Shown: positions 1-64,000 of the stretch, in pieces
Position numbering within the stretch: the stretch's first letter is position 1
Layout of the letters: each line of letters starts with the position of its first letter
Assembly: GCA_903835255.1 (NCBI GenBank)
Contig: CAILMI010000055.1
Span: 75,244-139,243, forward strand
Length of the DNA: 64,000 nucleotides
Origin: an uncultured Verrucomicrobia subdivision 3 bacterium
Lineage (GTDB): Bacteria; Verrucomicrobiota; Verrucomicrobiia; Limisphaerales; UBA11358
Direction of reading: 5' to 3'
Position numbers and translations under genes: made by a program
The notes under the pieces: generated by a model
What the model was told of the DNA's origin: nothing
Database searches by the model: none
The model's input: the letters and a program-made list of their open reading frames with translations, nothing else

Positions 1-1314
1 GGAGGTGGACCCGTTGGATTCCATGATCTCGCTGGTGACCCGCACGGCGTAGGGATAGTCCGTGGGCAGCATCGATTCAATGCTGCGCTCAGCCAGCGCG
101 CCGTGGCCGATTTCGCGACGGCCCGGGCCGCTGATGCGGCCGGTTTCGCCGACGGAGAAGTTCGGGAAGTTGTAGTGCAGGATGAACTTCTTTTCCGTCC
201 GGCCGCCGGTGTAGGAATCAAAGTCCTGGGTGTCATCCCCGGTGCCCAGCGTGACCAAGGTAACGGCCTGGGTCTCGCCGCGGGCAAAGAGCGCCGAGCC
301 ATGGGCGCGGGGCAGGATGCTGGTTTCGCTCGAGATCGCACGCACCGCGTCAAATCCGCGTCCGTCGAGGCGCTTGCCTTCCTTCAATATGAGGCCGCGC
401 ACGGCTTCCTTCTGGATGTAGTAGAAGGCGTCCTTGATGACAAAGTCATTCACCCGGTCCGCGCCGAATTTCTCGATCAGTTTCACGCCCACCTCGTCCT
501 GGATGGCTTTGCAGGCGTTTTCGCGATTGAGTTTGCCGGGCGTGAGCAGGGCGGGAACGAAACGGTTGCCGGCGAGCTTCTTGGCTTCCTCAAGAATTTC
601 GTCGGGCACAATGTTCAGAGTAATTTCGCGCTTCTTCTTGCCGGCTTTGGCGGCGAGCTCTTTCTGCGCGGCGATGACCGGCTGAATGACTCCCTGGGCA
701 TAGACCAGGGCGGCATTGAAGTCGGCTTCCGTGATTTCCTTGGCCGCTCCCTCATACATCACGATGTCCTTATCGTTGCCGACATAGACGAGGTCGAGAT
801 CGCTCTCAGCCTGCTCGGAGTGGGTGGGGTTGGCAATGAACTTGCCGGCGACGCGTCCGACGCGGACCGCGCCCAGCGGGCCGTCCCAGGGAATATCGCT
901 GACCATCAGGGCGGCGCTGGCGCCGATGATGCTCAGGATATCGGGGTCGTTCTGTCCGTCCGCGCTGAGCAGCACGGTCTGGACCTGGACCTCGTTATAC
1001 CAGCCCTTGGGGAACAGGGGGCGGATCGGGCGATCGGTGAGCCGGCAGGTGAGAATTTCTTTTTCAGTCGGGCGGCCTTCGCGCTTGAAATAGCCCCCGG
1101 GGAATTTTCCGGCAGCGGCGGCTTTTTCACGGTAGTCCACGGTCAGCGGGAAAAAGTCCTGCCCGGGCTTGGCCTTGGTGGCGGCCACGGCGGCCACGAT
1201 GACGATGGTTTCGCCCAACTGGACGGTGACGGCGCCGTCGGCCTGTTTGGCCAGCTTGCCGGTTTCGATGGTGATCTGCTTGTCGCCTAATGCGGCGGTT
1301 ATTTTTTCTGACAT
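1..1314 (-). CDS. pnp: polyribonucleotide nucleotidyltransferase (PNPase), N-terminal ~438 codons; the 3' end runs off the window
   Basis: Hand translation of the minus strand from the ATG at 1314..1312 gives MSEKITAALGDKQITIETGKLAKQADGAVTVQLGETIVIVAAVAATKAKPGQDFFPLTVDYREKAAAAGKFPGGYFKREGRPTEKEILTCRLTDRPIRPLFPKGW. This is a canonical PNPase N-terminus. The gene lies directly downstream of rpsO, as in most bacteria. The listed + ORF 103..1290 is its antisense shadow. Confidence 0.9.
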   Translation of the reverse strand, partial: MSEKITAALGDKQITIETGKLAKQADGAVTVQLGETIVIVAAVAATKAKPGQDFFPLTVDYREKAAAAGKFPGGYFKREGRPTEKEILTCRLTDRPIRPLFPKGWYNEVQVQTVLLSADGQNDPDILSIIGASAALMVSDIPWDGPLGAVRVGRVAGKFIANPTHSEQAESDLDLVYVGNDKDIVMYEGAAKEITEADFNAALVYAQGVIQPVIAAQKELAAKAGKKKREITLNIVPDEILEEAKKLAGNRFVPALLTPGKLNRENACKAIQDEVGVKLIEKFGADRVNDFVIKDAFYYIQKEAVRGLILKEGKRLDGRGFDAVRAISSETSILPRAHGSALFARGETQAVTLVTLGTGDDTQDFDSYTGGRTEKKFILHYNFPNFSVGETGRISGPGRREIGHGALAERSIESMLPTDYPYAVRVTSEIMESNGSTS

Positions 1315-1461
1315 ATGAGGACTGCTACCGCATGAGGAACTTCATTGAACCCCGGATTGATTCGGGGCTGAATGAAATTTCCCTGCAGCAGCGGATTTTT
1401 ATCGCGAAGTTTGGTTGAAGAATCGGGCCGTTCGCGTTTCCGGCTCAAATCCGAACGCGGC

Positions 1462-1492
1462 GCGCGGCTGCTTGAAATAACAAGAGCCGCGC
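1462..1492 (-). promoter_or_regulatory. GC-rich hairpin in the rpsO-pnp spacer (candidate attenuator or processing stem)
   Basis: An 8-bp stem pairs 1462..1469 with 1485..1492 (GCGCGGCT / AGCCGCGC). It is extended by CTTG/CAAG (1471..1474 with 1481..1484) across a one-nt bulge, with loop AAATAA. The hairpin starts 13 nt after the rpsO stop on the transcribed strand, inside a 190-nt spacer. No clean U-tract follows. Confidence 0.4.
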
Positions 1493-1504
1493 CTCCGCAA
1501 AATA

Positions 1505-1762
1505 TCAATGGCGCAGCTTCAGCTTCTTGGCGACCGCCTGGTAGCGACCCAGGTCCGTGCCCTGAAGGTATTCCAAAAGACGACGGCGCTGGCTGACCAT
1601 GATCAGCAACCCGCGCCGCGAGCTATGGTCCTTTTTATTGGTCTGCAAATGCCCCGTCAGGTGGTTGATGCGGTGGGTCAGCAGGGCGATTTGCACATCG
1701 GCCGAGCCGGTGTCTTTCGCGTGCACTTTGAACTGTTCAATTGTTTTCGTCTTCGCTTCCAT
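1505..1762 (-). CDS. rpsO: 30S ribosomal protein S15
   Basis: The 85-aa ORF reads [66 protein letters not shown], the S15 signature (KDHHSRRGLL..V..RR.LL.YL). It lies upstream of pnp. Confidence 0.95.
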
Positions 1763-1849
1763 AGAATTTCAAATCAATAATAGAGCGGCGGACTGTAGCC
1801 CCCCACCGCCATCGTGTAAAGAACTTTAACCATTCTTTAGCCATGAAAC

Positions 1850-1871
1850 TTCGCGGTGGATTCGCGGTGGA
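1850..1871. repeat. perfect tandem duplication of an 11-mer (TTCGCGGTGGA x2) in a divergent promoter region
   Basis: Read directly: ...aaacTTCGCGGTGGATTCGCGGTGGAattgg... It lies between rpsO (minus) and the FAD/Fe-S oxidoreductase gene (plus). Confidence 0.9.
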
Positions 1872-2007
1872 ATTGGCGCTGGGGCCCCGCCCCTTTCTGA
1901 AAGCCGCTGCTCCGCCGGCCCATTGGTCCGCTCACCCCTTGCCCGAGCACCGCCAGGACCCCCACCGGCGGACTGCATCGAGACACTCCGACGATTGCAG
2001 GGAGTAA

Positions 2008-4881
2008 ATGAAATTGTCAATCCCGCGGCGCGACGGTAGGGTTGTCGCCGCCCGCATGATGCCCACACAACAACTGGCCGCCCTGAGCGCCGCCGACTGC
2101 GATGTTGCCTTTGATAATCTCACCCGCCAGCTGTACGCCACGGACGCCTCTCCATATCAGGTCGTGCCGCTGGCAGTGGCGTTCCCCCGCAGCCCAAGGC
2201 AGGCCGGCGCCATCATTGCCGCAGCGGCGCATGCGGGCGTCCCGGTAATCCCGCGCGGGGCCGGCACGGGGCTTTCCGGCGGAGCGATCGGCGAGGGTCT
2301 TGTCGTGGATTTTGCGCGCCACAACCGGCGCATTCAGGATTTTAACCGAGATGCCCGCACCGTCCGGGTGGGGCCGGGCGTGGTCCTTGACCAGCTGAAT
2401 CAATTTCTGCATCCGCACGGATTCCGATTCGGGCCGGACGTGGCAACCAGCTCGCGCGCCACGCTGGGCGGGATGATTGCGAACGACTCGTCGGGCTCGC
2501 ACACGCCGGTGTACGGCACCACGGGAATGCACGTCAACGAGCTGGAGGTGGTCCTGGCCGACGGGCAGATCGTGCGGGTCGGGGCCGGGCACGACACCCT
2601 GCAGCGCCAGCGGGATCTGGTGGAGGATCTGGTATCGCTCAACTCGCTGCAGATTGCGGAGCGGTTTCCCCCCGGCCTCTTAAAACGCTGGCCGGGGTAT
2701 GCGCTGGCCCGCGCGGCGCAGGCGCCAGCTAACCTGCTTTCCCTCCTGTCCGGCAGCGAAGGCACGCTGGCGGCCATTCTCGAAGCCGAACTCAAGATCG
2801 TTCCCCTGCCCCAGGAGCGGGGCGTGGGCCTGCTGTTCTTCGCCTCCGTGGCCGAGGCCATGCAGGCCACGGAAGCCTTGCTCGCGCTCCACCCCGCGGC
2901 CATTGAGCACATGGACCGCCCGCTGTTTGACCAGACGCGGGGCCAGCGCGAATTCCAGGCCGCGCGCGACCTGATGCAGCTGGACCGCCATCCCTGCCAA
3001 TCTATTTTGATCGTCGAATTCTTTGAGGACGTCCGCGAACGGCTGGCCCTGCTGGAGAAAATGAGGCTGGGGCTGCGCTCCCTGATATTAACCACCCCGG
3101 CCGAGGCGAATTTGGTGTGGTCGGTCCGCAAAGCGGGATTGTCCCTGCTCACGGGCTGCAAGGGCAGCGCCAAGCCCGCCTGTTTCATCGAGGACGCAGC
3201 GGTGCGACCGCGGGACCTGCCGGAGTACGTCGGCAGCCTGGAGGCATTGATGCAGCGCGTGGGCGTGTCCGCCTCCTATTACGGCCATGCGGCAGCGGGC
3301 CTGCTGCATGTCCGGCCGGTGCTGGATTTGCAGCAGGCCGGCGACCTACGGAAATTCCGGCAGATTGCCGACGAGGTTTCCGCCTTGGTGCTGCAATTCA
3401 AGGGGTCGCTGGCGGGCGAGCATGGGGTGGGCATGGCGCGCACAGAATTCCTCCGGGAACAGGTGGGCCCGGAACTTTACCGGCTCATGAAGGAGATCAA
3501 GCTCTCCTTTGATCCGGGCAATATTTTCAATCCGGGAAAAATCATCGGCGATGGGCGGTATTACATCGACCGCCACCTGCGCACCGGCACCAGTCGGCCC
3601 GTGGACCTGACCTTTGAGCCGCAGCTCGCGTTTGCCGACCGGGACGGCTCCTTCGCCGGCAATCTAGAACAGTGCAATGGCTGCGGCGGCTGCCTCAAAC
3701 AGACGCCGACGATGTGCCCGACCTATCTGGCCACCGGCGAGGAAATCATGTCCACCCGCGGACGCGCCAACACCATCCGCGCCGTGCTGGAGCAGCGCGG
3801 GACCGGCGGCGACCCGCTCTGCTCACCGGAGCTGGAGGCAGCCTTGGGCGGATGCCTGTCCTGCAAGGCCTGCACCAGCGAGTGTCCCTCCAACGTCAAC
3901 CTGGCCCTGCTCAAGGCGGAACTGCTCCACGCCCGCATCCGCCGTCACGGACTGAGGTTGCGCGAACGGCTGCTGAGCGATGTGGACCGGCTCGGCCGGC
4001 TCGGCTGCAGCCTGCCGGGTGTGGCTAATTTCCTCCTGAAATCAGGGGCCCTGCGGAAGCTGTTGGCAAAACTTTTGGGCTTCACTCCGGAACGGCCGCT
4101 GCCACCCTTTGCGCGCCTCCGGTTCGACCGCTGGTTTGCCCGCCGCCCGCTGTTCCGCAAATCCTTTCGCGGCCGCGTCCTCCTCTGGGACGACACCTTT
4201 GCCCGCTATCACGAACCGGAAATTGGCAGGGCCGCCGTCACCGTGCTGGAAGCCGCCGGATTTGAGGTCCAGCTGGTCACCGGGCGGCAATGCTGCGGCC
4301 GGCCGGCCTTCAGCATGGGCAATCTGGACAAGGCCTCCCTGCTGGGACGGCACAATCTCGCCCTGCTGGAGGCGGGCGACGATTCGACCCCGATTCTTTT
4401 TCTGGAACCTTCCTGCTACTCAATGTTTGCCGAGGATTACCGGGAATTGAAGCTGCCGGGTGCGGAGCGGGTTTCGAGCCGCTGTTTTTTGTTTGAGGAA
4501 TTCATGGACACACTGCTGGAGAAAGAGCCGGGCGCCCTCCTGTTCAAGCCCGAGGCGCAGAAGATTGTGATTCACGCCCATTGCCACGCCAAATCCCTGA
4601 CCGGCACCCATCCCATGCGCCGGCTGGCCGAACGCCTCCCTGACCGGACCGTGACGCTGCTCGATACCGGCTGCTGCGGCATGGCGGGAGCGTTCGGGAT
4701 GATGGAGTCGAAATATGAATTGTCCTTGAAAGTGGCCGAGCCCCTCATCCAAAAAATCAAGAGCCAGCCCTATGGCAGCGTCGTGGTGGCCTCCGGCACC
4801 AGCTGCCGCCATCAGATCCAACACCTTGCACCCCACCGGACGCAGCACATGGCCTGCATCCTGGCCGAGGCGCTCCAGTAA
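2008..4881 (+). CDS. FAD-linked oxidase fused to a 4Fe-4S/CCG-domain module (GlcD+GlcF-like; E. coli YdiJ-type architecture)
   Basis: The N-terminal half has an FAD_binding_4-type motif (PRGAGTGLSGGAIG). The middle carries two ferredoxin-type Cys clusters (CNGCGGCLKQTPTMCP, CLSCKACTSECP). The C-terminal half has two CCG-type repeats (...CCGRPAF..., ...CCGMAGAFG). The true start may be the MMPTQQ methionine at 2056. Confidence 0.85.
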   Translation: MKLSIPRRDGRVVAARMMPTQQLAALSAADCDVAFDNLTRQLYATDASPYQVVPLAVAFPRSPRQAGAIIAAAAHAGVPVIPRGAGTGLSGGAIGEGLVVDFARHNRRIQDFNRDARTVRVGPGVVLDQLNQFLHPHGFRFGPDVATSSRATLGGMIANDSSGSHTPVYGTTGMHVNELEVVLADGQIVRVGAGHDTLQRQRDLVEDLVSLNSLQIAERFPPGLLKRWPGYALARAAQAPANLLSLLSGSEGTLAAILEAELKIVPLPQERGVGLLFFASVAEAMQATEALLALHPAAIEHMDRPLFDQTRGQREFQAARDLMQLDRHPCQSILIVEFFEDVRERLALLEKMRLGLRSLILTTPAEANLVWSVRKAGLSLLTGCKGSAKPACFIEDAAVRPRDLPEYVGSLEALMQRVGVSASYYGHAAAGLLHVRPVLDLQQAGDLRKFRQIADEVSALVLQFKGSLAGEHGVGMARTEFLREQVGPELYRLMKEIKLSFDPGNIFNPGKIIGDGRYYIDRHLRTGTSRPVDLTFEPQLAFADRDGSFAGNLEQCNGCGGCLKQTPTMCPTYLATGEEIMSTRGRANTIRAVLEQRGTGGDPLCSPELEAALGGCLSCKACTSECPSNVNLALLKAELLHARIRRHGLRLRERLLSDVDRLGRLGCSLPGVANFLLKSGALRKLLAKLLGFTPERPLPPFARLRFDRWFARRPLFRKSFRGRVLLWDDTFARYHEPEIGRAAVTVLEAAGFEVQLVTGRQCCGRPAFSMGNLDKASLLGRHNLALLEAGDDSTPILFLEPSCYSMFAEDYRELKLPGAERVSSRCFLFEEFMDTLLEKEPGALLFKPEAQKIVIHAHCHAKSLTGTHPMRRLAERLPDRTVTLLDTGCCGMAGAFGMMESKYELSLKVAEPLIQKIKSQPYGSVVVASGTSCRHQIQHLAPHRTQHMACILAEALQ

Positions 4882-4884
4882 TCC

Positions 4885-6228
4885 TCATCTCCGGCAAAGA
4901 TCTTCCAGGGCCGGGCGCAGTTGGGGAAACTGAAACGCAAACTCCGCCCGCAACAATCGTTCCGGCACACAACGCTGCCCCGCCAGCACCAATGCCGGCT
5001 CACTGCCCATTAGCCGAGCCCCCAGTCGCACCGCGAATGCCGGGGCTGGCGGACTCCAGGGACGGCGCAGCGTCCGCCGCAATGCGCCCATGAAAACGGC
5101 ATTGGTCACCGGATCGGGCGCAACCGCGTTGAAGACGCCGGCAAAGCGGTCGTGGACGATGACCGCCACCATCATCTGCACGAGATCAGCGAGATGGATC
5201 CAGCTAATATATTGCCGGCCATTGCCAGCCGCCCCACCCAAAAACCACTTAGTCAGCCCGCTCAGCACTGGCAGCGCGCCGCCCTCCCGGCCCAGCACAA
5301 ACCCGATGCGCAGCACGACCCGGCGCGTGGCCGGCAAAGGCGTGGCGGCGAATGCAGCCTCCCAATCGCGGCAGATGCCGGCGAGCGCCCCAGTGCCGGC
5401 GGGTGCCGCTTCCGCGCAGACACGGTCTTGCGCGTCCCCGTAAAAACCCGTCGCGCTCGCCTGCACCCACGTGCGCGGCGGCGTTTGCACCCGGCCGACG
5501 GCCGCGGCTAGAGCCTTCACCGAATCCACGCGCGAGGACGCAATCTCCCCCACGTTTTCCGCCGTGTGCGGACAGTTGATGTTTTTGCCCGTGAGATTAA
5601 CTACCGCCAATGCCCCATCCAAAAGCCCAGCCCATTCCCCGGCACTTTTCCCATCCCATGCCACCTCCCGAACGCCGTCTGTGCGCGGCCGGGGGGAACG
5701 CGTCAGCACAATGACTTCATAATTCTGCCGGATGAGTTCACGCGCCAGGGCCGTGCCGATAAAGCCGCTGCCGCCCGCAAGAAGGATTCGCTGACGGTTC
5801 ATATTATCGTAGGGTAGAAGATTCAATACCGGAACACATTGGGCCGTGAGGGGATTCATCCCGAACCCGCCCTGCTCCAATCGCTGAAGCCAGTCGGCGA
5901 TCAACCCCAGCACGACCGCCCGATCCAGCTGGTGGTGGACCCGGGGATATTTCGATAGATTCGCCTGCGCCAGCTTAAACAGCGCGGCGGAGGGCCGCAG
6001 GCGGTTTTTTTGAAGATGTACAAAGGCGCCCGCCAGCTGAATAAGCCCCTTGTAAAAATTTCCATCGATGCCTTGCCGGTCGGGCAACCACAGGTCTTCA
6101 AGAACATCGTGTGCCTCGTAAAAAAGCTGGCGGTTGAAGCAGTCGAAAAAACCGAGGTAATGCGCATCGAGTTCCTGTCCCCGGAAGGATTCGATCATCG
6201 CGGCAATGCGGGCGCTTTTGTGGCTCAC
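4885..6228 (-). CDS. DUF309-like N-terminal domain fused in frame to a TIGR01777/YfcH-type SDR epimerase-family protein (with DUF1731-like C-terminus)
   Basis: The first ~140 aa (YLGFFDCFNRQLFYEAHDVLEDLW...GLIQLAGAFVHLQKN) match my recollection of DUF309. From RILLAGGSGFIGTALAREL onward it reads as a Rossmann SDR of the YfcH type (YISWIHLADLV...). No stop codon separates the two parts. Confidence 0.75.
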   Translation of the reverse strand: MSHKSARIAAMIESFRGQELDAHYLGFFDCFNRQLFYEAHDVLEDLWLPDRQGIDGNFYKGLIQLAGAFVHLQKNRLRPSAALFKLAQANLSKYPRVHHQLDRAVVLGLIADWLQRLEQGGFGMNPLTAQCVPVLNLLPYDNMNRQRILLAGGSGFIGTALARELIRQNYEVIVLTRSPRPRTDGVREVAWDGKSAGEWAGLLDGALAVVNLTGKNINCPHTAENVGEIASSRVDSVKALAAAVGRVQTPPRTWVQASATGFYGDAQDRVCAEAAPAGTGALAGICRDWEAAFAATPLPATRRVVLRIGFVLGREGGALPVLSGLTKWFLGGAAGNGRQYISWIHLADLVQMMVAVIVHDRFAGVFNAVAPDPVTNAVFMGALRRTLRRPWSPPAPAFAVRLGARLMGSEPALVLAGQRCVPERLLRAEFAFQFPQLRPALEDLCRR

Positions 6229-6280
6229 AGGTTCAGGATAGGGGGCGGGCGGGGCGGTGACGAGGCGGATTCATAAAAGT

Positions 6281-6985
6281 TTAACCCGGGGGGCGGGCTG
6301 GCTCCGGCGAAAATAAAACGATTACCCGGACGCCAAAGGCCCGAAATAAATCCGCAAACCGGGTCTCGATCATTTGCTTGGCATCGCCGATGGCCAGCGT
6401 GGAATCCGCGCTCCTGAGGGCCTGCCGCTTGAGTTCCATCAGGATTTGCCGGTGATCTTCCGCGGTGATTTTATTAAACATCCCGTCCTCGGCCAAATAA
6501 TAGATGGGTGCCGGGTGGGAGGATTCCAGCGACAATATCCTCGGCTCCGGCAACCGCAGGGTCACCACCCGATGGGAGGCATCGTAGGCGGCGGAAAATT
6601 TTGCCGTAAGATCAAACCCGACCTTGGCGACAAACGTCTGCTCGGCGAGGAGGCGCTTGCGGCTGCCCAAATCGGTTTTGGAATAATCCACGAGCTCCCG
6701 GATGTTCCGCTGCAGAATAGCCAGTTCCGCGACCGGAGTGGCATCGCACACGGTGGCCGAAGCGACCACTGTCACTTGCGATTGGAATACGGCCATAAAG
6801 GCCTCCGCCACCTTGTCCATGCCCTGCTTTCCCAACGCAACCGTTTGCGCCACCCCCTGACTTAAAAAGGAGCCGGCCGCCTCCACTCCTTTTTGCGCCG
6901 GACGGATCACAGTCAAATAGATGACCAGTCCGACGGCCAGCGCCAGCAGCGAAAGTCCGACAAAAAAGGAGAGAATTTTATTCAT
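6281..6985 (-). CDS. DUF4230-like membrane-anchored protein
   Basis: From MNKILSFFVGLSLLALAVGLVIYL (N-terminal TM) the body matches the DUF4230 pattern (VAKVGFDLTAKF...VVTLRLPEPRILS...). I prefer the ATG at 6985 over the longer ORF start at 7051. Confidence 0.65.
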   Translation of the reverse strand: MNKILSFFVGLSLLALAVGLVIYLTVIRPAQKGVEAAGSFLSQGVAQTVALGKQGMDKVAEAFMAVFQSQVTVVASATVCDATPVAELAILQRNIRELVDYSKTDLGSRKRLLAEQTFVAKVGFDLTAKFSAAYDASHRVVTLRLPEPRILSLESSHPAPIYYLAEDGMFNKITAEDHRQILMELKRQALRSADSTLAIGDAKQMIETRFADLFRAFGVRVIVLFSPEPARPPG

Positions 6986-7016
6986 GCGCCGACTTCCCGT
7001 CTGCCGGGATGAAGGA

Positions 7017-7895
7017 TTAATACAACCATTGCAGGATCTTCCCCTCCGCATCCAGCGTCACCCCCTGGCGCCGGAAGGCCCAGCACATATAACTCACCGT
7101 CACAAAGAACGAGGCCGGCACGCGGTTGGCCGCGCAGGCCTTCACGCCCAGCAGCGTGGTCCGGCCGCCGAACCCCATGGGGCCAATGCCAAGCTCATTG
7201 GCCGTCTTCAAGATGTCCTGCTCCAGCCCGTCCAGTTCCTCGTTCGGATTCCGGTCCTCAAGCCGGCGCAGAAACTGTGTCTTGGAAAGCTCATAGCCGG
7301 TCGCCCGATCGCCGCCGATGCATACCCCAAGGATGCCCGGCCCGCAGCCCTTGCCCTGCGCCTGCAATACCGCATCCAGGATCACCTTGCGGCAGCCGTC
7401 CAGATCGCGGTTGGCGTGCAACTTCTCCAGCGGGAGCGAATATTGCGCCCCCACGTTTTCGCAGCCGCCGCCCTTGAGCACCAGCCGCACCCCGGCGTCC
7501 GGCTCGCGGACCTGATGAAAATGGAACGCGGGCGCGCCAGGACCGCAGTTGGTGCCGTCGTTCTTGCCCGTGAGCGAATCCACGGAATTCTGGCGCAGAT
7601 ACCCTTTTTTTGTGGCGAAGGTCACCGCCTCGCGCGCGGTCTGAGCAAAGCGGATCTGGTCGTAGCCGATGGGGCAGTCCACATAAAACAGGACGCTGCC
7701 GGTGTCCTGGCACAGGGGCTGGGACTTGGCTTTCGCCAGCGCGATGTTCTGGTCAATGATCTTGATGGCATTGGCCGCCAGCGAATTCTTCTTCTCGTTC
7801 TCGAGCGACGCCAGCAGAGCCCGATGCACGTCGTCCGGAATTTCGGCGGACGTGCGGCGGATCAGTTCAACCAGGGAATCATGCAATGAACTCAT
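7017..7895 (-). CDS. class I (Fe-S) fumarate hydratase / tartrate dehydratase alpha-type subunit
   Basis: From the ATG at 7895 the protein reads MSSLHDSLVELIRRTSAEIPDDVHRALL...CQDTGSVLFYV...LKGGGCENVGAQYSLP...GVCIGGDRATGY, typical of the Fe-S hydro-lyase alpha domain. The 543-aa ORF in the track is an artefactual upstream extension. Confidence 0.85.
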   Translation of the reverse strand: MSSLHDSLVELIRRTSAEIPDDVHRALLASLENEKKNSLAANAIKIIDQNIALAKAKSQPLCQDTGSVLFYVDCPIGYDQIRFAQTAREAVTFATKKGYLRQNSVDSLTGKNDGTNCGPGAPAFHFHQVREPDAGVRLVLKGGGCENVGAQYSLPLEKLHANRDLDGCRKVILDAVLQAQGKGCGPGILGVCIGGDRATGYELSKTQFLRRLEDRNPNEELDGLEQDILKTANELGIGPMGFGGRTTLLGVKACAANRVPASFFVTVSYMCWAFRRQGVTLDAEGKILQWLY

Positions 7896-7982
7896 AAAGG
7901 TCCCCAGCGTAAGACCTCCCGGCGCAAGCGTCAATTGCGCGCAGTTGCATTTAACGGCGCCGCTCTGTTTAATCCTTCCGCG

Positions 7983-10373
7983 ATGCAACACCCCGTCCGC
8001 GACCATTCCGCCGACCGCCTTTTCACGCCGGTGCGGTTTGGAGCCCTGCTCGCCCTGCTCATTTTCGCCGCGTTTCCCACGGTGCTGCTCGGGCTTCAGA
8101 CCTTCGTCCTGCGCGATTTTGGTTTTTTCGCGTATCCGCTCGCCCATTTCCAGCGCGACTGTTTCTGGCACGGCGAATGGCCCCTCTGGAACCCTTACAA
8201 CCAGTGCGGCGTGCCGTTCCTCGCCCAATGGAACACCCTGCCGCTCTACCCGCCCTCGCTGATCTATCTGGTCCCGCCCCTGACCTGGGGATTGGGGACC
8301 TTCTGCCTGCTGCACTTGTGGTTTGCCGGATTGGGCATGTTTTTTCTCGCGCGGCGCTGGACGGGAAACCCCTTTGCCGCGGCCTTCGCAGGCGTGGGGT
8401 TCGCTTTTAACGGATTCACCCTGAACCTGCTCATGTGGCCGAGCCATCTGGCCACCTTCGCCTGGATGCCGTGGGTGATCCTGGCGGTGGAGCTCGCGTG
8501 GCGCAGCGGTGGACGTCACATCCTTCTCGCCGCACTGGCCGGCATGCTTCAGATACTGGCCGGCGGACCGGAAATCATCGCGCTGACCTGGGCCCTGTTG
8601 CTGGCGCTGTGGTTCCAGCAATGCCTCAGGCCAGCGGCCGGCGCGCACGCGCCCGAAGATCCGGCGCCGGGCAAGGCCCTGCTCTGGCGTTTCCCCCTAA
8701 TCGCGGGACTGGCCGTCGCTCTTTCGGCGGCACAACTCCTGCCGTTCCTCGATCTGGTGGCGCACTCGCAACGCGATGCCGGCTATGCGGACTTCCGCTG
8801 GTCCATACCCGGCTGGGGCTGGGTGAATTTCCTCGTGCCGCAGGCGTTCGGGGGCACTTGGAATGCGGGGGTGTTCTTCCAGCACGGCCAGGCGTGGACC
8901 TCATCTTATTATCTCGGCCTCGGCACGGTGTGGCTGGCGGTTCTGGCGCTCTGGAAAAACCCTGACCGGCGTGTCCGACTGCTGGGGATGGCGGCCGTGG
9001 CGGGACTGGTGCTCGCGCTGGGCGACAACACGCCCGTGCTGCCCGCCCTGCGACAGCTCATTCCCCAGCTGGGTTTTATCACCTATCCGGTCAAATATAT
9101 TTTGCTCACGGTCTTTATCGCCCCGCTCCTGGCGGCAGCCGCACTGGCACGGTTTTTTCCGGGCTCCCGCGCCCCCGATGATGCGGCCGGGAGCGAGCCG
9201 ACCGCTGGTTCAGATAAAAAAAATTCCGGTCCGCTTCTTACCCCCATCCGATGGCTGCCGATGGGCGCTCTCCTGCTGGCGCTGATGGCGGGGATTGTGG
9301 GCTGGGCCTGGTGGTTTCCCTTTCCGGGGGACGACCCGCGCGCAACCCTGCTGAATGGGGCTTCCCGCGCCGGGTTCCTGATGGTGACAGGCGGAGCGCT
9401 GTGGCTGCTGGCGCGCCCCACCCCTTCCGGCCTGATCCGCCTGGCCCCTCTGCTCCTGATCTTGACAGCCTGGCTCGACGTGTTCACCCACGTGCCCACG
9501 CAGAATCCCACGGTGTCGCCCTGGATTTACCAACCCGGCCTGGCGCGCACCACGCTGGCGCTGCAGCCCCAGCCCGAGTTGGGGGGATCGCGCCTCATGG
9601 TCTCACCCGCAGCCGCCCACGAGTTCATCCACTTCGCCGCGGGCAATCCGCAGGATAATTTCCTGGCCAAACGGATCGGCTATTGCGCCAATGTCAACAC
9701 GCTCGATGCCGTGCCAAAAGTCGACGGTTTCTTTTCACTGACCCCGCGCGCGAGCGATCAGGTCCTGGGTCTCTTTTACCGGACCACCAACGCCGACTAT
9801 CCCCGCCTGGAGGATTTCATGGGGGTCTCGCAGATCACCGCCTCAAGCGAGCGGCTACAATGGCAGCCGCGAAAGACGTTTCTGCCCCTGCTGACCGCCG
9901 GACAAACGCCGGTGTTCCTGAGCGATGCCGCCACGCTGGAGGCCCTGACGCAAAAAGATTTTGACGGCGGTAAAAAGGTGATCCTCCCCGAAAGCGCCCG
10001 CTCCCTTGTCAGCGTCACCCACCCCACCCGCGCACACATCCTCAGCTCCACCTTCGGCCGGCAGTCCGTGGACGCGCAGGTCGAGGCCGCAGAACCGTCT
10101 CTCGTGGTGGTGGCACAGACGTATTATCACCATTGGCGGGCGTTCGTGGACGGGCAGCCAGTTCCTTTGCTCAGGGCCAACGGCGCATTTCAGGCCGTGC
10201 CAATGCCAGCAGGACGACATCATCTCCACCTCGCCTATCAGGATCGCACTTTCCAGATCGGGCTGATCATCAGCGCGGCAACCGGTTTGGGCTGCCTGAT
10301 GGGGGGATGGGTCCTCAGGGCGAGACCCCCTTCGTCGAGGAAAAACGCGCCGCGCGCGGCCGCCCTCCCCTGA
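7983..10373 (+). CDS. large polytopic membrane protein, YfhO-like (putative glycosyl/lipid transferase family)
   Basis: The ~796-aa protein has many predicted TM helices in the first ~550 aa (FFAYPLAHFQRDCFWHGEWPLWNPYNQCGVPFLAQWN...) and a soluble C-terminal domain. I prefer the ATG at 7983 over the TTG at 7935. Confidence 0.6.
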   Translation: MQHPVRDHSADRLFTPVRFGALLALLIFAAFPTVLLGLQTFVLRDFGFFAYPLAHFQRDCFWHGEWPLWNPYNQCGVPFLAQWNTLPLYPPSLIYLVPPLTWGLGTFCLLHLWFAGLGMFFLARRWTGNPFAAAFAGVGFAFNGFTLNLLMWPSHLATFAWMPWVILAVELAWRSGGRHILLAALAGMLQILAGGPEIIALTWALLLALWFQQCLRPAAGAHAPEDPAPGKALLWRFPLIAGLAVALSAAQLLPFLDLVAHSQRDAGYADFRWSIPGWGWVNFLVPQAFGGTWNAGVFFQHGQAWTSSYYLGLGTVWLAVLALWKNPDRRVRLLGMAAVAGLVLALGDNTPVLPALRQLIPQLGFITYPVKYILLTVFIAPLLAAAALARFFPGSRAPDDAAGSEPTAGSDKKNSGPLLTPIRWLPMGALLLALMAGIVGWAWWFPFPGDDPRATLLNGASRAGFLMVTGGALWLLARPTPSGLIRLAPLLLILTAWLDVFTHVPTQNPTVSPWIYQPGLARTTLALQPQPELGGSRLMVSPAAAHEFIHFAAGNPQDNFLAKRIGYCANVNTLDAVPKVDGFFSLTPRASDQVLGLFYRTTNADYPRLEDFMGVSQITASSERLQWQPRKTFLPLLTAGQTPVFLSDAATLEALTQKDFDGGKKVILPESARSLVSVTHPTRAHILSSTFGRQSVDAQVEAAEPSLVVVAQTYYHHWRAFVDGQPVPLLRANGAFQAVPMPAGRHHLHLAYQDRTFQIGLIISAATGLGCLMGGWVLRARPPSSRKNAPRAAALP

Positions 10374-10376
10374 TCT

Positions 10377-10401
10377 GGCAGAGAGATCTGCCCCCCGTTT
10401 T
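10377..10401 (+). terminator. candidate intrinsic terminator after the YfhO-like gene
   Basis: The hairpin GGCAGA-gaga-TCTGCC starts 4 nt after the stop codon and is followed by CCCCGTTTT. Confidence 0.45.
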
Positions 10402-10452
10402 CAAACTTGCCTCCCCATGAAGAGCGGGAAAAAGATCCCGTTCAAATCTCCC

Positions 10453-10478
10453 CATCCCCGCCCGTTTGAGCGGGGATG
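10453..10478. other. perfect 9-bp hairpin (CATCCCCGC-ccgtttga-GCGGGGATG) in an intergenic region
   Basis: Read directly. It is followed on the + strand by an A-run (CCAAATAAAAAAGGG) rather than a T-run, so it is not a canonical + strand terminator. Confidence 0.5.
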
Positions 10479-10588
10479 CCAAATAAAAAAGGGAGAGTCG
10501 CAACATTTGGGCCCGTCATGTGATAGGGTGAATTGCTGGGGAGTGAAGCGGACTGCAGCAACCGGAGGCGCCGGCGAAAGGAGTCGCA

Positions 10589-11488
10589 ATGATTATGTCA
10601 AACTTGGGGGAGGAAGTATCGGGGAAAGCCTTTAAAACGGGGTTGATTGTGGAGGGCGGAGCGATGCGGGGGGCGTGGGCTGCCGGTGTGCTGGGGGTTC
10701 TCTATGAGCGCGGGCGGCGTCAGTATGATTTCGTCTATGCCGCTTCCTCCGGAGCCTGTTCGGCCGCTTACTTCGTGGCCGACATGTGGCAGCCGGGGCT
10801 GCATATCTGGCGCGAGCTGGCCTGCCATGTGATTCGGAAAGCCAATCTGCTGCGCCACACCCCCATCATCGATTTGGCGTACCTCGTGGATTATGTCATG
10901 CGCCAGCATGTGCCGCTGTCCATCGAAGCGTTGCAAAAGGCGCCCACGCGGTTTTTCATCGTGCTGACCGACTGTCTGACCGGGGAACCATTTTATTTTC
11001 ATGTGTGTGATGACCGGGTGTTTGCGGCCCTCCGCGCCACGGCCTCTCTGGCTTTGGCGACCCGCGGCTATGATTACGTGGACGGCAAGCCTTATGCGGA
11101 CGGCGGTCTGGCAGACCCCATTCCCATCCGCCGGGCAATCGAAGATGGGGCCACGGACATCACGGTGGTACTGACTCATAATCCCGACATCCCTTTCAAG
11201 CCCGTCCCGTCCTGGATGGGAAAACTCGCTTACCCAGAATTTCCGATAGTGGCTGAGGTGTGGACGGCGCGCCAGAACATCAAATACAACGACGCCCTGG
11301 ACCTGATGAAAAAGCCGCCGGCGGGGGTGCGGATCCGGGTGTTCCGTCCGATGCGTCCCATGCCGGTGGGCTCCTTCACCGCCCAAAAGAAACTCATCAG
11401 CGCTGCCCTGACTTTGGGCCATGATGAGGCCGTGCTGCAGATGGAGAACATGGACTCAGGCCTGGCGCTGGCTTCGCTTCCGGGATGA
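10589..11488 (+). CDS. patatin-like phospholipase family protein
   Basis: An oxyanion-hole motif (VEGGAMRGAWAAG), a nucleophile-elbow equivalent (AASSGA) and a DGG Asp motif (YADGGLADPIP) are present. Confidence 0.85.
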   Translation: MIMSNLGEEVSGKAFKTGLIVEGGAMRGAWAAGVLGVLYERGRRQYDFVYAASSGACSAAYFVADMWQPGLHIWRELACHVIRKANLLRHTPIIDLAYLVDYVMRQHVPLSIEALQKAPTRFFIVLTDCLTGEPFYFHVCDDRVFAALRATASLALATRGYDYVDGKPYADGGLADPIPIRRAIEDGATDITVVLTHNPDIPFKPVPSWMGKLAYPEFPIVAEVWTARQNIKYNDALDLMKKPPAGVRIRVFRPMRPMPVGSFTAQKKLISAALTLGHDEAVLQMENMDSGLALASLPG

Positions 11489-11597
11489 TGCTGCGACGGA
11501 CGAATCCGGCGGGCTCTGGGAGGCATGGATTCCAATCGTGGAAATTCAATCCTGAAAATGAAGACACGAAGGGTCTCGAACGGGACGAAATAAAATC

Positions 11598-14345
11598 ATG
11601 AGACGCGCGACGAGGTCAAATCAAGGCGGGCCGTCTTTGCAGTGCCATCATTTGGATGCCCTGGAGGTAGTCCGCCTGCTGGAAGTCGATCTGAAGGCAG
11701 GGCTGTCGGCCACCGAAGCCAAACGGCGACAGGCCCGATTTGGCCTGAATCGCATCACCCCCCACCGGGACACCCCCGCCTGGAGAAAGCTTATCCGGCA
11801 ATGTCATCAGCCGCTTCTGTACATCCTCTTGTTCGCCAGCGCCATCACCGCATTCCTGAGTCATTGGGTGGATGCCTCAGTCATTTTTGGCGTTGTGTTT
11901 ATCAATGTTATCGTCAGCTATCTCCAGGAATCCAAAGCCGAGAAAGCCGTCGCATGCCTCACGCAATGGGTGATGACCCCGACCACGGTGCGCCGCGATG
12001 GACGGCAGGAGCGGATTGATTCCGAGGAGCTGGTGCCGGGGGATGTGGTCCTGCTTCAACCGGGGGGCAAGGTGCCGGCCGATTTGCGGCTGTTCCATGT
12101 CCGCAGCCTGCAGGTGGACGAGTCGGCGCTGACCGGCGAATCGCTGCCTGTTCATAAACACACGGATGCGCTCGCGCTGGACACGGTGTTGGCGGACCGG
12201 AATAACCTGGCCTTTGCCGGCACCCTGGTCACTGCCGGGCAAGCGGAGGGGGTTGTTTGGGCCGTTGGCGACCAGACTGAGACGGGCCGTCTGGCTTGGC
12301 TGATTGCCGAGGCGGTGGATCTTTCCACGCCATTGACCCAGAAAATCGCCCATTTCAGCGGGTGGTTGCTGCGGGTGATTCTGGCGCTGGCGGGCGCCAC
12401 ATTTGCCATCGGTGTGGCGCGCGGCGAGCCGGCGGTCGAGATGTTCATGGCCGCCGTGGCGTTGGCGGTGGGAGCCATTCCCGAAGGATTGCCCGCGGCA
12501 GTCACCATTGTCCTAGCCATCGGCGTGGCGCGCATGGCCAAACGCCGCGTCATCATCCGGAAATTCCCCGTCGTGGAGACTCTCGGCAGCACCACGGTCA
12601 TCTGTTCGGATAAAACAGGCACGCTGACGAAAAATCAAATGACGGTGCGGGAGATTTTCGCCGGGGGAACTCTCTACGAGGTGACCGGTGAGGGGTATGA
12701 GCCGAAGGGCATAATTCAACTGGACGGGGCCGGCATTGAGGTGGCCGCGCATCCGGCGCTGGCGGAGTGCCTGCTGTCCGGCGCACTTTGCAACGATTCC
12801 CTGCTCGTGCGCCTGGAGAGCGGGCGTCTTCAGATGCATGGCGATCCCACCGAGGCCGCGCTGCTGGTGGCCGCCGAGAAGGGGGGGCTCTTCCACGCCG
12901 CTGTCCATCAGGCCTCCCCCCGTCTGGACATGATCCCCTTCGAGCCCGAGCACATGTTCCGGGCCACATTGCATGACGCCTTTGAGGCCCGGGTCATTTA
13001 CAAGGTTGGGGCGGTCGAGCGGCTCCTCGATCGCTGCGTGGATGCGCTGGACGATCAGGGCGGATTGGGGCCGCTGGACCGGGCGGCCGTGCACCGGGCC
13101 GTGGAGCAGATGGCCCAGCGCGGACTGCGCGTGCTCGCCTTCGCCCGCCGCCGGATGGAGGTCGATCATGCCCGGTTGGAACACAGCCATGTGGCGGCCG
13201 GCCTCACCTTCCTCGGCCTGCAGGGCATGATGGACCCGCCGCGACCCGAGGCGATCGCCGCCGTGCATCGGTGCCAACAGGCCGGCATCGCAGTGAAGAT
13301 GATTACGGGGGACCATCTGGCCACCGCCCGAGCCATCGCCCGTCAAATCGGGCTGGACGGCGGTGATTCCGACACGCCTGCCGCGCTTTCCGGCCGCGAA
13401 CTGGAAAAGATTTCCGACGCGCAACTGCCCGAACTGGCCGCCCGGACCGCCGTCTTCGCCCGCATGGCGCCGGAACAGAAGCTGCGCCTCGTGCGCGCCC
13501 TGCAATCCCGGGGCGACATCGTGGCGATGACCGGGGATGGGGTGAACGATGCGCCCGCGCTCAAGCAGGCGGATATCGGTGTGGCAATGGGCATCAGCGG
13601 CACCGACGTGGCGAAGGGGGCGGCGGACATGATTCTGACGGACGATAATTTTGCCAGCATTGTGGCAGCCGTGGAGGAGGGGCGGGGAGTGTTTAGCAAC
13701 CTCACCAAGTTCATCGCCTGGACGCTTCCCACCAATAGCGGCGAGGCTCTGGTGCTGCTCACCGCCATCGTGTTCGGCACCGTGTTGCCAGCCCTGCCGG
13801 TGCAGCTGCTCTGGGTGAACCTGACCACCTCGCTGCTGCTGGGACTGATGCTGGTCTTCGAGCCAAAGGAGCGCGAGCTCATGCTGCGCCCGCCGCGCGA
13901 TCCCCGGCGCCCACTGCTCACCCTCGCGCTGTGCCTGCGCACCGTGATTGTTTCCTTATTGATGCTGGCGGGGTCTTTCTGGCTCTTCTTCTGGGAACTG
14001 AAGGTCGAAGGCGCGGAACTTGCCACCGCCCGAACCGCCGTCGTGAACGTCATCGTCCTGGTGCAGCTGGCGTACCTCTTCAACTGCCGCTCCCTGAACC
14101 ACTCGCTTCTTAGGATTGGACTTTTCTCAAATCCCTGGACCCTTGTGGGAGCGCTCGCCATGGTGGCCGCCCAGCTGCTCTTCACTTACGCGCCTCCCAT
14201 GAATCTCCTCTTCCAATCCGCCCCCCTCGGGATTGAATCCTGGATCCGCATCACCGCAGTGGCAGCGGTTGTTTTTGTGGCGATCGAATTTGAAAAGTGG
14301 ATCCGCTTTGGTCGCGGCCGGGGCGCCCACGCACTCCCGGAGTAA
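11598..14345 (+). CDS. cation-translocating P-type ATPase (type II, Ca2+/Mg2+-like)
   Basis: The phosphorylation site (CSDKTGTLT) and hinge (MTGDGVNDAPALKQADIGVAMG) are present, along with an N-terminal cation-ATPase domain (LSATEAKRRQARFGLNRI). Length is 915 aa. Confidence 0.9.
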   Translation: MRRATRSNQGGPSLQCHHLDALEVVRLLEVDLKAGLSATEAKRRQARFGLNRITPHRDTPAWRKLIRQCHQPLLYILLFASAITAFLSHWVDASVIFGVVFINVIVSYLQESKAEKAVACLTQWVMTPTTVRRDGRQERIDSEELVPGDVVLLQPGGKVPADLRLFHVRSLQVDESALTGESLPVHKHTDALALDTVLADRNNLAFAGTLVTAGQAEGVVWAVGDQTETGRLAWLIAEAVDLSTPLTQKIAHFSGWLLRVILALAGATFAIGVARGEPAVEMFMAAVALAVGAIPEGLPAAVTIVLAIGVARMAKRRVIIRKFPVVETLGSTTVICSDKTGTLTKNQMTVREIFAGGTLYEVTGEGYEPKGIIQLDGAGIEVAAHPALAECLLSGALCNDSLLVRLESGRLQMHGDPTEAALLVAAEKGGLFHAAVHQASPRLDMIPFEPEHMFRATLHDAFEARVIYKVGAVERLLDRCVDALDDQGGLGPLDRAAVHRAVEQMAQRGLRVLAFARRRMEVDHARLEHSHVAAGLTFLGLQGMMDPPRPEAIAAVHRCQQAGIAVKMITGDHLATARAIARQIGLDGGDSDTPAALSGRELEKISDAQLPELAARTAVFARMAPEQKLRLVRALQSRGDIVAMTGDGVNDAPALKQADIGVAMGISGTDVAKGAADMILTDDNFASIVAAVEEGRGVFSNLTKFIAWTLPTNSGEALVLLTAIVFGTVLPALPVQLLWVNLTTSLLLGLMLVFEPKERELMLRPPRDPRRPLLTLALCLRTVIVSLLMLAGSFWLFFWELKVEGAELATARTAVVNVIVLVQLAYLFNCRSLNHSLLRIGLFSNPWTLVGALAMVAAQLLFTYAPPMNLLFQSAPLGIESWIRITAVAAVVFVAIEFEKWIRFGRGRGAHALPE

Positions 14346-14479
14346 GTGCACCCCTTGCAGCGGAACCGACCCGGCTGAGCCCGAATTTCTCAATCACTGT
14401 GTTCGCTGACTGACGATCCTTGCGGACGGCAACTCAGGAGAGCGCCGCATGCCATTCCCGCCCGCTTCAGAAATAGGGC

Positions 14480-15964
<1,485 letters not shown>

Positions 15965-16084
15965 GGTTATTTAAAAACTTTTTTTAAACTGAAGCGGTCC
16001 GAGCGTAAAAGGACAGCGGAATCCCAGCGCAACCGACCAGGCTGTCGGCTTCCGGTGCATCCGTGGAAGCGGTCCCGGGGGTTC

Positions 16085-19000
16085 TCAATGGCCCCCCTTC
16101 ACGTTTTCCTCGAACGCGGCCATGATGGCCTCGTCTCCGCTCAAGCCCAGCCCTTCCATCTTCTTGAGAGACTTGAGCACGCGGGCATAATCCTGGGGCA
16201 GCACCTTGACAAACTGGGGCACGAACTGCGGCCAGCCGTCTAGAATTCGCGCAGCGCGCTGACTTCCGGTGGACGCGAGGTGCTGCTCCACCATCTGGCG
16301 GACCCCTTGGATCTCTTCGGCATCCTCCAGTTTTTCCAAGGCCACCATCTCCCGATTGCAGCGGGAAGCGAAATCGCCCAGCTCATCGAGGATGTAGGCA
16401 ATACCGCCGCTCATGCCGGCGGCAAAATTGCGACCAGTGGTGCCGAGAACCACGACGCGGCCGCCGGTCATGTATTCGCAGCCGTGATCGCCGATGGCTT
16501 CCACCACAACATTCACCCCGGAATTGCGCACGCAAAACCGTTCGCCGGCCATGCCGCAGAGGAACGCTTCTCCCGACGTGGCGCCGTAAAACGCGACGTT
16601 GCCGATGATCATGTTTTCGCCGGCCTGGAAGGTGGACGACTTCGGGGGATACACGATGAGCTTGCCGCCGCTCAGGCCCTTGCCGAAATAATCATTGGCA
16701 TCGCCCTCGAGTTCAAGGGTCATCCCCTTGGGCATGAAGGCGCCAAAGCTCTGGCCCGCGCTGCCGTTGAACTTGAGCCGGATGGTGTCCTCCGGCAGCC
16801 CAGCGGGCCCGTGGCGCCGGGTGAGCTCGCTGCCGGTGATGGTGCCGACAACGCGATGCACGTTGCGAATCGGCAGTTCGGCGCGGACGGATTCGCCGCG
16901 CTCGAGGGCCGGTTTGCAGAGCTCCAGCAGGTGTGTCACATCCAGGGATTTTTCCAGTCCGTGATCCTGATCCTGCTGGCGGAAACGCCCCACTTCCGAA
17001 TCCATGTCCGGGCGGTGCAGCATGGGCGTGAGGTCCAGACCTTTGGCTTTCCAATGCCCGATGGCCTTCCAGGGGACGAGCTTATCCGTTCGGCCCACCA
17101 TTTCCTCCAGCTTGCGGAAGCCGAGCCGGGCCATGATCTCGCGGAGTTCCATGGCGATAAAGCGCATGAAATGAATGACGTGCTGGGGGTCGCCGGTGAA
17201 CCGGCCTCGCAGTTTGGGATCCTGGCTGGCTACGCCCACGGGGCAGGTGTTGAGATGACAAACGCGCATCATGATGCAGCCCAGAGTCACGAGCGGAGCG
17301 GTGGCAAAACCAAACTCCTCAGCGCCCAGCAGCGCGGCAATGGCCACGTCGCGCCCGGTCTTCAGCTGGCCATCGGCCTCGAGATAGACGCGGCTGCGCA
17401 GGTTGTTCAGCACGAGAGTCTGGTGCGTTTCGGCCAGGCCCAGCTCCCACGGCCCTCCGGCGTGCTTGATAGAGGAGAGGGGCGACGCGCCCGTGCCGCC
17501 GTCATGGCCGGAAATCAAAACGACATCCGCGTGCGCCTTGGCCACTCCGGCGGCGACGGTGCCGACGCCGACTTCGGCGACGAGCTTGACGCTCACGCGG
17601 GCTTCGCGGTTGGCGTTCTTGAGGTCGTGGATCAGTTCGGCCAGGTCCTCGATGGAATAAATATCATGGTGCGGCGGGGGGGAAATCAGGCCGACCCCGG
17701 CCGTGGTGCCGCGCGTTTTGGCGATGGAGGGGTAAACTTTTTTACCAGGCAGTTCGCCGCCCTCGCCGGGCTTAGCGCCCTGCGCCAGCTTGATCTGAAG
17801 TTCCTTGGCGTTGACGAGGTAATGGCTGGTCACGCCGAAGCGTCCGCTGGCAACTTGTTTGATGGCGGAATTCTTCGAGTCGCCGTTCGCCTCGAGAAAA
17901 TAGCGCAAGGGGTCTTCGCCGCCTTCGCCGGTGTTGCTGCGGCCGCCGATCCGGTTCATCGCCACGGCCAGCGCCTCATGCGCTTCCTTGGAGATGGATC
18001 CGTAGCTCATGGCGCCGGTCTTGAAGCGCTTCATGAGACTCTCCACGCTCTCGACCTCCTCGAGGGGGACGGGGGATTCCGCCGGCTGAAAGTCCAGCAG
18101 GCCGCGCAGCGTGCACAGCGTCTTGCTCCGGTCGTTGAGCAGGTCGGCGTACTCGCGGTACACCTTCTCATTGTTCGTCCGGCAAGCCACCTGCAACTTA
18201 TGAATCGTCTGGGGATTGAATAGATGCTGCTCGCCGCCGTCGCGGACCTGATACTGGCCGCCCGGATCGAGTTCGCCGTTGAGCGCCCGGCTGGGATAGG
18301 CATGGTGATGGCGCGCCAGAGCCTCGGCGGCAATGACGTCCAGGCCGATGCCCTGGATGCGCGAAGGAGTCCACGTGAAATACCTGTCCACGACCTCGCT
18401 GTTCAGGCCGACGGCCTCGAAGATCTGAGCTCCGCGATAGCTCTGCACGGTGGAGATGCCCATCTTGGCCATGGTCTTCACGACTCCCTTGATGGCGGCC
18501 TTGATGAATTTCTGGATGGATTTCTGAAGGTCGGCGGACGGGAGCAGGCCCTGATGGATGAGGTCGGCGATGGTCTCGTAGGCGAGATAGGGGTTGATAG
18601 CGCTGCAGCCGTAGCCGATGAGCAGGGCGAAATGATGAACCTCGCGCGGCTCGCCGGATTCCAGGACCAGTCCGACGCGGCTGCGCGTGCCAGCGCGGAT
18701 GAGATGATGATGCAGGCCGGCGGTGGCCAGCAGGGCTGGGAGGGGCGCGAGTTCCGGCGAGACGCCCCGGTCGGATAGGATCAGGATATTTACGCCGTTT
18801 TTGATCGCCAAGTCGGCTGCGGCAAACAGACTGTCCAGCGCGGTCTGCAGCCCCTGCTGGCCGGCGGCGGCCGGGAATAATATCGGCAGGGTCTGGCATT
18901 TGAAGCCGGGCTGCGTGATGTGCCGGAGTTTTTCCAATTCGGCATTGGTGAGAATGGGCTGCGCCAGTTTAATCAGGGCACAGCTTTCAGGCACTGGATT

Positions 19001-20692
19001 CAGCAGGCCGCCGCGCGAGCCGACCATGGTCTCAGTCGAGGTAACGATCTCCTCGCGGATGGGATCGATGGGCGGGTTGGTGACCTGGGCGAAAAGCTGT
19101 TTGAAATAGTTATAGAGCAGCTGGGGCTTCTGCGAGAGAACGGCCAGCGGCGTGTCCGTGCCCATGGAGCCCAGCGGCTGGATGCCGTCTTTGGCCATCG
19201 GGCCCACGATGAAACGCAAATCCTCGAAGGTGTAGCCGAAGGCCTGCTGTTCCTGAAGGATTTTGCGGTGGGCCAGTTCCGGAGGCAGCACCGGTTCGGG
19301 CAGGTTTTCTAGCAGGATATGGTGTTCGTCCAGCCATTGGCGATACGGTTTGGCGCCGGAATATTTCCGCTTGAGCTCCTCGTCGGCAATGATCCGACCC
19401 TGTTCGGTGTCGATCAAAAACATGCGTCCCGGCTGCAGCCGGCCCTTGATGGCCACCCGATCCGGAGCGATGGGCAGCACGCCCGCCTCCGAGGCCATGA
19501 TGACCATGTCGTCCTTGGTGACGTAATAGCGGGACGGGCGCAGGCCGTTGCGATCGAGGCATGCCCCGATGAATTTGCCATCCGTGAAGGCCATCGAGGC
19601 CGGGCCATCCCACGGCTCGGTCAGGCAGGAGTGGTATTCGTAAAAGGCGCGCCGTTCCGGGTCCATGCTCTCATGGTTCTCCCAGGGCTCAGGGATCATC
19701 ATCATCATCGCATGCGGCAGCTCGCGCCCGGCCAGCGTGAGCAGCTCGACCACGTTGTCGAACTGGGCCGAGTCGCTGTTGTCGGTGTTGATGACGGGAA
19801 TAACTTTCTGGATGTCGTCGCCGAATAGTTCGGAGACGAAGTTAGCCTGGGCCGCCTTCATCCAATTGACGTTCCCGCGCAGGGTATTGATTTCGCCATT
19901 GTGCGCGATGTAACGGTTGGGGTGCGCGCGGTCCCAGCTGGGAAAGGTGTTGGTGCTGAACCGCGAATGCACCAGCGCCAGCGCCGTGGTGAACGCCGGG
20001 TCGCACAGGTCGGGATAATACCCCGCCACCTGCTCCGGCATCAGCATGCCCTTATAGGTGATGGTCCGCGCCGACAGGCTGGAAACATAAAACCATTTGC
20101 CGCCGGGAATCCGGTCGCCGTAGCGGATGGTCTGCTCCGCGATCTTACGGATGACATACAGCTTGCGCTCAAAAGCGGCCTCGTCTTTGAGGGCCGCGCT
20201 GCGGGCGATGAACATCTGCGCCATGAACGGCTCCGCAGCCACGGCCGATTTGCCCAGGGCGGTATTGTCCACTGGCACCGCGCGCCAGCCCAGCAGGGTC
20301 TGACCTTCGGCGGCGATGATGGCGGCGATGGCGGACTGGACGGCTTCGCGCTGGCTGGGATTTTTGGGCAGGAACATCATGCCGACGCCGTAATGGCCGG
20401 GCACGGGCAGGCTGAACCCGAGGGAGACCGCCTGCGCCGCCAGAAAATCGTGGGGGATCTGAAGGAGGATGCCCGCGCCGTCGCCGGTGTTCGCCTCGCA
20501 GCCCACGGCACCGCGGTGGTCGAGGTTGACCAGAATCTGCAAGGCGTCACTCACCGTCTGGTGGGATTTTTTGCCCTTGATGTTGACAACAAAGCCCAGA
20601 CCGCAGGCGTCGTGTTCAAACTGCGGGTCGTAAAGACCTTGTTTCAAGGGTGCGCCCGGGGGCCGCTGGTCGATTTCGTTGACGGTCTGCAT
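16085..20692 (-). CDS. gltB: glutamate synthase large subunit
   Basis: The 1535-aa protein has an Ntn amidotransferase start (...[15 protein letters not shown]), the central and FMN domains, and the C-terminal GXGXG domain. Confidence 0.95.
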
Positions 20693-20701
20693 TGTTTTTT
20701 C

Positions 20702-20742
20702 GTGGCTGGCACGGCGGATAAGCCGACAGCCACTTATTTTTT
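20702..20742 (+). terminator. terminator-like hairpin plus T-run abutting the gltB start codon (it lies in the gltB 5' leader on the other strand)
   Basis: GTGGCTG (20702..20708) pairs with CAGCCAC (20727..20733), with an inner CGGC/GCCG stem. On the + strand TTATTTTTT follows. On the minus strand the same stem ends 9 nt before the gltB ATG. Confidence 0.45.
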
Positions 20743-20933
20743 ACTGAATTTCGATTTGTGCGCAATAATTGTTTTCAAAAAACTGGTCAGCGCCGGCTTC
20801 AATGGAAGAGGGGCGCGGGAGTTTTTATAAGCCCCTAATTTCCCAGTCTTTATTTCAAAGTTGCTTTGGTGGCCGGGGTCTTCTAAGATAACCAGACCGT
20901 CCAGTGCATGAAGCATGGGGCGGTAAAATATTT

Positions 20934-21119
20934 ATGGCAGAAGGATATTGTGTAAAGTGCAAAGCCAAAAAAGAAATCGTGGATGGCCTTGAGGAAACCA
21001 TGAAAAACGGCCGCAAGGCCATCAAGGGCAAATGCCCCACCTGTGGCACGGTGATGTTCAAGATTCTTGGCAAATCAGCCACCGCACCGGCTCCCGTCCC
21101 CCCTCCCGAAGCTGCTTAA
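20934..21119 (+). CDS. small zinc-ribbon protein (DUF5679-like)
   Basis: MAEGYCVKCKAKKEIVDGLEETMKNGRKAIKGKCPTCGTVMFKILG carries CxxC...CxxC and is followed by a Pro/Ala tail. The gene ends 15 nt before the NDK-like gene. Confidence 0.65.
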   Translation: MAEGYCVKCKAKKEIVDGLEETMKNGRKAIKGKCPTCGTVMFKILGKSATAPAPVPPPEAA

Positions 21120-21134
21120 GGTTCATTATTAATT

Positions 21135-22307
21135 ATGTCTCAACAGCTTGCCTACGTCATTGTCACACCCTATTCCCTGTATAAATCCCGCACCGGCGGC
21201 ATCCTAAGCCGCCTCATCACCCGGACTGGCCTGGATTTAGCAGGCCTCCGGATGTTCTCCCCCAGCGCTGAGCTGGTGAAGGAGTATGCGGACACCATCG
21301 TTTCCGCCCAAGACACCCAGGACCGCAAGGTTCAGGAATTGCTCAAGCAATATGTCTTGGAAAACCTCTCGCCCGACCCCAAGACCGGCCGCCGCCGCCG
21401 GGTGATGATGCTGTTGTTCCGGGGCGATGAAGCCGTGCGCAAGGTCCGTTCCGTGGTCGGCAATCTGACATCGGGCCGCCGCAGCGGGGAGACCATCCGC
21501 GACACCTACAGCGACCTGATTCAGGATGACAACGGCAACGTCCGCTATTTCGAGCCCGCCGTGCTGGCGGCGCCCAACGCTGAGGAAGCTGAGCACAAAT
21601 TGAAATTGTGGGCCCGCTACTCCGATCTCGATGGCGGCATCCTGGAAAACGTCAACAGCTACGCCGCCGGCGAAAAACCCGAACGTACGCTGGTCCTCAT
21701 CAAGCCCGACAATTTTCGCTTCCCCACGGGTCGACCCGGCAATGTCATTGACTTCTTCTCGCGCACCGGACTCTACATCGTGGGAGCCAAGGTCCTGCCC
21801 ATGAGCACGGCCCAGGCGATGGAATTCTACGGGCCCGTCCGCGAATTTCTCCGCGCCAAACTCAAGGACGGCGTCAGCGCCAAGGCCAAGGAGCTGCTGG
21901 AGAAAGAATTTGGCTTCAAGATTTCCGAGGCCGACCAAAAGGTGCTGGGAGACGTCCTCGGACCACTTCAGGGGGATGCCCAGTTCGACAACATCGTGCG
22001 ATTCATGTCCGGCCACGCGCCCGGGGAGATTCCCAAGGGCGACTGGGCCAAGCCCGGGACGGAGAAGTGCATCGCCCTCGTCTATGAGGGCGTGGGCGCG
22101 GTGAACAAGATCCGCGATGTGCTCGGACCCACCGACCCGTCCAAGGCGCCGCCCGGCAGCATCCGCCGCGAATTCGGCTCCACCATCATGGTCAATGCCG
22201 CCCATGCCAGCGATTCCGCCGAAAACGCCCAGCGCGAATTCGGCATCGTTCAGCCGGGCGAAAACAACTTCAAACAGGTCGTCGAGCAGGCCTACGGAAA
22301 GGTCTGA
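21135..22307 (+). CDS. ndk: tandem nucleoside-diphosphate-kinase-fold protein (degenerate N-terminal NDK-like half plus active-looking C-terminal half)
   Basis: The C-terminal half has ERTLVLIKPDNF...GSIRREFG...NAAHASDSAENAQREF, i.e. the NDK Lys and catalytic His motifs. The N-terminal half aligns to the same fold, but KPD is replaced by TPY and N..H.SDS by EPAVLAAPNAEEAE. Confidence 0.8.
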   Translation: MSQQLAYVIVTPYSLYKSRTGGILSRLITRTGLDLAGLRMFSPSAELVKEYADTIVSAQDTQDRKVQELLKQYVLENLSPDPKTGRRRRVMMLLFRGDEAVRKVRSVVGNLTSGRRSGETIRDTYSDLIQDDNGNVRYFEPAVLAAPNAEEAEHKLKLWARYSDLDGGILENVNSYAAGEKPERTLVLIKPDNFRFPTGRPGNVIDFFSRTGLYIVGAKVLPMSTAQAMEFYGPVREFLRAKLKDGVSAKAKELLEKEFGFKISEADQKVLGDVLGPLQGDAQFDNIVRFMSGHAPGEIPKGDWAKPGTEKCIALVYEGVGAVNKIRDVLGPTDPSKAPPGSIRREFGSTIMVNAAHASDSAENAQREFGIVQPGENNFKQVVEQAYGKV

Positions 22308-22327
22308 CCCCTGCCGCCTTTTTCACC

Positions 22328-22362
22328 GGCGAAGCGCCCAAACCGCGCTTCGCCGTTTTTTT
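22328..22362 (+). terminator. rho-independent terminator of the ndk-like gene
   Basis: A perfect 10-bp stem, GGCGAAGCGC-ccaaacc-GCGCTTCGCC, is followed by GTTTTTTT. It starts 21 nt after the stop codon. Confidence 0.85.
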
Positions 22363-22428
22363 GCCCGTGCGGGGCGAACGGGGTGGCGGCGACAACCTGT
22401 CACCGAAACCGCTGCGGGAGTTCGGAGT

Positions 22429-22830
22429 TCAGGGGAAAAAACTTTGCATTTGGGAAGCGCGGCTGATTTTCATCAGCAGGCCCGCATCGGCGGCGGGGAA
22501 TTGGAAATCAGCCAGTTGCTTTTTATGGATCCACTGGAGTGCGGCGCAGCCCAGCGGTTGCGGCACTCCGGAAATCAGTTGGCAGAGGAAGAATTTCAGC
22601 TGCACGGAATGTTCCGGGTAGGTGTGGAGAACCTCCTCAAATAACTCGCCGACAGCGATGGTCACCCCGAGCTCCTCCTGGATTTCGCGGACGATGCATT
22701 GCTCAAAGGTTTCCCCCGCCTCCCGTTTTCCTCCGGGAAACTCTCAGAGACCGCCCAGATGGACATCCGCGCGCCGCTGCGCGATGAGCAGTTTTCCGCC
22801 GTGAAAAATGAGCGCGGCCGAAACCTCCAT
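22429..22830 (-). pseudogene. mutT: mutT-type NUDIX hydrolase (8-oxo-dGTP diphosphatase-like) interrupted by one in-frame TGA at codon 29
   Basis: Hand translation from the ATG at 22830 gives MEVSAALIFHGGKLLIAQRRADVHLGGL-TGA-EFPGGKREAGETFEQCIVREIQEELGVTIAVGELFEEVLHTYPEH...CAALQWIHKKQL. The NUDIX box GX5EX7REUXEEXGU is perfect. The TGA (22744..22746) occupies the position of the conserved Trp in GLWEFPGGK. The frame is otherwise open to the stop at 22429. Confidence 0.75.
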
Positions 22831-22899
22831 CCGCGGCAGGGAACTCGATAACAGGGGAGCTGGGGTTGTATCCGCCATCCGGAACGGGTCGTCCCGGGG

Positions 22900-24189
22900 T
22901 TATCGGCCGACGCTCTTGTAAATCCAGCCCAGCCGCACCATTTCCGCAGGATCGAAAAGATTGCGCCCGTCGAACAGGATCGGATGCGTCATCCCTTTTT
23001 TGGCGCGCGCTAGGTCGAGCTGTTTGAACTCTTCCCATTCCGTCGCCACCACCAGGGCATCACAGCCTTCCGCCACGGCGTTCATATCCTCCACATACGT
23101 CGCGGTCGGCAGCAGGGCCCGGGCCTTGTCCATGCCCTTGGGATCGTGCACCCGCAGGGTGGCCCCCTCCTGGATCAGCCGCTGGCACAGAGCAATCGCC
23201 GGCGAGGAGCGGACGTCATCCGTGTTCTGCTTGAAAGCCAGCCCGAGCACGCCAATGGTCTTGTCCTTGAGCACCCAGAGCGTGTCGGTGATTTTCTTGA
23301 GGAAGCGCTCCATCTGGTCGGCATTGATATGCTGCACCTCTTTGAGCAGCTTGAAATCATAGCCGATCTGCTCGGCGATTTTAATGAACGCGCTCAAATC
23401 CTTGGGGAAACAGCTGCCGCCGAAGCCGATGCCGGCATTGAGAAAACGCCGTCCAATGCGCTCGTCCAGCCCGATGCCCTGCGCCACCTCCTGCACGTTG
23501 GCGCCCGCCGCCTCGCAGACCGTGGCGATGGCGTTGATATAGGAAATCTTCAGCGCTAGAAAGGAGTTCGCCGCGTGCTTGATAAGTTCCGCGGAGTTGA
23601 TGTCGGTGACGATGATGGGCGCCTGGAACGGGGTGTAAATTTCGCGCATGGCCGCGACGGGCCGGGGCGAGCGGGTGCCGATCACCACGCGATCGGGCTT
23701 CATCAGGTCGCCGACGGCAAACCCTTCGCGCAAAAATTCGGGGTTGCTGACCACGTCGAATTCCACCTTGGCGGGGCAGTAGCGCTGGATGGTCTCGGCA
23801 ACTTTCTCGCCGGTTTTGACGGGCACCGTGCTTTTGTCCACCACGATCTTGTAGCTGGTCATGGCGCCGGCGATGTCGCGGGCCACGCGCTCGATGTAGC
23901 TCAAGTCCACCGAGCCGTCCGGCTGGGGCGGGGTGGGGACAGCAATGAAGATGACGTCGGATTTCTCAACGCCTTCCGCCGTGCTGTGCGTGAAGCTGAG
24001 CCGCCCGGCGGCGACGTTTTTCCGGACCAGCTCTTCCAGTCCAGGTTCATAGATGGGAATGCCGCCCGCCTGCAACAGTTTGACCTTGGCGGCGTCGCTA
24101 TCCACGCAGATGACCTGGTGACCGACCTCAGCAAAGCAGGTTCCTGAGACCAAGCCGACGTAGCCGGTGCCGATGATGGTCAGCTTCAT
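22900..24189 (-). CDS. ugd: UDP-glucose 6-dehydrogenase
   Basis: MKLTIIGTGYVGLVSGTCFAEVGHQVICVD...GGSCFPKD is the catalytic Cys motif. I use the ATG at 24189; the track's 24198 start is a TTG. Confidence 0.9.
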   Translation of the reverse strand: MKLTIIGTGYVGLVSGTCFAEVGHQVICVDSDAAKVKLLQAGGIPIYEPGLEELVRKNVAAGRLSFTHSTAEGVEKSDVIFIAVPTPPQPDGSVDLSYIERVARDIAGAMTSYKIVVDKSTVPVKTGEKVAETIQRYCPAKVEFDVVSNPEFLREGFAVGDLMKPDRVVIGTRSPRPVAAMREIYTPFQAPIIVTDINSAELIKHAANSFLALKISYINAIATVCEAAGANVQEVAQGIGLDERIGRRFLNAGIGFGGSCFPKDLSAFIKIAEQIGYDFKLLKEVQHINADQMERFLKKITDTLWVLKDKTIGVLGLAFKQNTDDVRSSPAIALCQRLIQEGATLRVHDPKGMDKARALLPTATYVEDMNAVAEGCDALVVATEWEEFKQLDLARAKKGMTHPILFDGRNLFDPAEMVRLGWIYKSVGR

Positions 24190-24194
24190 TCCAA

Positions 24195-24893
24195 TCAATG
24201 AGTCAGAGTAAAGGGCGCCGCGGCCGCGGCGGGGGCCGACTGAGCGGGGGCGGCGGACGATTGGGTCTTGAGTTCCATCGCGCGCAGTCCGGCGTCATTG
24301 CCCAGAGTGCTGTTCGGATACGTGCGGGCCACTTCTTCGTACAGCTTCAAGGATTCGGCGGTTTTGCCCTGGGCGGCATAGACACGGGCCATTGCAAATT
24401 TGGCGTTGGCGCCCACGGTCGGGCCGGCCGACAGGCTGGCGGCTTTTTGATAAGCGGGAATGGCAAGATCGTTTTTACCCTGGGCTTCCAAGCTGGCCGC
24501 CACGCCTAGCAGGGCGGTTGGAGTGAAGGCACCATCCGGATTGGCATTGATAAAAGCCTGAAACTGAGCTTGCGCCTCAGGAAACTTGCCAGAGTGGAAC
24601 AGCGCGGCGGCCCCTTCCAGCTGGGCGCGCTGGGCGGCAACGGTTCCGGGATAGGCGCCGGCGATTTTCAGGTAGGTTTCTGCGGACGGGTTCGCGCTGT
24701 TGGAAACCATCGCCTGGGTCAGCGCCAGGCCGGCGGCGGCCTCTTTTTGTTTCTGGCTGTAGGAATGATAGAGGAATAAAAAGACCAGCACGGCGGCGGC
24801 CCCGACGGCATAGGCGATGCGCTTGAGGTTGGCTTCAATCCACGGCCAGAGTTTGAAGAGGTAGTCGGAGGCGGTTAGTTCTCGGGTGTCCAT
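24195..24893 (-). CDS. membrane-anchored tetratricopeptide-repeat protein (YfgM/YbgF-like)
   Basis: An N-terminal TM helix (IAYAVGAAAVLVFLFLY) is followed by Ala-rich TPR-like repeats (AQRAQLEGAAALFHSGKFPEAQAQFQAFI...AKFAMARVYAAQGKTAESLKLYEEV). Confidence 0.65.
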   Translation of the reverse strand: MDTRELTASDYLFKLWPWIEANLKRIAYAVGAAAVLVFLFLYHSYSQKQKEAAAGLALTQAMVSNSANPSAETYLKIAGAYPGTVAAQRAQLEGAAALFHSGKFPEAQAQFQAFINANPDGAFTPTALLGVAASLEAQGKNDLAIPAYQKAASLSAGPTVGANAKFAMARVYAAQGKTAESLKLYEEVARTYPNSTLGNDAGLRAMELKTQSSAAPAQSAPAAAAAPFTLTH

Positions 24894-25051
24894 AAAGAAA
24901 CTAAATCATCCGCGCCAAACGGCAAAACGCAAGCCTGAAATTACCCCGGAAAGCTTCCGTCAGTGAGAAAACGGGGGGGGCGACCGCTGCTATCCAGCGC
25001 CGGCGGTTTTGCTCCCCATCGGTCCCGGACTGCGGTAATCTCGGCTTCAGC

Positions 25052-26017
25052 ATGACCGATGACCCTTCCAGCGAGCCAGGCCTGGCCGAGCCGTGGACGC
25101 ACCAGTTTTTGGCGCATCTGGCAACGGACCGCGGCGCCTCGGTTTACACGCAGCGCAATTATCGGCAGGCGCTGACGGAGTTTTTGCGCTGGCACCACAA
25201 CGAGCGCGCGGCGATGCCCGCCTGGGAAAAGCTCGAGCGCGATGATTTCCGCGGCTTTGTCCGCTTTCTGGGCCGAAACCGCCTGAGCCGCGCGGCGATG
25301 CAGCTCCGTTTTTCCGCGCTCCGCACCTTCTATCAATTCCTGATCCGGCGCGGCGCTGCCCAGGCCTCGCCCATAAAAAACCTGTCCCTGCCGAAACTGG
25401 AGCGGCGGCTGCCGAAATTTCTGACGCGCGACCAGATGGAAGCCCTGCTCATCGCCCCGTTCGAGCTGCTAAAAAATTCCAAAGTCAAAAAAGCCGGCCG
25501 GCCAGTTTCTCAGGTCGCCGCCCTCCGCGACGTCGCCGTTCTCGAAACCATTTATTCCTGCGGCCTGCGCGTGAGCGAGGTGTGCGGCCTGCGGGCCGAC
25601 GACATCGACTGGGGCGGGCAGACCGTCCGGGTTCGCGGCAAGGGTAAAAAGGAGCGGCACGTCCCGGTGGGAAAACCCGCGCTGATGGCCATTCAGGATT
25701 ATTGGAACACGTTCAAACAGCCGCCGGTCGGAGCTTCGCCCGTTTTTCTTGCCGAGACCCGCAAGCCCGCACCGCTCCGGCCGCTGCAGCTATCCCGTCG
25801 ATTAAAGAAATATCTCGCCCTGGCCGGATTGGATCCCGGCCTGACGCCGCACAAGCTGCGGCACAGCTATGCCACGCACCTGCTGGACGCCGGGGCGGAC
25901 CTGCGCAGCGTGCAGGAACTGCTCGGCCATGCGCACCTGGTCACCACACAGGTTTACACGCACGTCACCACGGAGCGCCTGAAGAAAGCCTACGACGCAG
26001 CCCATCCGCGCGCCTGA
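25052..26017 (+). CDS. tyrosine recombinase, XerC/XerD family
   Basis: An N-terminal SAM-like domain and a C-terminal catalytic domain are present, with R...HxLRHSYATHLL...GH....TQVYTH (the RHRY tetrad pattern). Confidence 0.9.
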   Translation: MTDDPSSEPGLAEPWTHQFLAHLATDRGASVYTQRNYRQALTEFLRWHHNERAAMPAWEKLERDDFRGFVRFLGRNRLSRAAMQLRFSALRTFYQFLIRRGAAQASPIKNLSLPKLERRLPKFLTRDQMEALLIAPFELLKNSKVKKAGRPVSQVAALRDVAVLETIYSCGLRVSEVCGLRADDIDWGGQTVRVRGKGKKERHVPVGKPALMAIQDYWNTFKQPPVGASPVFLAETRKPAPLRPLQLSRRLKKYLALAGLDPGLTPHKLRHSYATHLLDAGADLRSVQELLGHAHLVTTQVYTHVTTERLKKAYDAAHPRA

Positions 26018-26054
26018 AAGCCCATCTAAAAATGTGGCCGCGGGCGTCGCCGCC

Positions 26055-26888
26055 TCACTCTGCCTTCAGAAAATCAAGGACCATCCGGAGGAAAGCCTCC
26101 GGCGCATCGGCGTGAACCCAGTGCCCGGCCTCGGGAACGGTACGGATTTCTGAATTGGAAAAAAGAGCGCGAATCAGCGGCTCGTCATCGGGGCCGAGAT
26201 AATCGGATTTACCGCCGCGGACGAACAGCCCCGGTTTTGAAAAGGGGCCGGCGCCGGAAGGCGTCGGGGAAACGGGGCGGTACAGCGATTCGTTTTGGTC
26301 CAGGAGGCCGCGCAGGTTTAGCTTCCAGAAAAAACCGGCGCCGGGGGTGGTCCCAATGTTTTTTAGCAGAAAACGCCGCACGCTCACATCGGGAATCTCC
26401 GGAGCGAGCGCATCCTCAATCGCCTGCCGCGTCGAAAATAATTTCAAATCCAGGGCCAGCAGCGCGGCCATCACCCCCCTGTGCACGGGGGCATAGGCCC
26501 GGGGCGCCATGTCCACAACGATGAGCCGCTCCACCCGGTCCGGAAACTGCAGGGCAAACTGCATGGCTGTTTTGCCCCCCATCGAATGGCCCAGCACCGC
26601 CGCGCTCCCGATCCCCCGGGAATCCATGAGCGCCGCCACATCGGCGGCCATCAGCTCATAACTCATCCGATCGCTGTGCGGCGACTGGCCGTGATTGCGC
26701 TGATCCGGGACGAGGACGTGAAACGAGGGAGACAGGCGCAGGGCCAAGGAATGCCAGTTATCTGACGACCCGAACAGGCCGTGCAGCAGGATGACCGCCC
26801 TGCCCCGTCCGTATTCTTTGAAGTGGAGCTGCACGTGCTGTGTTTGAGGTGGAAGCGCAGCGGCCTGAAGCCCCATTAATTCCGGCAT
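26055..26888 (-). CDS. alpha/beta-fold hydrolase (YbfF-like esterase)
   Basis: The HGLFGSSDNW oxyanion region and the GHSMGG nucleophile elbow are present, and a C-terminal H lies in EAGHWVH. The start is uncertain (ATG at 26888 or 26876; TTG at 26915). Confidence 0.8.
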   Translation of the reverse strand: MPELMGLQAAALPPQTQHVQLHFKEYGRGRAVILLHGLFGSSDNWHSLALRLSPSFHVLVPDQRNHGQSPHSDRMSYELMAADVAALMDSRGIGSAAVLGHSMGGKTAMQFALQFPDRVERLIVVDMAPRAYAPVHRGVMAALLALDLKLFSTRQAIEDALAPEIPDVSVRRFLLKNIGTTPGAGFFWKLNLRGLLDQNESLYRPVSPTPSGAGPFSKPGLFVRGGKSDYLGPDDEPLIRALFSNSEIRTVPEAGHWVHADAPEAFLRMVLDFLKAE

Positions 26889-26921
26889 CGGAACAGTGAG
26901 GACCCTCGCGCGCAATGCTAG

Positions 26922-29720
<2,799 letters not shown>

Positions 29721-30030
29721 GTAACAGTGAGAGTCTTATGCTGCGCGACGGCGGTTGCGCAACTTAATTTTTTTTCCAAACACACCCATTCCAACTGCGG
29801 CGCGAGACGGACCAACACGAAAGCGTGACGCGAATCCCGCTCATTTCTGGGAATATCCCAACCGGAATTCAATTGCCGGCAATCCCTCCCATCCCCGTCA
29901 TTGCGTTGAGTTTTTTACTGTTCCAATCTCTCCTCGTTGGCCGTGACCTCTCACCGTCGAAAATATCTCCGCGCGCCAGGCAATCGCCCTCCGGCATTGA
30001 TTAACGGCGGGACTTGCCTAAAATGGGCTT

Positions 30031-31539
30031 GTGAAATCAACCGTTTATCTGGTCGGCGCCGGGCCGGGCGATGCCCGCCTGCTCACCCTGCGCGGCGCGG
30101 AACTGCTCCGGCGCGCCGACGTGGTCATCTATGATGCGCTCGCCAACCCGGAACTGCTCCGGCTCGCGCCGCCCACCGCGGAATTTGTTTCGCGCGGCAA
30201 AAATATGTCCATGCCGCAGGCGGAAATCACCGCGCTCATCATTCAGCGGGCCCGGGCGGGCAAAACCGTGGTGCGGCTCAAGGGCGGGGACCCCTTTGTC
30301 TTTGGCCGGGGCGGCGAGGAAGCCGAGGCGCTCGCAGCCGAAAAAATCCCCTTTGAGATCGTGCCCGGGGTTTCCTCCATCACTGCGGTGCCCAACTATG
30401 CCGGCATTCCCCTGACCCACCGCGAGCACTGCTCCAGCTTCACGGTGTTCACCGGGCACAGCGACTCCACCGAGCAAGCCACGGCGCTGCGCTATGATCA
30501 AATCGCCAAAATCCCAGGGACCAAGGTGGTGCTGATGGGCACGGAACGGCTCGAGGAGTGGTCCCAATCGCTGATCGCGAACGGCATGTCGGCGCAAACG
30601 CCCATCGCGGTCATCCATCGCGGCACGACCGGCCGGCAGAAAGCCGTGACCGGCACGCTCGCCACCATCGCCGCGCTGGCGGCCAAGGAAAAAATTGCCC
30701 CCCCGGCCCTGACCATACTCGGCGACGTGGTGAAGTTGCGCGGCAAATTGAACTGGTTCGAAAACCGCCCGCTCTTCGGCCGCCGCATTGTGGTGACCCG
30801 GCGCACCGAACAGGCGGGGTCCTTTGCACACCGGCTCGCGGAACTGGGCGCAGACGTCCTCGAAGTGCCCACCATCAAGATCACCACGCCGCTTGAGAAG
30901 GATGCCATCGTGGATTGCTTGCTGGAGCTCAACTCCTACGACTGGCTGGTGTTCACCAGCGCCAATGGCGTGACCATGTTCTTCGATATCTTCTTCCGCC
31001 GCTTCCAGGATCTGCGCGATCTCGGCGGAGCGCGCATTGCTGCGGTCGGCCCCGCCACGGCGGCCAAGCTGCGCGAACTGCACCTGCAGGTGGACCTGAC
31101 CCCGGAGGAATTCACCGGTCGAAAGATTGCCGAGGCGTTCAAGAAATATCAGGACATCGAGAACGTGAAGATGTGCCTGCTACGCGCGGAAGTGGCGAAC
31201 CGGGATTTGCCGGACGCGCTCGCCGAACTGGGGGCCATCGTGGACGACATCGCCATCTACAAGACGGTGCCTGAAACGGAAGATCACGGCGGCGCCTGCG
31301 AGCGCCTGCTGGAGGAGGGCGCAGACTGGGTGACCTTCACAAGCAGCTCGACGGTGGAGCATTTCCACGCGCGCTTCGACCTGCCCAAGCTGATAAAAAA
31401 ATTCCCCGCACTTAAAATCGCATCCATCGGTCCGGAGACGAGCAAGGCGATTGCGGCTCTCAAGCTCAAGCCGGCGCTCGAAGCAAAAGAGCACACGACG
31501 GACGGACTGATCGCGGCACTGCTCAAGGCGGCGAAATGA
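30031..31539 (+). CDS. cobA: uroporphyrinogen-III C-methyltransferase fused to uroporphyrinogen-III synthase
   Basis: The gene has a GTG start. VYLVGAGPGDARLLTLRGAELLRRADVVIYDAL is the SUMT signature. The second half (GRRIVVTRRTEQAGSFAHRLAELGADVLEVPTI...) is HemD-like. Confidence 0.9.
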   Translation: MKSTVYLVGAGPGDARLLTLRGAELLRRADVVIYDALANPELLRLAPPTAEFVSRGKNMSMPQAEITALIIQRARAGKTVVRLKGGDPFVFGRGGEEAEALAAEKIPFEIVPGVSSITAVPNYAGIPLTHREHCSSFTVFTGHSDSTEQATALRYDQIAKIPGTKVVLMGTERLEEWSQSLIANGMSAQTPIAVIHRGTTGRQKAVTGTLATIAALAAKEKIAPPALTILGDVVKLRGKLNWFENRPLFGRRIVVTRRTEQAGSFAHRLAELGADVLEVPTIKITTPLEKDAIVDCLLELNSYDWLVFTSANGVTMFFDIFFRRFQDLRDLGGARIAAVGPATAAKLRELHLQVDLTPEEFTGRKIAEAFKKYQDIENVKMCLLRAEVANRDLPDALAELGAIVDDIAIYKTVPETEDHGGACERLLEEGADWVTFTSSSTVEHFHARFDLPKLIKKFPALKIASIGPETSKAIAALKLKPALEAKEHTTDGLIAALLKAAK

Positions 31540-31596
31540 AATGTGCCAGAGGTTATCGGGACACCAGCCACCCGGGCTTTCTTGGCAGGAGGTCAG

Positions 31597-31619
31597 GCCG
31601 TTTGGGATGACCAAACGGC
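31597..31619 (+). terminator. perfect 9-bp hairpin, candidate terminator between the convergent cobA-hemD and TIR genes
   Basis: The stem GCCGTTTGG-gatga-CCAAACGGC lies 58 nt after the cobA-hemD stop. Only a weak T-rich tract follows (GGCTGTCATTCCGGTTTTG). Confidence 0.45.
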
Positions 31620-31832
31620 GGCTGTCATTCCGGTTTTGAAATCACACCCTCGCCAGGTTTTGATTATCGACCGGAACCCGTTCCAGTCTGGACTGCGACT
31701 CAAATCATGCGCGCCATCCGCCCCCTTCTCTTGGGGTTTGGTAGTTTTATGCTCACCGGCACCCAAAGCCATTTTCGCCGCCGAAACCCTTCCGCGCGCC
31801 GGTAAATGGTGCTTCGTGCCCGACTCCTGAGT

Positions 31833-34220
31833 TCAGAAAAAACTTCGCCCGGGGCGATGGGGATTTTCAGGCTGCATGATTCCGGGCGTCCCCTCCTCAG
31901 CGGGGAGGTATTGCAAGATGCCAGGCCAGCCGTTTTGAATCCATGCTTCGGTCATTTTACCCAACGTGTCGCCGGATGACCCGAGATGCTCTCGGGCGGC
32001 CTGTCCGGCAGCCTGGGGATCTTTCTCCGCCCAGCATTGGAACAGGAGCTGATACGTCCGCTCGTCGGGCGCGGGTTGCAACTCATTCAACCGGGCCAGC
32101 GTGTTTTGAGGATTGTCTGCCGCCAATGCCGGGATGATTTCTCCCAAGGCGCGCGCCCGGGAACCGGCATCCGGCATCTGACAGACCCAGTTGAAGGCTC
32201 CGGGCAAATCCCTCTTCATCCAATCCTCCAGCACGGCGAGTTGAAAATAGGTTGCGGAATCACTCGCCCCCTGCTCGTTCACAATCGTTCCCTCAATGCC
32301 GCTGGCGCTGGCCATGGCAGTTAGGGGATTCTCCCACCCCAGCCGGACCAGTAGCCACTTCTGAAAATGGCTGCGTTGTGAATCATTCAAAATGACCGAG
32401 GACATCTTGAGGGCTTCGGGTATCTGCTCCCGCGGAATCGCCGCCGCCAACTGATCGAGGCTGCGTCGCCGGCTGCCATCGCGCTCCGCCCCCCCGATAT
32501 CCCCCAGCACCTGCCGAATCCGTGCCGAATCCAACGCTCCGGTTGCCAGATCGTAATCGCCGGCCGCTTCCGCAGCTGCCCGGTCGAGCGTCTGACGGGC
32601 AACCTGGCGTTGCCGCATGGCTTGGCTGGCGGCCAGCAGGGACAGCACCGCCAAGAGCGCCAGAGCCCCGGTGAGCCGCCGCGCATTCCGGGTTCTTTTT
32701 TGGGCCTCCTGAATCTGGCTTTGAACTTCCTGACCCACATTCCGGGACTGACTTTGGATTTCAAGAAGCCGGCTCTGCGCGTCGCTGGCTTGAGCCTGCG
32801 CTTCCAGAATCCTATTTTGCGCCTCACGCGCTTGAATGCGGGCCGCCTCCAGCTCGCGCTGCACCTCTATGAATTTGCCGTCATCGCCCGCACCTTGATT
32901 GTTTTTTTCTTCAAGCTGACGCTGGAGGCTCTGCGCCTCCCGGACCTGGTTTCGAGCCGCCTCCAGTTGATTCTGCACTTCCAGGACCTTGCTTTCGGCA
33001 GCAAGCGCCCGGTTATGGGCCTCCTCCCATTGAGCGTGCGCGGACCGGGCCTGATTCTGAAATTCCTGAATCTGACTTTTGGCCTCCAGCAATGGGTCCT
33101 GGCCGTCCCCAGCGGGGCTGCGAGCCCCCTCGGGTTGGCTCGAGGAATGCGGCACCTCACGGGCCTGATGGCGGGTCTGCTCCAGTTGGCCCTGCACTTC
33201 ACGGGAGAAAGCTTGTGCTTCCAATACTTTATTTTCTGCTGCGCGAGCCCGTTCGCGGGCCTCCTCCAGCTGGGCCTGGGTGTCCCGGACCTTATTTTGT
33301 AATTCCAGAAGCTGTTGCTGGGCGGCATGGGTCTGGTTCAGGGCTTCTTGAGCCTGATGGTGCGCCTCCTGAATCTGGCCTTGAACATCGCGCGGGAGAT
33401 TTTGCGTTTCCAAAACCTGATTCTGCGCCTCGCGAATTTGACGCTGCGCTTCCTGCAACTGACGCCGTGCCTCCTCCACCTGGTTGACCGCTGTGCGGAC
33501 TTGCTCCTGGGCGTCAGCAAAATCATGGAAGTGGCGTTTTTGCTCACGCCACCACAGCCCGTTAAATCCGACCCCGATCAGCAGGGCGATCAGATGAATC
33601 TTGGCCCTCTCTAAATCAGCTTGGGCGGGCCGATGATCGTTTGCCAGAATTTCCCGTTTTTCATCGCCGTACCGGGCATCCACAAAAAGGCATCGGCCCG
33701 CGCGCCGGGTGAGATCGATCGCTCCATCCGACCCCACCGGGTGACGCAATGCGGGAACAAAACACTCGTCTTCAGGGGAGGCGCCCGCCTTGCTTCCATC
33801 GCTGGCATGCGGTTCGCCCGACACCACAATCGGCAGAATATTTCGACTGCGACCGAGCTGCTTGAAATAGCGAACGGCTTCATTCACCCGAACGTTTTGA
33901 GCCGAGCGGGGCGAACAGATCACCACCAGGCAGAGGGACTGCTCCAACGCCCTGCGATCCTCCGCGGTCAGGGCGGCCTCGTCGGACAGTCCCGACTCTT
34001 CCCCGAAAAAAGGGTGAATTCGATCCGGAATGATCTCGCCCCGACCATTGACCTGGCCGACGAAATCCGCCGGGATAGAAAAAGTCTTTAGCGCCTCGTG
34101 CAACCAATTGCCCCAACACAGGCGGCTCACCTCCTGAGGGCTGGGGCTGGGGCGCTGATCGCGATTGTCCTGGCTACTAAAACTAAGGAACGCTAAATAT
34201 TTATTATCGGCACCGGTCAT
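31833..34220 (-). CDS. TIR-like domain / long heptad coiled-coil / single-TM / helical-repeat protein (795 aa)
   Basis: Residues ~7-135 are YLAFLSFSSQDNRD...IHPFFGEESGLSD...CLVVICSPRSAQNVRVNEAVRYF...ILPIVVSGEP, which I recognise as the TIR_2-type pattern. Residues ~235-512 form three blocks of (E/D)(A/V/T)QxQxx heptads. Residues 516-534 (LTGALALLAVLSLLAASQA) form a TM helix flanked by KRTRNARR. Residues 535-795 carry W..(K/E)DP..A-type helical repeats. Confidence 0.8.
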   Translation of the reverse strand: MTGADNKYLAFLSFSSQDNRDQRPSPSPQEVSRLCWGNWLHEALKTFSIPADFVGQVNGRGEIIPDRIHPFFGEESGLSDEAALTAEDRRALEQSLCLVVICSPRSAQNVRVNEAVRYFKQLGRSRNILPIVVSGEPHASDGSKAGASPEDECFVPALRHPVGSDGAIDLTRRAGRCLFVDARYGDEKREILANDHRPAQADLERAKIHLIALLIGVGFNGLWWREQKRHFHDFADAQEQVRTAVNQVEEARRQLQEAQRQIREAQNQVLETQNLPRDVQGQIQEAHHQAQEALNQTHAAQQQLLELQNKVRDTQAQLEEARERARAAENKVLEAQAFSREVQGQLEQTRHQAREVPHSSSQPEGARSPAGDGQDPLLEAKSQIQEFQNQARSAHAQWEEAHNRALAAESKVLEVQNQLEAARNQVREAQSLQRQLEEKNNQGAGDDGKFIEVQRELEAARIQAREAQNRILEAQAQASDAQSRLLEIQSQSRNVGQEVQSQIQEAQKRTRNARRLTGALALLAVLSLLAASQAMRQRQVARQTLDRAAAEAAGDYDLATGALDSARIRQVLGDIGGAERDGSRRRSLDQLAAAIPREQIPEALKMSSVILNDSQRSHFQKWLLVRLGWENPLTAMASASGIEGTIVNEQGASDSATYFQLAVLEDWMKRDLPGAFNWVCQMPDAGSRARALGEIIPALAADNPQNTLARLNELQPAPDERTYQLLFQCWAEKDPQAAGQAAREHLGSSGDTLGKMTEAWIQNGWPGILQYLPAEEGTPGIMQPENPHRPGRSFF

Positions 34221-34482
34221 AATGACGCGTGAGGTTTCAATGGAACAAGGCTGGGGGTTTTTGTGCGGGAAGAGGTCCTGCGCAACTGGTCCGAAACAGA
34301 GGCGGATCCGGAGAACCCCTTCTGCGGGGACGAGCAGATGCGTCCTCTCATGAGGGGATTCCTCGCGAGAGGAAAACCTCTATCACACTTTTATCTAAGG
34401 GATGAATAGAAACCATTGCCCGGGTACGATGATGGCGGTTCAATGACACCATGGATTGAGAGCGGTTCTGGCAGAAGCTCGG

Positions 34483-37400
34483 TTAATGTGTCGGGTTAGG
34501 TTCGGACGAGGCCGGCGGCAATGCATCCACCGGTTCATCCATTTTCACCAGCGGCGTGCCGGCGGTGGCGGTCTGCGTCTCGTTCGCCTTGTGGAATTTG
34601 ACGCTGACAATCTTGCTGACGCCGTGCTCCTCCATGGTGACGCCGTAGAGCACATCGGCCATGCCGATGGTGCGCTTATTGTGCGTGATGATAATGAACT
34701 GGGACTGCAGGATGAAGCGCTGCAGCACCCGCACGAAGCGGTTGATGTTGGACTCATCGAGCGGCGCATCCAATTCATCCAGCACGCAGAACGGACTGGG
34801 CTTGACCTGATAGATCGAAAACAGCAGCGACACGGCCACCATCGTCTGCTCGCCGCCGGACAGCAGGGAAATGCCCTGCAATTGCTTGCCCGGAGGGCGC
34901 GCGACGATATCAATGCCGCTTTCCAGCACGTCGTTTTCATCGGCCAGAACCAGGTCCGCCTTGCCGCCGCCGAACACGTCGGTGAACATCGCCCGGAAAT
35001 TGTCCCGGATGCGTTCAAACGTGGCCAGGAACATCTCGCGCGTCTGAGTGTTGATGCGGTTGATAACCTCCAGCAGCTGCGTCTTGGCATTGACCAGGTC
35101 GTCATGCTGCTGCGTCAGGAAAGTGTGGCGCTGCTCGGTCTCCTCGTATTCCTCGATCGCCACGAGGTTCACCGGCCCGATCTCATCGAGCCGTTTCTGC
35201 AGGGTCTCGATCTGCTGGCCCACGGCGCTCCAATCGGTCGCCGCCCCGGCCGCCGCCATCTGTTCGGGCGAGAGCGTCTCCACCTGAGCAGGGCCTTCGT
35301 CGGCGTAGGTGATGGTGATGCACTCGCTGCGGATGTCTTCGAGATTGAGATGATATTTCTGCTGCATCTTCTCGCGCAGGTTCTGCACCGTCATACTTTT
35401 CTGCGCCAGCCCCACATCCACGGCGCCGCGTTGATTCTGCAGGTCCGACAGGCGGCTACGCTGCAAACGCAGGTTTTCCTCGCGCGCGCCGATATCGGAA
35501 TCCTGCGCGTTTTTCTGGCTGATTAACTCCGCCGCCAGGGCGTTGACCTGATCGCGGTCGTGCTGCAAACGCCCAATTTGCGAGCGGGATTCCTCCATCT
35601 CGGACCCCGCCTGCTCCTGACGCGCCACGAACGAGGAGCACTCCCCCCGCCGCTGCTCGACGATCTGGGTCAGCTCGCGGATGCGCTGTGCCAGCGCCGA
35701 CTGCTGCTGCTGGAATGAGGCGCTCAACTGCTCGTCTGCCGCCAGCGCGACTTTGCTTTCCGTGAGCGTGGCGTTGGCCGCGTCGCGCTGCAGCCGGAGG
35801 CTTTCCAGTTCCGCCGTCAGCGCGATCACCTGCTCCTGGCTGGACTGCTCCCGCGCCTCCAATTCACCCAGCCGCAGGGTGAGAGCTTCCCGTTTCTGGA
35901 GCCCCTCCTGCTCTTGCGCGGCGAGGCTCTGCACCTCAAAAACCACCGTCTCAATTTTCTGATGCAGCAAGCGGTTGGAATTATTCAGCGCATTGAACTC
36001 GCCTTCGCGCGTGGCGATGGCGACTTCCTGTTCGCGCAATTCCGTCTGAGCCTGCTGCAGGCTCGCCTGCAATTCCGTCTGCTCGCTCAAAAGCGCTCCC
36101 CGCTTGCGGCTGACTTCCTCCACCTGCAGCTGCAGCCCGGCGAGTTCCGCCTGTAATTCGAGGATTTGGTTCTTGCGGCCGAGAATAGAGGAAGGCGCCT
36201 TGCCGTTGCCGCTGCCATTAAAATAACCGCCGGTGTAAATGCCATGGCGATTCAACAGGTCCCCCGCGAGCGTCACAAAATCGCAGCCCGCATGGCCATT
36301 TTGGATTTGCGTCGTCGCCGTGGGCAGATCGGCGGCAATGAACGTGCGGCCCAAAAGCGATCTCAGCAGCGGCTCCACCGAGGGCTCGGCGTGGATCACG
36401 CTCATCGCGTGCACAATCTGGCCGGCAGGCAAACCCGATTGCGCAGCGTCAAACTTTTCGCTGGGAGCCATTTCCCCGGCGAAGGCGAGCTGCTTCTCGT
36501 CCTGATACTGCTGAATGGCCAGCGCAGCCACGCTCGCGCGCCCGGATTTGTTCGCGCTCAAGTCCGCGAGGATTTCCTGGGCGGATTCCGGACGGTCGGT
36601 CAGGACCAGCTGCAGATTGTGGCCCAGCGCATTTTCCACAGCGGTCACAAATTGGTCCGGCACGCGAATGCGGTCCGCCAGCGAGCCGAGAACCGAGCGC
36701 GACTGCCGCAGGGCCGCCACCGCGCCGGCGCCGAATCCTTCGTGCGCCCCCTCGAGCTGCTCCAGCACGGTAAGGCGCGAATGCTTTTCCGCCTGCTGCT
36801 TGAGCGAGCGATCCTGCTCCACCGACGACGCCTGTAATTCCGACTGCAATTGGCCCAGTCGGTTCTGCCGCTGCTCGACCGAGCCGCGCGTGGTCGCGAC
36901 GTTCAATTTTTCGACCTCGACGCTCGCGGTAAATTCCTGCATCCGCACTTCCAAACCGGCGCGCTCGACTTCCAGCTGGATTTTTTCGGCGGAAAGCTTT
37001 TCCAGGCGGATGACATTGCCCTGCTTCTGCAGGTCCATCGCGGCGATTTCATTGCGGAGACGGGACAGGTCCTGGGCCGCAGCGAACGCCTCCGACTGCG
37101 CGCGGCGCAGTTCTTCCTGGCGCTGGCGCAAGCCTTCCTCGACCGCGCGCAGGGCTTCGTGCTTGGCCGATAAATTCTCCTGGTGCTGCGCCAAGGCAGC
37201 CTCGGCCACGGCCAGGCGTTCGGTGACGGTGATCAGCTCGCTCGAAGCCGCGTGGCAGCGTTCCTCGGCCTGGGCGATCTCCGCGAGCGCCCGGGCGTTT
37301 TGGGATTCGATCTCGCGCAGACGCTCCTCGTTGAAGTGGATGCGGCTCTCGTGCCGGTCCATTTCGCCCTTCAACTCCAGCCCGCGCTGCTGCTGCGCAG

Positions 37401-38268
37401 CCACCTCGCGCTCCAGATCCGATAGCCGGTCGCGCAGCTCTTTGATCTCATCTTCAAAACGCAGCACGTCGGCGGAACCGGTTTCAATTTCGCCGCGCAA
37501 GGTTTCAGCAGCAGCCTGCTTTTCAGCAATCTCCGATTGCAACACGTCGAACTGATGCCGCGCCATCTGCGTGTCGAGGTGCTGCAGCTCCAGGGTGATC
37601 TGCTTGTACCGCTTGGCCTTCCCGGCCTGCCGCTGCAGCGACCCAATCTGCCGCTTCACCTCCCGGATGAGATCGGCGATGCGCAGCAAGTTCTGCTCGG
37701 TGTATTCCAGCTTGCGCAGCGATTCCTTTTTCTGCGCCTTGAATTTGGTGATGCCCGCCGCCTCCTCGAAAATCATCCGGCGATCCTCCGGCTTGCTGGA
37801 CAGAATCTGCGTGATGTGCCCCTGCGCCAGAATGCTGTAGCTCGTGCGGCCGATGCCGGTGCCCATGAAAAACTGCTGGATATCCTTGAGCCGGCACGGA
37901 ACTTTATTGATGAAATACTCGCTGCCGCCATCGCGGAAAATCCGGCGCGTGATCGTCACCTCGCTGTAATTCACCTCCACACCCGCCGCCCGCAAATGCT
38001 CCTCATCCACATCCCCCAGCGTCAGCGAGACTTCGCACATCCCCATCGGTTTGCGTCCGTCCGTGCCGTTGAAAATGACGTCCGCCATCTCACCGCCCCG
38101 CAACGCCTTGGCCGACTGCTCCCCCAGCACCCAGCGGATGGCGTCCGAGACGTTGGACTTGCCGCAGCCGTTGGGCCCCACAATCGCCGTGACTCCCGGT
38201 TGAAAATTCAACGCCGTCTTATCCGCAAACGATTTGAAGCCGAAAACGGTTAAATTTTTGAGGTACAT
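34483..38268 (-). CDS. smc: chromosome segregation protein SMC
   Basis: The 1261-aa protein has a Walker A motif (GPNGCGKSNVSDAIRWVLGEQS), long coiled coils, a hinge, and a C-terminal signature plus Walker B (LSGGEQTMVAVSLLFSIY...PFCVLDELDAPLD). Confidence 0.95.
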   Translation of the reverse strand: MYLKNLTVFGFKSFADKTALNFQPGVTAIVGPNGCGKSNVSDAIRWVLGEQSAKALRGGEMADVIFNGTDGRKPMGMCEVSLTLGDVDEEHLRAAGVEVNYSEVTITRRIFRDGGSEYFINKVPCRLKDIQQFFMGTGIGRTSYSILAQGHITQILSSKPEDRRMIFEEAAGITKFKAQKKESLRKLEYTEQNLLRIADLIREVKRQIGSLQRQAGKAKRYKQITLELQHLDTQMARHQFDVLQSEIAEKQAAAETLRGEIETGSADVLRFEDEIKELRDRLSDLEREVAAQQQRGLELKGEMDRHESRIHFNEERLREIESQNARALAEIAQAEERCHAASSELITVTERLAVAEAALAQHQENLSAKHEALRAVEEGLRQRQEELRRAQSEAFAAAQDLSRLRNEIAAMDLQKQGNVIRLEKLSAEKIQLEVERAGLEVRMQEFTASVEVEKLNVATTRGSVEQRQNRLGQLQSELQASSVEQDRSLKQQAEKHSRLTVLEQLEGAHEGFGAGAVAALRQSRSVLGSLADRIRVPDQFVTAVENALGHNLQLVLTDRPESAQEILADLSANKSGRASVAALAIQQYQDEKQLAFAGEMAPSEKFDAAQSGLPAGQIVHAMSVIHAEPSVEPLLRSLLGRTFIAADLPTATTQIQNGHAGCDFVTLAGDLLNRHGIYTGGYFNGSGNGKAPSSILGRKNQILELQAELAGLQLQVEEVSRKRGALLSEQTELQASLQQAQTELREQEVAIATREGEFNALNNSNRLLHQKIETVVFEVQSLAAQEQEGLQKREALTLRLGELEAREQSSQEQVIALTAELESLRLQRDAANATLTESKVALAADEQLSASFQQQQSALAQRIRELTQIVEQRRGECSSFVARQEQAGSEMEESRSQIGRLQHDRDQVNALAAELISQKNAQDSDIGAREENLRLQRSRLSDLQNQRGAVDVGLAQKSMTVQNLREKMQQKYHLNLEDIRSECITITYADEGPAQVETLSPEQMAAAGAATDWSAVGQQIETLQKRLDEIGPVNLVAIEEYEETEQRHTFLTQQHDDLVNAKTQLLEVINRINTQTREMFLATFERIRDNFRAMFTDVFGGGKADLVLADENDVLESGIDIVARPPGKQLQGISLLSGGEQTMVAVSLLFSIYQVKPSPFCVLDELDAPLDESNINRFVRVLQRFILQSQFIIITHNKRTIGMADVLYGVTMEEHGVSKIVSVKFHKANETQTATAGTPLVKMDEPVDALPPASSEPNPTH

Positions 38269-38582
38269 AGTGACTCAAATCAGACAACCAAAGCTCTTCC
38301 TTCAAGTAAAGCCCAAACCACAACATAAAGGGCACAACTCCACTTGCGACACAACTAATTGATTTGAAGAGTAAGTTATGGATACTGGTTTTTAGCTAAT
38401 TTTTATCGTTAACCCTAACTCGGAAAAGCAAAACAAACGTTCCTGAATCGTTTTTCATGTTCGATCTCCTTGAATTGTTTTGCCAGCCCATTAGGGGATC
38501 ATCCGGGTTGAAAGAGAGAGGGTAAAACCGGAGAAAAATCCGGAGGGTTTACTTTCCACGGCGCGCTCATTAACTTCCCTCC

Positions 38583-39071
38583 ATGGACTCACTCCACGCA
38601 CCCTGGCGGATCGAATACATTCTCGCCAAAAAACCCGAATTAAAGGAGGGCGTCTTTGCGCGCATCGCGCAATCCTCCGACGACGAGGCGAACCTTGTCG
38701 TGGTGCGCGACCGGACCTGTTTTGCGCTGCTCAACCGTTATCCCTACAACGGCGGGCACCTGATGATTGTGCCTTACAAGGAGGTGCCCGACTTGAACGG
38801 GCTGACCGACGAGGAAGTGGCCGATCTCTGGAAACTGGTTCGACGCTGCATCAATGCGCTGACCGCGGTGATGAAGCCGGACGGGTTCAACGTGGGCATC
38901 AACCTAGGCAAGGTTGCCGGCGCGGGCATCCTCGAACATCTCCATATCCACATCGTGCCGCGCTGGAATGGCGACACCAATTTCATGCCGGTCATCGCCG
39001 ACACGGGAGTCGTGCCGGAGGCGCTGCAGGAGGTGGCCGCCCGACTCCGCGCGGCACTGGCTGCATCCTGA
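38583..39071 (+). CDS. HIT-family nucleotidyl transferase/phosphorylase (Ap4A-phosphorylase-type branch)
   Basis: MDSLHAPWRIEYI...NRYPYNGGHLMIVP...HLHIHIVPRWNGDTNFMP carries the histidine-triad motif, with the PW..EYI N-terminus and RW.GD.NFM tail typical of the GalT/Ap4A-phosphorylase branch. Confidence 0.8.
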   Translation: MDSLHAPWRIEYILAKKPELKEGVFARIAQSSDDEANLVVVRDRTCFALLNRYPYNGGHLMIVPYKEVPDLNGLTDEEVADLWKLVRRCINALTAVMKPDGFNVGINLGKVAGAGILEHLHIHIVPRWNGDTNFMPVIADTGVVPEALQEVAARLRAALAAS

Positions 39072-39148
39072 GCGGGGACGGGCCGCCTGACACAGAAGCG
39101 CGAACGACCCTGTCTTTCCCGACCCCTTCGCCCTTTTGGAGAGACGGT

Positions 39149-39967
39149 CTAAAAGCCGCGCAAGTCGGTGCTGCTGCGTTTGGGCAGACCGGGCGCGGGA
39201 GTGCGCCGGAGGACGACGTATTCGATGCCGATCTCCTGGCAATACTCGCGCTTGCCGCCCTTGTCGCCATCTTCATTCACGGCATAGGCATCGGGCTTGA
39301 GCCGCCTGATTTCAGGATCGGCATCCAGCCACCCGCTGCCGCTGGAGATCAATGCCTGCTTCACAAACTTGATCGACCCCACCACGTAGCGGCGCTCCTC
39401 CTGGGACAGCAGCGGATGACCTTCGCCCTTGAGCAACCGAATATTGGCGTCGTGCCCCACGATGACGTAGGCATCCCCGAGCGCGTTGAGCTCCTCGGTG
39501 AAACGGACATGACCGGAGTGGAACCAGTCGTAACAGCCGGTGGCAATGATCTTTTTTCGGCCGGGCGCGGACGGCATCGGCGGCGGCTCAGGGAACCCCG
39601 CCAGCTCGGCCGCAGTGAAGATGCGGCGGGCAATCCGGTTTTCACGGGCGAATTGGTCCCGGGCGGAATGGGTTGCCGTCGCGGCATCCGCCCAGACGTC
39701 CATCTTCAAATGATTCGGCAGCGCGTTAATATCTACCGCGTCAGCGCCGGCCACCACCTTGTTCACGTAGCGCACGGCGTTCAAGAAATATGCCCGTTCC
39801 GCCAGCGGAAATTTGGGCGGCTTGCCGGCGAACTGCTGAAGCACGCTGTCCGGCCATAATAAAACCGTCAGTTCGCCCAGCTTTGAAGCCTCCTCCAGCA
39901 GACGCAGGTCGCGCGACGTGATGTCGTCGAACCCGCCGCTGACCACCACCTGTGTTTTTATCGACAT
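39149..39967 (-). CDS. tandem cytidylyltransferase-fold (CTP_transf_like) protein: degenerate N-terminal copy plus a C-terminal copy with an intact HxGH motif
   Basis: The C-terminal half (KKIIATGCYDWFHSGHVRFTEELNALGDAYVIVGHDANIRLLKGEGHPLLSQEERRYVV) resembles TagD / RfaE domain II. The N-terminal half (VVVSGGFDDITSRDLRLLEEASKLGELTVLLWPD...) has the same fold pattern but no HxGH. Confidence 0.7.
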   Translation of the reverse strand: MSIKTQVVVSGGFDDITSRDLRLLEEASKLGELTVLLWPDSVLQQFAGKPPKFPLAERAYFLNAVRYVNKVVAGADAVDINALPNHLKMDVWADAATATHSARDQFARENRIARRIFTAAELAGFPEPPPMPSAPGRKKIIATGCYDWFHSGHVRFTEELNALGDAYVIVGHDANIRLLKGEGHPLLSQEERRYVVGSIKFVKQALISSGSGWLDADPEIRRLKPDAYAVNEDGDKGGKREYCQEIGIEYVVLRRTPAPGLPKRSSTDLRGF

Positions 39968-39971
39968 GATC

Positions 39972-40118
39972 TTAGGATTGAATTCTAAGCGCGCGCGCGA
40001 TCGGGCTCGGCAACTTTTCAGTTAGGGCGCGCTGCAGCACGCGCCGGTATTTTAAAATACTCCCAATCGCCCGCCTCGTGTCCGGCTTCATTTCCATGCC
40101 GCCTAACACACCCATCAT
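39972..40118 (-). CDS. candidate 48-codon small ORF filling the kinase-cytidylyltransferase gap (speculative)
   Basis: The peptide reads MMGVLGGMEMKPDTRRAIGSILKYRRVLQRALTEKLPSPIARALRIQS. Its ATG overlaps the TGA of the upstream GHMP gene (ATGA), and its TAA ends 4 nt before the next ATG. I recognise no homology. The same segment also holds a GGCGCG-ctgcagca-CGCGCC hairpin. Confidence 0.3.
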   Translation of the reverse strand: MMGVLGGMEMKPDTRRAIGSILKYRRVLQRALTEKLPSPIARALRIQS

Positions 40119-40924
40119 GGCAATCCGGATGCCGTCCGCACGTTCACGCGGAAGGCGCCGGGGACCGGCTTTTCGGAAACCACCACCAGATAGCCGCCGC
40201 CGCAGCCGGAATACATCGCGCCGGGATATTGCCGCTGATACGCCTTTAAAATCGGCATCAAGTCCACGCGCAGCCGCGGATGCCGCACCACGTGCGGAAG
40301 CAGGGTCCCCCAGCACTTCATAGTCAGATTCAGCGACGCGCCGAGGGCCTGGGCATCCCTCCTCACGATGGCGTCGAAGCACTCCCTGCCCGACTGGCCG
40401 AGCCGGGCGACCCACTTGGGCGAAAGATTTTTGACGCCGAGCGGACTGTAGCCATCCGGCCGCGGCTCCACGGGAATCAGGTGCAGCACCCGGCTCAACC
40501 AGCGCGCGACCTTTAGGCGATTGCACGATTCAATATGCGAGGGGAAGACTCCGCCTTGGATTTTGAAGTCATAATCCAGCCGATTCACGCCGGGATAGAT
40601 CAGCCCGATCATATCCTGCGATCCGCTCGGGTCGGCCTTGCCTTTATTTTCGGCGGCGTAGAGCTCGCGGACCAGCTCTTCGGGCGGACGGCTGGGCAGC
40701 CGGCCTTTCCACAATTTCATTGCCACGGCGCGCGTGCCGCTGGCGACGCCGGAGCGGTCCATCGGCCGGAAATCCGGTTCAATCTGCACAACCACCATTG
40801 ATCCGGGCGGCCGAGGATTGTGACGGGAGACAAACGGCTGGTCAATCCAACCGCCGGCCAGCTGCAGGCGATTGGGGATAGCGCCGAGCAGTGTGGCGAC
40901 GGGTGACGCGGCGGGCTGTTTCAT
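40115..40924 (-). CDS. compact GHMP-family sugar kinase (fucokinase/HddA-like subfamily)
   Basis: From MKQPAASP: NRLQLAGGWIDQPFV matches the R.dlAGGw.D.P pattern of this subfamily. DRSGVASGTRAV is a motif II equivalent, GSQDMIGLIYPG resembles G.QDQ, and YSGCGGGYLVVV is motif III. The start ATG shares one nt with the stop of the epimerase gene (TGATG). Confidence 0.65.
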   Translation of the reverse strand: MKQPAASPVATLLGAIPNRLQLAGGWIDQPFVSRHNPRPPGSMVVVQIEPDFRPMDRSGVASGTRAVAMKLWKGRLPSRPPEELVRELYAAENKGKADPSGSQDMIGLIYPGVNRLDYDFKIQGGVFPSHIESCNRLKVARWLSRVLHLIPVEPRPDGYSPLGVKNLSPKWVARLGQSGRECFDAIVRRDAQALGASLNLTMKCWGTLLPHVVRHPRLRVDLMPILKAYQRQYPGAMYSGCGGGYLVVVSEKPVPGAFRVNVRTASGLP

Positions 40925-41973
40925 CAGCCGATGCCGATGCGCTTGCCCGCCTTGCGTTTGCCGTACTGCTGCCGGATCCACGTATAGGTTTCCGCAAGCC
41001 CCTTGTTCAAGGTCGTGCCCGGCTCCCACTTCAGGACTTTTTGGATGAAAGTATTATCCGAATTGCGGCCCGCCACACCCTGGGGCGCAGTCAGATCGTA
41101 TTTGCGGTTCATCTTCACCCCGGCAATTTTCTCAATCTTGCTCAAGAGCTCGTTGATGGAGACCAGCTCGCTGGAGCCGAGATTGATGGGCGTGGCGATC
41201 AATTCGTCGCAGTGCATGATTTTATCAATGCCCTGAACGCAGTCGTCGATGTACATGAAGCTGCGGGTCTGCTCGCCGTTGCCCCAGATCAGGATGTCCT
41301 TTTTGCCGCTGTCCACGGCCTCGATGACCTTGCGGCTCAGGGCGGCGGGCGCCTTTTCGCGGCCGCCATCCCAGGTGCCGTGCGGGCCATAAACATTGTG
41401 GAAACGGGCGATGGCCGTCTTCATGCCGCGTTCGTGCCAGTATTCCTCGCAGAACTGCTCGGAGATTAGTTTTTCCCAGCCGTAACCGCGCTCCGCCATC
41501 GCGGGGTACGCATCGGACTCCTTCAGCGCGCGAACCTTTGGATCCTTCTGCAGGAGCGTGTTGTAGGCGCAGGCCGAACTGGAGAAAAAATAACGGCGGG
41601 CACCCGCCCGATAAGCGGCCTCCAGCATATGAGTGTTGACGAGGATCGAACGCAGGCATTCCACCCGAAACCGTTCGATGAATCCCATGCCGCCCATGTC
41701 AGCGGCCAGATTGTAAACTTCCACGGCGCCCTCGCACACGCGATGGCAGTTCGCCTCCTCGCTCACATCCAGGCAAAGGTTGTGGACGCCCGGCACCTGG
41801 AGATACCACTCGTAGAGCGGCTTCTTATCCACGGCACGGATGTTGGTGAACCCCTTCTTCCGGAAATACCGGGCGAGGTTGCCGGCGATGAACCCGCCCG
41901 CGCCGGTGATGACGATTAAATCATCCTTCTTCAGCGGGGCGTCCTTTTCCACGATTCGTTTCTTTTCTTGCAT
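40924..41973 (-). CDS. GDP-mannose 3,5-epimerase-like SDR
   Basis: From MQEKKRIVEKD: ITGAGGFIAGNLARY, NLAADMGGMGFI, SSACAY, LKESDAYPA, YGWEKL, RFHNVYGPHGTWDGGREKAPAA, WGNGEQTRSFMYIDDCVQG, GRNSDN, GLAETYTWI. These match block for block the plant GME sequence as I remember it (NLAADMGGMGFI, SSACIY, LKESDAWPA, RFHNIYGPFGTWKGGREKAPAA, GRNSDN). Confidence 0.8.
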   Translation of the reverse strand: MQEKKRIVEKDAPLKKDDLIVITGAGGFIAGNLARYFRKKGFTNIRAVDKKPLYEWYLQVPGVHNLCLDVSEEANCHRVCEGAVEVYNLAADMGGMGFIERFRVECLRSILVNTHMLEAAYRAGARRYFFSSSACAYNTLLQKDPKVRALKESDAYPAMAERGYGWEKLISEQFCEEYWHERGMKTAIARFHNVYGPHGTWDGGREKAPAALSRKVIEAVDSGKKDILIWGNGEQTRSFMYIDDCVQGIDKIMHCDELIATPINLGSSELVSINELLSKIEKIAGVKMNRKYDLTAPQGVAGRNSDNTFIQKVLKWEPGTTLNKGLAETYTWIRQQYGKRKAGKRIGIG

Positions 41974-42040
41974 AAATAGGTTGCCGGCGGGCCCCGGCAC
42001 CGGACACAACGCCCGGGAGCGACCCCGCCAACCCGGACAT

Positions 42041-42103
42041 AATAGCTTCGACAGGGCGGCGGTGGAATAGCTATCGTTGACCTGTGCATGGATATTATTG
42101 ACC
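42041..42103. promoter_or_regulatory. short direct repeats in the divergent AraC / epimerase control region
   Basis: AATAGCT occurs at 42041..42047 and 42066..42072 (25-nt spacing). TTGACC occurs at 42077..42082 and 42098..42103 (21-nt spacing). These are candidate operator half-sites or -35-like boxes. Confidence 0.3.
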
Positions 42104-42110
42104 CTATTTT

Positions 42111-42998
42111 ATGAAAACCGGATGCGCCCCCATCCGCCGCACCCCTGCCCCGCCGGAATTCTTCTCGACCGACGTGGCGCGCGCGCGCCGATTCTATCTC
42201 GACCTCAATCCGCTGAAAAAACGGCCGCTGACAGTGGTCTGCGGCGGGGTGGAGCACTGCACCCCCGATTACCAGGTCCGCCGAAAAACCTTTCCATTCT
42301 ATTCCATCGAATATGTGCTCCAGGGCCGAGGCACGCTGCAGATTCAGGGCCGTGCCCTGCCCCTGCGCCGCGGCCGTCTTTTTTCCTATGGACCAGGCAT
42401 TCCGCACCACATCACAGGGGACGCGGCCGATCCGCTGGTCAAATACTTTGTGGATTTTTCCGGGACCCATGCCCTGGGACTGTTGCGTTCCTGCGGCATC
42501 CTGCCCGGCGGGGTGACGGAGGTTTTTCCAGCGAACGCGCTGCAGCCTCTAATGGATGAAATTGTCCAAGCTGGGCTGCGGGGAGGGCGTCCGAACGCCG
42601 CCCTGTGCGCCAAACTGCTGGAATGTGTGGCGCTGCGGGCGGCGGCGGCGCGCTCCCCGCTCGCCGGCACGGAGACGGCCGCTTTCACCACCTATCAACA
42701 CTGCCGCCGCTACATCGAACAGCATTGTCTGCGCCTGCGAACCCTGGCTCAGGCCGCCAGCGAATGCCATGTCACCAACGCCTACCTCTGTCGCCTGTTT
42801 CAGCGCTATGACAGCCAAAGCCCCTACCAATACCTGCTCCGGCTCAAAATGAATCAAGCCGCCGAGCAACTGCGACAGCCCGGCGCCCTGGTTAAACAGG
42901 TGGCGGCGGATTCCGGCTACCCGGATCCGTTTCACTTCTGCCGCGTATTTACCTCCGTTTTCGGACGATCCCCTGCCATCTTCCGCGGGCTGCGATAG
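42111..42998 (+). CDS. AraC-family transcriptional regulator (cupin sensor + HTH)
   Basis: The N-terminal part is an AraC_binding-like cupin (FPFYSIEYVLQGRGTLQIQGRALPL). The C-terminal part has the double HTH (YLCRLFQRYDSQSPYQYLLRLKMNQAAEQL...GYPDPFHFCRVFTSVFGRSP). Confidence 0.85.
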   Translation: MKTGCAPIRRTPAPPEFFSTDVARARRFYLDLNPLKKRPLTVVCGGVEHCTPDYQVRRKTFPFYSIEYVLQGRGTLQIQGRALPLRRGRLFSYGPGIPHHITGDAADPLVKYFVDFSGTHALGLLRSCGILPGGVTEVFPANALQPLMDEIVQAGLRGGRPNAALCAKLLECVALRAAAARSPLAGTETAAFTTYQHCRRYIEQHCLRLRTLAQAASECHVTNAYLCRLFQRYDSQSPYQYLLRLKMNQAAEQLRQPGALVKQVAADSGYPDPFHFCRVFTSVFGRSPAIFRGLR

Positions 42999-43164
42999 AT
43001 CGTCCTCGAGCCGGGGCGCTTTCGCCTTTGCCAAGCCAGCAGCCATCGTTTAATTTTCTGCCATGACTCCCGTCACGACACTGCGGATGGCCGTTCACTC
43101 TGGCGGAGTCCGAGGGGGTTTTAGAAATCAATCCGGATTCGCCCCCGCCAAAAAATAAAAAATT

Positions 43165-44130
43165 GTGGCCACCGAGACCCTTCATTACGAAAACGCGCGA
43201 TTTGCGCAGCAACTGTTCAACCACGAACCGCGCAATCTGCAGGCGCTGGAAACCGAGTTAGGCGTCAAGGCCACCGCGCGGGATGGCTGGATCAAACTGG
43301 AGGGCTCCGCCGGAGCGGTGGAACGCGCCAAACAGCTGTTCGAATCCCTCCAGCATCTGCTGCAGTCCGGAGCGCCGGTGAAGAACCGCGAATTCTCGCA
43401 CGCGCTGAACGTCGTCAGGCATGAGGGCGCCTCCACGTTGAAAGATCTCGTGAGCGACCGGGTGGAAACCCACGAGCGCAAGCCGGGGGTGACGGCCAAA
43501 ACCGTCGGCCAGAAGAAATATCTCGATGCCATCCGCCAGCACGACATCACGTTCGGCATCGGCCCGGCGGGAACGGGTAAAACCTATCTGGCAGTCGCCA
43601 TGGCGCTGTCGGCAATGCGCGCCGGCAAGACATCCCGGATCATCCTGACCCGGCCCGCCGTGGAGGCCGGCGAGGCGCTCGGGTTTCTGCCGGGGGACCT
43701 TTACGAAAAAATCACGCCCTATCTGCGCCCGCTGCACGACGCGCTGCAGGACATGCTGCCCGCCGAGGAGATTGTCCGGCACACCGAGCGCGGAACCATT
43801 GAGATCGCCCCCCTGGCCTACATGCGCGGCCGCACGCTGAACAACGCGTTCATCATCCTGGACGAGGCGCAGAATTCCACGACGGAACAGATGCTGATGT
43901 TTCTGACGCGGCTCGGTCACGGATCCAAGGCGGTCATCACCGGCGACGAGACCCAGGTGGATCTGCCGCCGCACAAGCATTCCGGCTTGGCCGAGGCGCA
44001 CCGGGCGCTGCAACGGACGGAGGGCATTGCCATCGTGGAGTTTTCACGTCGCGACGTGGTGCGGCACCCCCTGGTGCAGCGCATCATCGCGGCCTATGAG
44101 GAGCATCGCGGCAAAGCCAAAACCGAATGA
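43165..44130 (+). CDS. phoH: PhoH-family ATPase
   Basis: A GTG start and a Walker A motif (GIGPAGTGKTYLAVAMA) are present, plus ILTRPAVEAGEALGFLPGDL and FIILDEAQN. Confidence 0.9.
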   Translation: MATETLHYENARFAQQLFNHEPRNLQALETELGVKATARDGWIKLEGSAGAVERAKQLFESLQHLLQSGAPVKNREFSHALNVVRHEGASTLKDLVSDRVETHERKPGVTAKTVGQKKYLDAIRQHDITFGIGPAGTGKTYLAVAMALSAMRAGKTSRIILTRPAVEAGEALGFLPGDLYEKITPYLRPLHDALQDMLPAEEIVRHTERGTIEIAPLAYMRGRTLNNAFIILDEAQNSTTEQMLMFLTRLGHGSKAVITGDETQVDLPPHKHSGLAEAHRALQRTEGIAIVEFSRRDVVRHPLVQRIIAAYEEHRGKAKTE

Positions 44131-44696
44131 GCCCGGCCGTTAAAAATACCCAGAGCCGGCGCGTTACGGCCAAAGGAATCCGACCGGCTCACCCCCAGCC
44201 CTCTCCCGCCATGGACCTCGCCATTGCCAACCGTCAGCGGACACGGAAAATCGACCGGCGACGGCTCCGGCAAATCGTGTCCAGCCTGTGCGCTGAACTG
44301 GGGATCCCGGAGATCACGCTAGGCATCCATCTGGTGGGGGCGTCGGAGATGACGCGAGTCAATGAGACCTTTCTGCGCCACGCGGGCTCGACCGATGTGA
44401 TCACCTTTGACCATTCCGATCCGGTCACCGGCCTCCGGCCCGCGGCATCGCCACTGCACGGCGAACTGTTCGTCTGCGTGGACGAGGCGGTGCTGCAGGC
44501 CAGACAATTCAGAACGCGCTGGCAATCAGAAGTGGTGCGCTACATCGTCCACGGCGTGTTGCATCTTCAGGGCCACGACGACCGACGGGCGGCCGACCGG
44601 CGACGGATGAAGGGCGAGGAGGATCGGCTGGTGCGGGGGCTGACCCAGCGATTTTCGCTCGCGCAACTTTCCGGCACGGTTAGAATCGGCGAGTGA
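44127..44696 (+). CDS. ybeY: rRNA maturation endoribonuclease YbeY
   Basis: The zinc motif HGVLHLQGHDD is present. The ATGA start/stop overlaps phoH. An alternative start (MDLAIANRQ, 44211) would give a more typical length. Confidence 0.85.
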   Translation: MSPAVKNTQSRRVTAKGIRPAHPQPSPAMDLAIANRQRTRKIDRRRLRQIVSSLCAELGIPEITLGIHLVGASEMTRVNETFLRHAGSTDVITFDHSDPVTGLRPAASPLHGELFVCVDEAVLQARQFRTRWQSEVVRYIVHGVLHLQGHDDRRAADRRRMKGEEDRLVRGLTQRFSLAQLSGTVRIGE

Positions 44697-45355
44697 ACAA
44701 GACCTTTTTTGCGCGCTGGCGGGCGAGTTTCTTTACCGGCCTGGCGGTCACCCTTCCCGGGCTGCTGACGCTGGCGGTGGTCAAATGGCTCTTCGGCACC
44801 GTCTCCAGCTTCACCGATGCCCTGCTGTTCTTCCTGAAATACCTGGTCAACCCCAAGGCAATTTATGAGAACGGGCAGTCCGGACCCATGTTCTGGTACT
44901 GGAGCCTGGTGGCGCTGGCTTTGGCGGTGGTTTTAATCTCCGGCGCCGGAGTGCTGACGCGCTACTACATCGGCAAGCGATTGATCCTGTGGATCGACAC
45001 GGTCATGATGACCGTGCCGCTGCTGAACAAATTTTATGGGGCCATCAAGCAGGTCAACGAGGCGTTTGGAGGCAAAAAAAGCTCATTCAAAACGGTCGTG
45101 CTGGTGGAGTTCCCCCGGGCAGGCATGTATTCAATCGGCTTTCTCACCAGCGAAAACCACGCCGAAGTGCGGCAAAAAATCCTCCAGCCGGTCGTCGCCG
45201 TCTTCATTCCCACCACACCCAACCCGACCTCCGGTTTCATGGTGCTGGTGCCGGAGGACAGGGTGACCAAGCTGGATATGAGCGTGGCCGACGGCATCAA
45301 ATACATCGTCAGCCTGGGCGCGATTTCACCGGAATTCTTGCCGGTTAAAAAATGA
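44693..45355 (+). CDS. DUF502-family membrane protein
   Basis: Two N-terminal TM helices are followed by the conserved ...VLVEFPRAGMYSIGFLT...VFIPTTPNPTSGFMVLVP... motif. The GTGA start overlaps the ybeY stop. Confidence 0.8.
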   Translation: MNKTFFARWRASFFTGLAVTLPGLLTLAVVKWLFGTVSSFTDALLFFLKYLVNPKAIYENGQSGPMFWYWSLVALALAVVLISGAGVLTRYYIGKRLILWIDTVMMTVPLLNKFYGAIKQVNEAFGGKKSSFKTVVLVEFPRAGMYSIGFLTSENHAEVRQKILQPVVAVFIPTTPNPTSGFMVLVPEDRVTKLDMSVADGIKYIVSLGAISPEFLPVKK

Positions 45356-46020
45356 CTGGATCCGCCACCGGCTTGGTATTGCGGGCGCGGCCGCTCACCG
45401 AAACCAGCCTGGTGCTTCACTGGCTGACGCCGGAGTTCGGCCGGATGGCGACGGTGGCCAAGGGGGCGCGCCGCCCCCAATCCCCCTTCTTCGGCAAGGT
45501 CGATCTGTTTTATCTGGCGGATTTATCCTTCCACCGCAGCCGCCGTTCAGATTTGCACACGCTCCGTGAAGTGGGTCTGCGCGAGACGCATCCGGCCCTC
45601 CGGCAAAACATGGACCGGCTGCGGCTGGCGGCCTACGCCACGGCGTTCATCGAACAGGCCACGGAAACCGAGACCCCGCTGCCGGACGTGTATGAATTGC
45701 TCCGCGACTTTCTGGCCTGTCTTTGCCGGCAACCAGCGTCGCCGCAACTGCTGTTTGCCTTTGAACTCAAGCTGCTGCGCGAACTCGGGCTGGACCCCGG
45801 CCAGGCTGAAACCGGCCTGGCGGCCGGGACAAAAAAAATCGCCGGCATCCTCGCAGAAAAAGAGTGGGAGACGGGTTTGCGTTTGAAATTGACGGGGGCC
45901 CAAACGACCGAGCTGGGGCGGTTCCTCCAGGGTTTTTTGGGGATCCATCTGAACCGGGTGCCCAAGGGCCGCGCCGCCGCCCTGGCCGGGGCCATGGATG
46001 CGGACAGCCCCGCCCGCTGA
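45352..46020 (+). CDS. recO: DNA repair protein RecO
   Basis: GLVLRARPLTETSLVLHWLTPEFGRMATVAKGARRPQSPF matches the RecO N-terminal OB fold. The ATGA start overlaps the upstream gene. Confidence 0.85.
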   Translation: MTGSATGLVLRARPLTETSLVLHWLTPEFGRMATVAKGARRPQSPFFGKVDLFYLADLSFHRSRRSDLHTLREVGLRETHPALRQNMDRLRLAAYATAFIEQATETETPLPDVYELLRDFLACLCRQPASPQLLFAFELKLLRELGLDPGQAETGLAAGTKKIAGILAEKEWETGLRLKLTGAQTTELGRFLQGFLGIHLNRVPKGRAAALAGAMDADSPAR

Positions 46021-46024
46021 ACCC

Positions 46025-46054
46025 GGGGCGCGGGCAGATGCCTAGCCGCGCCCC
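46025..46054. terminator. GC-rich hairpin between the convergent recO and proS genes (candidate bidirectional terminator)
   Basis: GGGGCGCGG (46025..46033) pairs with CCGCGCCCC (46046..46054) across a 12-nt loop, followed by TTCCATTC. Confidence 0.5.
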
Positions 46055-46073
46055 TTCCATTCACGGCCCTGAA

Positions 46074-47798
46074 TTATTTCACGGCGCCAGCCGACATCAA
46101 GTTCATCAGCGCTTCCACCGCGCCATCGATGGGCACGGACAACATCGCACCGGAGCGGGGCTTGATTTCCACCTCGCCCTTGGCCAGGGATTTTTCGCCG
46201 AGCGCGATGCGAAACGGGAAGCCAACCAGGTCGGCATCCTTGAACTTCACGCCGGGACGCTCATCCCGATCGTCCAGGATCACGTCCACGCCGCGGGCGG
46301 TGAGCTCCGCATAGAATTTTTCCGCGACCTGCATTGCCTGGCTATCGGGCGCGACCGCCAGAGGCGTAAGGCACACCTGATAGGGCGCGACGCTCAAGGG
46401 CCAGACGACGCCGTCCTTGTCGTTCCCCTGCTCAATGATTGCCTGCAGCGTGCGTGTGACACCGATGCCATAGCAGCCCATGACCAACGGCTGGCGCGAC
46501 CCGTCTGCCGCCAGGAAGGTGGCATTCAAGGCCTCGCTGTATTTGGTGCCAAGCTTGAAGACGTGCCCGACTTCAATGGCGCGGCGAATTTTCAGCGGCT
46601 TGGCGCATTTCACACAGGGCTCACCGGCGCTGACCGTGCGCAAGTCGAACCAGGCCGTCACCTGGATATCCCGCTCGATGGAGACGTTCTTCAAATGGAA
46701 TCCGTCCTCGTTCGCGCCAGTGGTCATATCGTTGGCGCCCTGCAGCCGGTCGTCCGCGAACACTTTCAGGTTCGCGGGTATCTTCGCCACCGCGCCGAGC
46801 GAGCCCGGTCTGGCGGCCAGCAGCGCCACGATTTCCTCCACCGTGGCGGGCCGGACGGCTGCCGCCCCGGTCCTCGCAGCCAATTTCGTCTCGTTCAACT
46901 GATCATCGCCGCGGATTAAAACAAGCACTGTATGGCTGTCGGCGATATAGACCAGCGTCTTGATCTGGCGGTTCGCCGGAACGCTGTAGGGGGCCTTGCT
47001 TAATGCTTCGATGGTCACCACGCCGGGTGTGGGGAACTTCTCCGCCGCCGGACCGGTCTCGCGCGCCGCTGTCCGGGGAATGCCGCTGGTGGCTTTCTCG
47101 AGGTTCGCCGCGTAATGGCACGCCTCGCAGAACGCCACCTCATTCTCCCCGGTATCGGCGGGCACCATGAACTCGTGGGAATAATTGCCGCCGATCACGC
47201 CGGTGTCCGCCTCGACCGGAAACGCCTGAAGACCGCAGCGCGCAAAGATGCGCGTGTAGGCGTCATACATTTTTTGATAGCTCGCCATCGCCCCCTCGTC
47301 CGAGGCGTCAAAGGAATAGGCGTCCTTCATGATGAACTCCTTGGCGCGCATCAGCCCGAAGCGCGGCCGGATCTCATCGCGGAACTTCACGCTGACCTGG
47401 TAAAAATTCTTGGGCAGCTGGCGGTAGGAATTGATCTCGTTGGCGGCCAGGGTGGTGATGACCTCCTCGGCGGTGGGGCTCAGCAGCCATTCGCGGCCGC
47501 CGCTGTCCTTGAGCTTGAACAGCACGTTGCTCGCAGTGGTATACCGGCCGCTCTGCTGCCAGATCTCCGGCGGCTGGAGCGCCGGCATCAGCACCTCCAC
47601 CGCCCCGGCCCGGTCCATCTCCTCGCGGACAATGGCCTCCACCTTGCGCAGCGCGCGCAACCCGAGGGGCAGAAAAGTGTACACGCCGCCCGCCAACTTG
47701 CGGATGAGGCCGGCGCGCAGCAGCAGCTTGTGCGAGAGGATTTCCGCGTCAGCCGGAGCTTCACGGAGGGTCGGAATCAGCGTTTGTGTCCACTTCAT
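46074..47798 (-). CDS. proS: proline--tRNA ligase (bacterial type with INS editing domain)
   Basis: MKWTQTLIPTLREAPADAEILSHKLLLRAGLIRKLAGGVYTFLPLG is the canonical ProRS N-terminus. Length is 574 aa. Confidence 0.95.
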   Translation of the reverse strand: MKWTQTLIPTLREAPADAEILSHKLLLRAGLIRKLAGGVYTFLPLGLRALRKVEAIVREEMDRAGAVEVLMPALQPPEIWQQSGRYTTASNVLFKLKDSGGREWLLSPTAEEVITTLAANEINSYRQLPKNFYQVSVKFRDEIRPRFGLMRAKEFIMKDAYSFDASDEGAMASYQKMYDAYTRIFARCGLQAFPVEADTGVIGGNYSHEFMVPADTGENEVAFCEACHYAANLEKATSGIPRTAARETGPAAEKFPTPGVVTIEALSKAPYSVPANRQIKTLVYIADSHTVLVLIRGDDQLNETKLAARTGAAAVRPATVEEIVALLAARPGSLGAVAKIPANLKVFADDRLQGANDMTTGANEDGFHLKNVSIERDIQVTAWFDLRTVSAGEPCVKCAKPLKIRRAIEVGHVFKLGTKYSEALNATFLAADGSRQPLVMGCYGIGVTRTLQAIIEQGNDKDGVVWPLSVAPYQVCLTPLAVAPDSQAMQVAEKFYAELTARGVDVILDDRDERPGVKFKDADLVGFPFRIALGEKSLAKGEVEIKPRSGAMLSVPIDGAVEALMNLMSAGAVK

Positions 47799-47931
47799 AG
47801 GGCGGCAAATTTAACAGCAAAGGCGGGAAGGAATGAAGAATTATATTTTAAAACCCGCCGAGCTCCCGCTACCGCCGCCCCCCCCCGAGTCACGCGCCAC
47901 TTTCCCGCGCGGAACCCGCCGGGGACCCGGG

Positions 47932-48687
47932 TCACTTCACGGCATTGACCAGCGGCGCCAGACCCTGAATCCGCACCTCCAGCCGGTCGCCGCTCTGAAT
48001 GGGGCCGATGCCGCTGGGCGTGCCGGTGAGAATCACATCGCCGGGCAGCAGCGTCAGATGGGCGGAGATGAAGCTGACCAGCTCGTGCGGCTTGAAGAGG
48101 AGGTGCTGGGTGTTGGAATTCTGGCGTAGCTCCCCGTTCTGGAAGAGCTGAATGTTCAGCTCGCTTGGATCCAGTTTTGTTTCCACGTAGGGGCCGAGCG
48201 GCGTGAAGGTGTCGAAGGATTTGGCCCGGGCCCACTGCGACTCCGCCTTCTGGATGGTGCGATCGCTGATGTCCTGGGCCGAGGTGTAGCCGAAGATATA
48301 GCGCGAGGCCTGGGTGGGAGAGACGTTCCGGATTTTCCGCCCGATCACGATGGCCAATTCCGCCTCATAGTCCGTGCGGTGCTTGGGAAAGGGAATCTCA
48401 ATCTTGCCGCCGTCCGGCAGGAGCGAGGTCGGGGCCTTGAACCAGAACAGCGGCTGTTTCGGCAGCTCCTTGCCCGTCTCGCGGGCATGATCCGCGTAAT
48501 TCAGCCCCACGGCGATGACCTTGGTCGGGAGGACCGGAACCAAGGTGCGAACCCCCTTGCGCGGAGTCGCCGCGCGGTCAAAGGAAGGCGAGCCGAAGAC
48601 ATCGCCGCGCAGCCGGAACAGTTCGCCGTCCACAACCTTGGCGTGGAAAACTTCCGCGCCCTTCTGAAATCGACCAATGGCTGCCAT
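47932..48687 (-). CDS. fumarylacetoacetate hydrolase (FAH) family protein
   Basis: From MAAIGRFQKG: KVIAVGLNYADHARE...DYEAELAIVIG...GDVILTGTPSGIG. The upstream part of the 304-aa ORF is probably not translated. Confidence 0.85.
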   Translation of the reverse strand: MAAIGRFQKGAEVFHAKVVDGELFRLRGDVFGSPSFDRAATPRKGVRTLVPVLPTKVIAVGLNYADHARETGKELPKQPLFWFKAPTSLLPDGGKIEIPFPKHRTDYEAELAIVIGRKIRNVSPTQASRYIFGYTSAQDISDRTIQKAESQWARAKSFDTFTPLGPYVETKLDPSELNIQLFQNGELRQNSNTQHLLFKPHELVSFISAHLTLLPGDVILTGTPSGIGPIQSGDRLEVRIQGLAPLVNAVK

Positions 48688-48867
48688 AGAGATGCGCCAG
48701 CCTAACCACGGCGCCACCAGGGCCGCAAGATTCAATTGCATTCCCGGAGACGGGGCGCGAGCGGACCCATAAATAAAGATAACGAGAAGATAAAACCAAG
48801 AAAGGCGGGGCCTTATGGCAGCAATTGAGAATTGGCAAGCCGCCACCCGACTGTTAGTCTGGAGCCC

Positions 48868-49782
48868 ATGTCCGCCGCCTCCATTCCAGCGCCCTCCCGG
48901 GCAAAAACTTTCCTCCGCCGCCTGGGTTCCACGTTGGTGCTATGGACGGTGATTTTGACGGCCCTGTTCTCCCACAACCAGCTCATCTCCAACGGGGTCT
49001 TCGTGTTGCTCATGGGGCTGCTGGCGTTTGCGGGTCTGGCAGAATTCTACGGTCTGGCGGAGAAACGGGGGCTGGTCTGCTTCAAAGGTTGCGGTCTGGC
49101 CGGCGGCGTGCTGCTCATGATCGGGACGTTTCTGAACCTGACGGGCATGCTCGGAACCAATGATTCGCCCGCGCGCGTGAATGACTTTGAAACCGGATTT
49201 CTGATCCTGTTCGTCCTCGGCCTGTGCGTGCGGCAATTTGTTTCCAAGGCCAGCACCACCGGCATCCTCACCATCGCCACCACCCTCTTCGGCCTCATGT
49301 ACGTCCCCTGGCTCCTGAATTTCATCCAGAAGATCCATTTCTTCCACGGCGTCGAAGGCAAATATTTCCTGCTCTACTTCATCATCGTCACCAAGTTCAG
49401 CGACATGGGCGCCTACGTGGTCGGCTCGCTCATCGGGCGGCACAAGATGATCCCCCGCATCAGCCCCGGCAAAACCTGGGAGGGATTCGCCGGCGCCATC
49501 GTGGTTTCCACCGCGGCCAGCCTGACTCTAACCCATTACTTCGGCGCACACCTGTTCGGGATGAACACGCTCCACGCCATCCTCCTCGGCGTGGTGCTCA
49601 GCTCCACCGCCGCGATCGGCGACCTGATTGAATCCCTGTTCAAGCGGGAAGCCGGCGTGAAGGATTCCGGAGGCTTTTTTCCTGGCATCGGCGGCATCCT
49701 CGACTTGCTGGACAGCCTGCTATTCAACGCGCCTATCATGTACCTTTATCTGCGCCACATCCTGACCCACGGTTTGAATTGA
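48868..49782 (+). CDS. cdsA: phosphatidate cytidylyltransferase family protein
   Basis: The polytopic membrane protein has a C-terminal SLFKREAGVKDSGGFFPGIGGILDLLDS block (the CdsA signature region, with deviations described in findings). It occupies the conserved cdsA-dxr-rseP position. Confidence 0.8.
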   Translation: MSAASIPAPSRAKTFLRRLGSTLVLWTVILTALFSHNQLISNGVFVLLMGLLAFAGLAEFYGLAEKRGLVCFKGCGLAGGVLLMIGTFLNLTGMLGTNDSPARVNDFETGFLILFVLGLCVRQFVSKASTTGILTIATTLFGLMYVPWLLNFIQKIHFFHGVEGKYFLLYFIIVTKFSDMGAYVVGSLIGRHKMIPRISPGKTWEGFAGAIVVSTAASLTLTHYFGAHLFGMNTLHAILLGVVLSSTAAIGDLIESLFKREAGVKDSGGFFPGIGGILDLLDSLLFNAPIMYLYLRHILTHGLN

Positions 49783-49783
49783 A

Positions 49784-50938
49784 ATGAAAAACGTTGTTCT
49801 CCTCGGCAGCACCGGCTCCATCGGCACCAGCACGGTTAAGGTCGCCCAAGATCTGCCGGACCAAATCCGTCTGCTGGGACTGGCGGCCGGTGGCAATGCC
49901 GCCCTGCTGCTGGAGCAGACCCGAAAACACCGGCCCGCCGTCATCTCCCTCAGCGACCCGGCGAAGGCGCGGGAACTGCAAAACGCCCTCGGAACGGCCT
50001 GCGAGGTCTGTTCCGGAAATGAAGGACTGCTCAAACTCGCCACGCTGCCGGAAGCCGACATCGTCCTGATCGCCATCGTCGGCACCGCCGGACTGGCCCC
50101 CGCCCTGGCCGCCATCCGCGCCGGCAAAGACATCGCCGTCGCGTCAAAGGAAATCCTCGTAATGGCGGGCGAGATTGTGATGAGCGAGGCGCGCAAACAC
50201 GGGGTGCGCGTGCTGGCGGTGGACAGCGAACATTCCGCGATTTTCCAGTGCCTCGACGGCAAGCCCACCGCCTCCGTCCGCAAACTGCTACTCACCGCCA
50301 GCGGCGGGCCCTTTCGCGACAAGAGCGCGTGGCCGAAGGAAAAATTCTCTGAGATCACCGTCGAACGCGCGCTCAAACATCCCTCCTGGGTCATGGGCCG
50401 CAAGATCACCATCGATTCCGCCACGCTTTTCAACAAGGGGCTGGAGATGATCGAGGCCCGCTGGCTGTTCGATATCGAGATGGCCCGCGTGGGCGTCGTG
50501 GTGCATCCGCAGAGCATCGTGCATTCGATGGTTGAGTTCGTGGACGGCTCCCTGCTCGCCCAGCTTTCCACCCCGGACATGTGCCTGCCGATTCAATATG
50601 CGCTGACCTATCCCGAACGGGCGGCCAGCGACCGCGTGCAGACCAACTTTCCCCGGCTGGGCACCCTGACGTTTGAGGAGCCGGATGAGGAACGCTTTCC
50701 CGCCCTCGCCCTCGCCCGCCAGGCGGGCGAGATCGGCGGCACCCTGCCGGCGGTCTTGAACGCCGCCAATGAAATCGCGGTGGAAGCCTTCGTGAACCGG
50801 ACCATCAATTTCCCCCAGATCACCGAAACCGTCCGGCGCACGATGGCAGCGCACACGGTCATCCCGCGTCCAACGCTGGAACAGATTCTGGAGGCCGATG
50901 GGTGGGCGCGGCGGGAGGCGGCCCGGACTCAGCCCTGA
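49784..50938 (+). CDS. dxr: 1-deoxy-D-xylulose-5-phosphate reductoisomerase
   Basis: MKNVVLLGSTGSIGTSTVKV...AVDSEHSAIFQCL...NKGLEMIEA are classic Dxr motifs. Confidence 0.95.
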   Translation: MKNVVLLGSTGSIGTSTVKVAQDLPDQIRLLGLAAGGNAALLLEQTRKHRPAVISLSDPAKARELQNALGTACEVCSGNEGLLKLATLPEADIVLIAIVGTAGLAPALAAIRAGKDIAVASKEILVMAGEIVMSEARKHGVRVLAVDSEHSAIFQCLDGKPTASVRKLLLTASGGPFRDKSAWPKEKFSEITVERALKHPSWVMGRKITIDSATLFNKGLEMIEARWLFDIEMARVGVVVHPQSIVHSMVEFVDGSLLAQLSTPDMCLPIQYALTYPERAASDRVQTNFPRLGTLTFEEPDEERFPALALARQAGEIGGTLPAVLNAANEIAVEAFVNRTINFPQITETVRRTMAAHTVIPRPTLEQILEADGWARREAARTQP

Positions 50939-51021
50939 CCGGACAGACGGGAGACGGCAATACGAGGCAATACGATTGCGGTTCATTTTTCCGCTGCTAT
51001 AATTCCCACGCTTTATTTAAC

Positions 51022-52443
51022 ATGACCCTTTTACATTACATCTTCATTGCGCTGGAAGTGGTGCTGCTCTTCAACCTGCTCATCGGCGTCCACGAACTCG
51101 GCCACTTTCTCGCGGCCAAATGGCGCGGCCTGAGGGTGGACCGCTTCGCCATCTGGTTCGGCAAGCCGATCTGGAAAAAGAAAATCAATGGCGTTGAATA
51201 CGCGCTCGGCTGGATTCCCGCCGGCGGCTACGTGGCCCTGCCGCAAATGGCCACCATGGAAGCCATCGAGGGCAAGCCGGAAGACGCCGCCACAGCCCCG
51301 CTGCCTAATGTGTCGCCCCTCGACAAAATCATTGTGGCGTTCGCCGGGCCGCTGTTCAGCTTTGCCCTCGCCCTGTTTTTTGCCGTCATCGTCTGGGGCG
51401 TCGGAAAACCCACCAACGGCGCGGACACCTCCACCACCGTCGGCTGGGTGGACCCGTCCGGACCGGCTTGGAAGGCCGGCCTGCGCCCCGGCGACACCCT
51501 TTTGGAAATCGACGGGCAGCCGGTGCACCATTTTTCGCCGCCCGCACAGGACAGCGTCACTTGGCGGGTCATCACCAGCACCGGCACCAACATCGCTATC
51601 AAATACCGCCGCGATGGCCGCGAAGCCCTGGCGACGGCTGTGCCCTATCACCGGACAACCCAATGGTATGAACGCAAGGCGCTGCGGCAGATCCTGGTCT
51701 CGCCGGAGATGAAAGCGGTCGTCTACGGCATCGCCAGCAACAGCCCGGCCGCGCGGGCAGGCCTGACCAACGGCGACGAAATCGTCGCCTTGAACGGCCA
51801 GAAAATCTTCAGCCCCCTGGCGCTGCTGACCTTGGAGGAGTCCTGGAGCAATACGGTGCCGCAGCCGGTCACGCTGACGGTGAGGCGGGATGCCAAAGAA
51901 TTCGACCGCACCCTGCTCGCGGTAAAACCGGCGCAGCCCACCAACAGCAACCCGTTGCTGGGGATTCTGGGCTGGCAGGGGGACACCAACTCCACGCTGG
52001 TACACCCCAGCCCGCTGGAGCAGATCCGTGAGAGCGTCACCCAGATTACCGGCACCATCGGGGCGCTGTTTGCCCACAAGGGCGACATCGGCGTGCAGCA
52101 GCTCGGGGGCGCGGTCATGATCGGCCGCGTTTATTACAGCCTATTTCAAAGCGAGGACGGCTACCGCCGCGTGCTCTGGTTTAGCGTCATCCTCAACGTG
52201 AACCTCGCGCTGCTCAACCTGCTGCCGCTGCCGGTGCTCGATGGCGGACATATCACCCTGGCCCTCATTGAAGCCGTCCGCCGGCGCCCGGTCAGCGCCC
52301 GCATCCTGAACTCCCTCCAGACCGGCTTCGCCGTGCTGCTCATCGGGTTCATGATTTATATCGCCTTCTTCGACACCGGCGACTGGCTCCGCAGCGCGCG
52401 GAATAACCGCGAGCAAGCCATTATTTTTGCGCCGCAAAATTAA
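51022..52443 (+). CDS. rseP: RIP metalloprotease RseP (site-2 protease)
   Basis: The HELGHF zinc motif sits in the first TM helix, PDZ domains are present (GLRPGDTLLEIDG, GLTNGDEIVALNG), and a C-terminal NLLPLPVLDGG motif follows. Confidence 0.9.
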   Translation: MTLLHYIFIALEVVLLFNLLIGVHELGHFLAAKWRGLRVDRFAIWFGKPIWKKKINGVEYALGWIPAGGYVALPQMATMEAIEGKPEDAATAPLPNVSPLDKIIVAFAGPLFSFALALFFAVIVWGVGKPTNGADTSTTVGWVDPSGPAWKAGLRPGDTLLEIDGQPVHHFSPPAQDSVTWRVITSTGTNIAIKYRRDGREALATAVPYHRTTQWYERKALRQILVSPEMKAVVYGIASNSPAARAGLTNGDEIVALNGQKIFSPLALLTLEESWSNTVPQPVTLTVRRDAKEFDRTLLAVKPAQPTNSNPLLGILGWQGDTNSTLVHPSPLEQIRESVTQITGTIGALFAHKGDIGVQQLGGAVMIGRVYYSLFQSEDGYRRVLWFSVILNVNLALLNLLPLPVLDGGHITLALIEAVRRRPVSARILNSLQTGFAVLLIGFMIYIAFFDTGDWLRSARNNREQAIIFAPQN

Positions 52444-52450
52444 TACCACC

Positions 52451-54280
52451 ATGCGCTACTGCCCATCCCCCTTCGTGTATCAACGACGCCTGTCCCGCGA
52501 AATCGTCATCGGCGACCCCGCCCGCGGCGGCTTCATCATGGGCGGAGCGCACCCCGTGGTGAAGCAATCCATGCTCACCTGCGACACCATGGACACCGCG
52601 TTGAGTGTCAAGCAGACGCTGGAACTCGTCGCCGTCGGCTGCCAGCTCGTGCGCATCACCGCGCCCACTGTCAAGGACGCGGCGAACCTGCAGCACATCG
52701 TCGCCGAACTCCGCCGCCAGGGCTGCCACGTGCCCCTGGTCGCCGACATCCACTTCAAGCCCGATGCCGCAATGGAAGCGATCAAATGGGTCGAAGTCGT
52801 CCGGGTGAATCCCGGCAACTACGCCGACTCAAAGAAATTCGCCACCAAGGAATACACGGACGAGCAGTACGCCTCGGAGCTGCGCCGCATCGAGGAGAAA
52901 TTCACGCCCTTGGTTCTAGAAGCGAAGAGATTGAAGCGCTGCCTGCGCATCGGCACCAACCACGGCTCGCTGAGCGACCGGATCATGAACCGGTTCGGCG
53001 ACTCGCCGCTCGGCATGGTGGAAAGCGCGCTGGAATTCGCCCATATCTGCCGCCGGCACGACTTTCATAACTTCAAGTTCTCCATGAAATCATCTAACCC
53101 GAAGGTGATGATTGAGTGCTATCGACTGCTGGCCGCGCGCCTGGAGCAATTGGACGAGCAGGAATTGAAAAGTGCGACAGCCACCGGCGCCCCGCCGCAA
53201 TCTTGGGCTTACCCGCTTCACCTGGGCGTCACCGAGGCGGGCGAAGGCGAGGACGGCCGCATCAAGAGCGCCATCGGCATCGGCTCCCTGCTCTGCGATG
53301 GCCTGGGCGACACCCTCCGCGTGTCGCTCACGGAGGACAGCCCCCGCGAAATCGAAGTCTGCACCGACCTGCTGGCGCAGATCCCCCTCCTGACCCAGAC
53401 GCGCGTGTCGCTTCCCGAAGCCGGATTCCCTTTCGACCCGTTTCACTACGAGAAACGCCCGACGCCGGAGATCGAGCTCAGCACGACCGCGAAGTGCGGT
53501 GGCGAACAGCTGATCCGCGTCGTGGTCACACGGGCGACCTTTGACATCGTGGCTCCAAAAATCCGCCCGAAAGACGATGTGAAGCCCGAGGCGGTGTATG
53601 AGGACGTAAACCTTTTTGAAATCGATCCGACGCAGGAGTTTGAGATCACCTGCGAAACCCAGCTGGTCACCGTGAAGGACGGCGTGGGCTTGCCGGTCAT
53701 CACGGCTTTTCGTCTGCTGGCCTCAAAATTAAAGCGGCTTGGCCGCAATAATCCCATCCTTCTCAAAGACTGCCTCCACTTGGAACCCGTGCCGCTGGAG
53801 CCCAAGATCGCGCTGCTCCGCGCTTCGGTGGTCATCGGCTCGCTGCTGGCGGATGGAATCGGCGATGCGATCCTGGTGCGCGGCGAGTCCGGCGGCGGGC
53901 AAAGCCTCCGGCTGGCCTACAACATCCTGCAGGCGGCCGGCTGCCGCAGTTTTAAGACCGATTACGTCGCCTGTCCGAGCTGCGGCCGGACGCTGTTCAA
54001 TTTGCAGACCGTGACCGCGCGGATCAAGGCGCGGACGGAGCATCTCAAGGGTGTGAAGATCGCCATCATGGGCTGCATTGTGAATGGCCCGGGCGAAATG
54101 GCCGACGCGGACTTCGGCTACGTGGGCGGAGCGCCCAACAAGATCAATCTCTACGTGGGCAAGACCCCCATCAAATTCAATATTCCGGAGTCCGAAGCAG
54201 TCGAGCGCCTGGTGGACCTCATTAAGGAACACCACAAGTGGGTGGAGCCGGAGCCGGCAGTTCAACCCCAACGGGCCTGA
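52451..54280 (+). CDS. ispG: 4-hydroxy-3-methylbut-2-enyl-diphosphate synthase, long form with inserted domain
   Basis: MRYCPSPFVYQRR...VRITAPTVKDA...VADIHF and a C-terminal CPSCGRT...GCIVNGPGE Fe-S motif are present. At 609 aa it contains the extra central domain found in the long GcpE class. Confidence 0.95.
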   Translation: MRYCPSPFVYQRRLSREIVIGDPARGGFIMGGAHPVVKQSMLTCDTMDTALSVKQTLELVAVGCQLVRITAPTVKDAANLQHIVAELRRQGCHVPLVADIHFKPDAAMEAIKWVEVVRVNPGNYADSKKFATKEYTDEQYASELRRIEEKFTPLVLEAKRLKRCLRIGTNHGSLSDRIMNRFGDSPLGMVESALEFAHICRRHDFHNFKFSMKSSNPKVMIECYRLLAARLEQLDEQELKSATATGAPPQSWAYPLHLGVTEAGEGEDGRIKSAIGIGSLLCDGLGDTLRVSLTEDSPREIEVCTDLLAQIPLLTQTRVSLPEAGFPFDPFHYEKRPTPEIELSTTAKCGGEQLIRVVVTRATFDIVAPKIRPKDDVKPEAVYEDVNLFEIDPTQEFEITCETQLVTVKDGVGLPVITAFRLLASKLKRLGRNNPILLKDCLHLEPVPLEPKIALLRASVVIGSLLADGIGDAILVRGESGGGQSLRLAYNILQAAGCRSFKTDYVACPSCGRTLFNLQTVTARIKARTEHLKGVKIAIMGCIVNGPGEMADADFGYVGGAPNKINLYVGKTPIKFNIPESEAVERLVDLIKEHHKWVEPEPAVQPQRA

Positions 54281-54320
54281 CCGCACCTCTTTCCGCGCCC
54301 CAAGCTCCCGTGTGCAGCTG

Positions 54321-55331
54321 ATGCTTGTTCATAAAATTGAAGCCTACGGCGCTGCGGCGCCGTGGATTTTTCTGGCGCTGTTCATCACCGCCTCGATTCT
54401 GATGGTCTGGCGTCTGGAAGCGATGAGCGGGCGCGGCTTCGAAGGCACGGTGCTCGGCACCTTGGTGATGCCCTACTGCTCCGGCCTGGGCAACCTGATT
54501 TTCGCCTTCCTCCTCGGCCGCAGCGGCGGCAATGGTGCGGAAGTCATGACCAATGCGCTCGTCAACAACGTCACTAATATGACGCTGCTGCTGGGCCTGC
54601 CCGCCATCGTCTGGGGCATCCGCATTTTGCCCGGATCCAAAAGCAGCGACTCCCCAAAATCTCCGAATAAAAATAAAGCCCCCGGAAAAGCGCACGAGCT
54701 CAACCGCCTTTCGCTACTGCTCACTCTCACGGCGGTTTTGTTTTTCACCGGAGCGGTCTGGGCACTGGGGCGCGACGGTAAAATCACCTTCGACGAGGGA
54801 TTGGTTTTGGTGGGGATGTTTCTGTTCTGGCAGTGTTTCCACGTGTTTGACGTCCTCAAGCACAATGTCCGCCAGGGACAGGCGCTGGGCTGGAAATTCC
54901 CGCTGGACCTGGCGCTGCTCGGCGTGGGCGCCTGCGGAATCTATCTCAGCACGGACTGGCTGGTGCACTGGGTTTCCCACATCCACACCGGATTCATCAG
55001 CGCCAAAAACATGGGCTGGCTGAGCGGCTGGCTGATGGTGCTACCCAATGCCTTGCTGGCGGTTTATTACAGCTGGCGCGGGCAGCCGGAAACGGTGTAC
55101 GCCTCGCAGGTGGGCGATTCGCATGTTTCCATCCCGCTCTGCATCGGCATCTATGCCCTGTACCACACCCTGCCCCTCACCCCATTCTTCCACCTGGCCA
55201 TGCTCCTCCTGCTCGGCGCCACCCTGGTGCACTTCCTCTGCGTCGCCCTGCTCGGCCGGCTGCCGCGCTTCGCCGGCGGACTGCTCCTAGCCGCCTACGC
55301 AGTGTTTTTATGGAAGGGGTTGAAAGGCTGA
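54321..55331 (+). CDS. CaCA-superfamily-like (Na+/Ca2+ exchanger fold) membrane protein, divergent alpha-repeats
   Basis: Two homologous halves each have an alpha-repeat-like segment (LGTLVMPYCSGLGNLIFAFLLG...NALVNNVTNMTLLLGLP and LSGWLMVLPNALLAVYYSWRG...QVGDSHVSIPLCIG). Confidence 0.55.
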   Translation: MLVHKIEAYGAAAPWIFLALFITASILMVWRLEAMSGRGFEGTVLGTLVMPYCSGLGNLIFAFLLGRSGGNGAEVMTNALVNNVTNMTLLLGLPAIVWGIRILPGSKSSDSPKSPNKNKAPGKAHELNRLSLLLTLTAVLFFTGAVWALGRDGKITFDEGLVLVGMFLFWQCFHVFDVLKHNVRQGQALGWKFPLDLALLGVGACGIYLSTDWLVHWVSHIHTGFISAKNMGWLSGWLMVLPNALLAVYYSWRGQPETVYASQVGDSHVSIPLCIGIYALYHTLPLTPFFHLAMLLLLGATLVHFLCVALLGRLPRFAGGLLLAAYAVFLWKGLKG

Positions 55332-55343
55332 AAAACGGTTCGG

Positions 55344-55796
55344 TTAGAACGATTTCTGAAAAAAACCCGAATCCAGGGTGGCCTGCAATGGATCCTCCCG
55401 CAGATGGTCTCCCAACTCCGCAAACGGCACCTGGGCAGCCAGCCAGTTCGGGTTCCGGGCGATGGTGTCCATGGATTCCCTCGTGTTGTTGCAGATCAGA
55501 TAAACCCCCGCGCCCAGGACTAGGAACGCCTCAAACCGGGTGCCGGCGGCCTGCCGCGCAAAGGCGAAATCGCCGACGCCATAATCCGATCCGAGCAGTT
55601 CCACGCGCAGGGAGCCGAGGTCGTTGGCGAAATTTTTCAGGAATTCATCATTCCGCGGCCCGACGTATGCCAACACGCGCGCCTTGTTCTGGGCCAGCGA
55701 AACGACCGCCAGCTCGTCGAAAACCGTTTTTCCATAGCGGGCGTCCATTTGTTCGGCGCACGCCTTGATCCGTTTTTTTACGTCGTCCAATGTCAT
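55344..55796 (-). CDS. hypothetical protein (150 aa), no domain recognised
   Basis: An ATG at 55796 opens MTLDDVKKRIKACAEQMDARYGKTVFDELAVVSLAQNKARVLAYVGPRNDEF... The longer 336-aa ORF in the track overlaps the divergent neighbour and looks artefactual. Confidence 0.5.
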   Translation of the reverse strand: MTLDDVKKRIKACAEQMDARYGKTVFDELAVVSLAQNKARVLAYVGPRNDEFLKNFANDLGSLRVELLGSDYGVGDFAFARQAAGTRFEAFLVLGAGVYLICNNTRESMDTIARNPNWLAAQVPFAELGDHLREDPLQATLDSGFFQKSF

Positions 55797-55902
55797 GATG
55801 CGTTTTGAGGAAAACAAGTTTACCCCCCTGAAACAAGGGAAATTCCCGACAATAAAATTAAGCTTTTCCAGCGCCGGAAAATCCCTACCCTGCGCCAAAA
55901 AC

Positions 55903-56748
55903 ATGGCCCAACCTGTCCCACTCACGCCGCCCGCCGCCCCCGCCCGCGCCGGAAAATCCCCGAACCGTTTCTGGTGGGTTTCCACAGTCCTGACGGCCGC
56001 TATTTTTTTACTCGCACTCGCCCACGAGGTCACAGCGGGCAGAATGCGCCTGCCGCTGGCCGGATGGCTGCTGCCGCTCCTGCTGCTGGCGGCCACCCTC
56101 AGCACCCTCTCCGCGCTCTCGCGGCAGCTGCCGTTACAGAATGTCCTGCTCGCCGCCTTCGTCACCGCCCTCATTGGCAGCGGGGCACACCTGGTCAGCG
56201 CCCTTAGCGGGATCCCCCTGGGGCCGCTGATGTTCGGCCCGGAAGCCGGATGGAAACTATTCGGACGCCTGCCCTGGATCCTGCCCCTGCTCTGGATCGT
56301 CGCCGTTTTAAACTCCCGCGGCGTGGCCCGTCTGGTTTTGCGGCCGTGGCGCAAAATCCGCGCCTACGGATTCTGGCTGATGGGATTGACGGCTCTGTTC
56401 ACCCTGATTTTCGACTCGGCGCTGGAACCGTTTGCGACGCGCCTGAAACATTATTGGATCTGGACGCCCGGGGGCTTTTCCCTGAATCCGCAGGTCGGGC
56501 CGGTTTCAAACTCCGCCGGCTGGTTTCTTGTGACCCTGCTGATTCTGGCCTTTGTGACCCCGGCCTTGATCAACAAACAATTGAGCAAGCGCAGCGGGCC
56601 GGATTTCCATCCGCTGGCCGTCTGGCTGGGGGCGGTTTTCCTTTTCGGCGTGACCGCAGCCGCCCACGGATGCTGGCAGGCGGCCGCCTGGGACGGAGTG
56701 TTCTGCGCCCTCATCGCCACCTTCGCCCTCCGCGGCGCCAAATGGTGA
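55903..56748 (+). CDS. carotenoid-biosynthesis-protein-like membrane protein (DUF422/Caroten_synth family)
   Basis: From MAQPVPLTPP the protein is polytopic, with the LPWILPLLWIVAVLNSRG...FDSALEPFAT...GWFLVTLLIL pattern that I associate with PF04240. Confidence 0.55.
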   Translation: MAQPVPLTPPAAPARAGKSPNRFWWVSTVLTAAIFLLALAHEVTAGRMRLPLAGWLLPLLLLAATLSTLSALSRQLPLQNVLLAAFVTALIGSGAHLVSALSGIPLGPLMFGPEAGWKLFGRLPWILPLLWIVAVLNSRGVARLVLRPWRKIRAYGFWLMGLTALFTLIFDSALEPFATRLKHYWIWTPGGFSLNPQVGPVSNSAGWFLVTLLILAFVTPALINKQLSKRSGPDFHPLAVWLGAVFLFGVTAAAHGCWQAAAWDGVFCALIATFALRGAKW

Positions 56749-56772
56749 CTCCGGAGGAATCCCCGGCCCCCA

Positions 56773-58086
56773 TCACCCCGGGCCCGATCCCGAAGCAGTG
56801 ATCCTCAGTCGCGCCACGCGGCGCCCGTCCATCTCCTCCACGCGCAACAGGCACCCCCCCACCATCAGGGTGTCGCCCCCCTTTGGAAATCCCCCCAGCC
56901 GCTGGGTCAGCCAGCCGCTCACGGTGGCCACCCCCTCGCCATCAGCCACGCCGCCGATGATTTTTTCCAGCTCATGCAACGGCAGCGCGCCCGCGGCTTC
57001 CCAGACATTATCGCCGATGCGGAACAACTCGGTTTTCTCCGAATCAAACTCGTCCTGAATCTGTCCAACCAGCGCCTCCAGCACGTTTTCCAGAGTTACA
57101 ATGCCAGTCGTGCCGCCGTATTCGTCCACAACCAGGGCGATGTGCAATTTTCGTTCCAAAAATAATTGCAGCAGCCGTTCCAGCCGGGCCGTTTCAGGGA
57201 TGTAGATCAGCTTGCGGGCCACCGGCAGCAGCTCCGCCGCCGTTCGCGCCTGGTCGCGCACCGCATACAGATCCTTGATGTGGACCACGCCCAGGGTGCG
57301 GTCCAGATCGCCGTCCGTGCAGAGGGGGAAACGGGAGTAACGCGTCCGCTCCGCGACCGCGAGACAGTCCGCCAGCGGCGCGGAGGTGTTGAACACCGCG
57401 ATCTCATTGCGCGGACGCATGACTTCGCGGGCGGTGCGGTGGCGCAGGTCCAGCGCGTTGAGGACCAAGTCGCGCTGACCGGGCGAACCCCGCGCCGAGC
57501 CCAGCATCAGCCGCAATTCTTCGTCGGAATGCTCCTCGCCCAACTCCGCTCCGGTGAACCCCAGTCGGGCGAGGACGAACTGCGACGACCGGTGCAGGAT
57601 CCAGATGAACGGAAAGGACACCCGATAAAACCAGTTAAGGGGCGGGGCCGTCCATAGCGCCGTGGACAGGGTGCGCCGAATGGCGATGGCTTTGGGCACC
57701 AGCTCGCCGACGACAATCAGCAGATAACAGTTCACGAAAAAACCGACGCCGATGGCGATGCTGCGCTGGTGCGGCTCGGCGGTGATGTGGAACAGTTCAA
57801 AAAAAGGTTGCAGCAAATCCCGGAACACCGGCTCCACCGCCACGCCCAGCCCCATGCTGGCTAGGGTGATGCCGAACTGGGTGGTGCTGATGTAGGCATC
57901 GATGTGGGTAATGATGTGCCGCGCCATCTTCGCCCGCCGATTACCCTTGACCACCAGCGCCTCCAGCTGCGTGTCCCGGATGCGCACCAGCGCGAGCTCG
58001 GCCGCGACAAAAAAAGCGTTGAGCAAAACCAGCACCGCCACGGCGAGCAGCTTTAGACTGTCATGCAGTGCTTCGGTCCAGTTCAT
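56773..58086 (-). CDS. CNNM/TlyC-family transporter-associated protein (DUF21 + CBS pair + CorC_HlyC)
   Basis: MNWTEALHDSLKLLAVAVLVLLNAFFVAAELALV opens the DUF21 domain, followed by a CBS pair and a C-terminal GWLTQRLGGFPKGGDTLMVGGCLLRVEEMDGRRV (CorC_HlyC). Confidence 0.85.
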   Translation of the reverse strand: MNWTEALHDSLKLLAVAVLVLLNAFFVAAELALVRIRDTQLEALVVKGNRRAKMARHIITHIDAYISTTQFGITLASMGLGVAVEPVFRDLLQPFFELFHITAEPHQRSIAIGVGFFVNCYLLIVVGELVPKAIAIRRTLSTALWTAPPLNWFYRVSFPFIWILHRSSQFVLARLGFTGAELGEEHSDEELRLMLGSARGSPGQRDLVLNALDLRHRTAREVMRPRNEIAVFNTSAPLADCLAVAERTRYSRFPLCTDGDLDRTLGVVHIKDLYAVRDQARTAAELLPVARKLIYIPETARLERLLQLFLERKLHIALVVDEYGGTTGIVTLENVLEALVGQIQDEFDSEKTELFRIGDNVWEAAGALPLHELEKIIGGVADGEGVATVSGWLTQRLGGFPKGGDTLMVGGCLLRVEEMDGRRVARLRITASGSGPG

Positions 58087-59072
58087 AGTTTCACCTCACC
58101 GAAGAGTAGTTTCAAAATGTCCTCCAATGTCACGACTCCGACCTCGTGTCCGTCCCGCGCCAGCACGATGGCGAGATGCTGGCCCGCGCGCTGCATCCGC
58201 CGAAGGGCGATCTCCAACCGGACCTCCTCCTCCACAAACAAAGCCGGCGTCATGTGCTGGGACACGGGAGCCCGGGCCTCCAGCGCCTCAGTGAACAGCA
58301 GCGGCCCCACCTCCAGCAAGCCGGCCAAGCGACGGCGGCCATCGCGCGTTTCCCAGACCGGCAGCCGGGAAAAATGGTGCTCCTGAGCCAGCCGCAGGGC
58401 GTCGCCGACCGGCAGGTCCTTCTCCACCGTCACCGTTTTCGCCAGCGGCGTGGCGATCTGGCCGACGGTGTAATTTTGGAGGTCCAGCACGCGGTTGATC
58501 ATCGCCCGCTCGTCACTGGTGAAGGCCTGCTCCGATTCCCGCATCACCGCGCGCATCTCCTCGCGGTTGCCAAACAGCCGCCCGGTAGAGGCCTGCCCGC
58601 CCGTCCACCGCAAGATCAATGCGGACACGTCCGCCACCACGGTCACCAGCGGCATCAGGAGAAAGTGAACAAGGCGGAAGACTCCCGCCGCTGAAAGGCA
58701 GAGGGAATTGGGATGAGCGCGGAACAGCATTTTTGGCAGCAGATCAAAAAACGTGTAAAACAGGAAAACCACGCCCGCAAAAATCAGGGCCACCCAGCGG
58801 CCTTGTCCCGGCAGCCATTCTGACAATTTGGCCAGCGTCCAGCCGAGAATCAGGAAGTTGGCCAGTGTATTGCCGACCAGGATGGTCCACAGGAACCGCT
58901 CCGGGTTTTCCAAAAATCCGTGGAGCAGCCGGGCGGAGGGCTTGCCGGCACGGGCCAGGCGCCGCACCCGCAGCCGGTTCAAGGCGAACACGCCCGCCTC
59001 CATGCCCGAGAGCAGAAAGGACAGCAGCAGGCAGACGGTCAACCCACACCAATTTAAAAGATTCCAATTCAT
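58083..59072 (-). CDS. CNNM-family paralogue (DUF21 + CBS pair only; no CorC_HlyC domain)
   Basis: MNWNLLNWCGLTVCLLLSFLLSGMEAGVFALN opens the DUF21 domain. The protein ends at ...VVTLEDILKLLFGEVKL, right after the CBS pair. Its stop overlaps the downstream paralogue's ATG (ATGA). An alternative GTG start lies at 59105. Confidence 0.8.
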   Translation of the reverse strand: MNWNLLNWCGLTVCLLLSFLLSGMEAGVFALNRLRVRRLARAGKPSARLLHGFLENPERFLWTILVGNTLANFLILGWTLAKLSEWLPGQGRWVALIFAGVVFLFYTFFDLLPKMLFRAHPNSLCLSAAGVFRLVHFLLMPLVTVVADVSALILRWTGGQASTGRLFGNREEMRAVMRESEQAFTSDERAMINRVLDLQNYTVGQIATPLAKTVTVEKDLPVGDALRLAQEHHFSRLPVWETRDGRRRLAGLLEVGPLLFTEALEARAPVSQHMTPALFVEEEVRLEIALRRMQRAGQHLAIVLARDGHEVGVVTLEDILKLLFGEVKL

Positions 59073-59157
59073 GTTCCGCGATGAAAACAGAGCCGACCGC
59101 TCCACGAACCGGGGCGGTTCACCCCGGGTATGACACAGGGCAGATGTGGATTCCTCT

Positions 59158-60423
59158 TCATTTCAAACGCTGCACCAGCAGTTCCCGCACGCGCCGGTCC
59201 TCCACGTTTTGCGCCGTCAGTTTCAAATCCTGAAAGATTGCCGTCGCCCCAGCTTCCGGCACCACGCCGAGCAGATGGGTGAGGAGCCCGCCCATGGTCT
59301 CCACCTCCGCCACCTCCGCCAGCCCGGGAAATTCCCGCCGGAAATCATCCAGCCGCATCGTGCCATTCACCCGCCAGCAGCCCGGGGAAACCGTCTCCAT
59401 GACAAACCCCTCCAGCGGCGCCGCCACGCGGATGGTCCCCACCAACTCGCCCAGAATGTCCTCCATCGTCACCACCCCCGCCACGCCCCCGAACTCATCC
59501 AGCACCACCGCCAGCCCGCGGTGCTGCTTCTGCAGGCTTTGAAAGAGCTGCAGCAGATTCATCGTCTCCGGCACAAAGGAGGGGAATTCCACCACCTCCG
59601 ATAGATCTACCTCGGGATTGTGCAGCAGCGCCTGCGTGTTCAAAATGCCCACGATCGTGTCCGGCGTCTCATCGTAAAGCGGCAGGCGGCGATGCTTCAG
59701 CTTCCGGGCGGCCGCCATCATCTCCGCCACCGGCAGATCGTCGCTGAGACACGCCATGCCCGCGCGCGGCCGCATCACGTCCCGCGCCGTCCGCTGGTCG
59801 AGGCGGATGATTTGCAGGATGATTTCCTTTTCCGATTCCGCCAGCGTGCCCTGCCGGAACGCCATATCCAGCAGCTCCTGATATTCCGCATCCGGGAGCG
59901 ACGGGGCGGACGGGGAGACGGGCGCGGCGGCTTTTTTGAGGAAGACCCGGTTCAGCCACTGGGCCGTCCGGTACAACGGCGTGCAGGCCGTCTGAAAGAC
60001 CAACAGCAACCAGCCGACCCGCAAGGCCCAGCGCTCCGGCCGCCGCACCGCCAGGGTTTTGGGGATGACCTCGCACACGATCAGCACGAGGACCAGCAGC
60101 GCGAGCATCGTCAGCGCCAGCGTCCACCGCGCGTTGAACACCATCCGCAGCGCCAACGCCAGCATCGCCGCATTGGCAAACGTGTTGCCCAGCGCCAGCG
60201 TCGCCAGCAGATCCTGGGGACGCTCCAGCAGCCCCGCCACAATCCGGCCCGCCCGCGGATGCCGTTCCGCCAGCTGCCGCACCTGCCATTGGCCAAGGGA
60301 AAACAGCGCCGTTTCCGCCAGCGCAAAAAAGAAACTCGCGCCCGCAAAAATCAGAAGGGCCGTGATCGCCAGTTCCATCCCCGCAGTATGAAGGGAAAAT
60401 CCAGCCGGCAAAAGCAGAAACAC
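59158..60423 (-). CDS. CNNM/TlyC-family protein (DUF21 + CBS pair + CorC_HlyC)
   Basis: The protein reads ...MELAITALLIFAGASFFFALAETALFSL...VVTMEDILGELVG...GGLLTHLLGVVPEAGATAIFQDLKLTAQNVEDRRV. The start may be the internal MELAIT methionine at 60378. Confidence 0.85.
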   Translation of the reverse strand: MFLLLPAGFSLHTAGMELAITALLIFAGASFFFALAETALFSLGQWQVRQLAERHPRAGRIVAGLLERPQDLLATLALGNTFANAAMLALALRMVFNARWTLALTMLALLVLVLIVCEVIPKTLAVRRPERWALRVGWLLLVFQTACTPLYRTAQWLNRVFLKKAAAPVSPSAPSLPDAEYQELLDMAFRQGTLAESEKEIILQIIRLDQRTARDVMRPRAGMACLSDDLPVAEMMAAARKLKHRRLPLYDETPDTIVGILNTQALLHNPEVDLSEVVEFPSFVPETMNLLQLFQSLQKQHRGLAVVLDEFGGVAGVVTMEDILGELVGTIRVAAPLEGFVMETVSPGCWRVNGTMRLDDFRREFPGLAEVAEVETMGGLLTHLLGVVPEAGATAIFQDLKLTAQNVEDRRVRELLVQRLK

Positions 60424-60539
60424 CCCTGATTTCCCGCCCCCCGCCCGCGGAAACGTCCCCCAGTTCGGATTTGCATTTGAACCCCCTGTGACGCAGCCTC
60501 ACCCCCGTCGATTCCGACGCACCAAATTCCTCATATTTC

Positions 60540-61556
60540 ATGTCCCCCTTTTCCGCACTTGTCATCGAGCCTTCCCCGGACAGCAGCGCCGCGACGGCGG
60601 TCATCCGCGAGTTCACCGACCCCGGAATACTGCCCGCGCCTGGCGGCGAGGTGCTGGTGCGCGTCACCCATTCCAGCCTGAACTACAAGGACGGGCTTGC
60701 GGTGACCGGACAGGGTAAAATCCTGCGCCAGCTGCCCATCATCCCGGGCATTGACTTAGCCGGTAGTGTGGAACATCCCGGGTCCGACATCCGCTTTCGC
60801 GCCGGCGATGCCGTGGTGGTGACCGGCTGGGGCATCGGCGAACGCGTCTCCGGGGGTTACGCTGGCTTCGCCCGCGTGCACGGCGACTGGCTCATGCCGC
60901 TGCCGCCCACCCTGAACGCCCGCCAGGCGATGACCATCGGCACGGCGGGACTGACCGCGATGTGCTGCGTGCTGGCACTCGAGGATCACGGGCTCAAACC
61001 GGGCAGCCCAAATGCGGTGGTCGTCTCCGGAGCGGCGGGCGGGGTGGGTTCCATGGCGGTGGCGCTGCTCGCCCGGAGGGGACATCACGTCGTCGCCTCC
61101 ACCGGCCGGATTGCAACCGAGGGCGATTTTCTGCGGGACTTGGGGGCGGCCGAGCTCATCCCGCGCGAGATCCTAGCGACGCCCTCCGGCAAGACACTCG
61201 ATCCGGAGCAGTGGGCGGGCGGCATTGATACCGTGGGCGGTGAAACGCTGGCCAGCCTGCTGCGTCAGACGCGCGCGTTCGGCAGCGTCGCCGCCTGCGG
61301 CCTAGCCGGCGGCGCCCACCTGCCCACGACCGTGCTGCCCTTCATTCTGCGCGGGGTGAACCTGCTGGGCATCCATTCGGTGATGTGCCCCCGCCCATTG
61401 CGCGATCGGGCATGGGCCCGCCTCGCCACCGACCTCACTCCGGCCCAGCTGGAAACAATGTCCCGCGTCGTCTCCCTGAGAGAGGTCCCAGGTCTTGCCC
61501 GCGAACTCCTCGCAGGCACCGTGCGGGGACGCATCGTGGTGGATGTGAACCTTTAA
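60540..61556 (+). CDS. MDR-family NADPH-dependent oxidoreductase, YhdH/AcuI (acrylyl-CoA reductase) type
   Basis: VLVRVTHSSLNYKDGLAVTGQGKILRQLPIIPGIDLAGSV and VVSGAAGGVGSMAVALL match the YhdH/YhfP subfamily pattern. Confidence 0.8.
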   Translation: MSPFSALVIEPSPDSSAATAVIREFTDPGILPAPGGEVLVRVTHSSLNYKDGLAVTGQGKILRQLPIIPGIDLAGSVEHPGSDIRFRAGDAVVVTGWGIGERVSGGYAGFARVHGDWLMPLPPTLNARQAMTIGTAGLTAMCCVLALEDHGLKPGSPNAVVVSGAAGGVGSMAVALLARRGHHVVASTGRIATEGDFLRDLGAAELIPREILATPSGKTLDPEQWAGGIDTVGGETLASLLRQTRAFGSVAACGLAGGAHLPTTVLPFILRGVNLLGIHSVMCPRPLRDRAWARLATDLTPAQLETMSRVVSLREVPGLARELLAGTVRGRIVVDVNL

Positions 61557-61606
61557 AGCCAAGTCAGCGAGGATGACCCTGAAGACCGGAAGAGGGTCCG
61601 ACGGTA

Positions 61607-62599
61607 TCACCGTTTTCGCCACTCGGTCTTGGGCGGTTCCTGCAGGCCCTGCGCCCGCAGCGCGGTGCGGAAATGCAGCTTGGAAACCTTCCCCAACTCG
61701 ACCGCTCCCCGGCTTTCCACAAATTGCTTTGCGGCCGCATCCACCGCCGCCGAGGCGCCCTTCGGCAGCTTCACCCCGAAATCCTGCTCCAGCTTCGCCA
61801 ACGCCTTTACAAAGCCGTCGCGCGCCAGAATGGAGGCCGCCGCTACGGCGATGTCCTCCTCGGCCTTGTGCCGCTGCACGAGCTGCAGCTCCCGGCCCTG
61901 CGCCATCAGCGCCTTCTCAATCACGCTCTTGCTCGCGGCGAATTGGTCGCTGATGGCCTTCACCGGCGGCGGTTGCATCTGGTAACGCTTGCCCAGCAGG
62001 TTCTCAATTACCCGCGCGTGCCCCCACGCGAGCAGCGTGTTGACGCTCCGCATCTTCGCGTACAGCCGGTTATAGGCCTCATTGCCCACCACCACGCAAT
62101 CGGTCACACATCCCGGGGTGGCGCGGATCTTCTCCGCTAACTCGGATATTTTCCGGTCGCTGGAAATGTTTTTGGAATCGCGGATGCCGATGTCCGCCCA
62201 GGAACGGATGACGGCTTCGTTCACATAAACCCCGGCGATGGAAAGCGGCCCAAAAAAATCGCCCTTGCCGCTTTCATCCACCCCGATCCGAGGCAGGAGC
62301 AGGTCGGGGTTCAGCACGGTTTCGTAGCCGAGCCGGACCTCCTGGAGAATCTCCGGTTCCAACAGAAACTCCACAAATTCCGCCGTCCCCTTCCCCTGCA
62401 CCACCAGCTTGCCGCTCTCATAAAAAACGAGGTTAGCCTGATCCGACTCGAACGCAAACCGCGCAAAAGGCACCGTGCGCGGCCGCCAGTGGCGCGCCTC
62501 CAAAGCGGTCCTCAGCGCCGACGCTTGGTCATCGTTCAGCTTGCAGGTATGGAGAGTCAGAGGCTTCACGGCCGAAAAATTAACCGCAACCGAACTCAA
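61607..62599 (-). CDS. rnhC: ribonuclease HIII
   Basis: An N-terminal TBP-like domain (ANLVFYESGKLVVQGKG) precedes an RNase HII-fold catalytic domain (IGVDESGKGDFFGPL...DSKNIS). The gene has a non-ATG start (TTG at 62599, or GTG at 62569). Confidence 0.85.
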   Translation of the reverse strand: MSSVAVNFSAVKPLTLHTCKLNDDQASALRTALEARHWRPRTVPFARFAFESDQANLVFYESGKLVVQGKGTAEFVEFLLEPEILQEVRLGYETVLNPDLLLPRIGVDESGKGDFFGPLSIAGVYVNEAVIRSWADIGIRDSKNISSDRKISELAEKIRATPGCVTDCVVVGNEAYNRLYAKMRSVNTLLAWGHARVIENLLGKRYQMQPPPVKAISDQFAASKSVIEKALMAQGRELQLVQRHKAEEDIAVAAASILARDGFVKALAKLEQDFGVKLPKGASAAVDAAAKQFVESRGAVELGKVSKLHFRTALRAQGLQEPPKTEWRKR

Positions 62600-62703
62600 A
62601 GAACATAAAGAATTTGGGGCGACGCCGATTCAGGGCAGCGCGGGCGACTGAGGCACAGGCTCGACTCCAAGATGATTTACATCAATGATGGGGGGGCGCC
62701 GTC

Positions 62704-63837
62704 ATGATTCCTGCTTTGAAATCCCGCACTTCACCGCCGTCCAAAACGCAGAAAACCGTCGCGCCGCTGTTGGCGTGGTTCGCCGCAAACGCCCGCGACC
62801 TGCCTTGGCGCCGCACGCGCGATCCTTACCCGATCTGGGTATCCGAAATCATGCTGCAGCAGACCCAGGTGAAAACGGTGATCCCCTTCTGGAACCGCTG
62901 GCTCCGCGAGCTCCCCACAATCGAAGCCGCCGCGCACGCGCCCTCGGCAAAAATCCACAAGCTCTGGGAAGGTCTCGGCTATTACAGCCGCGTCCGCAAT
63001 CTGCAGAAATCCGCCCAGCTTATCGTGGACAGGCATGGCAGGCGATTCCCTGAACAGTTCGACGAGGTCCTCGCGCTGCCCGGCATCGGCCGCTACACCG
63101 CCGGCGCCATCTGCAGTATCGCCTTTAACCAGCCCACCCCGATTCTGGATGGCAATGTCATCCGCGTCCTGACCCGGGTGTTTGGCATCGCTGGAAACCC
63201 GAAGGAGAAGTCCATCAACGCACAGCTATGGGCTCTGGCCGCCGATCTGGTGTCCCACGCCCGCGCTACGGGGCATGGAGACTATTCCTGTTCTGCATTT
63301 AACCAATCCTTGATGGAGCTCGGGGCTCTGATCTGCACGCCGCGAGGTCCGCAATGCCAGCAATGCCCACTGAAACGGCACTGCGTCGCCTTCAAGGAAG
63401 ACCGCACGGAATCGCTGCCCCATCTTGGCAAGCGCCCGACGGCGACGGTGCGCCGGTTCCTGGCGTTTGTCATTGAGAGAAAAGGACGCTTTCTGGTCCG
63501 GCAACGGCCCGACGCCGGCGTGAACGCCCAGCTTTGGGAATTCCCAAATGCCGAGGTCGGAGCCCGGGGCAGCGATCCCCTGGCGGTCTACGCGGAGCTT
63601 CGCGGACTGTCGCCGGCCCAGGGGAATCCTGAATCGCTCCAGCCGCTGTGCACCGTGAAGCATTCCATCACGCGTTACCGCATCACCCTGGAGGCGTTTC
63701 TCGTCCGGCTCCCAAAAAACGCGGGCAATTCCGGGGGCGACTGGAAAACGCCGGCGCAGATGCAAAAACTGGCGTTCACCGCCGCCCACAAAAAACTCGC
63801 CAGCGCCGCGGCTCAAAGTATCCTTACGGACCGATGA
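62704..63837 (+). CDS. mutY: A/G-specific adenine DNA glycosylase
   Basis: LLAWFAANARDLPWRRTRDPYPIWVSEIMLQQTQV, the HhH-GPD motif (LPGIGRYTAGAI), the Fe-S loop (CTPRGPQCQQCPLKRHC) and a C-terminal NUDIX-like domain are present. Confidence 0.9.
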   Translation: MIPALKSRTSPPSKTQKTVAPLLAWFAANARDLPWRRTRDPYPIWVSEIMLQQTQVKTVIPFWNRWLRELPTIEAAAHAPSAKIHKLWEGLGYYSRVRNLQKSAQLIVDRHGRRFPEQFDEVLALPGIGRYTAGAICSIAFNQPTPILDGNVIRVLTRVFGIAGNPKEKSINAQLWALAADLVSHARATGHGDYSCSAFNQSLMELGALICTPRGPQCQQCPLKRHCVAFKEDRTESLPHLGKRPTATVRRFLAFVIERKGRFLVRQRPDAGVNAQLWEFPNAEVGARGSDPLAVYAELRGLSPAQGNPESLQPLCTVKHSITRYRITLEAFLVRLPKNAGNSGGDWKTPAQMQKLAFTAAHKKLASAAAQSILTDR

Positions 63838-64000
63838 TTTACTTCGATTACAACGCCACCGCGCCGGTGATGCGCGAGGCTCGCGAAGCCTGGCTCACGG
63901 TGACTGAGAAGACCGGCGGCAACCCGTCCTCCCTGCACCAGGCCGGCACGCGCGCCGCCCTCGTTATGGCTGACGCGCGCGAGAAGCTCGCGGCTTCCCT
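63834..64000 (+). CDS. cysteine desulfurase (NifS/IscS family), N-terminal fragment; continues beyond the window
   Basis: Hand translation gives MIYFDYNATAPVMREAREAWLTVTEKTGGNPSSLHQAGTRAALVMADAREKLAAS. The ATGA start overlaps the mutY stop. Confidence 0.7.
   Translation, partial: MIYFDYNATAPVMREAREAWLTVTEKTGGNPSSLHQAGTRAALVMADAREKLAAS

What the first reader, a model, noticed from the sequence alone, without database searches (positions are those of the whole stretch)
31833..34220. Membrane-anchored TIR-like protein with a ~280-residue heptad stalk, inserted between smc and cobA-hemD
The 795-aa ORF has an architecture I cannot match to a described family as a whole.
- Residues ~7-135 read as a TIR_2-type domain: YLAFLSFSSQDN (betaA), IHPFFGEESGLS (betaB, with a Glu pair where NAD-cleaving TIRs carry their catalytic Glu), and CLVVICSPRSAQNVRVNEA...ILPIVV.
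- Residues ~150-230 carry the FVPAL...DAR...IHLIALLIGVGFNGLWWREQKR segment that I have seen following TIR domains in multidomain bacterial TIR proteins.
- Residues 235-512 form about 30 heptads in three blocks.
- Residues 516-534 form one TM helix, preceded by KRTRNARR.
- The 260-aa C-terminal domain is built of W..(K/E)DP..A helical repeats and is probably extracytoplasmic.

This looks like a receptor in which a sensor, a TM helix and a rigid stalk are coupled to a TIR effector. Bacterial TIR domains are established NAD+-consuming or signal-producing immune effectors (for example Thoeris and CBASS-associated TIRs). Here the gene is a lone insert in a housekeeping neighbourhood, 262 nt downstream of smc.
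Basis: partly seen in the sequence, partly recalled or inferred. Interest (0 to 1): 0.7.

Follow-up and report, generated by a model that had tools for sequence, protein, structure and literature searches.

The report
Membrane-anchored TIR protein lacking catalytic glutamate
This is a real 795-residue membrane protein with a TIR-type head, a long coiled-coil stalk, one membrane helix and an outward-facing helical-repeat domain, but its lineage has lost the glutamate that NAD-cleaving TIR enzymes need and the partner gene its relatives carry, so it is probably a repurposed receptor or scaffold and not a classical NAD-depleting immune effector.

Summary

- **TIR head:** residues ~7-135 are a TIR domain. 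The window protein alone scores below Pfam threshold, but all 22 relatives hit TIR_2, and Foldseek's top hits are almost all TIR domains.
- **Other parts:** a family-specific extension runs to ~232. Three heptad blocks cover ~233-512, and one TM helix lies at ~513-535. The C-terminal alpha-solenoid repeat occurs elsewhere mostly behind N-terminal signal/anchor segments or in ECF-sigma-TM fusions, so it is probably periplasmic.

- **Catalytic site:** E74/E75 lie in the BB-loop region, and E75 is Gly in 12 of 13 near-identical variants. The canonical W...E pair on helix alphaC falls at positions 111 and 115, which are Arg and Ala here. About 50 members of this Verrucomicrobia subdivision 3 clade lack that Glu, while every outgroup member listed keeps it.
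- **"Lone insert":** GC matches the flanks, two relatives keep the gene in the same interval, and it is single-copy in about 33 species.

Twenty outgroup loci (TIR-TM-WD40/TPR) carry a neighbouring gene whose product ends in a SLATT domain in some loci; one also has a patatin gene. None of this clade's loci do.

Best reading: a derived TIR receptor or scaffold that does not use the canonical catalytic site. A remodelled active site (E114/Y118) is not excluded.

The parts
31833..34220 (-). Whole ORF, 795 aa plus stop codon
   Evidence: The exact protein is on 16 public metagenome contigs. Its 90% cluster has 25 members, all named 'hypothetical protein' or unnamed.
33816..34202 (-). TIR core, residues 7-135 (betaA YLAFLSFS, BB-loop region 70-84, betaC LCLVVICSP, alphaC 110-121, betaD ILPIVV)
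   Evidence: Pfam hits in the window protein and its family. AF2 model and Foldseek TIR hits. Profile alignment to plant TIR structures.
33858..33896 (-). alphaC motif, residues 109-121 (N-V-R-V-N-E114-A115-V-R-Y118-F-K-Q). The canonical W and E positions (111, 115) are Arg and Ala. A clade-specific conserved face is formed by E114, R117, Y118 and Q121.
   Evidence: Canonical W71/E75 ligand-binding pair as described in PMC7075850.
33525..33815 (-). Family-specific extension of the TIR module, residues 136-232: GEP, ECFVPALRHP, LFVDAR (probable betaE), and the amphipathic helix AKIHLIALLIGVGFNGLWWREQKR
   Evidence: Conserved across 47 diverse members. Modelled with pLDDT 73-94 and packed into one domain, pTM 0.81.
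32685..33524 (-). Coiled-coil stalk, residues 233-512, rich in Q/A/E/R. Three heptad blocks are separated by linkers at residues 357-376 (window 33093-33152) and 441-448 (window 32877-32900).
   Evidence: The hits to Tropomyosin, SMC, JetC and LmuB cover the coiled coil only.
32619..32675 (-). Single transmembrane helix, residues ~516-534, preceded by KRTRNARR
   Evidence: Hydropathy scan, with the same position in every clade member.
31836..32615 (-). C-terminal alpha-solenoid repeat domain, residues 536-795, probably periplasmic. The last ~25 residues are disordered.
   Evidence: AF2 model all-alpha. Foldseek gives only generic ARM/TPR-like hits, E>0.06. The profile finds 3480 representative proteins, mostly behind an N-terminal anchor or in ECF-sigma-TM fusions.
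34221..34482 (-). 262-nt spacer between the smc stop codon and the start codon of this gene
   Evidence: No sigma-70-like promoter was found, and terminator-like sites are at chance level.

Best explanation
**What it is.** A single-pass, N-in/C-out inner-membrane protein of a Verrucomicrobia subdivision 3 (Limisphaerales-type) lineage. It descends from a widespread family of membrane-anchored TIR proteins with the layout TIR module - TM - periplasmic WD40 or TPR. Elsewhere that family keeps the canonical W...E catalytic pair. At 20 of its loci it sits beside a partner gene, which carries a SLATT domain in the two loci scanned, and one locus also has a patatin gene. That arrangement resembles Thoeris-like TIR signalling.

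**What changed in this lineage (shown).**
- A cytoplasmic coiled coil of roughly 150-600 residues was inserted between the TIR module and the TM helix.
- The outer domain is a helical repeat that occurs elsewhere mostly behind N-terminal membrane anchors or in ECF-sigma-TM fusions.
- The partner gene is gone.
- The canonical catalytic Glu and Trp, and several other residues invariant in the outgroup, are lost.
- A new conserved face appeared on helix alphaC (E114, R117, Y118, Q121).

**Most likely mechanism (inferred).**
- The coiled coil makes a parallel dimer or trimer.
- The outer solenoid binds an envelope or external ligand.
- The stalk, up to ~37 nm if fully extended, relays or positions the TIR-derived heads.
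- The heads act by TIR-type assembly or by binding a partner through the new alphaC face, not by canonical NAD+ cleavage.
For: - **TIR identity:**
- **Loss of catalytic residues:** W/Y111 and E115 are missing from every clade sequence listed and present in every outgroup sequence listed. The region aligns without gaps.
- **Relaxed outgroup-invariant residues and gained clade-specific ones:**
- **E74/E75 variable within 90%-identical variants:**
- **Partner gene:** it is at 20 outgroup loci and at none of the clade loci or the window. Its product hits SLATT_1 above Pfam's cutoff in L045 (30.9 bits) and just below it in L046 (24.6 bits against 26.3). A patatin effector sits in L045.
- **Topology:** the same repeat follows N-terminal anchors in 88 of 109 proteins and follows ECF sigma plus a TM helix in three.
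- **Vertical, single-copy inheritance:** one clade copy per genome in about 33 species representatives. GC matches the flanks. The gene lies in the same smc...cobA-hemD interval in L005 and, as far as that contig reaches, L006. Divergence tracks SMC (r=0.88, 15 non-independent pairs).
- **Neighbourhoods:** housekeeping genes in every clade locus whose neighbours were annotated.
Against: - E114 is kept in all but one clade member (L034 has VNAVV). Together with Y118, which is specific to the clade, it could form a remodelled acid-plus-aromatic site one notch round the same helix, so enzymatic activity is not excluded.
- I could not inspect model coordinates.
- The protein evolves fast relative to SMC (SMC 95% identity against TIR module 77% and C-terminus 64%). 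The stalk length also varies widely, with the TM helix at residue 382 to 845. Both are typical of conflict genes.
- No interacting partner, ligand or phenotype is known.
- A partner gene could lie elsewhere in the genome, because only +/-10 kb was visible.
Confidence: 0.45

Rival explanations
1. It is still an NAD+-processing TIR effector or signal generator. In this reading the outer solenoid senses a threat such as phage or envelope damage, the stalk drives TIR clustering, and a remodelled site (E114 with Y118 in place of W111/E115) cleaves NAD+ for abortive infection or signalling.
For: - E114 is conserved in all but one clade sequence listed, and Y118 in 90%, spaced i, i+4 on alphaC next to the canonical pocket face.
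- The rest of the TIR core, including the CSPRSA and FKxLGR motifs, is strongly conserved.
- The ancestral family looks like a defence system.
- The sequence evolves fast and the stalk length varies.
Against: - The canonical Glu and Trp are absent in all clade members.
- H16, D74, E77, D134 and P177, which are invariant or nearly so in the outgroup, are relaxed.
- One member (L034) lacks both Glu residues.
- No partner effector gene lies nearby.
- The gene is not in a defence island and is single-copy with vertical inheritance.
- No PADLOC TIR-system model matches.
Confidence: 0.28
2. It is a structural membrane tether. In this reading a long cytoplasmic coiled coil anchored in the inner membrane uses the TIR-derived head as a docking knob, for example for nucleoid or cell-organisation factors. 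The hint is that the gene sits at the 3' end of smc in two different orientations.
For: - smc lies within 6 kb in 9 clade loci: the window, L005, L027, L032, L035, L036, L040 and L086/L087.
- The gene is co-directional with smc in the window and L005, and convergent with it in the others.
- The coiled coil is ~280 residues with three blocks.
- Catalytic residues are lost.
Against: - About 17 other clade loci with adequate flanks have no smc nearby.
- No operon partner is conserved.
- A pure tether does not explain the large, variable outer solenoid domain.
- The adjacency may simply reflect synteny among related genomes.
Confidence: 0.1
3. Alternative topology: the hydrophobic helix IHLIALLIGVGFNGLWW (residues 208-224) is a first TM helix. 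The coiled coil would then be periplasmic and the C-terminal solenoid cytoplasmic.
For: The segment is moderately hydrophobic. It passes the KD threshold of 1.6-1.65 in L028 and L030.
Against: - The equivalent helix in outgroup members is charged and amphipathic (LKLIAGMLDVGFDQLKQRE) and is followed by the real TM helix.
- Its residues are conserved like a packed helix (L210, A212, V217, G218, L222).
- AF2 packs it on the TIR core at pLDDT 89-94.
- The solenoid repeat is consistently found after N-terminal anchors elsewhere.
Confidence: 0.05

Closest known systems
Bacterial membrane-anchored TIR proteins with the layout TIR_2 module - TM - WD40/TPR. Examples are the Dyella halodurans NZ_CP064028 loci L050 and L080, and loci from Rhodanobacter, Chthoniobacterales, Acidobacteria and Pirellula MAGs. 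They appear to be uncharacterised.
   Same: The homologous ~230-residue TIR module, including the family-specific extension, is 35-45% identical and aligns without gaps through alphaC. Both have an N-terminal cytoplasmic TIR followed by a single TM helix and a repeat domain.
   Different: - Those proteins keep W/Y111 and E115.
- Their TM helix comes directly after the module, at residue ~200-260.
- They carry WD40 or TPR repeats, not the solenoid.
- They often occur in tandem paralogues.
- Twenty of those loci sit beside the partner gene; one also has a patatin gene.
Thoeris (ThsB TIR signal generator plus ThsA-type sensor/effector)
   Same: The TIR domain matches ThsB_TIR in 21 of 22 relatives. 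The outgroup's pairing with a SLOG-like/SLATT protein resembles the logic of TIR signal plus nucleotide-sensing effector.
   Different: In the window there is no effector gene, no canonical catalytic Glu, and the extra TM helix, coiled coil and outer domain are present. The SLOG assignment of the outgroup partner is weak (ShosA 9e-5, DNA_processg_A 0.012).
Animal Toll-like / IL-1 receptors with adaptor-type TIR domains
   Same: Works-like resemblance: outer repeat domain, single TM helix, cytoplasmic TIR. Animal adaptor TIRs act mainly through protein-protein interaction (PMC7075850).
   Different: - The order along the chain is reversed (TIR at the N-terminus, a type II protein).
- The outer domain is a helical solenoid, not LRR or Ig.
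- A ~280-residue coiled coil intervenes.
- Nothing indicates common descent of the architecture.
ECF-sigma - TM - helical-repeat fusion proteins and N-terminally anchored solenoid proteins (P0120, P0121, P0140 and about 88 others among the best 150 hits)
   Same: They share the C-terminal 'W..DP..A..W...LP.G' alpha-solenoid repeat (hits between 1e-19 and 1e-33) located after a single TM helix or anchor.
   Different: Their cytoplasmic part is an ECF sigma factor or is absent, not a TIR plus coiled coil.

Membership tests
TIR domain superfamily (Pfam TIR_2 PF13676 / ThsB_TIR PF08937) | Profile match above the curated threshold | tested here: inconclusive
   The window protein alone scores 20.2 bits against a gathering score of 28. 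Clade relatives L009 (32 bits) and L027 (30.5 bits) and outgroup relatives (37-55 bits) pass. All 22 members of A1 hit at E<=0.01. Membership therefore rests on homology to members that pass.
TIR domain superfamily | Flavodoxin-like TIR fold (betaA-betaE with alphaA-alphaE) | tested here: met
   The AF2 model has pLDDT 79.8 and pTM 0.81, with strands at 8-13, 70-72, 95-102, 128-133 and 180-182. About 45 of the 50 top Foldseek PDB hits are TIR domains, with prob up to 1.0, best E 3.6e-3 and TM 0.43-0.56 relative to the stand-alone TIR-domain targets.
NAD+-cleaving (enzymatic) TIR domains | Catalytic Glu on alphaC (generic position E75; the E of W-C-L-x-E-L in plant TIRs) | tested here: not met
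   The aligned column is A115. It is A, V, T, I or Q in all of about 50 clade members and E in all outgroup members listed. The neighbouring E114 is conserved but lies one position early.
NAD+-cleaving (enzymatic) TIR domains | Aromatic residue four positions before the Glu (generic W71), lining the ligand pocket | tested here: not met
   R111 in the window, mostly H, Q or R in the clade, and W or Y in the outgroup. Role of W71/E75 per PMC7075850.
NAD+-cleaving (enzymatic) TIR domains | NAD+ hydrolase or cyclase activity | not testable with these tools
   Needs biochemistry.
Thoeris-type TIR signalling system | Adjacent effector gene with a signal-sensing domain (SLOG, Macro or similar) | tested here: not met
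   The neighbours are smc and cobA-hemD. tblastn with the outgroup partner protein finds nothing in the window or in any clade locus. PADLOC gives only coiled-coil noise.
SMC / JetC / LmuB / tropomyosin (from weak HMM hits) | ATPase head or hinge, or full-length match | tested here: not met
   The hits cover only residues ~226-519 and fall far below cutoffs, for example TIGR02168 at 31.7 bits against 567.
Periplasmic alpha-solenoid repeat family shared with ECF-sigma fusions (unnamed; faint Pfam ELYS hits) | Profile similarity of the repeats and a location after a TM helix or anchor | tested here: met
   The A3 profile finds 3480 representative proteins at E<=1e-3 and 785 at E<=1e-10. Architecture shown.

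The most novel reading that the evidence does not exclude
This would be a prokaryotic transmembrane receptor that uses a non-catalytic TIR domain for adaptor-type signalling by assembly, as animal TLR and MyD88 proteins do. It would have evolved from an enzymatic, Thoeris-like membrane TIR by loss of the catalytic pair and the effector partner, gain of a coiled-coil stalk, and gain of a new interaction face on alphaC. A related variant is an enzymatic TIR with a relocated acid/aromatic pair, E114/Y118.
Probability: 0.2. Interest if true: 0.8.

Novelty: new variant of a known kind. Interest (0 to 1): 0.45.

Why it matters
Bacterial TIR domains are currently understood almost entirely as NAD+-cleaving immune enzymes, and scaffold-type TIR signalling is regarded mainly as an animal feature.

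This clade offers a dated, comparative case. A catalytically canonical, membrane-anchored TIR family that often carries a neighbouring partner gene (with a SLATT domain where scanned) gave rise to a single-copy, vertically inherited derivative. That derivative lost the catalytic pair and the partner, yet stayed under constraint and gained a stalk and a new conserved surface.

Testing it would show one of two things. Either bacteria also use TIR domains non-enzymatically in transmembrane signalling, or the TIR active site can be rebuilt with a shifted Glu.

The wider TIR-TM-WD40/TPR family next to a SLOG-like/SLATT gene is itself an apparently undescribed candidate defence system. It has a TLR-like topology.

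Tried and rejected
- **PDB sequence search with the single N-terminal sequence:** no hit. Only profiles gave TIR hits.
- **PADLOC on the full protein:** only JetC/LmuB coiled-coil noise.
- **NCBIfam:** only SMC and other coiled-coil noise.
- **Foldseek of the C-terminal model:** only generic ARM/TPR/HEAT-like matches, E>0.06 and TM<=0.33 relative to the query apart from one weak hit at 0.44, so no specific family.
- **DNA tandem repeats in the stalk:** only one 2-copy 21-nt array within the stalk, so the stalk is not a recent DNA repeat expansion here.
- **Promoter and terminator scan:** uninformative.
- **tRNA and Rfam scans of the whole window:** nothing.
- **Search for a conserved neighbour among clade loci:** none except smc in a subset.
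- **Second copy in the window:** none.
- **Literature searches:** no description of this architecture was found. The E. coli TIR survey remarks that TLR-like membrane features seem absent from bacterial TIR systems.
- **Rejected: E74/E75 as catalytic**.
- **Rejected: residues 208-224 as a TM helix**.
- **Rejected: recent horizontal insertion**.
Full report
**1. The observation**

An ATG-initiated ORF of 795 codons occupies 31833-34220 on the minus strand. Upstream on the same strand, 262 nt away, is smc at 34483-38268 (TIGR02168, 1033 bits). Downstream and convergent is a fused cobA-hemD at 30031-31539. Beyond that lie topB, a hydrolase and a XerC/D-like recombinase. The exact protein is on 16 metagenome contigs. 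Its 90% cluster has 25 members, all unnamed or 'hypothetical protein'.

**2. The N-terminal domain is a TIR**

- The window protein alone is sub-threshold for TIR_2: E=8.7e-4, 20.2 bits against 28, covering residues 84-135. It finds nothing in the PDB by sequence.
- Homologues of residues 1-233 (21 proteins, 38-71% identity) all hit TIR_2 (best 3e-14). Twenty-one of 22 hit ThsB_TIR.
- Longer relatives pass the gathering score.
- The AF2 model built on this alignment (pLDDT 79.8, pTM 0.81) retrieves almost exclusively TIR domains from the PDB: Roq1, RUN1, SARM1, L7, RPV1, MAL, AbTir, EcThsB and SPARTA. Probabilities reach 1.0 and the best E-value is 3.6e-3.
They are conserved across the whole family and fold into the same compact model. 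They probably supply betaE (LFVDAR) and the last helix, so they are an extension of the TIR module and not a separate domain.

**3. The stalk, the TM helix and the outer domain**

- Residues 233-512 show strong 3.5-residue hydrophobic periodicity: 1.71 against 0.15 +/- 0.15 in 1000 shuffles, none reaching it.
- There are three heptad frames, broken by Pro/Gly linkers at residues 357-376 and 441-448.
- The HMM hits to tropomyosin, SMC, JetC and LmuB are confined to this region and are coiled-coil noise.
- A single hydrophobic helix follows KRTRNARR at ~513-535. Every clade member has one at the corresponding place.
- The C-terminal 260 residues are modelled as an all-alpha solenoid (pLDDT 77) with no specific structural relative.
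- A profile of this domain finds 3480 representative proteins, 785 of them at 1e-10.
- Among the best 150, 13 are TIR proteins of this type. Of 109 other full-length proteins, 88 start with a hydrophobic signal/anchor segment, and three are ECF sigma factor - TM - repeat fusions.
- The repeat therefore almost always sits on the far side of a single membrane helix from the cytoplasm. This supports the topology TIR and stalk inside, solenoid outside.
- The alternative, that residues 208-224 form a first TM helix, is unlikely. That helix is charged in outgroup members, conserved like a packed helix, and modelled on the TIR core.

**4. Relatives and the key comparison**

A scan of one genome per species found 516 loci that encode the TIR module. 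I analysed the 78 distinct loci kept from that scan. They fall into two groups.

| Feature | (a) This clade | (b) Outgroup |
|---|---|---|
| Members | About 33 Verrucomicrobia subdivision 3 / Limisphaerales MAGs, one locus per genome | Other Verrucomicrobia, Rhodanobacter/Dyella, Acidobacteria, Pirellula and others |
| Identity to the window module | 55-71% | 35-45% |
| Layout after the TIR module | Coiled coil, TM helix, solenoid; total length 636-1362 aa; TM helix at residue 382-845 | TM helix directly after the module (residue ~200-260), then WD40 propellers or TPRs |

The module aligns without a single gap through residues 92-140 in all 47 aligned sequences.

- **Outgroup motif:** CSPRSAxS.[WY]V.[EQA]E[VI]. 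The W/Y and the second E align with the W and the catalytic E of plant TIRs: W-C-L-D-E-L in 3jrn, W-C-L-M-E-L in L6, W-C-L-E-E-L in Roq1. The same holds for a bacterial TIR-TPR structure, 9m0n. This is the W71/E75 ligand-binding pair of the general TIR numbering (PMC7075850).
- **This clade's motif:** [HQRPA][VLM][ND]E[AVTIQ]V. The window reads R111-V-N-E114-A115-V. The canonical Glu is absent from every clade sequence listed and present in every outgroup sequence listed.
- **Relaxed residues:** further residues invariant or nearly so in the outgroup are relaxed in the clade. These are H16, D74, E77, D134 and P177.
- **Gained residues:** residues conserved only in the clade appear, including E114, R117, Y118 and Q121. 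These lie on one face of alphaC.
- **E74/E75:** E75 is Gly in 12 of 13 variants that are at least 90% identical, and E74 is Asp in two.

**5. Genomic context**

- *Outgroup.* In L044-L048 the outgroup loci carry a neighbouring gene. Its product has an N-terminal domain weakly similar to DprA/ShosA-type SLOG domains. In the two loci scanned (L045, L046) it has a C-terminal SLATT domain: SLATT_1 30.9 bits against a gathering score of 26.3 in L045, and 24.6 bits in L046. A patatin phospholipase gene sits between it and the TIR gene in L045. Tandem TIR-WD40 paralogues occur in L041 and L046.
- *Outgroup partner distribution.* A homologous 560-aa, 4-TM protein lies downstream in 15 further loci, most of them from the Rhodanobacter/Dyella group. 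In total, 20 outgroup loci have this partner.
- *This clade.* No clade locus held and no part of the window has this partner. Clade neighbourhoods are housekeeping or metabolic: PTS, chorismate synthase, RecO, ProRS, GH31, pyruvate carboxylase and smc. No gene is consistently adjacent.
- *smc adjacency.* smc lies at the gene's side in 9 loci. It is co-directional in the window and L005, and convergent in L027, L032, L035, L036, L040 and L086/L087. About 17 other loci lack it.
- *Conserved interval.* In two close relatives (cobA-hemD 89-91% identical) the gene lies ahead of cobA-hemD, and in L005 also after smc. L006 starts inside the gene, so its upstream side is unseen. Extra genes have been inserted after it: an LRR-Roc-COR protein in L005, and GH2, an MFS transporter and DUF5107 in L006.
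- *Composition and inheritance.* GC equals the flanks. Pairwise divergence of the TIR module tracks that of SMC (r=0.88 over 15 non-independent pairs). The gene nevertheless evolves faster: SMC 95% against TIR module 77% and C-terminus 64%.

The gene is therefore a resident, vertically inherited, single-copy but fast-evolving gene. It is not a lone insert.

**6. Interpretation**

*Shown:*
- The domain architecture and the probable N-in/C-out topology.
- Descent from a membrane-anchored TIR family that elsewhere is catalytically canonical and, at 20 loci, paired with a neighbouring partner gene.
- Clade-wide loss of the canonical W/E pair and of the partner.
- Continued constraint, with a new conserved alphaC face.

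*Inferred:*
- The coiled coil oligomerises the protein.
- The outer solenoid binds something.
- The TIR-derived head acts by assembly or partner binding, not by canonical NAD+ cleavage (confidence 0.45).

*Main rival (0.28):* catalysis survives through a shifted Glu (E114) with the newly conserved Y118. On a helical wheel E114 sits about 60 degrees from position 111 and about 100 degrees from position 115. That puts it at the rim of the pocket face, so this cannot be excluded without coordinates or assays. One member (L034, VNAVV) lacks both glutamates.

*Other readings:* a purely structural tether linked to smc (0.10) and an inverted topology (0.05) are less likely.

**7. Comparison with known systems and novelty**

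- The protein belongs to the TIR superfamily by homology and fold.
- It fails the two sequence features that define enzymatic TIRs.
- It lacks the partner gene that defines Thoeris-type systems.
- It works most like a TLR-type receptor (outer repeats, TM helix, cytoplasmic TIR). The chain order is reversed, the repeats differ and a coiled-coil spacer intervenes.
- I found no description of this architecture in the literature searched. A survey of E. coli TIR systems notes that TLR-like membrane features seem absent from bacterial TIR systems.
- I class it as a new variant of a known kind. Interest is moderate (0.45), rising to about 0.8 if the head proves to be a non-catalytic signalling TIR or to carry a rebuilt active site.

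Noticed in passing
L045:7370-12895; L046:49-10580; L044, L047 and L048 are similar: Outgroup Verrucomicrobia loci hold a cluster of a SLOG-like/SLATT 4-TM protein, a patatin phospholipase (in L045) and one or two TIR-TM-WD40 proteins. It looks like an undescribed Thoeris-like defence system with a membrane-anchored, TLR-like TIR component.
   Followed up: partly
L050:12751-14433 and 14 further loci, mostly Rhodanobacter/Dyella relatives (L053-L055, L057, L059, L061, L065, L071, L073, L074, L076, L078, L079, L084): A conserved ~560-aa gene lies downstream of the TIR-TM-TPR gene. It has no Pfam family and 4 predicted TM helices. Its N-terminal ~150 aa are homologous to the N-terminus of the verrucomicrobial SLATT protein, with weak DprA/ShosA (SLOG-superfamily) similarity.
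   Followed up: partly
P0120, P0121, P0140: These proteins fuse an ECF sigma factor (Sigma70_r2 + r4) to a TM helix at ~225-233 and to the same C-terminal helical repeats as the window protein. The repeat seems to be a common outer sensor module, probably of this phylum.
   Followed up: partly
window 34483 (smc stop codon) compared with L027, L035, L036, L040 and L086: The TIR gene abuts the 3' end of smc in two opposite orientations in different sub-clades. It is co-directional in the window and L005, and convergent elsewhere. This suggests an old linkage with a single-gene inversion, or coincidence.
   Followed up: partly
L005:11005-15777 and L006:1937-9859: In close relatives the interval between this gene and cobA-hemD has taken up different cargo. 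L005 has an N_methyl protein, DUF559 and a 966-aa LRR-Roc-COR protein. L006 has GH2, an MFS transporter and DUF5107/TPR. The interval is a variable spot, although the TIR gene itself is resident.
   Followed up: no
window 32685-33524 compared with clade loci: The coiled-coil stalk varies greatly in length between species. The TM helix lies at residue 382 in L020, 513 here and 845 in L022. The TIR module stays 55-71% identical throughout.
   Followed up: partly
window 33621-34091 (+), 156-aa ORF antisense to the TIR-coding region: This ORF gives tblastn hits in nearly all clade loci. It is a shadow of the conserved gene on the opposite strand in GC-rich DNA, not a gene. Long antisense ORFs of the same kind lie inside topB (27813-29828) and smc.
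   Followed up: yes
L001:10001-14032 and L005:4291-8411: The homologue in L001 is split into genes of 223, 415 and 642 aa. The smc of L005 is split into about six pieces. Both records look like frameshift-rich long-read assemblies, so short 'TIR-only' proteins such as P0008 and P0014 are probably artefacts.
   Followed up: partly
window 30031-31539 (+): Fused uroporphyrinogen-III C-methyltransferase / uroporphyrinogen-III synthase (cobA-hemD) with a GTG start. It is 89-91% identical in L005 and L006.
   Followed up: no

Follow-up and report, generated by a model that had tools for sequence, protein, structure and literature searches.

Among the described systems closest to the locus reported here are the bifunctional FKP of Bacteroides and the GDP-mannose 3,5-epimerases (GME). 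In the L-fucokinase domain of FKP, W599 packs against C4-C6 of fucose, O3 and O4 are bound by D601, the catalytic base is D762, and L-galactose is also a substrate (PMC11982464). A 2025 paper on FKP phylogeny makes no mention of Verrucomicrobia or of a cytidylyltransferase-type partner. The roles of the catalytic residues of GME have been assigned in AtGME (PMC8787198), and GDP-mannose 3,5-epimerase activity has been demonstrated for a verrucomicrobial member of the family (PMC6678494). In the literature searched, no description was found of a combination of GME, a fucokinase-like kinase and a nucleotidyltransferase, in line with an earlier note on this DNA, whose author knew of no described bacterial pathway with these genes.

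Gene content of the locus

The whole stretch of DNA analysed, referred to as the window, is 64 kb long and comes from a soil or freshwater verrucomicrobium. All four genes of the cassette were located by an open reading frame check of the window, at the coordinates given in the earlier note. The features are as follows.

42111-42998, plus strand: AraC-family regulator, 295 aa, divergent from the operon, with cupin-type AraC_binding and HTH_18 domains
41974-42110, no strand: divergent intergenic region of 137 bp between two start codons, presumed promoter and operator of both transcription units
40924-41973, minus strand: GME (GM35E, an extended SDR), 349 aa
40115-40924, minus strand: compact anomeric sugar kinase, 269 aa, with the GHMP fold and a putative FKP-type L-fucose pocket; its family is unannotated
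39968-40114, minus strand: spacer of 147 bp between the kinase and nucleotidyltransferase genes, containing a GC-rich hairpin and an ORF of 48 codons
39149-39967, minus strand: tandem HxGH cytidylyltransferase-like nucleotidyltransferase, 272 aa
39578-39967, minus strand: its N-terminal domain, a degenerate cytidylyltransferase-like half in which GGFDDITSRDL replaces GxFDxxHxGH
39152-39559, minus strand: its C-terminal domain, the putative catalytic HxGH nucleotidyltransferase, with H150-S-G-H153 and a C-terminal KRSSTDLR motif

The TGATG overlap reported earlier at the GME/kinase junction is also present (GGCTGATGAAA), the A being shared by the GME stop codon TGA and the kinase ATG, and comparison with homologues confirms the kinase start at the ATG at 40924. 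The ORFs are not chance, since homologues of the kinase number more than 7,400 at E<=0.001 and 80 species-level genomes show this gene order. The divergent regulator matches PF12833 with 62.9 bits and PF02311 with 49.7 bits in Pfam, as expected of the AraC family to which it had been assigned, and only weak sigma-70-like consensus matches occur near 41974-42110. The hairpin of the spacer lies at 40026-40045, and the 48-codon ORF is annotated as a gene in three contigs of the same species. The cassette is surrounded by housekeeping genes rather than by a glycan locus, and no fucosidase, FucP or FucU is encoded anywhere in the 64-kb window; the window copy is the minimal core of an operon that relatives carry in extended versions.

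Epimerase, kinase and nucleotidyltransferase

Sequence comparison makes it clear that the SDR is a bona fide GME, which agrees with the plant-type epimerase proposed earlier. It matches plant GME structures with E values of 1.4e-76 (8sg0) and 4.5e-76 (2c59), against 6e-24 for GDP-fucose synthase, the next-best family, and only 1e-13 for the HldD model. Every catalytic residue is retained, S133, C135, Y164, K168, K207 and R303 corresponding to S143, C145, Y174, K178, K217 and R306 of AtGME.

The kinase alone has no match in Pfam even at E<=10, and none in NCBIfam or among PDB sequences. A profile of its family finds the L-fucokinase domain of Bacteroides FKP as the best solved relative (E 7e-18), about 10 orders of magnitude better than HddA-like heptose kinases (5e-8). 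The AlphaFold model (pLDDT 93.4, pTM 0.91) has the GHMP fold, and the 50 Foldseek matches listed from the PDB are all GHMP proteins, led by the heptokinase WcbL at the top, FKP and HddA-like kinases. R19, W26 and D28 align with R592, W599 and D601 of FKP, and belong to a motif R-x-x-L-A-G-G-W-x-D (GGWxD) in place of the GGGSD or GGGTD of HddA-like kinases. G101-S-Q-D104 and G240-C-G-G-G are conserved, and W26, D28, G101 and D104 are invariant in 49 sequences down to 31% identity. The family profile and the predicted structure thus confirm a GHMP kinase, and the pocket residues support a fucokinase type rather than a heptose type. Of the fucokinase/HddA-type kinase described earlier, the fold and the fucokinase likeness hold; a heptose specificity of the HddA type does not fit the GGWxD motif, and no Pfam or NCBIfam profile recognises the single sequence.

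The nucleotidyltransferase matches PF01467 in two stretches with 47.2 bits (cut-off 21), that on the C-terminal half covering residues 141-237, and among PDB entries the tandem human ethanolamine-phosphate cytidylyltransferase (ECT) matches it best. For the C-terminal domain, a profile reaches ECT at 7.6e-25, 3glv at 7e-17 and TagD at 1e-13. The N-terminal half matches weakly, with residues 5-45 to NF001985 and residues 56-103 to ECT. HxGH occurs in the C-terminal half only, with TSRD at the equivalent N-terminal position; the degenerate motif is kept in relatives, and xSGH survives in some (RSGH in one, QSGH in another). The N-terminal half is probably non-catalytic and may have a structural role in an internal pseudo-dimer like that of ECT. 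The double cytidylyltransferase fold suggested earlier is thus tandem as stated, with one half degenerate.

It is very improbable that these genes activate a heptose or another intermediate for LPS, with an HddA-type kinase, an HldE-domain-II-type transferase and an SDR heptose epimerase. The best NCBIfam match of the nucleotidyltransferase is indeed rfaE domain II (TIGR02199, 62.8 bits, below cut-off), WcbL leads the structural matches of the kinase, and one distant fusion in an LPS locus adjoins a GT9 heptosyltransferase. However, the GGWxD motif, the better match to FKP and the GME identity of the SDR all speak against it, and the recurrent neighbours scanned in relatives include no GmhA- or GmhB-like gene and are fucose-specific (FucP, FucU, GH29, GH95, FucI).

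Operons of relatives and the proposed pathway

The synteny sample comprises 80 species-level verrucomicrobial loci. In 72 of 77 the kinase and nucleotidyltransferase genes lie side by side, usually 3-12 bp apart; the gap measures 3-118 bp in 60/74 and holds a GH29 gene of ~1.65 kb in 14/74, so that the spacer of the window with its 48-codon ORF may be what remains of a GH29 gene since lost. Upstream of the pair, 51 of 71 related loci carry a GME that is 76-91% identical, and the AraC gene is divergent in 30 of 47 informative loci, mostly 87-223 bp upstream of GME, a co-occurrence that bears out the cassette as first described. The three genes stay together down to 46-62% kinase identity, including a case with 62% identity in the kinase and 75% in GME, and a fused cytidylyltransferase-kinase adjoins a GME of 56% identity. 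In six distant relatives a domain of the C-terminal transferase type is fused N-terminally to the kinase homologue, one kinase-transferase fusion bearing a rhaM mutarotase domain in addition.

Genes for secreted L-fucosidases/L-galactosidases often stand inside the operon. GH29 is present in 33 of the 80 loci, 14 times between kinase and nucleotidyltransferase and 6 times between GME and kinase on the same strand, and one locus has four copies; GH95 is found in 5 loci, FucU in 11 and FucP, matching TIGR00885 above cut-off, in 11. GH29 genes are numerous in Verrucomicrobiota and some co-location is expected by chance, whereas insertion inside the operon is not. FucP and GH29 also accompany the module in an independent Bacteroidota operon, and loci lacking a nearby GME have the kinase-transferase pair behind CAZymes for pectin and hemicellulose. 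The fusions, the conserved triad and the fucose-related neighbours support the view of the earlier note that kinase, transferase and epimerase form a pathway unit. GH29, GH95, FucU and FucP within one operon are what a route for free L-fucose/L-galactose predicts.

The reading that we favour, with a probability of about 50%, is an operon controlled by the AraC regulator and its presumed effector, in which free L-fucose-type sugars are activated to GDP-sugars and linked to the GDP-mannose pool. The sugars would be L-fucose and its 6-hydroxy analogue L-galactose, the upstream steps in relatives falling to secreted GH29 and GH95, the permease FucP and the mutarotase FucU. The kinase would phosphorylate the anomeric hydroxyl to give a beta-L-sugar-1-phosphate, which the nucleotidyltransferase, with only its C-terminal half catalytic, would join with an NTP to give an NDP-L-sugar; the two would be a non-orthologous two-gene counterpart of FKP. 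GME would then interconvert GDP-L-galactose and GDP-D-mannose. Since the equilibrium of GME lies toward GDP-mannose, the flow from L-galactose to mannose would be downhill. Scavenged L-galactose would drain into the GDP-mannose, hence mannose-phosphate, pool, while scavenged L-fucose would end as GDP-L-fucose.

GTP would be the nucleotide in this scheme, given the co-translation with a GDP-sugar epimerase and the use of GDP-fucose by every fucosyltransferase known to us. Yet we know of no HxGH-type transferase that uses GTP. The nearest solved relatives (ECT, TagD, CCT) use CTP, and HldE domain II, a sugar-1-phosphate user to which the sub-cut-off TIGR02199 match points, uses ATP, so the product could be a CDP- or ADP-sugar that GME does not take. 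That the kinase and transferase make such a sugar (CDP-/ADP-L-fucose or a related L-sugar) for some unknown acceptor, with GME acting separately in the same operon, seems improbable, although many loci have the two genes without GME: we know of no CDP- or ADP-fucose, and both the GME-kinase translational coupling and the survival of the triad over deep divergence speak for a common metabolite.

A rather more serious contender, still well short of even odds, is a purely anabolic supply, in which kinase and transferase salvage L-fucose (and L-galactose) to GDP-L-fucose, GME runs forward to GDP-L-galactose, and the products feed fucosyl- or L-galactosyltransferases for envelope or exopolysaccharide glycans with no carbon catabolised. 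In three publications (PMC8787198, PMC6678494, PMC11982464) every role assigned or suggested for GME and FKP is biosynthetic, and GDP-L-galactose is accepted by fucosyltransferases (PMC8787198). In 20 of 71 verrucomicrobial loci there is no GME within 7 kb, and the independent Bacteroidota operon, [rhaM-CT-KIN]-FucP-GH29 (CT, cytidylyltransferase-type domain; KIN, kinase), also has none; the pair therefore functions without an adjacent GME. In two loci the module adjoins canonical FucI, FucP and LutABC genes, so that fucose can be catabolised there without it. One distant CT-CT-KIN fusion belongs to an LPS-type locus (GT9, LpxD, LpxI, Kdo kinase, GT2, GT4), and other kinase homologues are fused to GT2 and TcdA/TcdB-type glycosyltransferase domains. 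The Bacteroidota operon, the FucI loci and the LPS-type fusion point against a purely catabolic role. However, the 25 ORF families found most often in the 80 loci include no glycosyltransferase, flippase or polymerase, the recurrent neighbours scanned being degradative or uptake genes, and the window cassette lies among housekeeping genes. Operons for nutrient acquisition typically show features such as a divergent AraC gene and the transcription of GME together with genes for secreted fucosidases, and there is no evident reason to co-express a de novo GDP-L-galactose enzyme and a salvage route. In close relatives, none of the three findings that the earlier note had set against its catabolic reading was encountered, namely a kinase confined to heptose-7-phosphate or another biosynthetic intermediate, a cassette embedded in LPS/EPS loci without AraC, and an epimerase outside the GME clade. 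Taken together, the analysis supports the chemistry proposed there, with a sugar of the L-fucose type, and speaks against the heptose route.

Comparison with known systems

The proposed operon shares with FKP the two-step logic from free L-fucose through beta-L-fucose-1-phosphate to NDP-fucose, a GHMP kinase with an Arg, Trp and Asp pocket, and a GxQD motif matching the catalytic Gln-Asp (PMC11982464); FKP also accepts D-arabinose. Some lineages here likewise have the two enzymes fused, in the same order as in FKP, transferase then kinase, though the transferase domains are not homologous: FKP has a GT-A/NTP_transferase domain with a beta-helix domain in place of the tandem HxGH cytidylyltransferase fold. 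At 269 aa the kinase is also shorter than the C-terminal domain of FKP (~360 aa), and neither the GHMP models of Pfam nor those of NCBIfam recognise it. Together with its transferase it is coupled to GME and AraC, to which relatives add genes for fucosidase, FucP and FucU. ECT likewise has two cytidylyltransferase-fold halves per chain, but acts on a phospho-alcohol with CTP, whereas the partner genes here indicate a sugar-1-phosphate.

With the Leloir/Isselbacher galactose and bifidobacterial LNB/GNB (NahK, GalT2, GalE2) pathways it would have in common an anomeric kinase, activation, an NDP-sugar epimerase and an inducible regulator that bring a 'wrong' hexose to the central one. The term Leloir-like used earlier fits to that extent; there is no GalT-type (HIT-superfamily) exchange transferase, and a pyrophosphorylase would carry out the activation, which corresponds to the Isselbacher variant. 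GDP would take the place of UDP, with a double 3,5 inversion instead of a 4-epimerisation, and a return to central metabolism would require either ManC working backwards or a GDP-sugar phosphorylase; ManC, which follows the operon in a few loci, adjoins it in only 4 of the 80. Heptose activation by HddA/HldE, with a GHMP or PfkB kinase, an HxGH adenylyltransferase and the SDR HldD, has all three fold classes in common with the cassette, but differs in the kinase pocket, where the cassette has Trp in place of Gly, in the epimerase and in its GmhA/GmhB partners.

By similarity and catalytic residues, the epimerase belongs with the plant ascorbate/L-galactose GME and MfGM35E of Methylacidiphilum fumariolicum, whose known or proposed roles are biosynthetic, in ascorbate and cell-wall formation and, as a guess for MfGM35E, in LPS. 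Unlike these, it shows translational coupling to a presumed salvage kinase, and relatives co-transcribe GME with secreted fucosidases, which suggests that it acts on a salvaged GDP-L-sugar, possibly in reverse.

Gene layout and flanks of the cassette

The cassette consists of three minus-strand genes, for an epimerase (GME), a kinase (KIN) and a nucleotidyltransferase (NT), and of a divergent plus-strand regulator gene (AraC). All four open reading frames claimed in the earlier note, which had proposed an AraC-controlled Leloir-like L-sugar pathway, are present where it had placed them.

Open reading frames of the cassette (window coordinates)
39149-39967, minus strand, nucleotidyltransferase gene (NT), 272 aa
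40115-40924, minus strand, kinase gene (KIN), 269 aa
40924-41973, minus strand, epimerase gene (GME), 349 aa
42111-42998, plus strand, AraC-family gene (AraC)

The TGATG overlap proposed between GME and KIN is borne out by the coding-strand junction GGC TGA TGA AAC, in which one base is common to the stop and the start codon. A longer, GTG-initiated KIN reading frame reaching 41029 is unsupported; the homologues begin at MK..., which corresponds to 40924. The AraC gene product matches the Pfam families PF02311 (49.7 bits) and PF12833 (62.9 bits), both above the cut-offs, and is predicted to be an AraC/XylS regulator with an N-terminal cupin-type ligand domain and a C-terminal double HTH.

The G+C content at the cassette (~0.58-0.62) is that of the remainder of the window, and this comparison gave no sign of a foreign island at the cassette. 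Housekeeping genes flank the cassette (SMC, a HIT protein, PhoH, YbeY, DUF502, RecO, ProS, CdsA, Dxr, GcpE, glutamate synthase and topoisomerase I). An ORF scan found housekeeping genes but no fucose or glycan genes elsewhere in the 64-kb window, and of the genes that recur around the module in relatives only the core AraC, GME, KIN and NT are present there, with no homologues of GH29, GH95, FucU or FucP. A FucU-like tblastn match at 39242-38925 was rejected: it hits only an out-of-frame upstream extension of the query ORF, which overlaps the 3' end of NT, and NT and the HIT gene are only 77 bp apart. Among the scanned ORFs of the window only one further nucleotide-sugar enzyme was recognised, encoded by a UDP-glucose/GDP-mannose dehydrogenase family gene at 22900-24198 on the minus strand, ~15 kb from the cassette. 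At 31833-34220, also on the minus strand, lies a gene for a 795-aa protein with long Gln/Glu-rich coiled-coil repeats and a hydrophobic segment, whose sole Pfam match is Tropomyosin, below the cut-off.

The HIT-family gene (38583-39071, plus strand) stands tail-to-tail with NT at a distance of 77 bp. Its product scores 165 bits against NF052622 (ATP adenylyltransferase/Ap4A-phosphorylase-like), below the cut-off of 290. GDP-L-galactose phosphorylase belongs among the enzymes of the HIT/GalT branch and, by analogy, the HIT gene product could in principle release hexose-1-phosphate from a GDP-sugar. The gene was nevertheless dropped as a candidate for a missing GalT- or VTC2-like step, since it is not conserved with the cassette and adjoins it only in the window's species and in one related locus, L077, where it stands with PhoH-YbeY. 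The order in L077 (L077:1510-9188) is AraC, GME, GH29, KIN, NT, HIT, PhoH and YbeY, all on one strand except AraC, which is on the minus strand. In the window (38583-44696) the AraC-GME-KIN-NT block is inverted between HIT and PhoH relative to L077, and this comparison of gene order indicates a local inversion of the cassette in the window.

The spacer between KIN and NT in the window (39968-40114, minus strand) is 147 bp long, compared with 3-12 bp in most relatives. It contains a GC-rich hairpin, GGCGCG-N8-CGCGCC, at 40026-40045 and an open reading frame of 48 codons, whose ATG overlaps the KIN stop codon (ATGATG) and whose end lies 4 nt short of the NT start. Since 14 relatives have a GH29 gene at exactly that site, the spacer may be the scar of a GH29 deletion.

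The kinase family and its sugar pocket

The kinase is annotated publicly as 'hypothetical protein' and NT as 'cytidyltransferase-like protein'. Single-sequence searches with KIN gave no match to any Pfam family, even at E<=10, or to any NCBIfam family, and nothing other than noise in a phmmer search of the PDB; the window KIN is likewise unmatched by the profiles GHMP_kinases_N (PF00288) and GHMP_kinases_C (PF08544) at Pfam E<=10. The latter profile is reached only by distant fused homologues, such as P0218 (29.1 bits against a cut-off of 21). The family is nevertheless large: of 8,000 scored candidates, more than 7,400 are relatives at E<=0.001, and clustering at 50% identity gives 670 groups. 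The best 120 homologues are 80-99% identical to KIN, and those with names are nearly all called 'hypothetical protein'. In a species-representative genome set, with one genome per species, 586 of the 599 matched stretches encode a KIN relative.

More sensitive methods place the kinase. A profile built from 49 diverse members, drawn from the 50%-identity representatives, matches first in the PDB the L-fucokinase domain of FKP, the bifunctional L-fucokinase/GDP-fucose pyrophosphorylase of Bacteroides, here from Bacteroides fragilis (9iip, 5yys and 9iit, E 7e-18 to 8e-17), followed by HddA-like heptose kinases (3k85 at 5e-8, 4n3o, WcbL 4usk) and mevalonate kinases. An AlphaFold model from the diverse alignment reached a pLDDT of 93.4 and a pTM of 0.91, as against a pLDDT of only 42.8 with a shallow alignment of homologues of 80-87% identity. 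All 50 of the 50 PDB matches listed by Foldseek for the model are GHMP proteins, led by WcbL, FKP fucokinase and HddA-like kinases (TMq 0.39-0.67, probability 1.00). The modelled structure thus points to a two-domain GHMP fold, and the description of KIN in the earlier note as a compact GHMP kinase of the fucokinase/HddA type is correct, although visible only to the family profile and to AlphaFold with Foldseek. Motif III reads S-G-C-G-G-G-Y, with G240 and G242-G244 conserved, and aligns to GAGGGGY of FKP. Motif II is atypical (D-R-S-G-V-A-S-G-T-R), G59 being its sole invariant residue.

The FKP structure provides a guide to the sugar pocket. In FKP the anomeric oxygen of the sugar lies between R592 and the general base D762, W599 makes a stacking contact with C4-C5-C6 of fucose, and the sugar oxygens are bound by D601 (O3 and O4) and Q761 (O4) (PMC11982464). 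The W599A and D601A mutations each lower kcat/Km more than 3000-fold, and L-galactose and D-arabinose are also substrates (PMC11982464). In the HMMER alignment the KIN family motif P-x-R-L-x-L-A-G-G-W-x-D-Q-P corresponds to S-P-V-R(592)-I-D-M-A-G-G-W(599)-T-D(601)-T-P of FKP, so that R19, W26 and D28 of KIN align directly to R592, W599 and D601. Both W26 and D28 are invariant in 49 of 49 sequences, down to 31% identity. The G101-S-Q103-D104 segment of KIN aligns to GKQDQ of HddA-like 3k85, and G101, Q103 and D104 would correspond to G759, Q761 and D762 of FKP. The heptose kinases 3k85 (G-G-G-S-D) and 4n3o (G-G-G-T-D) have Gly where KIN has Trp. By these residues the KIN pocket belongs to the fucokinase and not to the heptokinase type. 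A heptose (HddA/HldE) pathway was therefore rejected: KIN has a GGWxD loop instead of GGG(S/T)D, and the epimerase is a GME and not of the HldD type. No GmhA or GmhB partners were found among the scanned recurrent neighbours. KIN is predicted to phosphorylate L-fucose at O1 in an ATP-dependent manner, a prediction that draws its backing from the neighbouring genes GH29, GH95, FucU, FucP and FucI.

The transferase and the epimerase

The transferase matches PF01467 (CTP_transf_like) in two stretches, at 47.2 bits (cut-off 21). Among solved structures the closest relative is the human ethanolamine-phosphate cytidylyltransferase, likewise a protein with tandem cytidylyltransferase-like (CT) domains, followed by the Thermoplasma RfaE-II-like protein 3glv, TagD and CCT. 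In the C-terminal half are found H150-S-G-H153, of which H153 is invariant, and a terminal KRSSTDLR. At the equivalent site the N-terminal half reads G-G-F-D-D-I-T-S-R-D-L, so that its HxGH is lost (TSRD), while xSGH is kept in some relatives. NT is thus an HxGH (cytidylyltransferase-like) nucleotidyltransferase with a C-terminal [RK]xSST motif, in which only one half is likely to be catalytic. The double cytidylyltransferase fold claimed in the earlier note holds as regards the two PF01467 stretches, with the nuance that HxGH is confined to the C-terminal half. NT matches only PF01467 and HxGH structures; the NTP_transferase (GT-A-like) and beta-helix GDP-fucose pyrophosphorylase domains are absent from it. 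The NCBIfam equivalogs all score far below their cut-offs (rfaE_dom_II 62.8 against 181.5, TagD 46.2 against 165.4), and neither the substrate nor the nucleotide can be read from similarity. To our knowledge no HxGH transferase uses GTP, which favours a rival reading in which NT makes a CDP- or ADP-sugar and GME does not act in series with it; this we regard as quite improbable.

KIN and NT are one functional unit. Among 80 species-level verrucomicrobial loci there is room for NT behind KIN in 77, and it stands there in 72; the two are typically 3-12 bp apart and, in 60 of 74 loci, no more than 120 bp. In distant KIN homologues the same CT domain is fused at the N-terminus, in several arrangements.

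Domain fusions in distant KIN homologues
P0133, P0155: single CT domain and KIN
P0160, P0167: tandem CT domains and KIN
P0192: L-rhamnose-mutarotase domain, CT domain and KIN
P0218: PNP_UDP domain, CT domain and KIN

Joining mutarotase, transferase and kinase in one protein is the hallmark of a pathway with a free reducing sugar as its starting compound. Other KIN homologues carry glycosyltransferase domains. The tandem fusion P0160, ~43% identical to KIN, is encoded at L086-L088:8001-9620 in an LPS-type locus, with GT9, LpxD, LpxI, Kdo kinase, GT2, GT4 and an MsbA-like ABC transporter as neighbours, which points to a use of the module in glycan synthesis there. The CT-CT-KIN fusion P0167 (L095:410-4706) is on a contig with Fis1-like (mitochondrial fission) and TPR genes, and the family may also occur in a eukaryote.

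The epimerase matches the plant GME structures 8sg0 (E 1.4e-76, 261 bits) and 2c59 (E 4.5e-76) over residues 19-342, while its best match outside GME is GDP-fucose synthase, at 5.7e-24. The HldD model gives 51 bits against an NCBIfam cut-off of 274.6. GM35E has a catalytic triad S143/Y174/K178, an acid/base pair C145/K217 and a Cys-acidifying R306, and GME has Lys and Arg at sites where GMER has His and Lys (PMC8787198). All GM35E catalytic residues are kept in the window enzyme, as seen in the aligned motifs SSSAC (S133, C135), YGWEK (Y164, K168), GGREK (K207) and AGRNSDN (R303), and its glycine motif GAGGFIA is GxxGxxA, the same as in AtGME. The claim of a close homologue of plant-type GME thus stands, and the enzyme, an extended SDR, is accepted as a member of the GDP-mannose 3,5-epimerase family with that function predicted from its sequence. 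Whether it might fall outside the GME clade had been set beforehand as a check; the window SDR matches GME, and the sister families are far weaker. Epimerase activity has so far been described only for plant enzymes and for MfGM35E, the GME of another verrucomicrobium, Methylacidiphilum fumariolicum, whose physiological role in LPS synthesis is a guess (PMC6678494).

Genomic context in relatives, proposed route and known systems

Genes for GH29 alpha-L-fucosidases that have signal peptides were seen in 33 of the 80 loci, inserted on the same strand between KIN and NT in 14 cases and between GME and KIN in 6. In one locus (L009:3792-13348) the genes for four GH29 paralogues and for a further secreted protein of 507 aa are intermixed with GME, KIN and NT, all on a single strand. 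GH95 is found in 5 loci, FucU in 11, an MFS permease above the cut-off of TIGR00885 (L-fucose:H+ symporter) in 11 and ManC in 4. At L053:7001-14791 and L069:6944-14791, KIN-NT-FucU is convergent with FucP, LutC, LutB, LutA and L-fucose isomerase. In these fucose superclusters the new module is joined by the classical isomerase pathway and by lactate oxidation. In loci without an adjacent GME, KIN-NT stands behind plant-wall CAZymes (GH35, GH53, GH10, PL4 rhamnogalacturonan lyase, CE8 pectinesterase, GH43, GH2 and GH3). Independently, a Bacteroidota-type contig with a Por_Secre_tail gene encodes [rhaM-CT-KIN]-FucP-GH29, all in one direction. FucU and FucP are usually low-copy genes, and alpha-L-galactosidases occur in both GH29 and GH95. 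On this context we take the substrates of the module to be L-fucose-configured sugars (L-fucose and/or L-galactose) rather than heptoses.

A GME gene precedes KIN in 51 of the 71 loci where there is room for it, with a gap of at most 120 bp in 35 of 52. The GME-KIN-NT triad is kept in a lineage with 62% identity in KIN and 75% in GME, and also in a form in which CT and KIN are fused, ~0.9 kb away from a GME of 56% identity. A divergent AraC gene stands upstream of GME in 30 of 47 informative loci, in most cases at 87-223 bp. The association of GME, kinase, transferase and AraC is therefore real and conserved in the synteny check of the 80 loci, but not universal. In 8 loci an NTP_transferase-family gene takes the place of AraC upstream of GME. 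Downstream of NT, a convergent gene for a secreted BD-FAE/alpha-beta-hydrolase esterase was observed in 16 of the 80 loci (e.g. L071:8612-9487, minus strand), often accompanied by a PEP-CTERM protein (8 loci) and a GH43 (5 loci).

In the proposed route KIN would convert a free L-sugar to the beta-L-sugar-1-phosphate, NT would convert this to an NDP-L-sugar, presumably the GDP-L-sugar, and GME would interconvert GDP-L-galactose and GDP-mannose, an equilibrium in which GDP-mannose is favoured. For L-galactose the chain would close a route into central metabolism, at a net cost of one ATP with ManC reversed; for L-fucose it would end at GDP-L-fucose, the salvage product. GME is translated together with the kinase and, in relatives, transcribed together with genes for secreted fucosidases, and in that operon setting GDP-L-galactose alone gives GME a sensible job. 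For these reasons a dual role, with L-galactose drained to GDP-mannose and L-fucose salvaged, is our main reading, at a probability of roughly one half. Its chief competitor is a purely anabolic reading, with the module supplying GDP-L-fucose and GDP-L-galactose for glycans, to which the Bacteroidota operon without GME, the canonical FucI pathway beside the module in some loci, the distant CT-CT-KIN fusion in the LPS-type locus and the glycosyltransferase domains of some homologues all lend weight; we regard it as less likely than the dual role. More tentatively, we propose a so far undescribed, GDP-sugar-mediated (Leloir/Isselbacher-like) catabolism of L-galactose in soil and freshwater Verrucomicrobiota. 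A fucokinase-like GHMP kinase, the first HxGH-fold sugar-1-phosphate guanylyltransferase and a GME working in reverse would lead to GDP-mannose and mannose phosphates, in parallel to the FucI route for L-fucose, with the same GH29, GH95, FucP and FucU feeding both.

A large unannotated kinase family thereby gains a concrete candidate function, as a putative kinase acting on the anomeric position of L-fucose or L-galactose, together with its own dedicated transferase partner, which has an unexpected fold. For bacterial GME, with a single characterised case tentatively tied to LPS, the operon context provides a specific hypothesis of its role. If the catabolic reading is true, it would give bacterial GME a catabolic role, add a new enzyme family in at least 586 species-level genomes and constitute a third Leloir-type pathway in bacteria, the first based on GDP, with a bearing on the use of L-sugars from plant and algal walls by abundant Verrucomicrobiota. 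In practical terms, the module offers, as two genes or in its naturally fused form, a small substitute for FKP which, with GME, could be used for the enzymatic synthesis of GDP-L-fucose, GDP-L-galactose and analogues.

A search of the full-text literature found no description of the KIN family, of a CT-fold fucose-1-phosphate transferase or of a GME-kinase-transferase operon, and a 2025 phylogenetic survey of FKP, FUK and GFPP (the GDP-fucose pyrophosphorylase) makes no mention of a cytidylyltransferase-type partner or of Verrucomicrobia. The module belongs to known sugar salvage and activation; a GDP-based catabolic pathway for L-galactose would be new, and for this we see about one chance in three. 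KIN and NT resemble FKP functionally, and NT may work like the transferase of FKP; however, NT is not homologous to the GFPP domain, which makes it an analogue from outside that family. The Leloir pathway (GalK-GalT-GalE) uses a GalT-type uridylyltransferase of the HIT superfamily, which exchanges the nucleotide between two sugars, and the cassette is without one. The term 'Leloir-like' in the earlier note thus does not apply in the sense of GalK-GalT-GalE, but the likeness of scheme holds for the Isselbacher (pyrophosphorylase) variant, which is closer to the cassette, with NT as a putative pyrophosphorylase of the HxGH fold.
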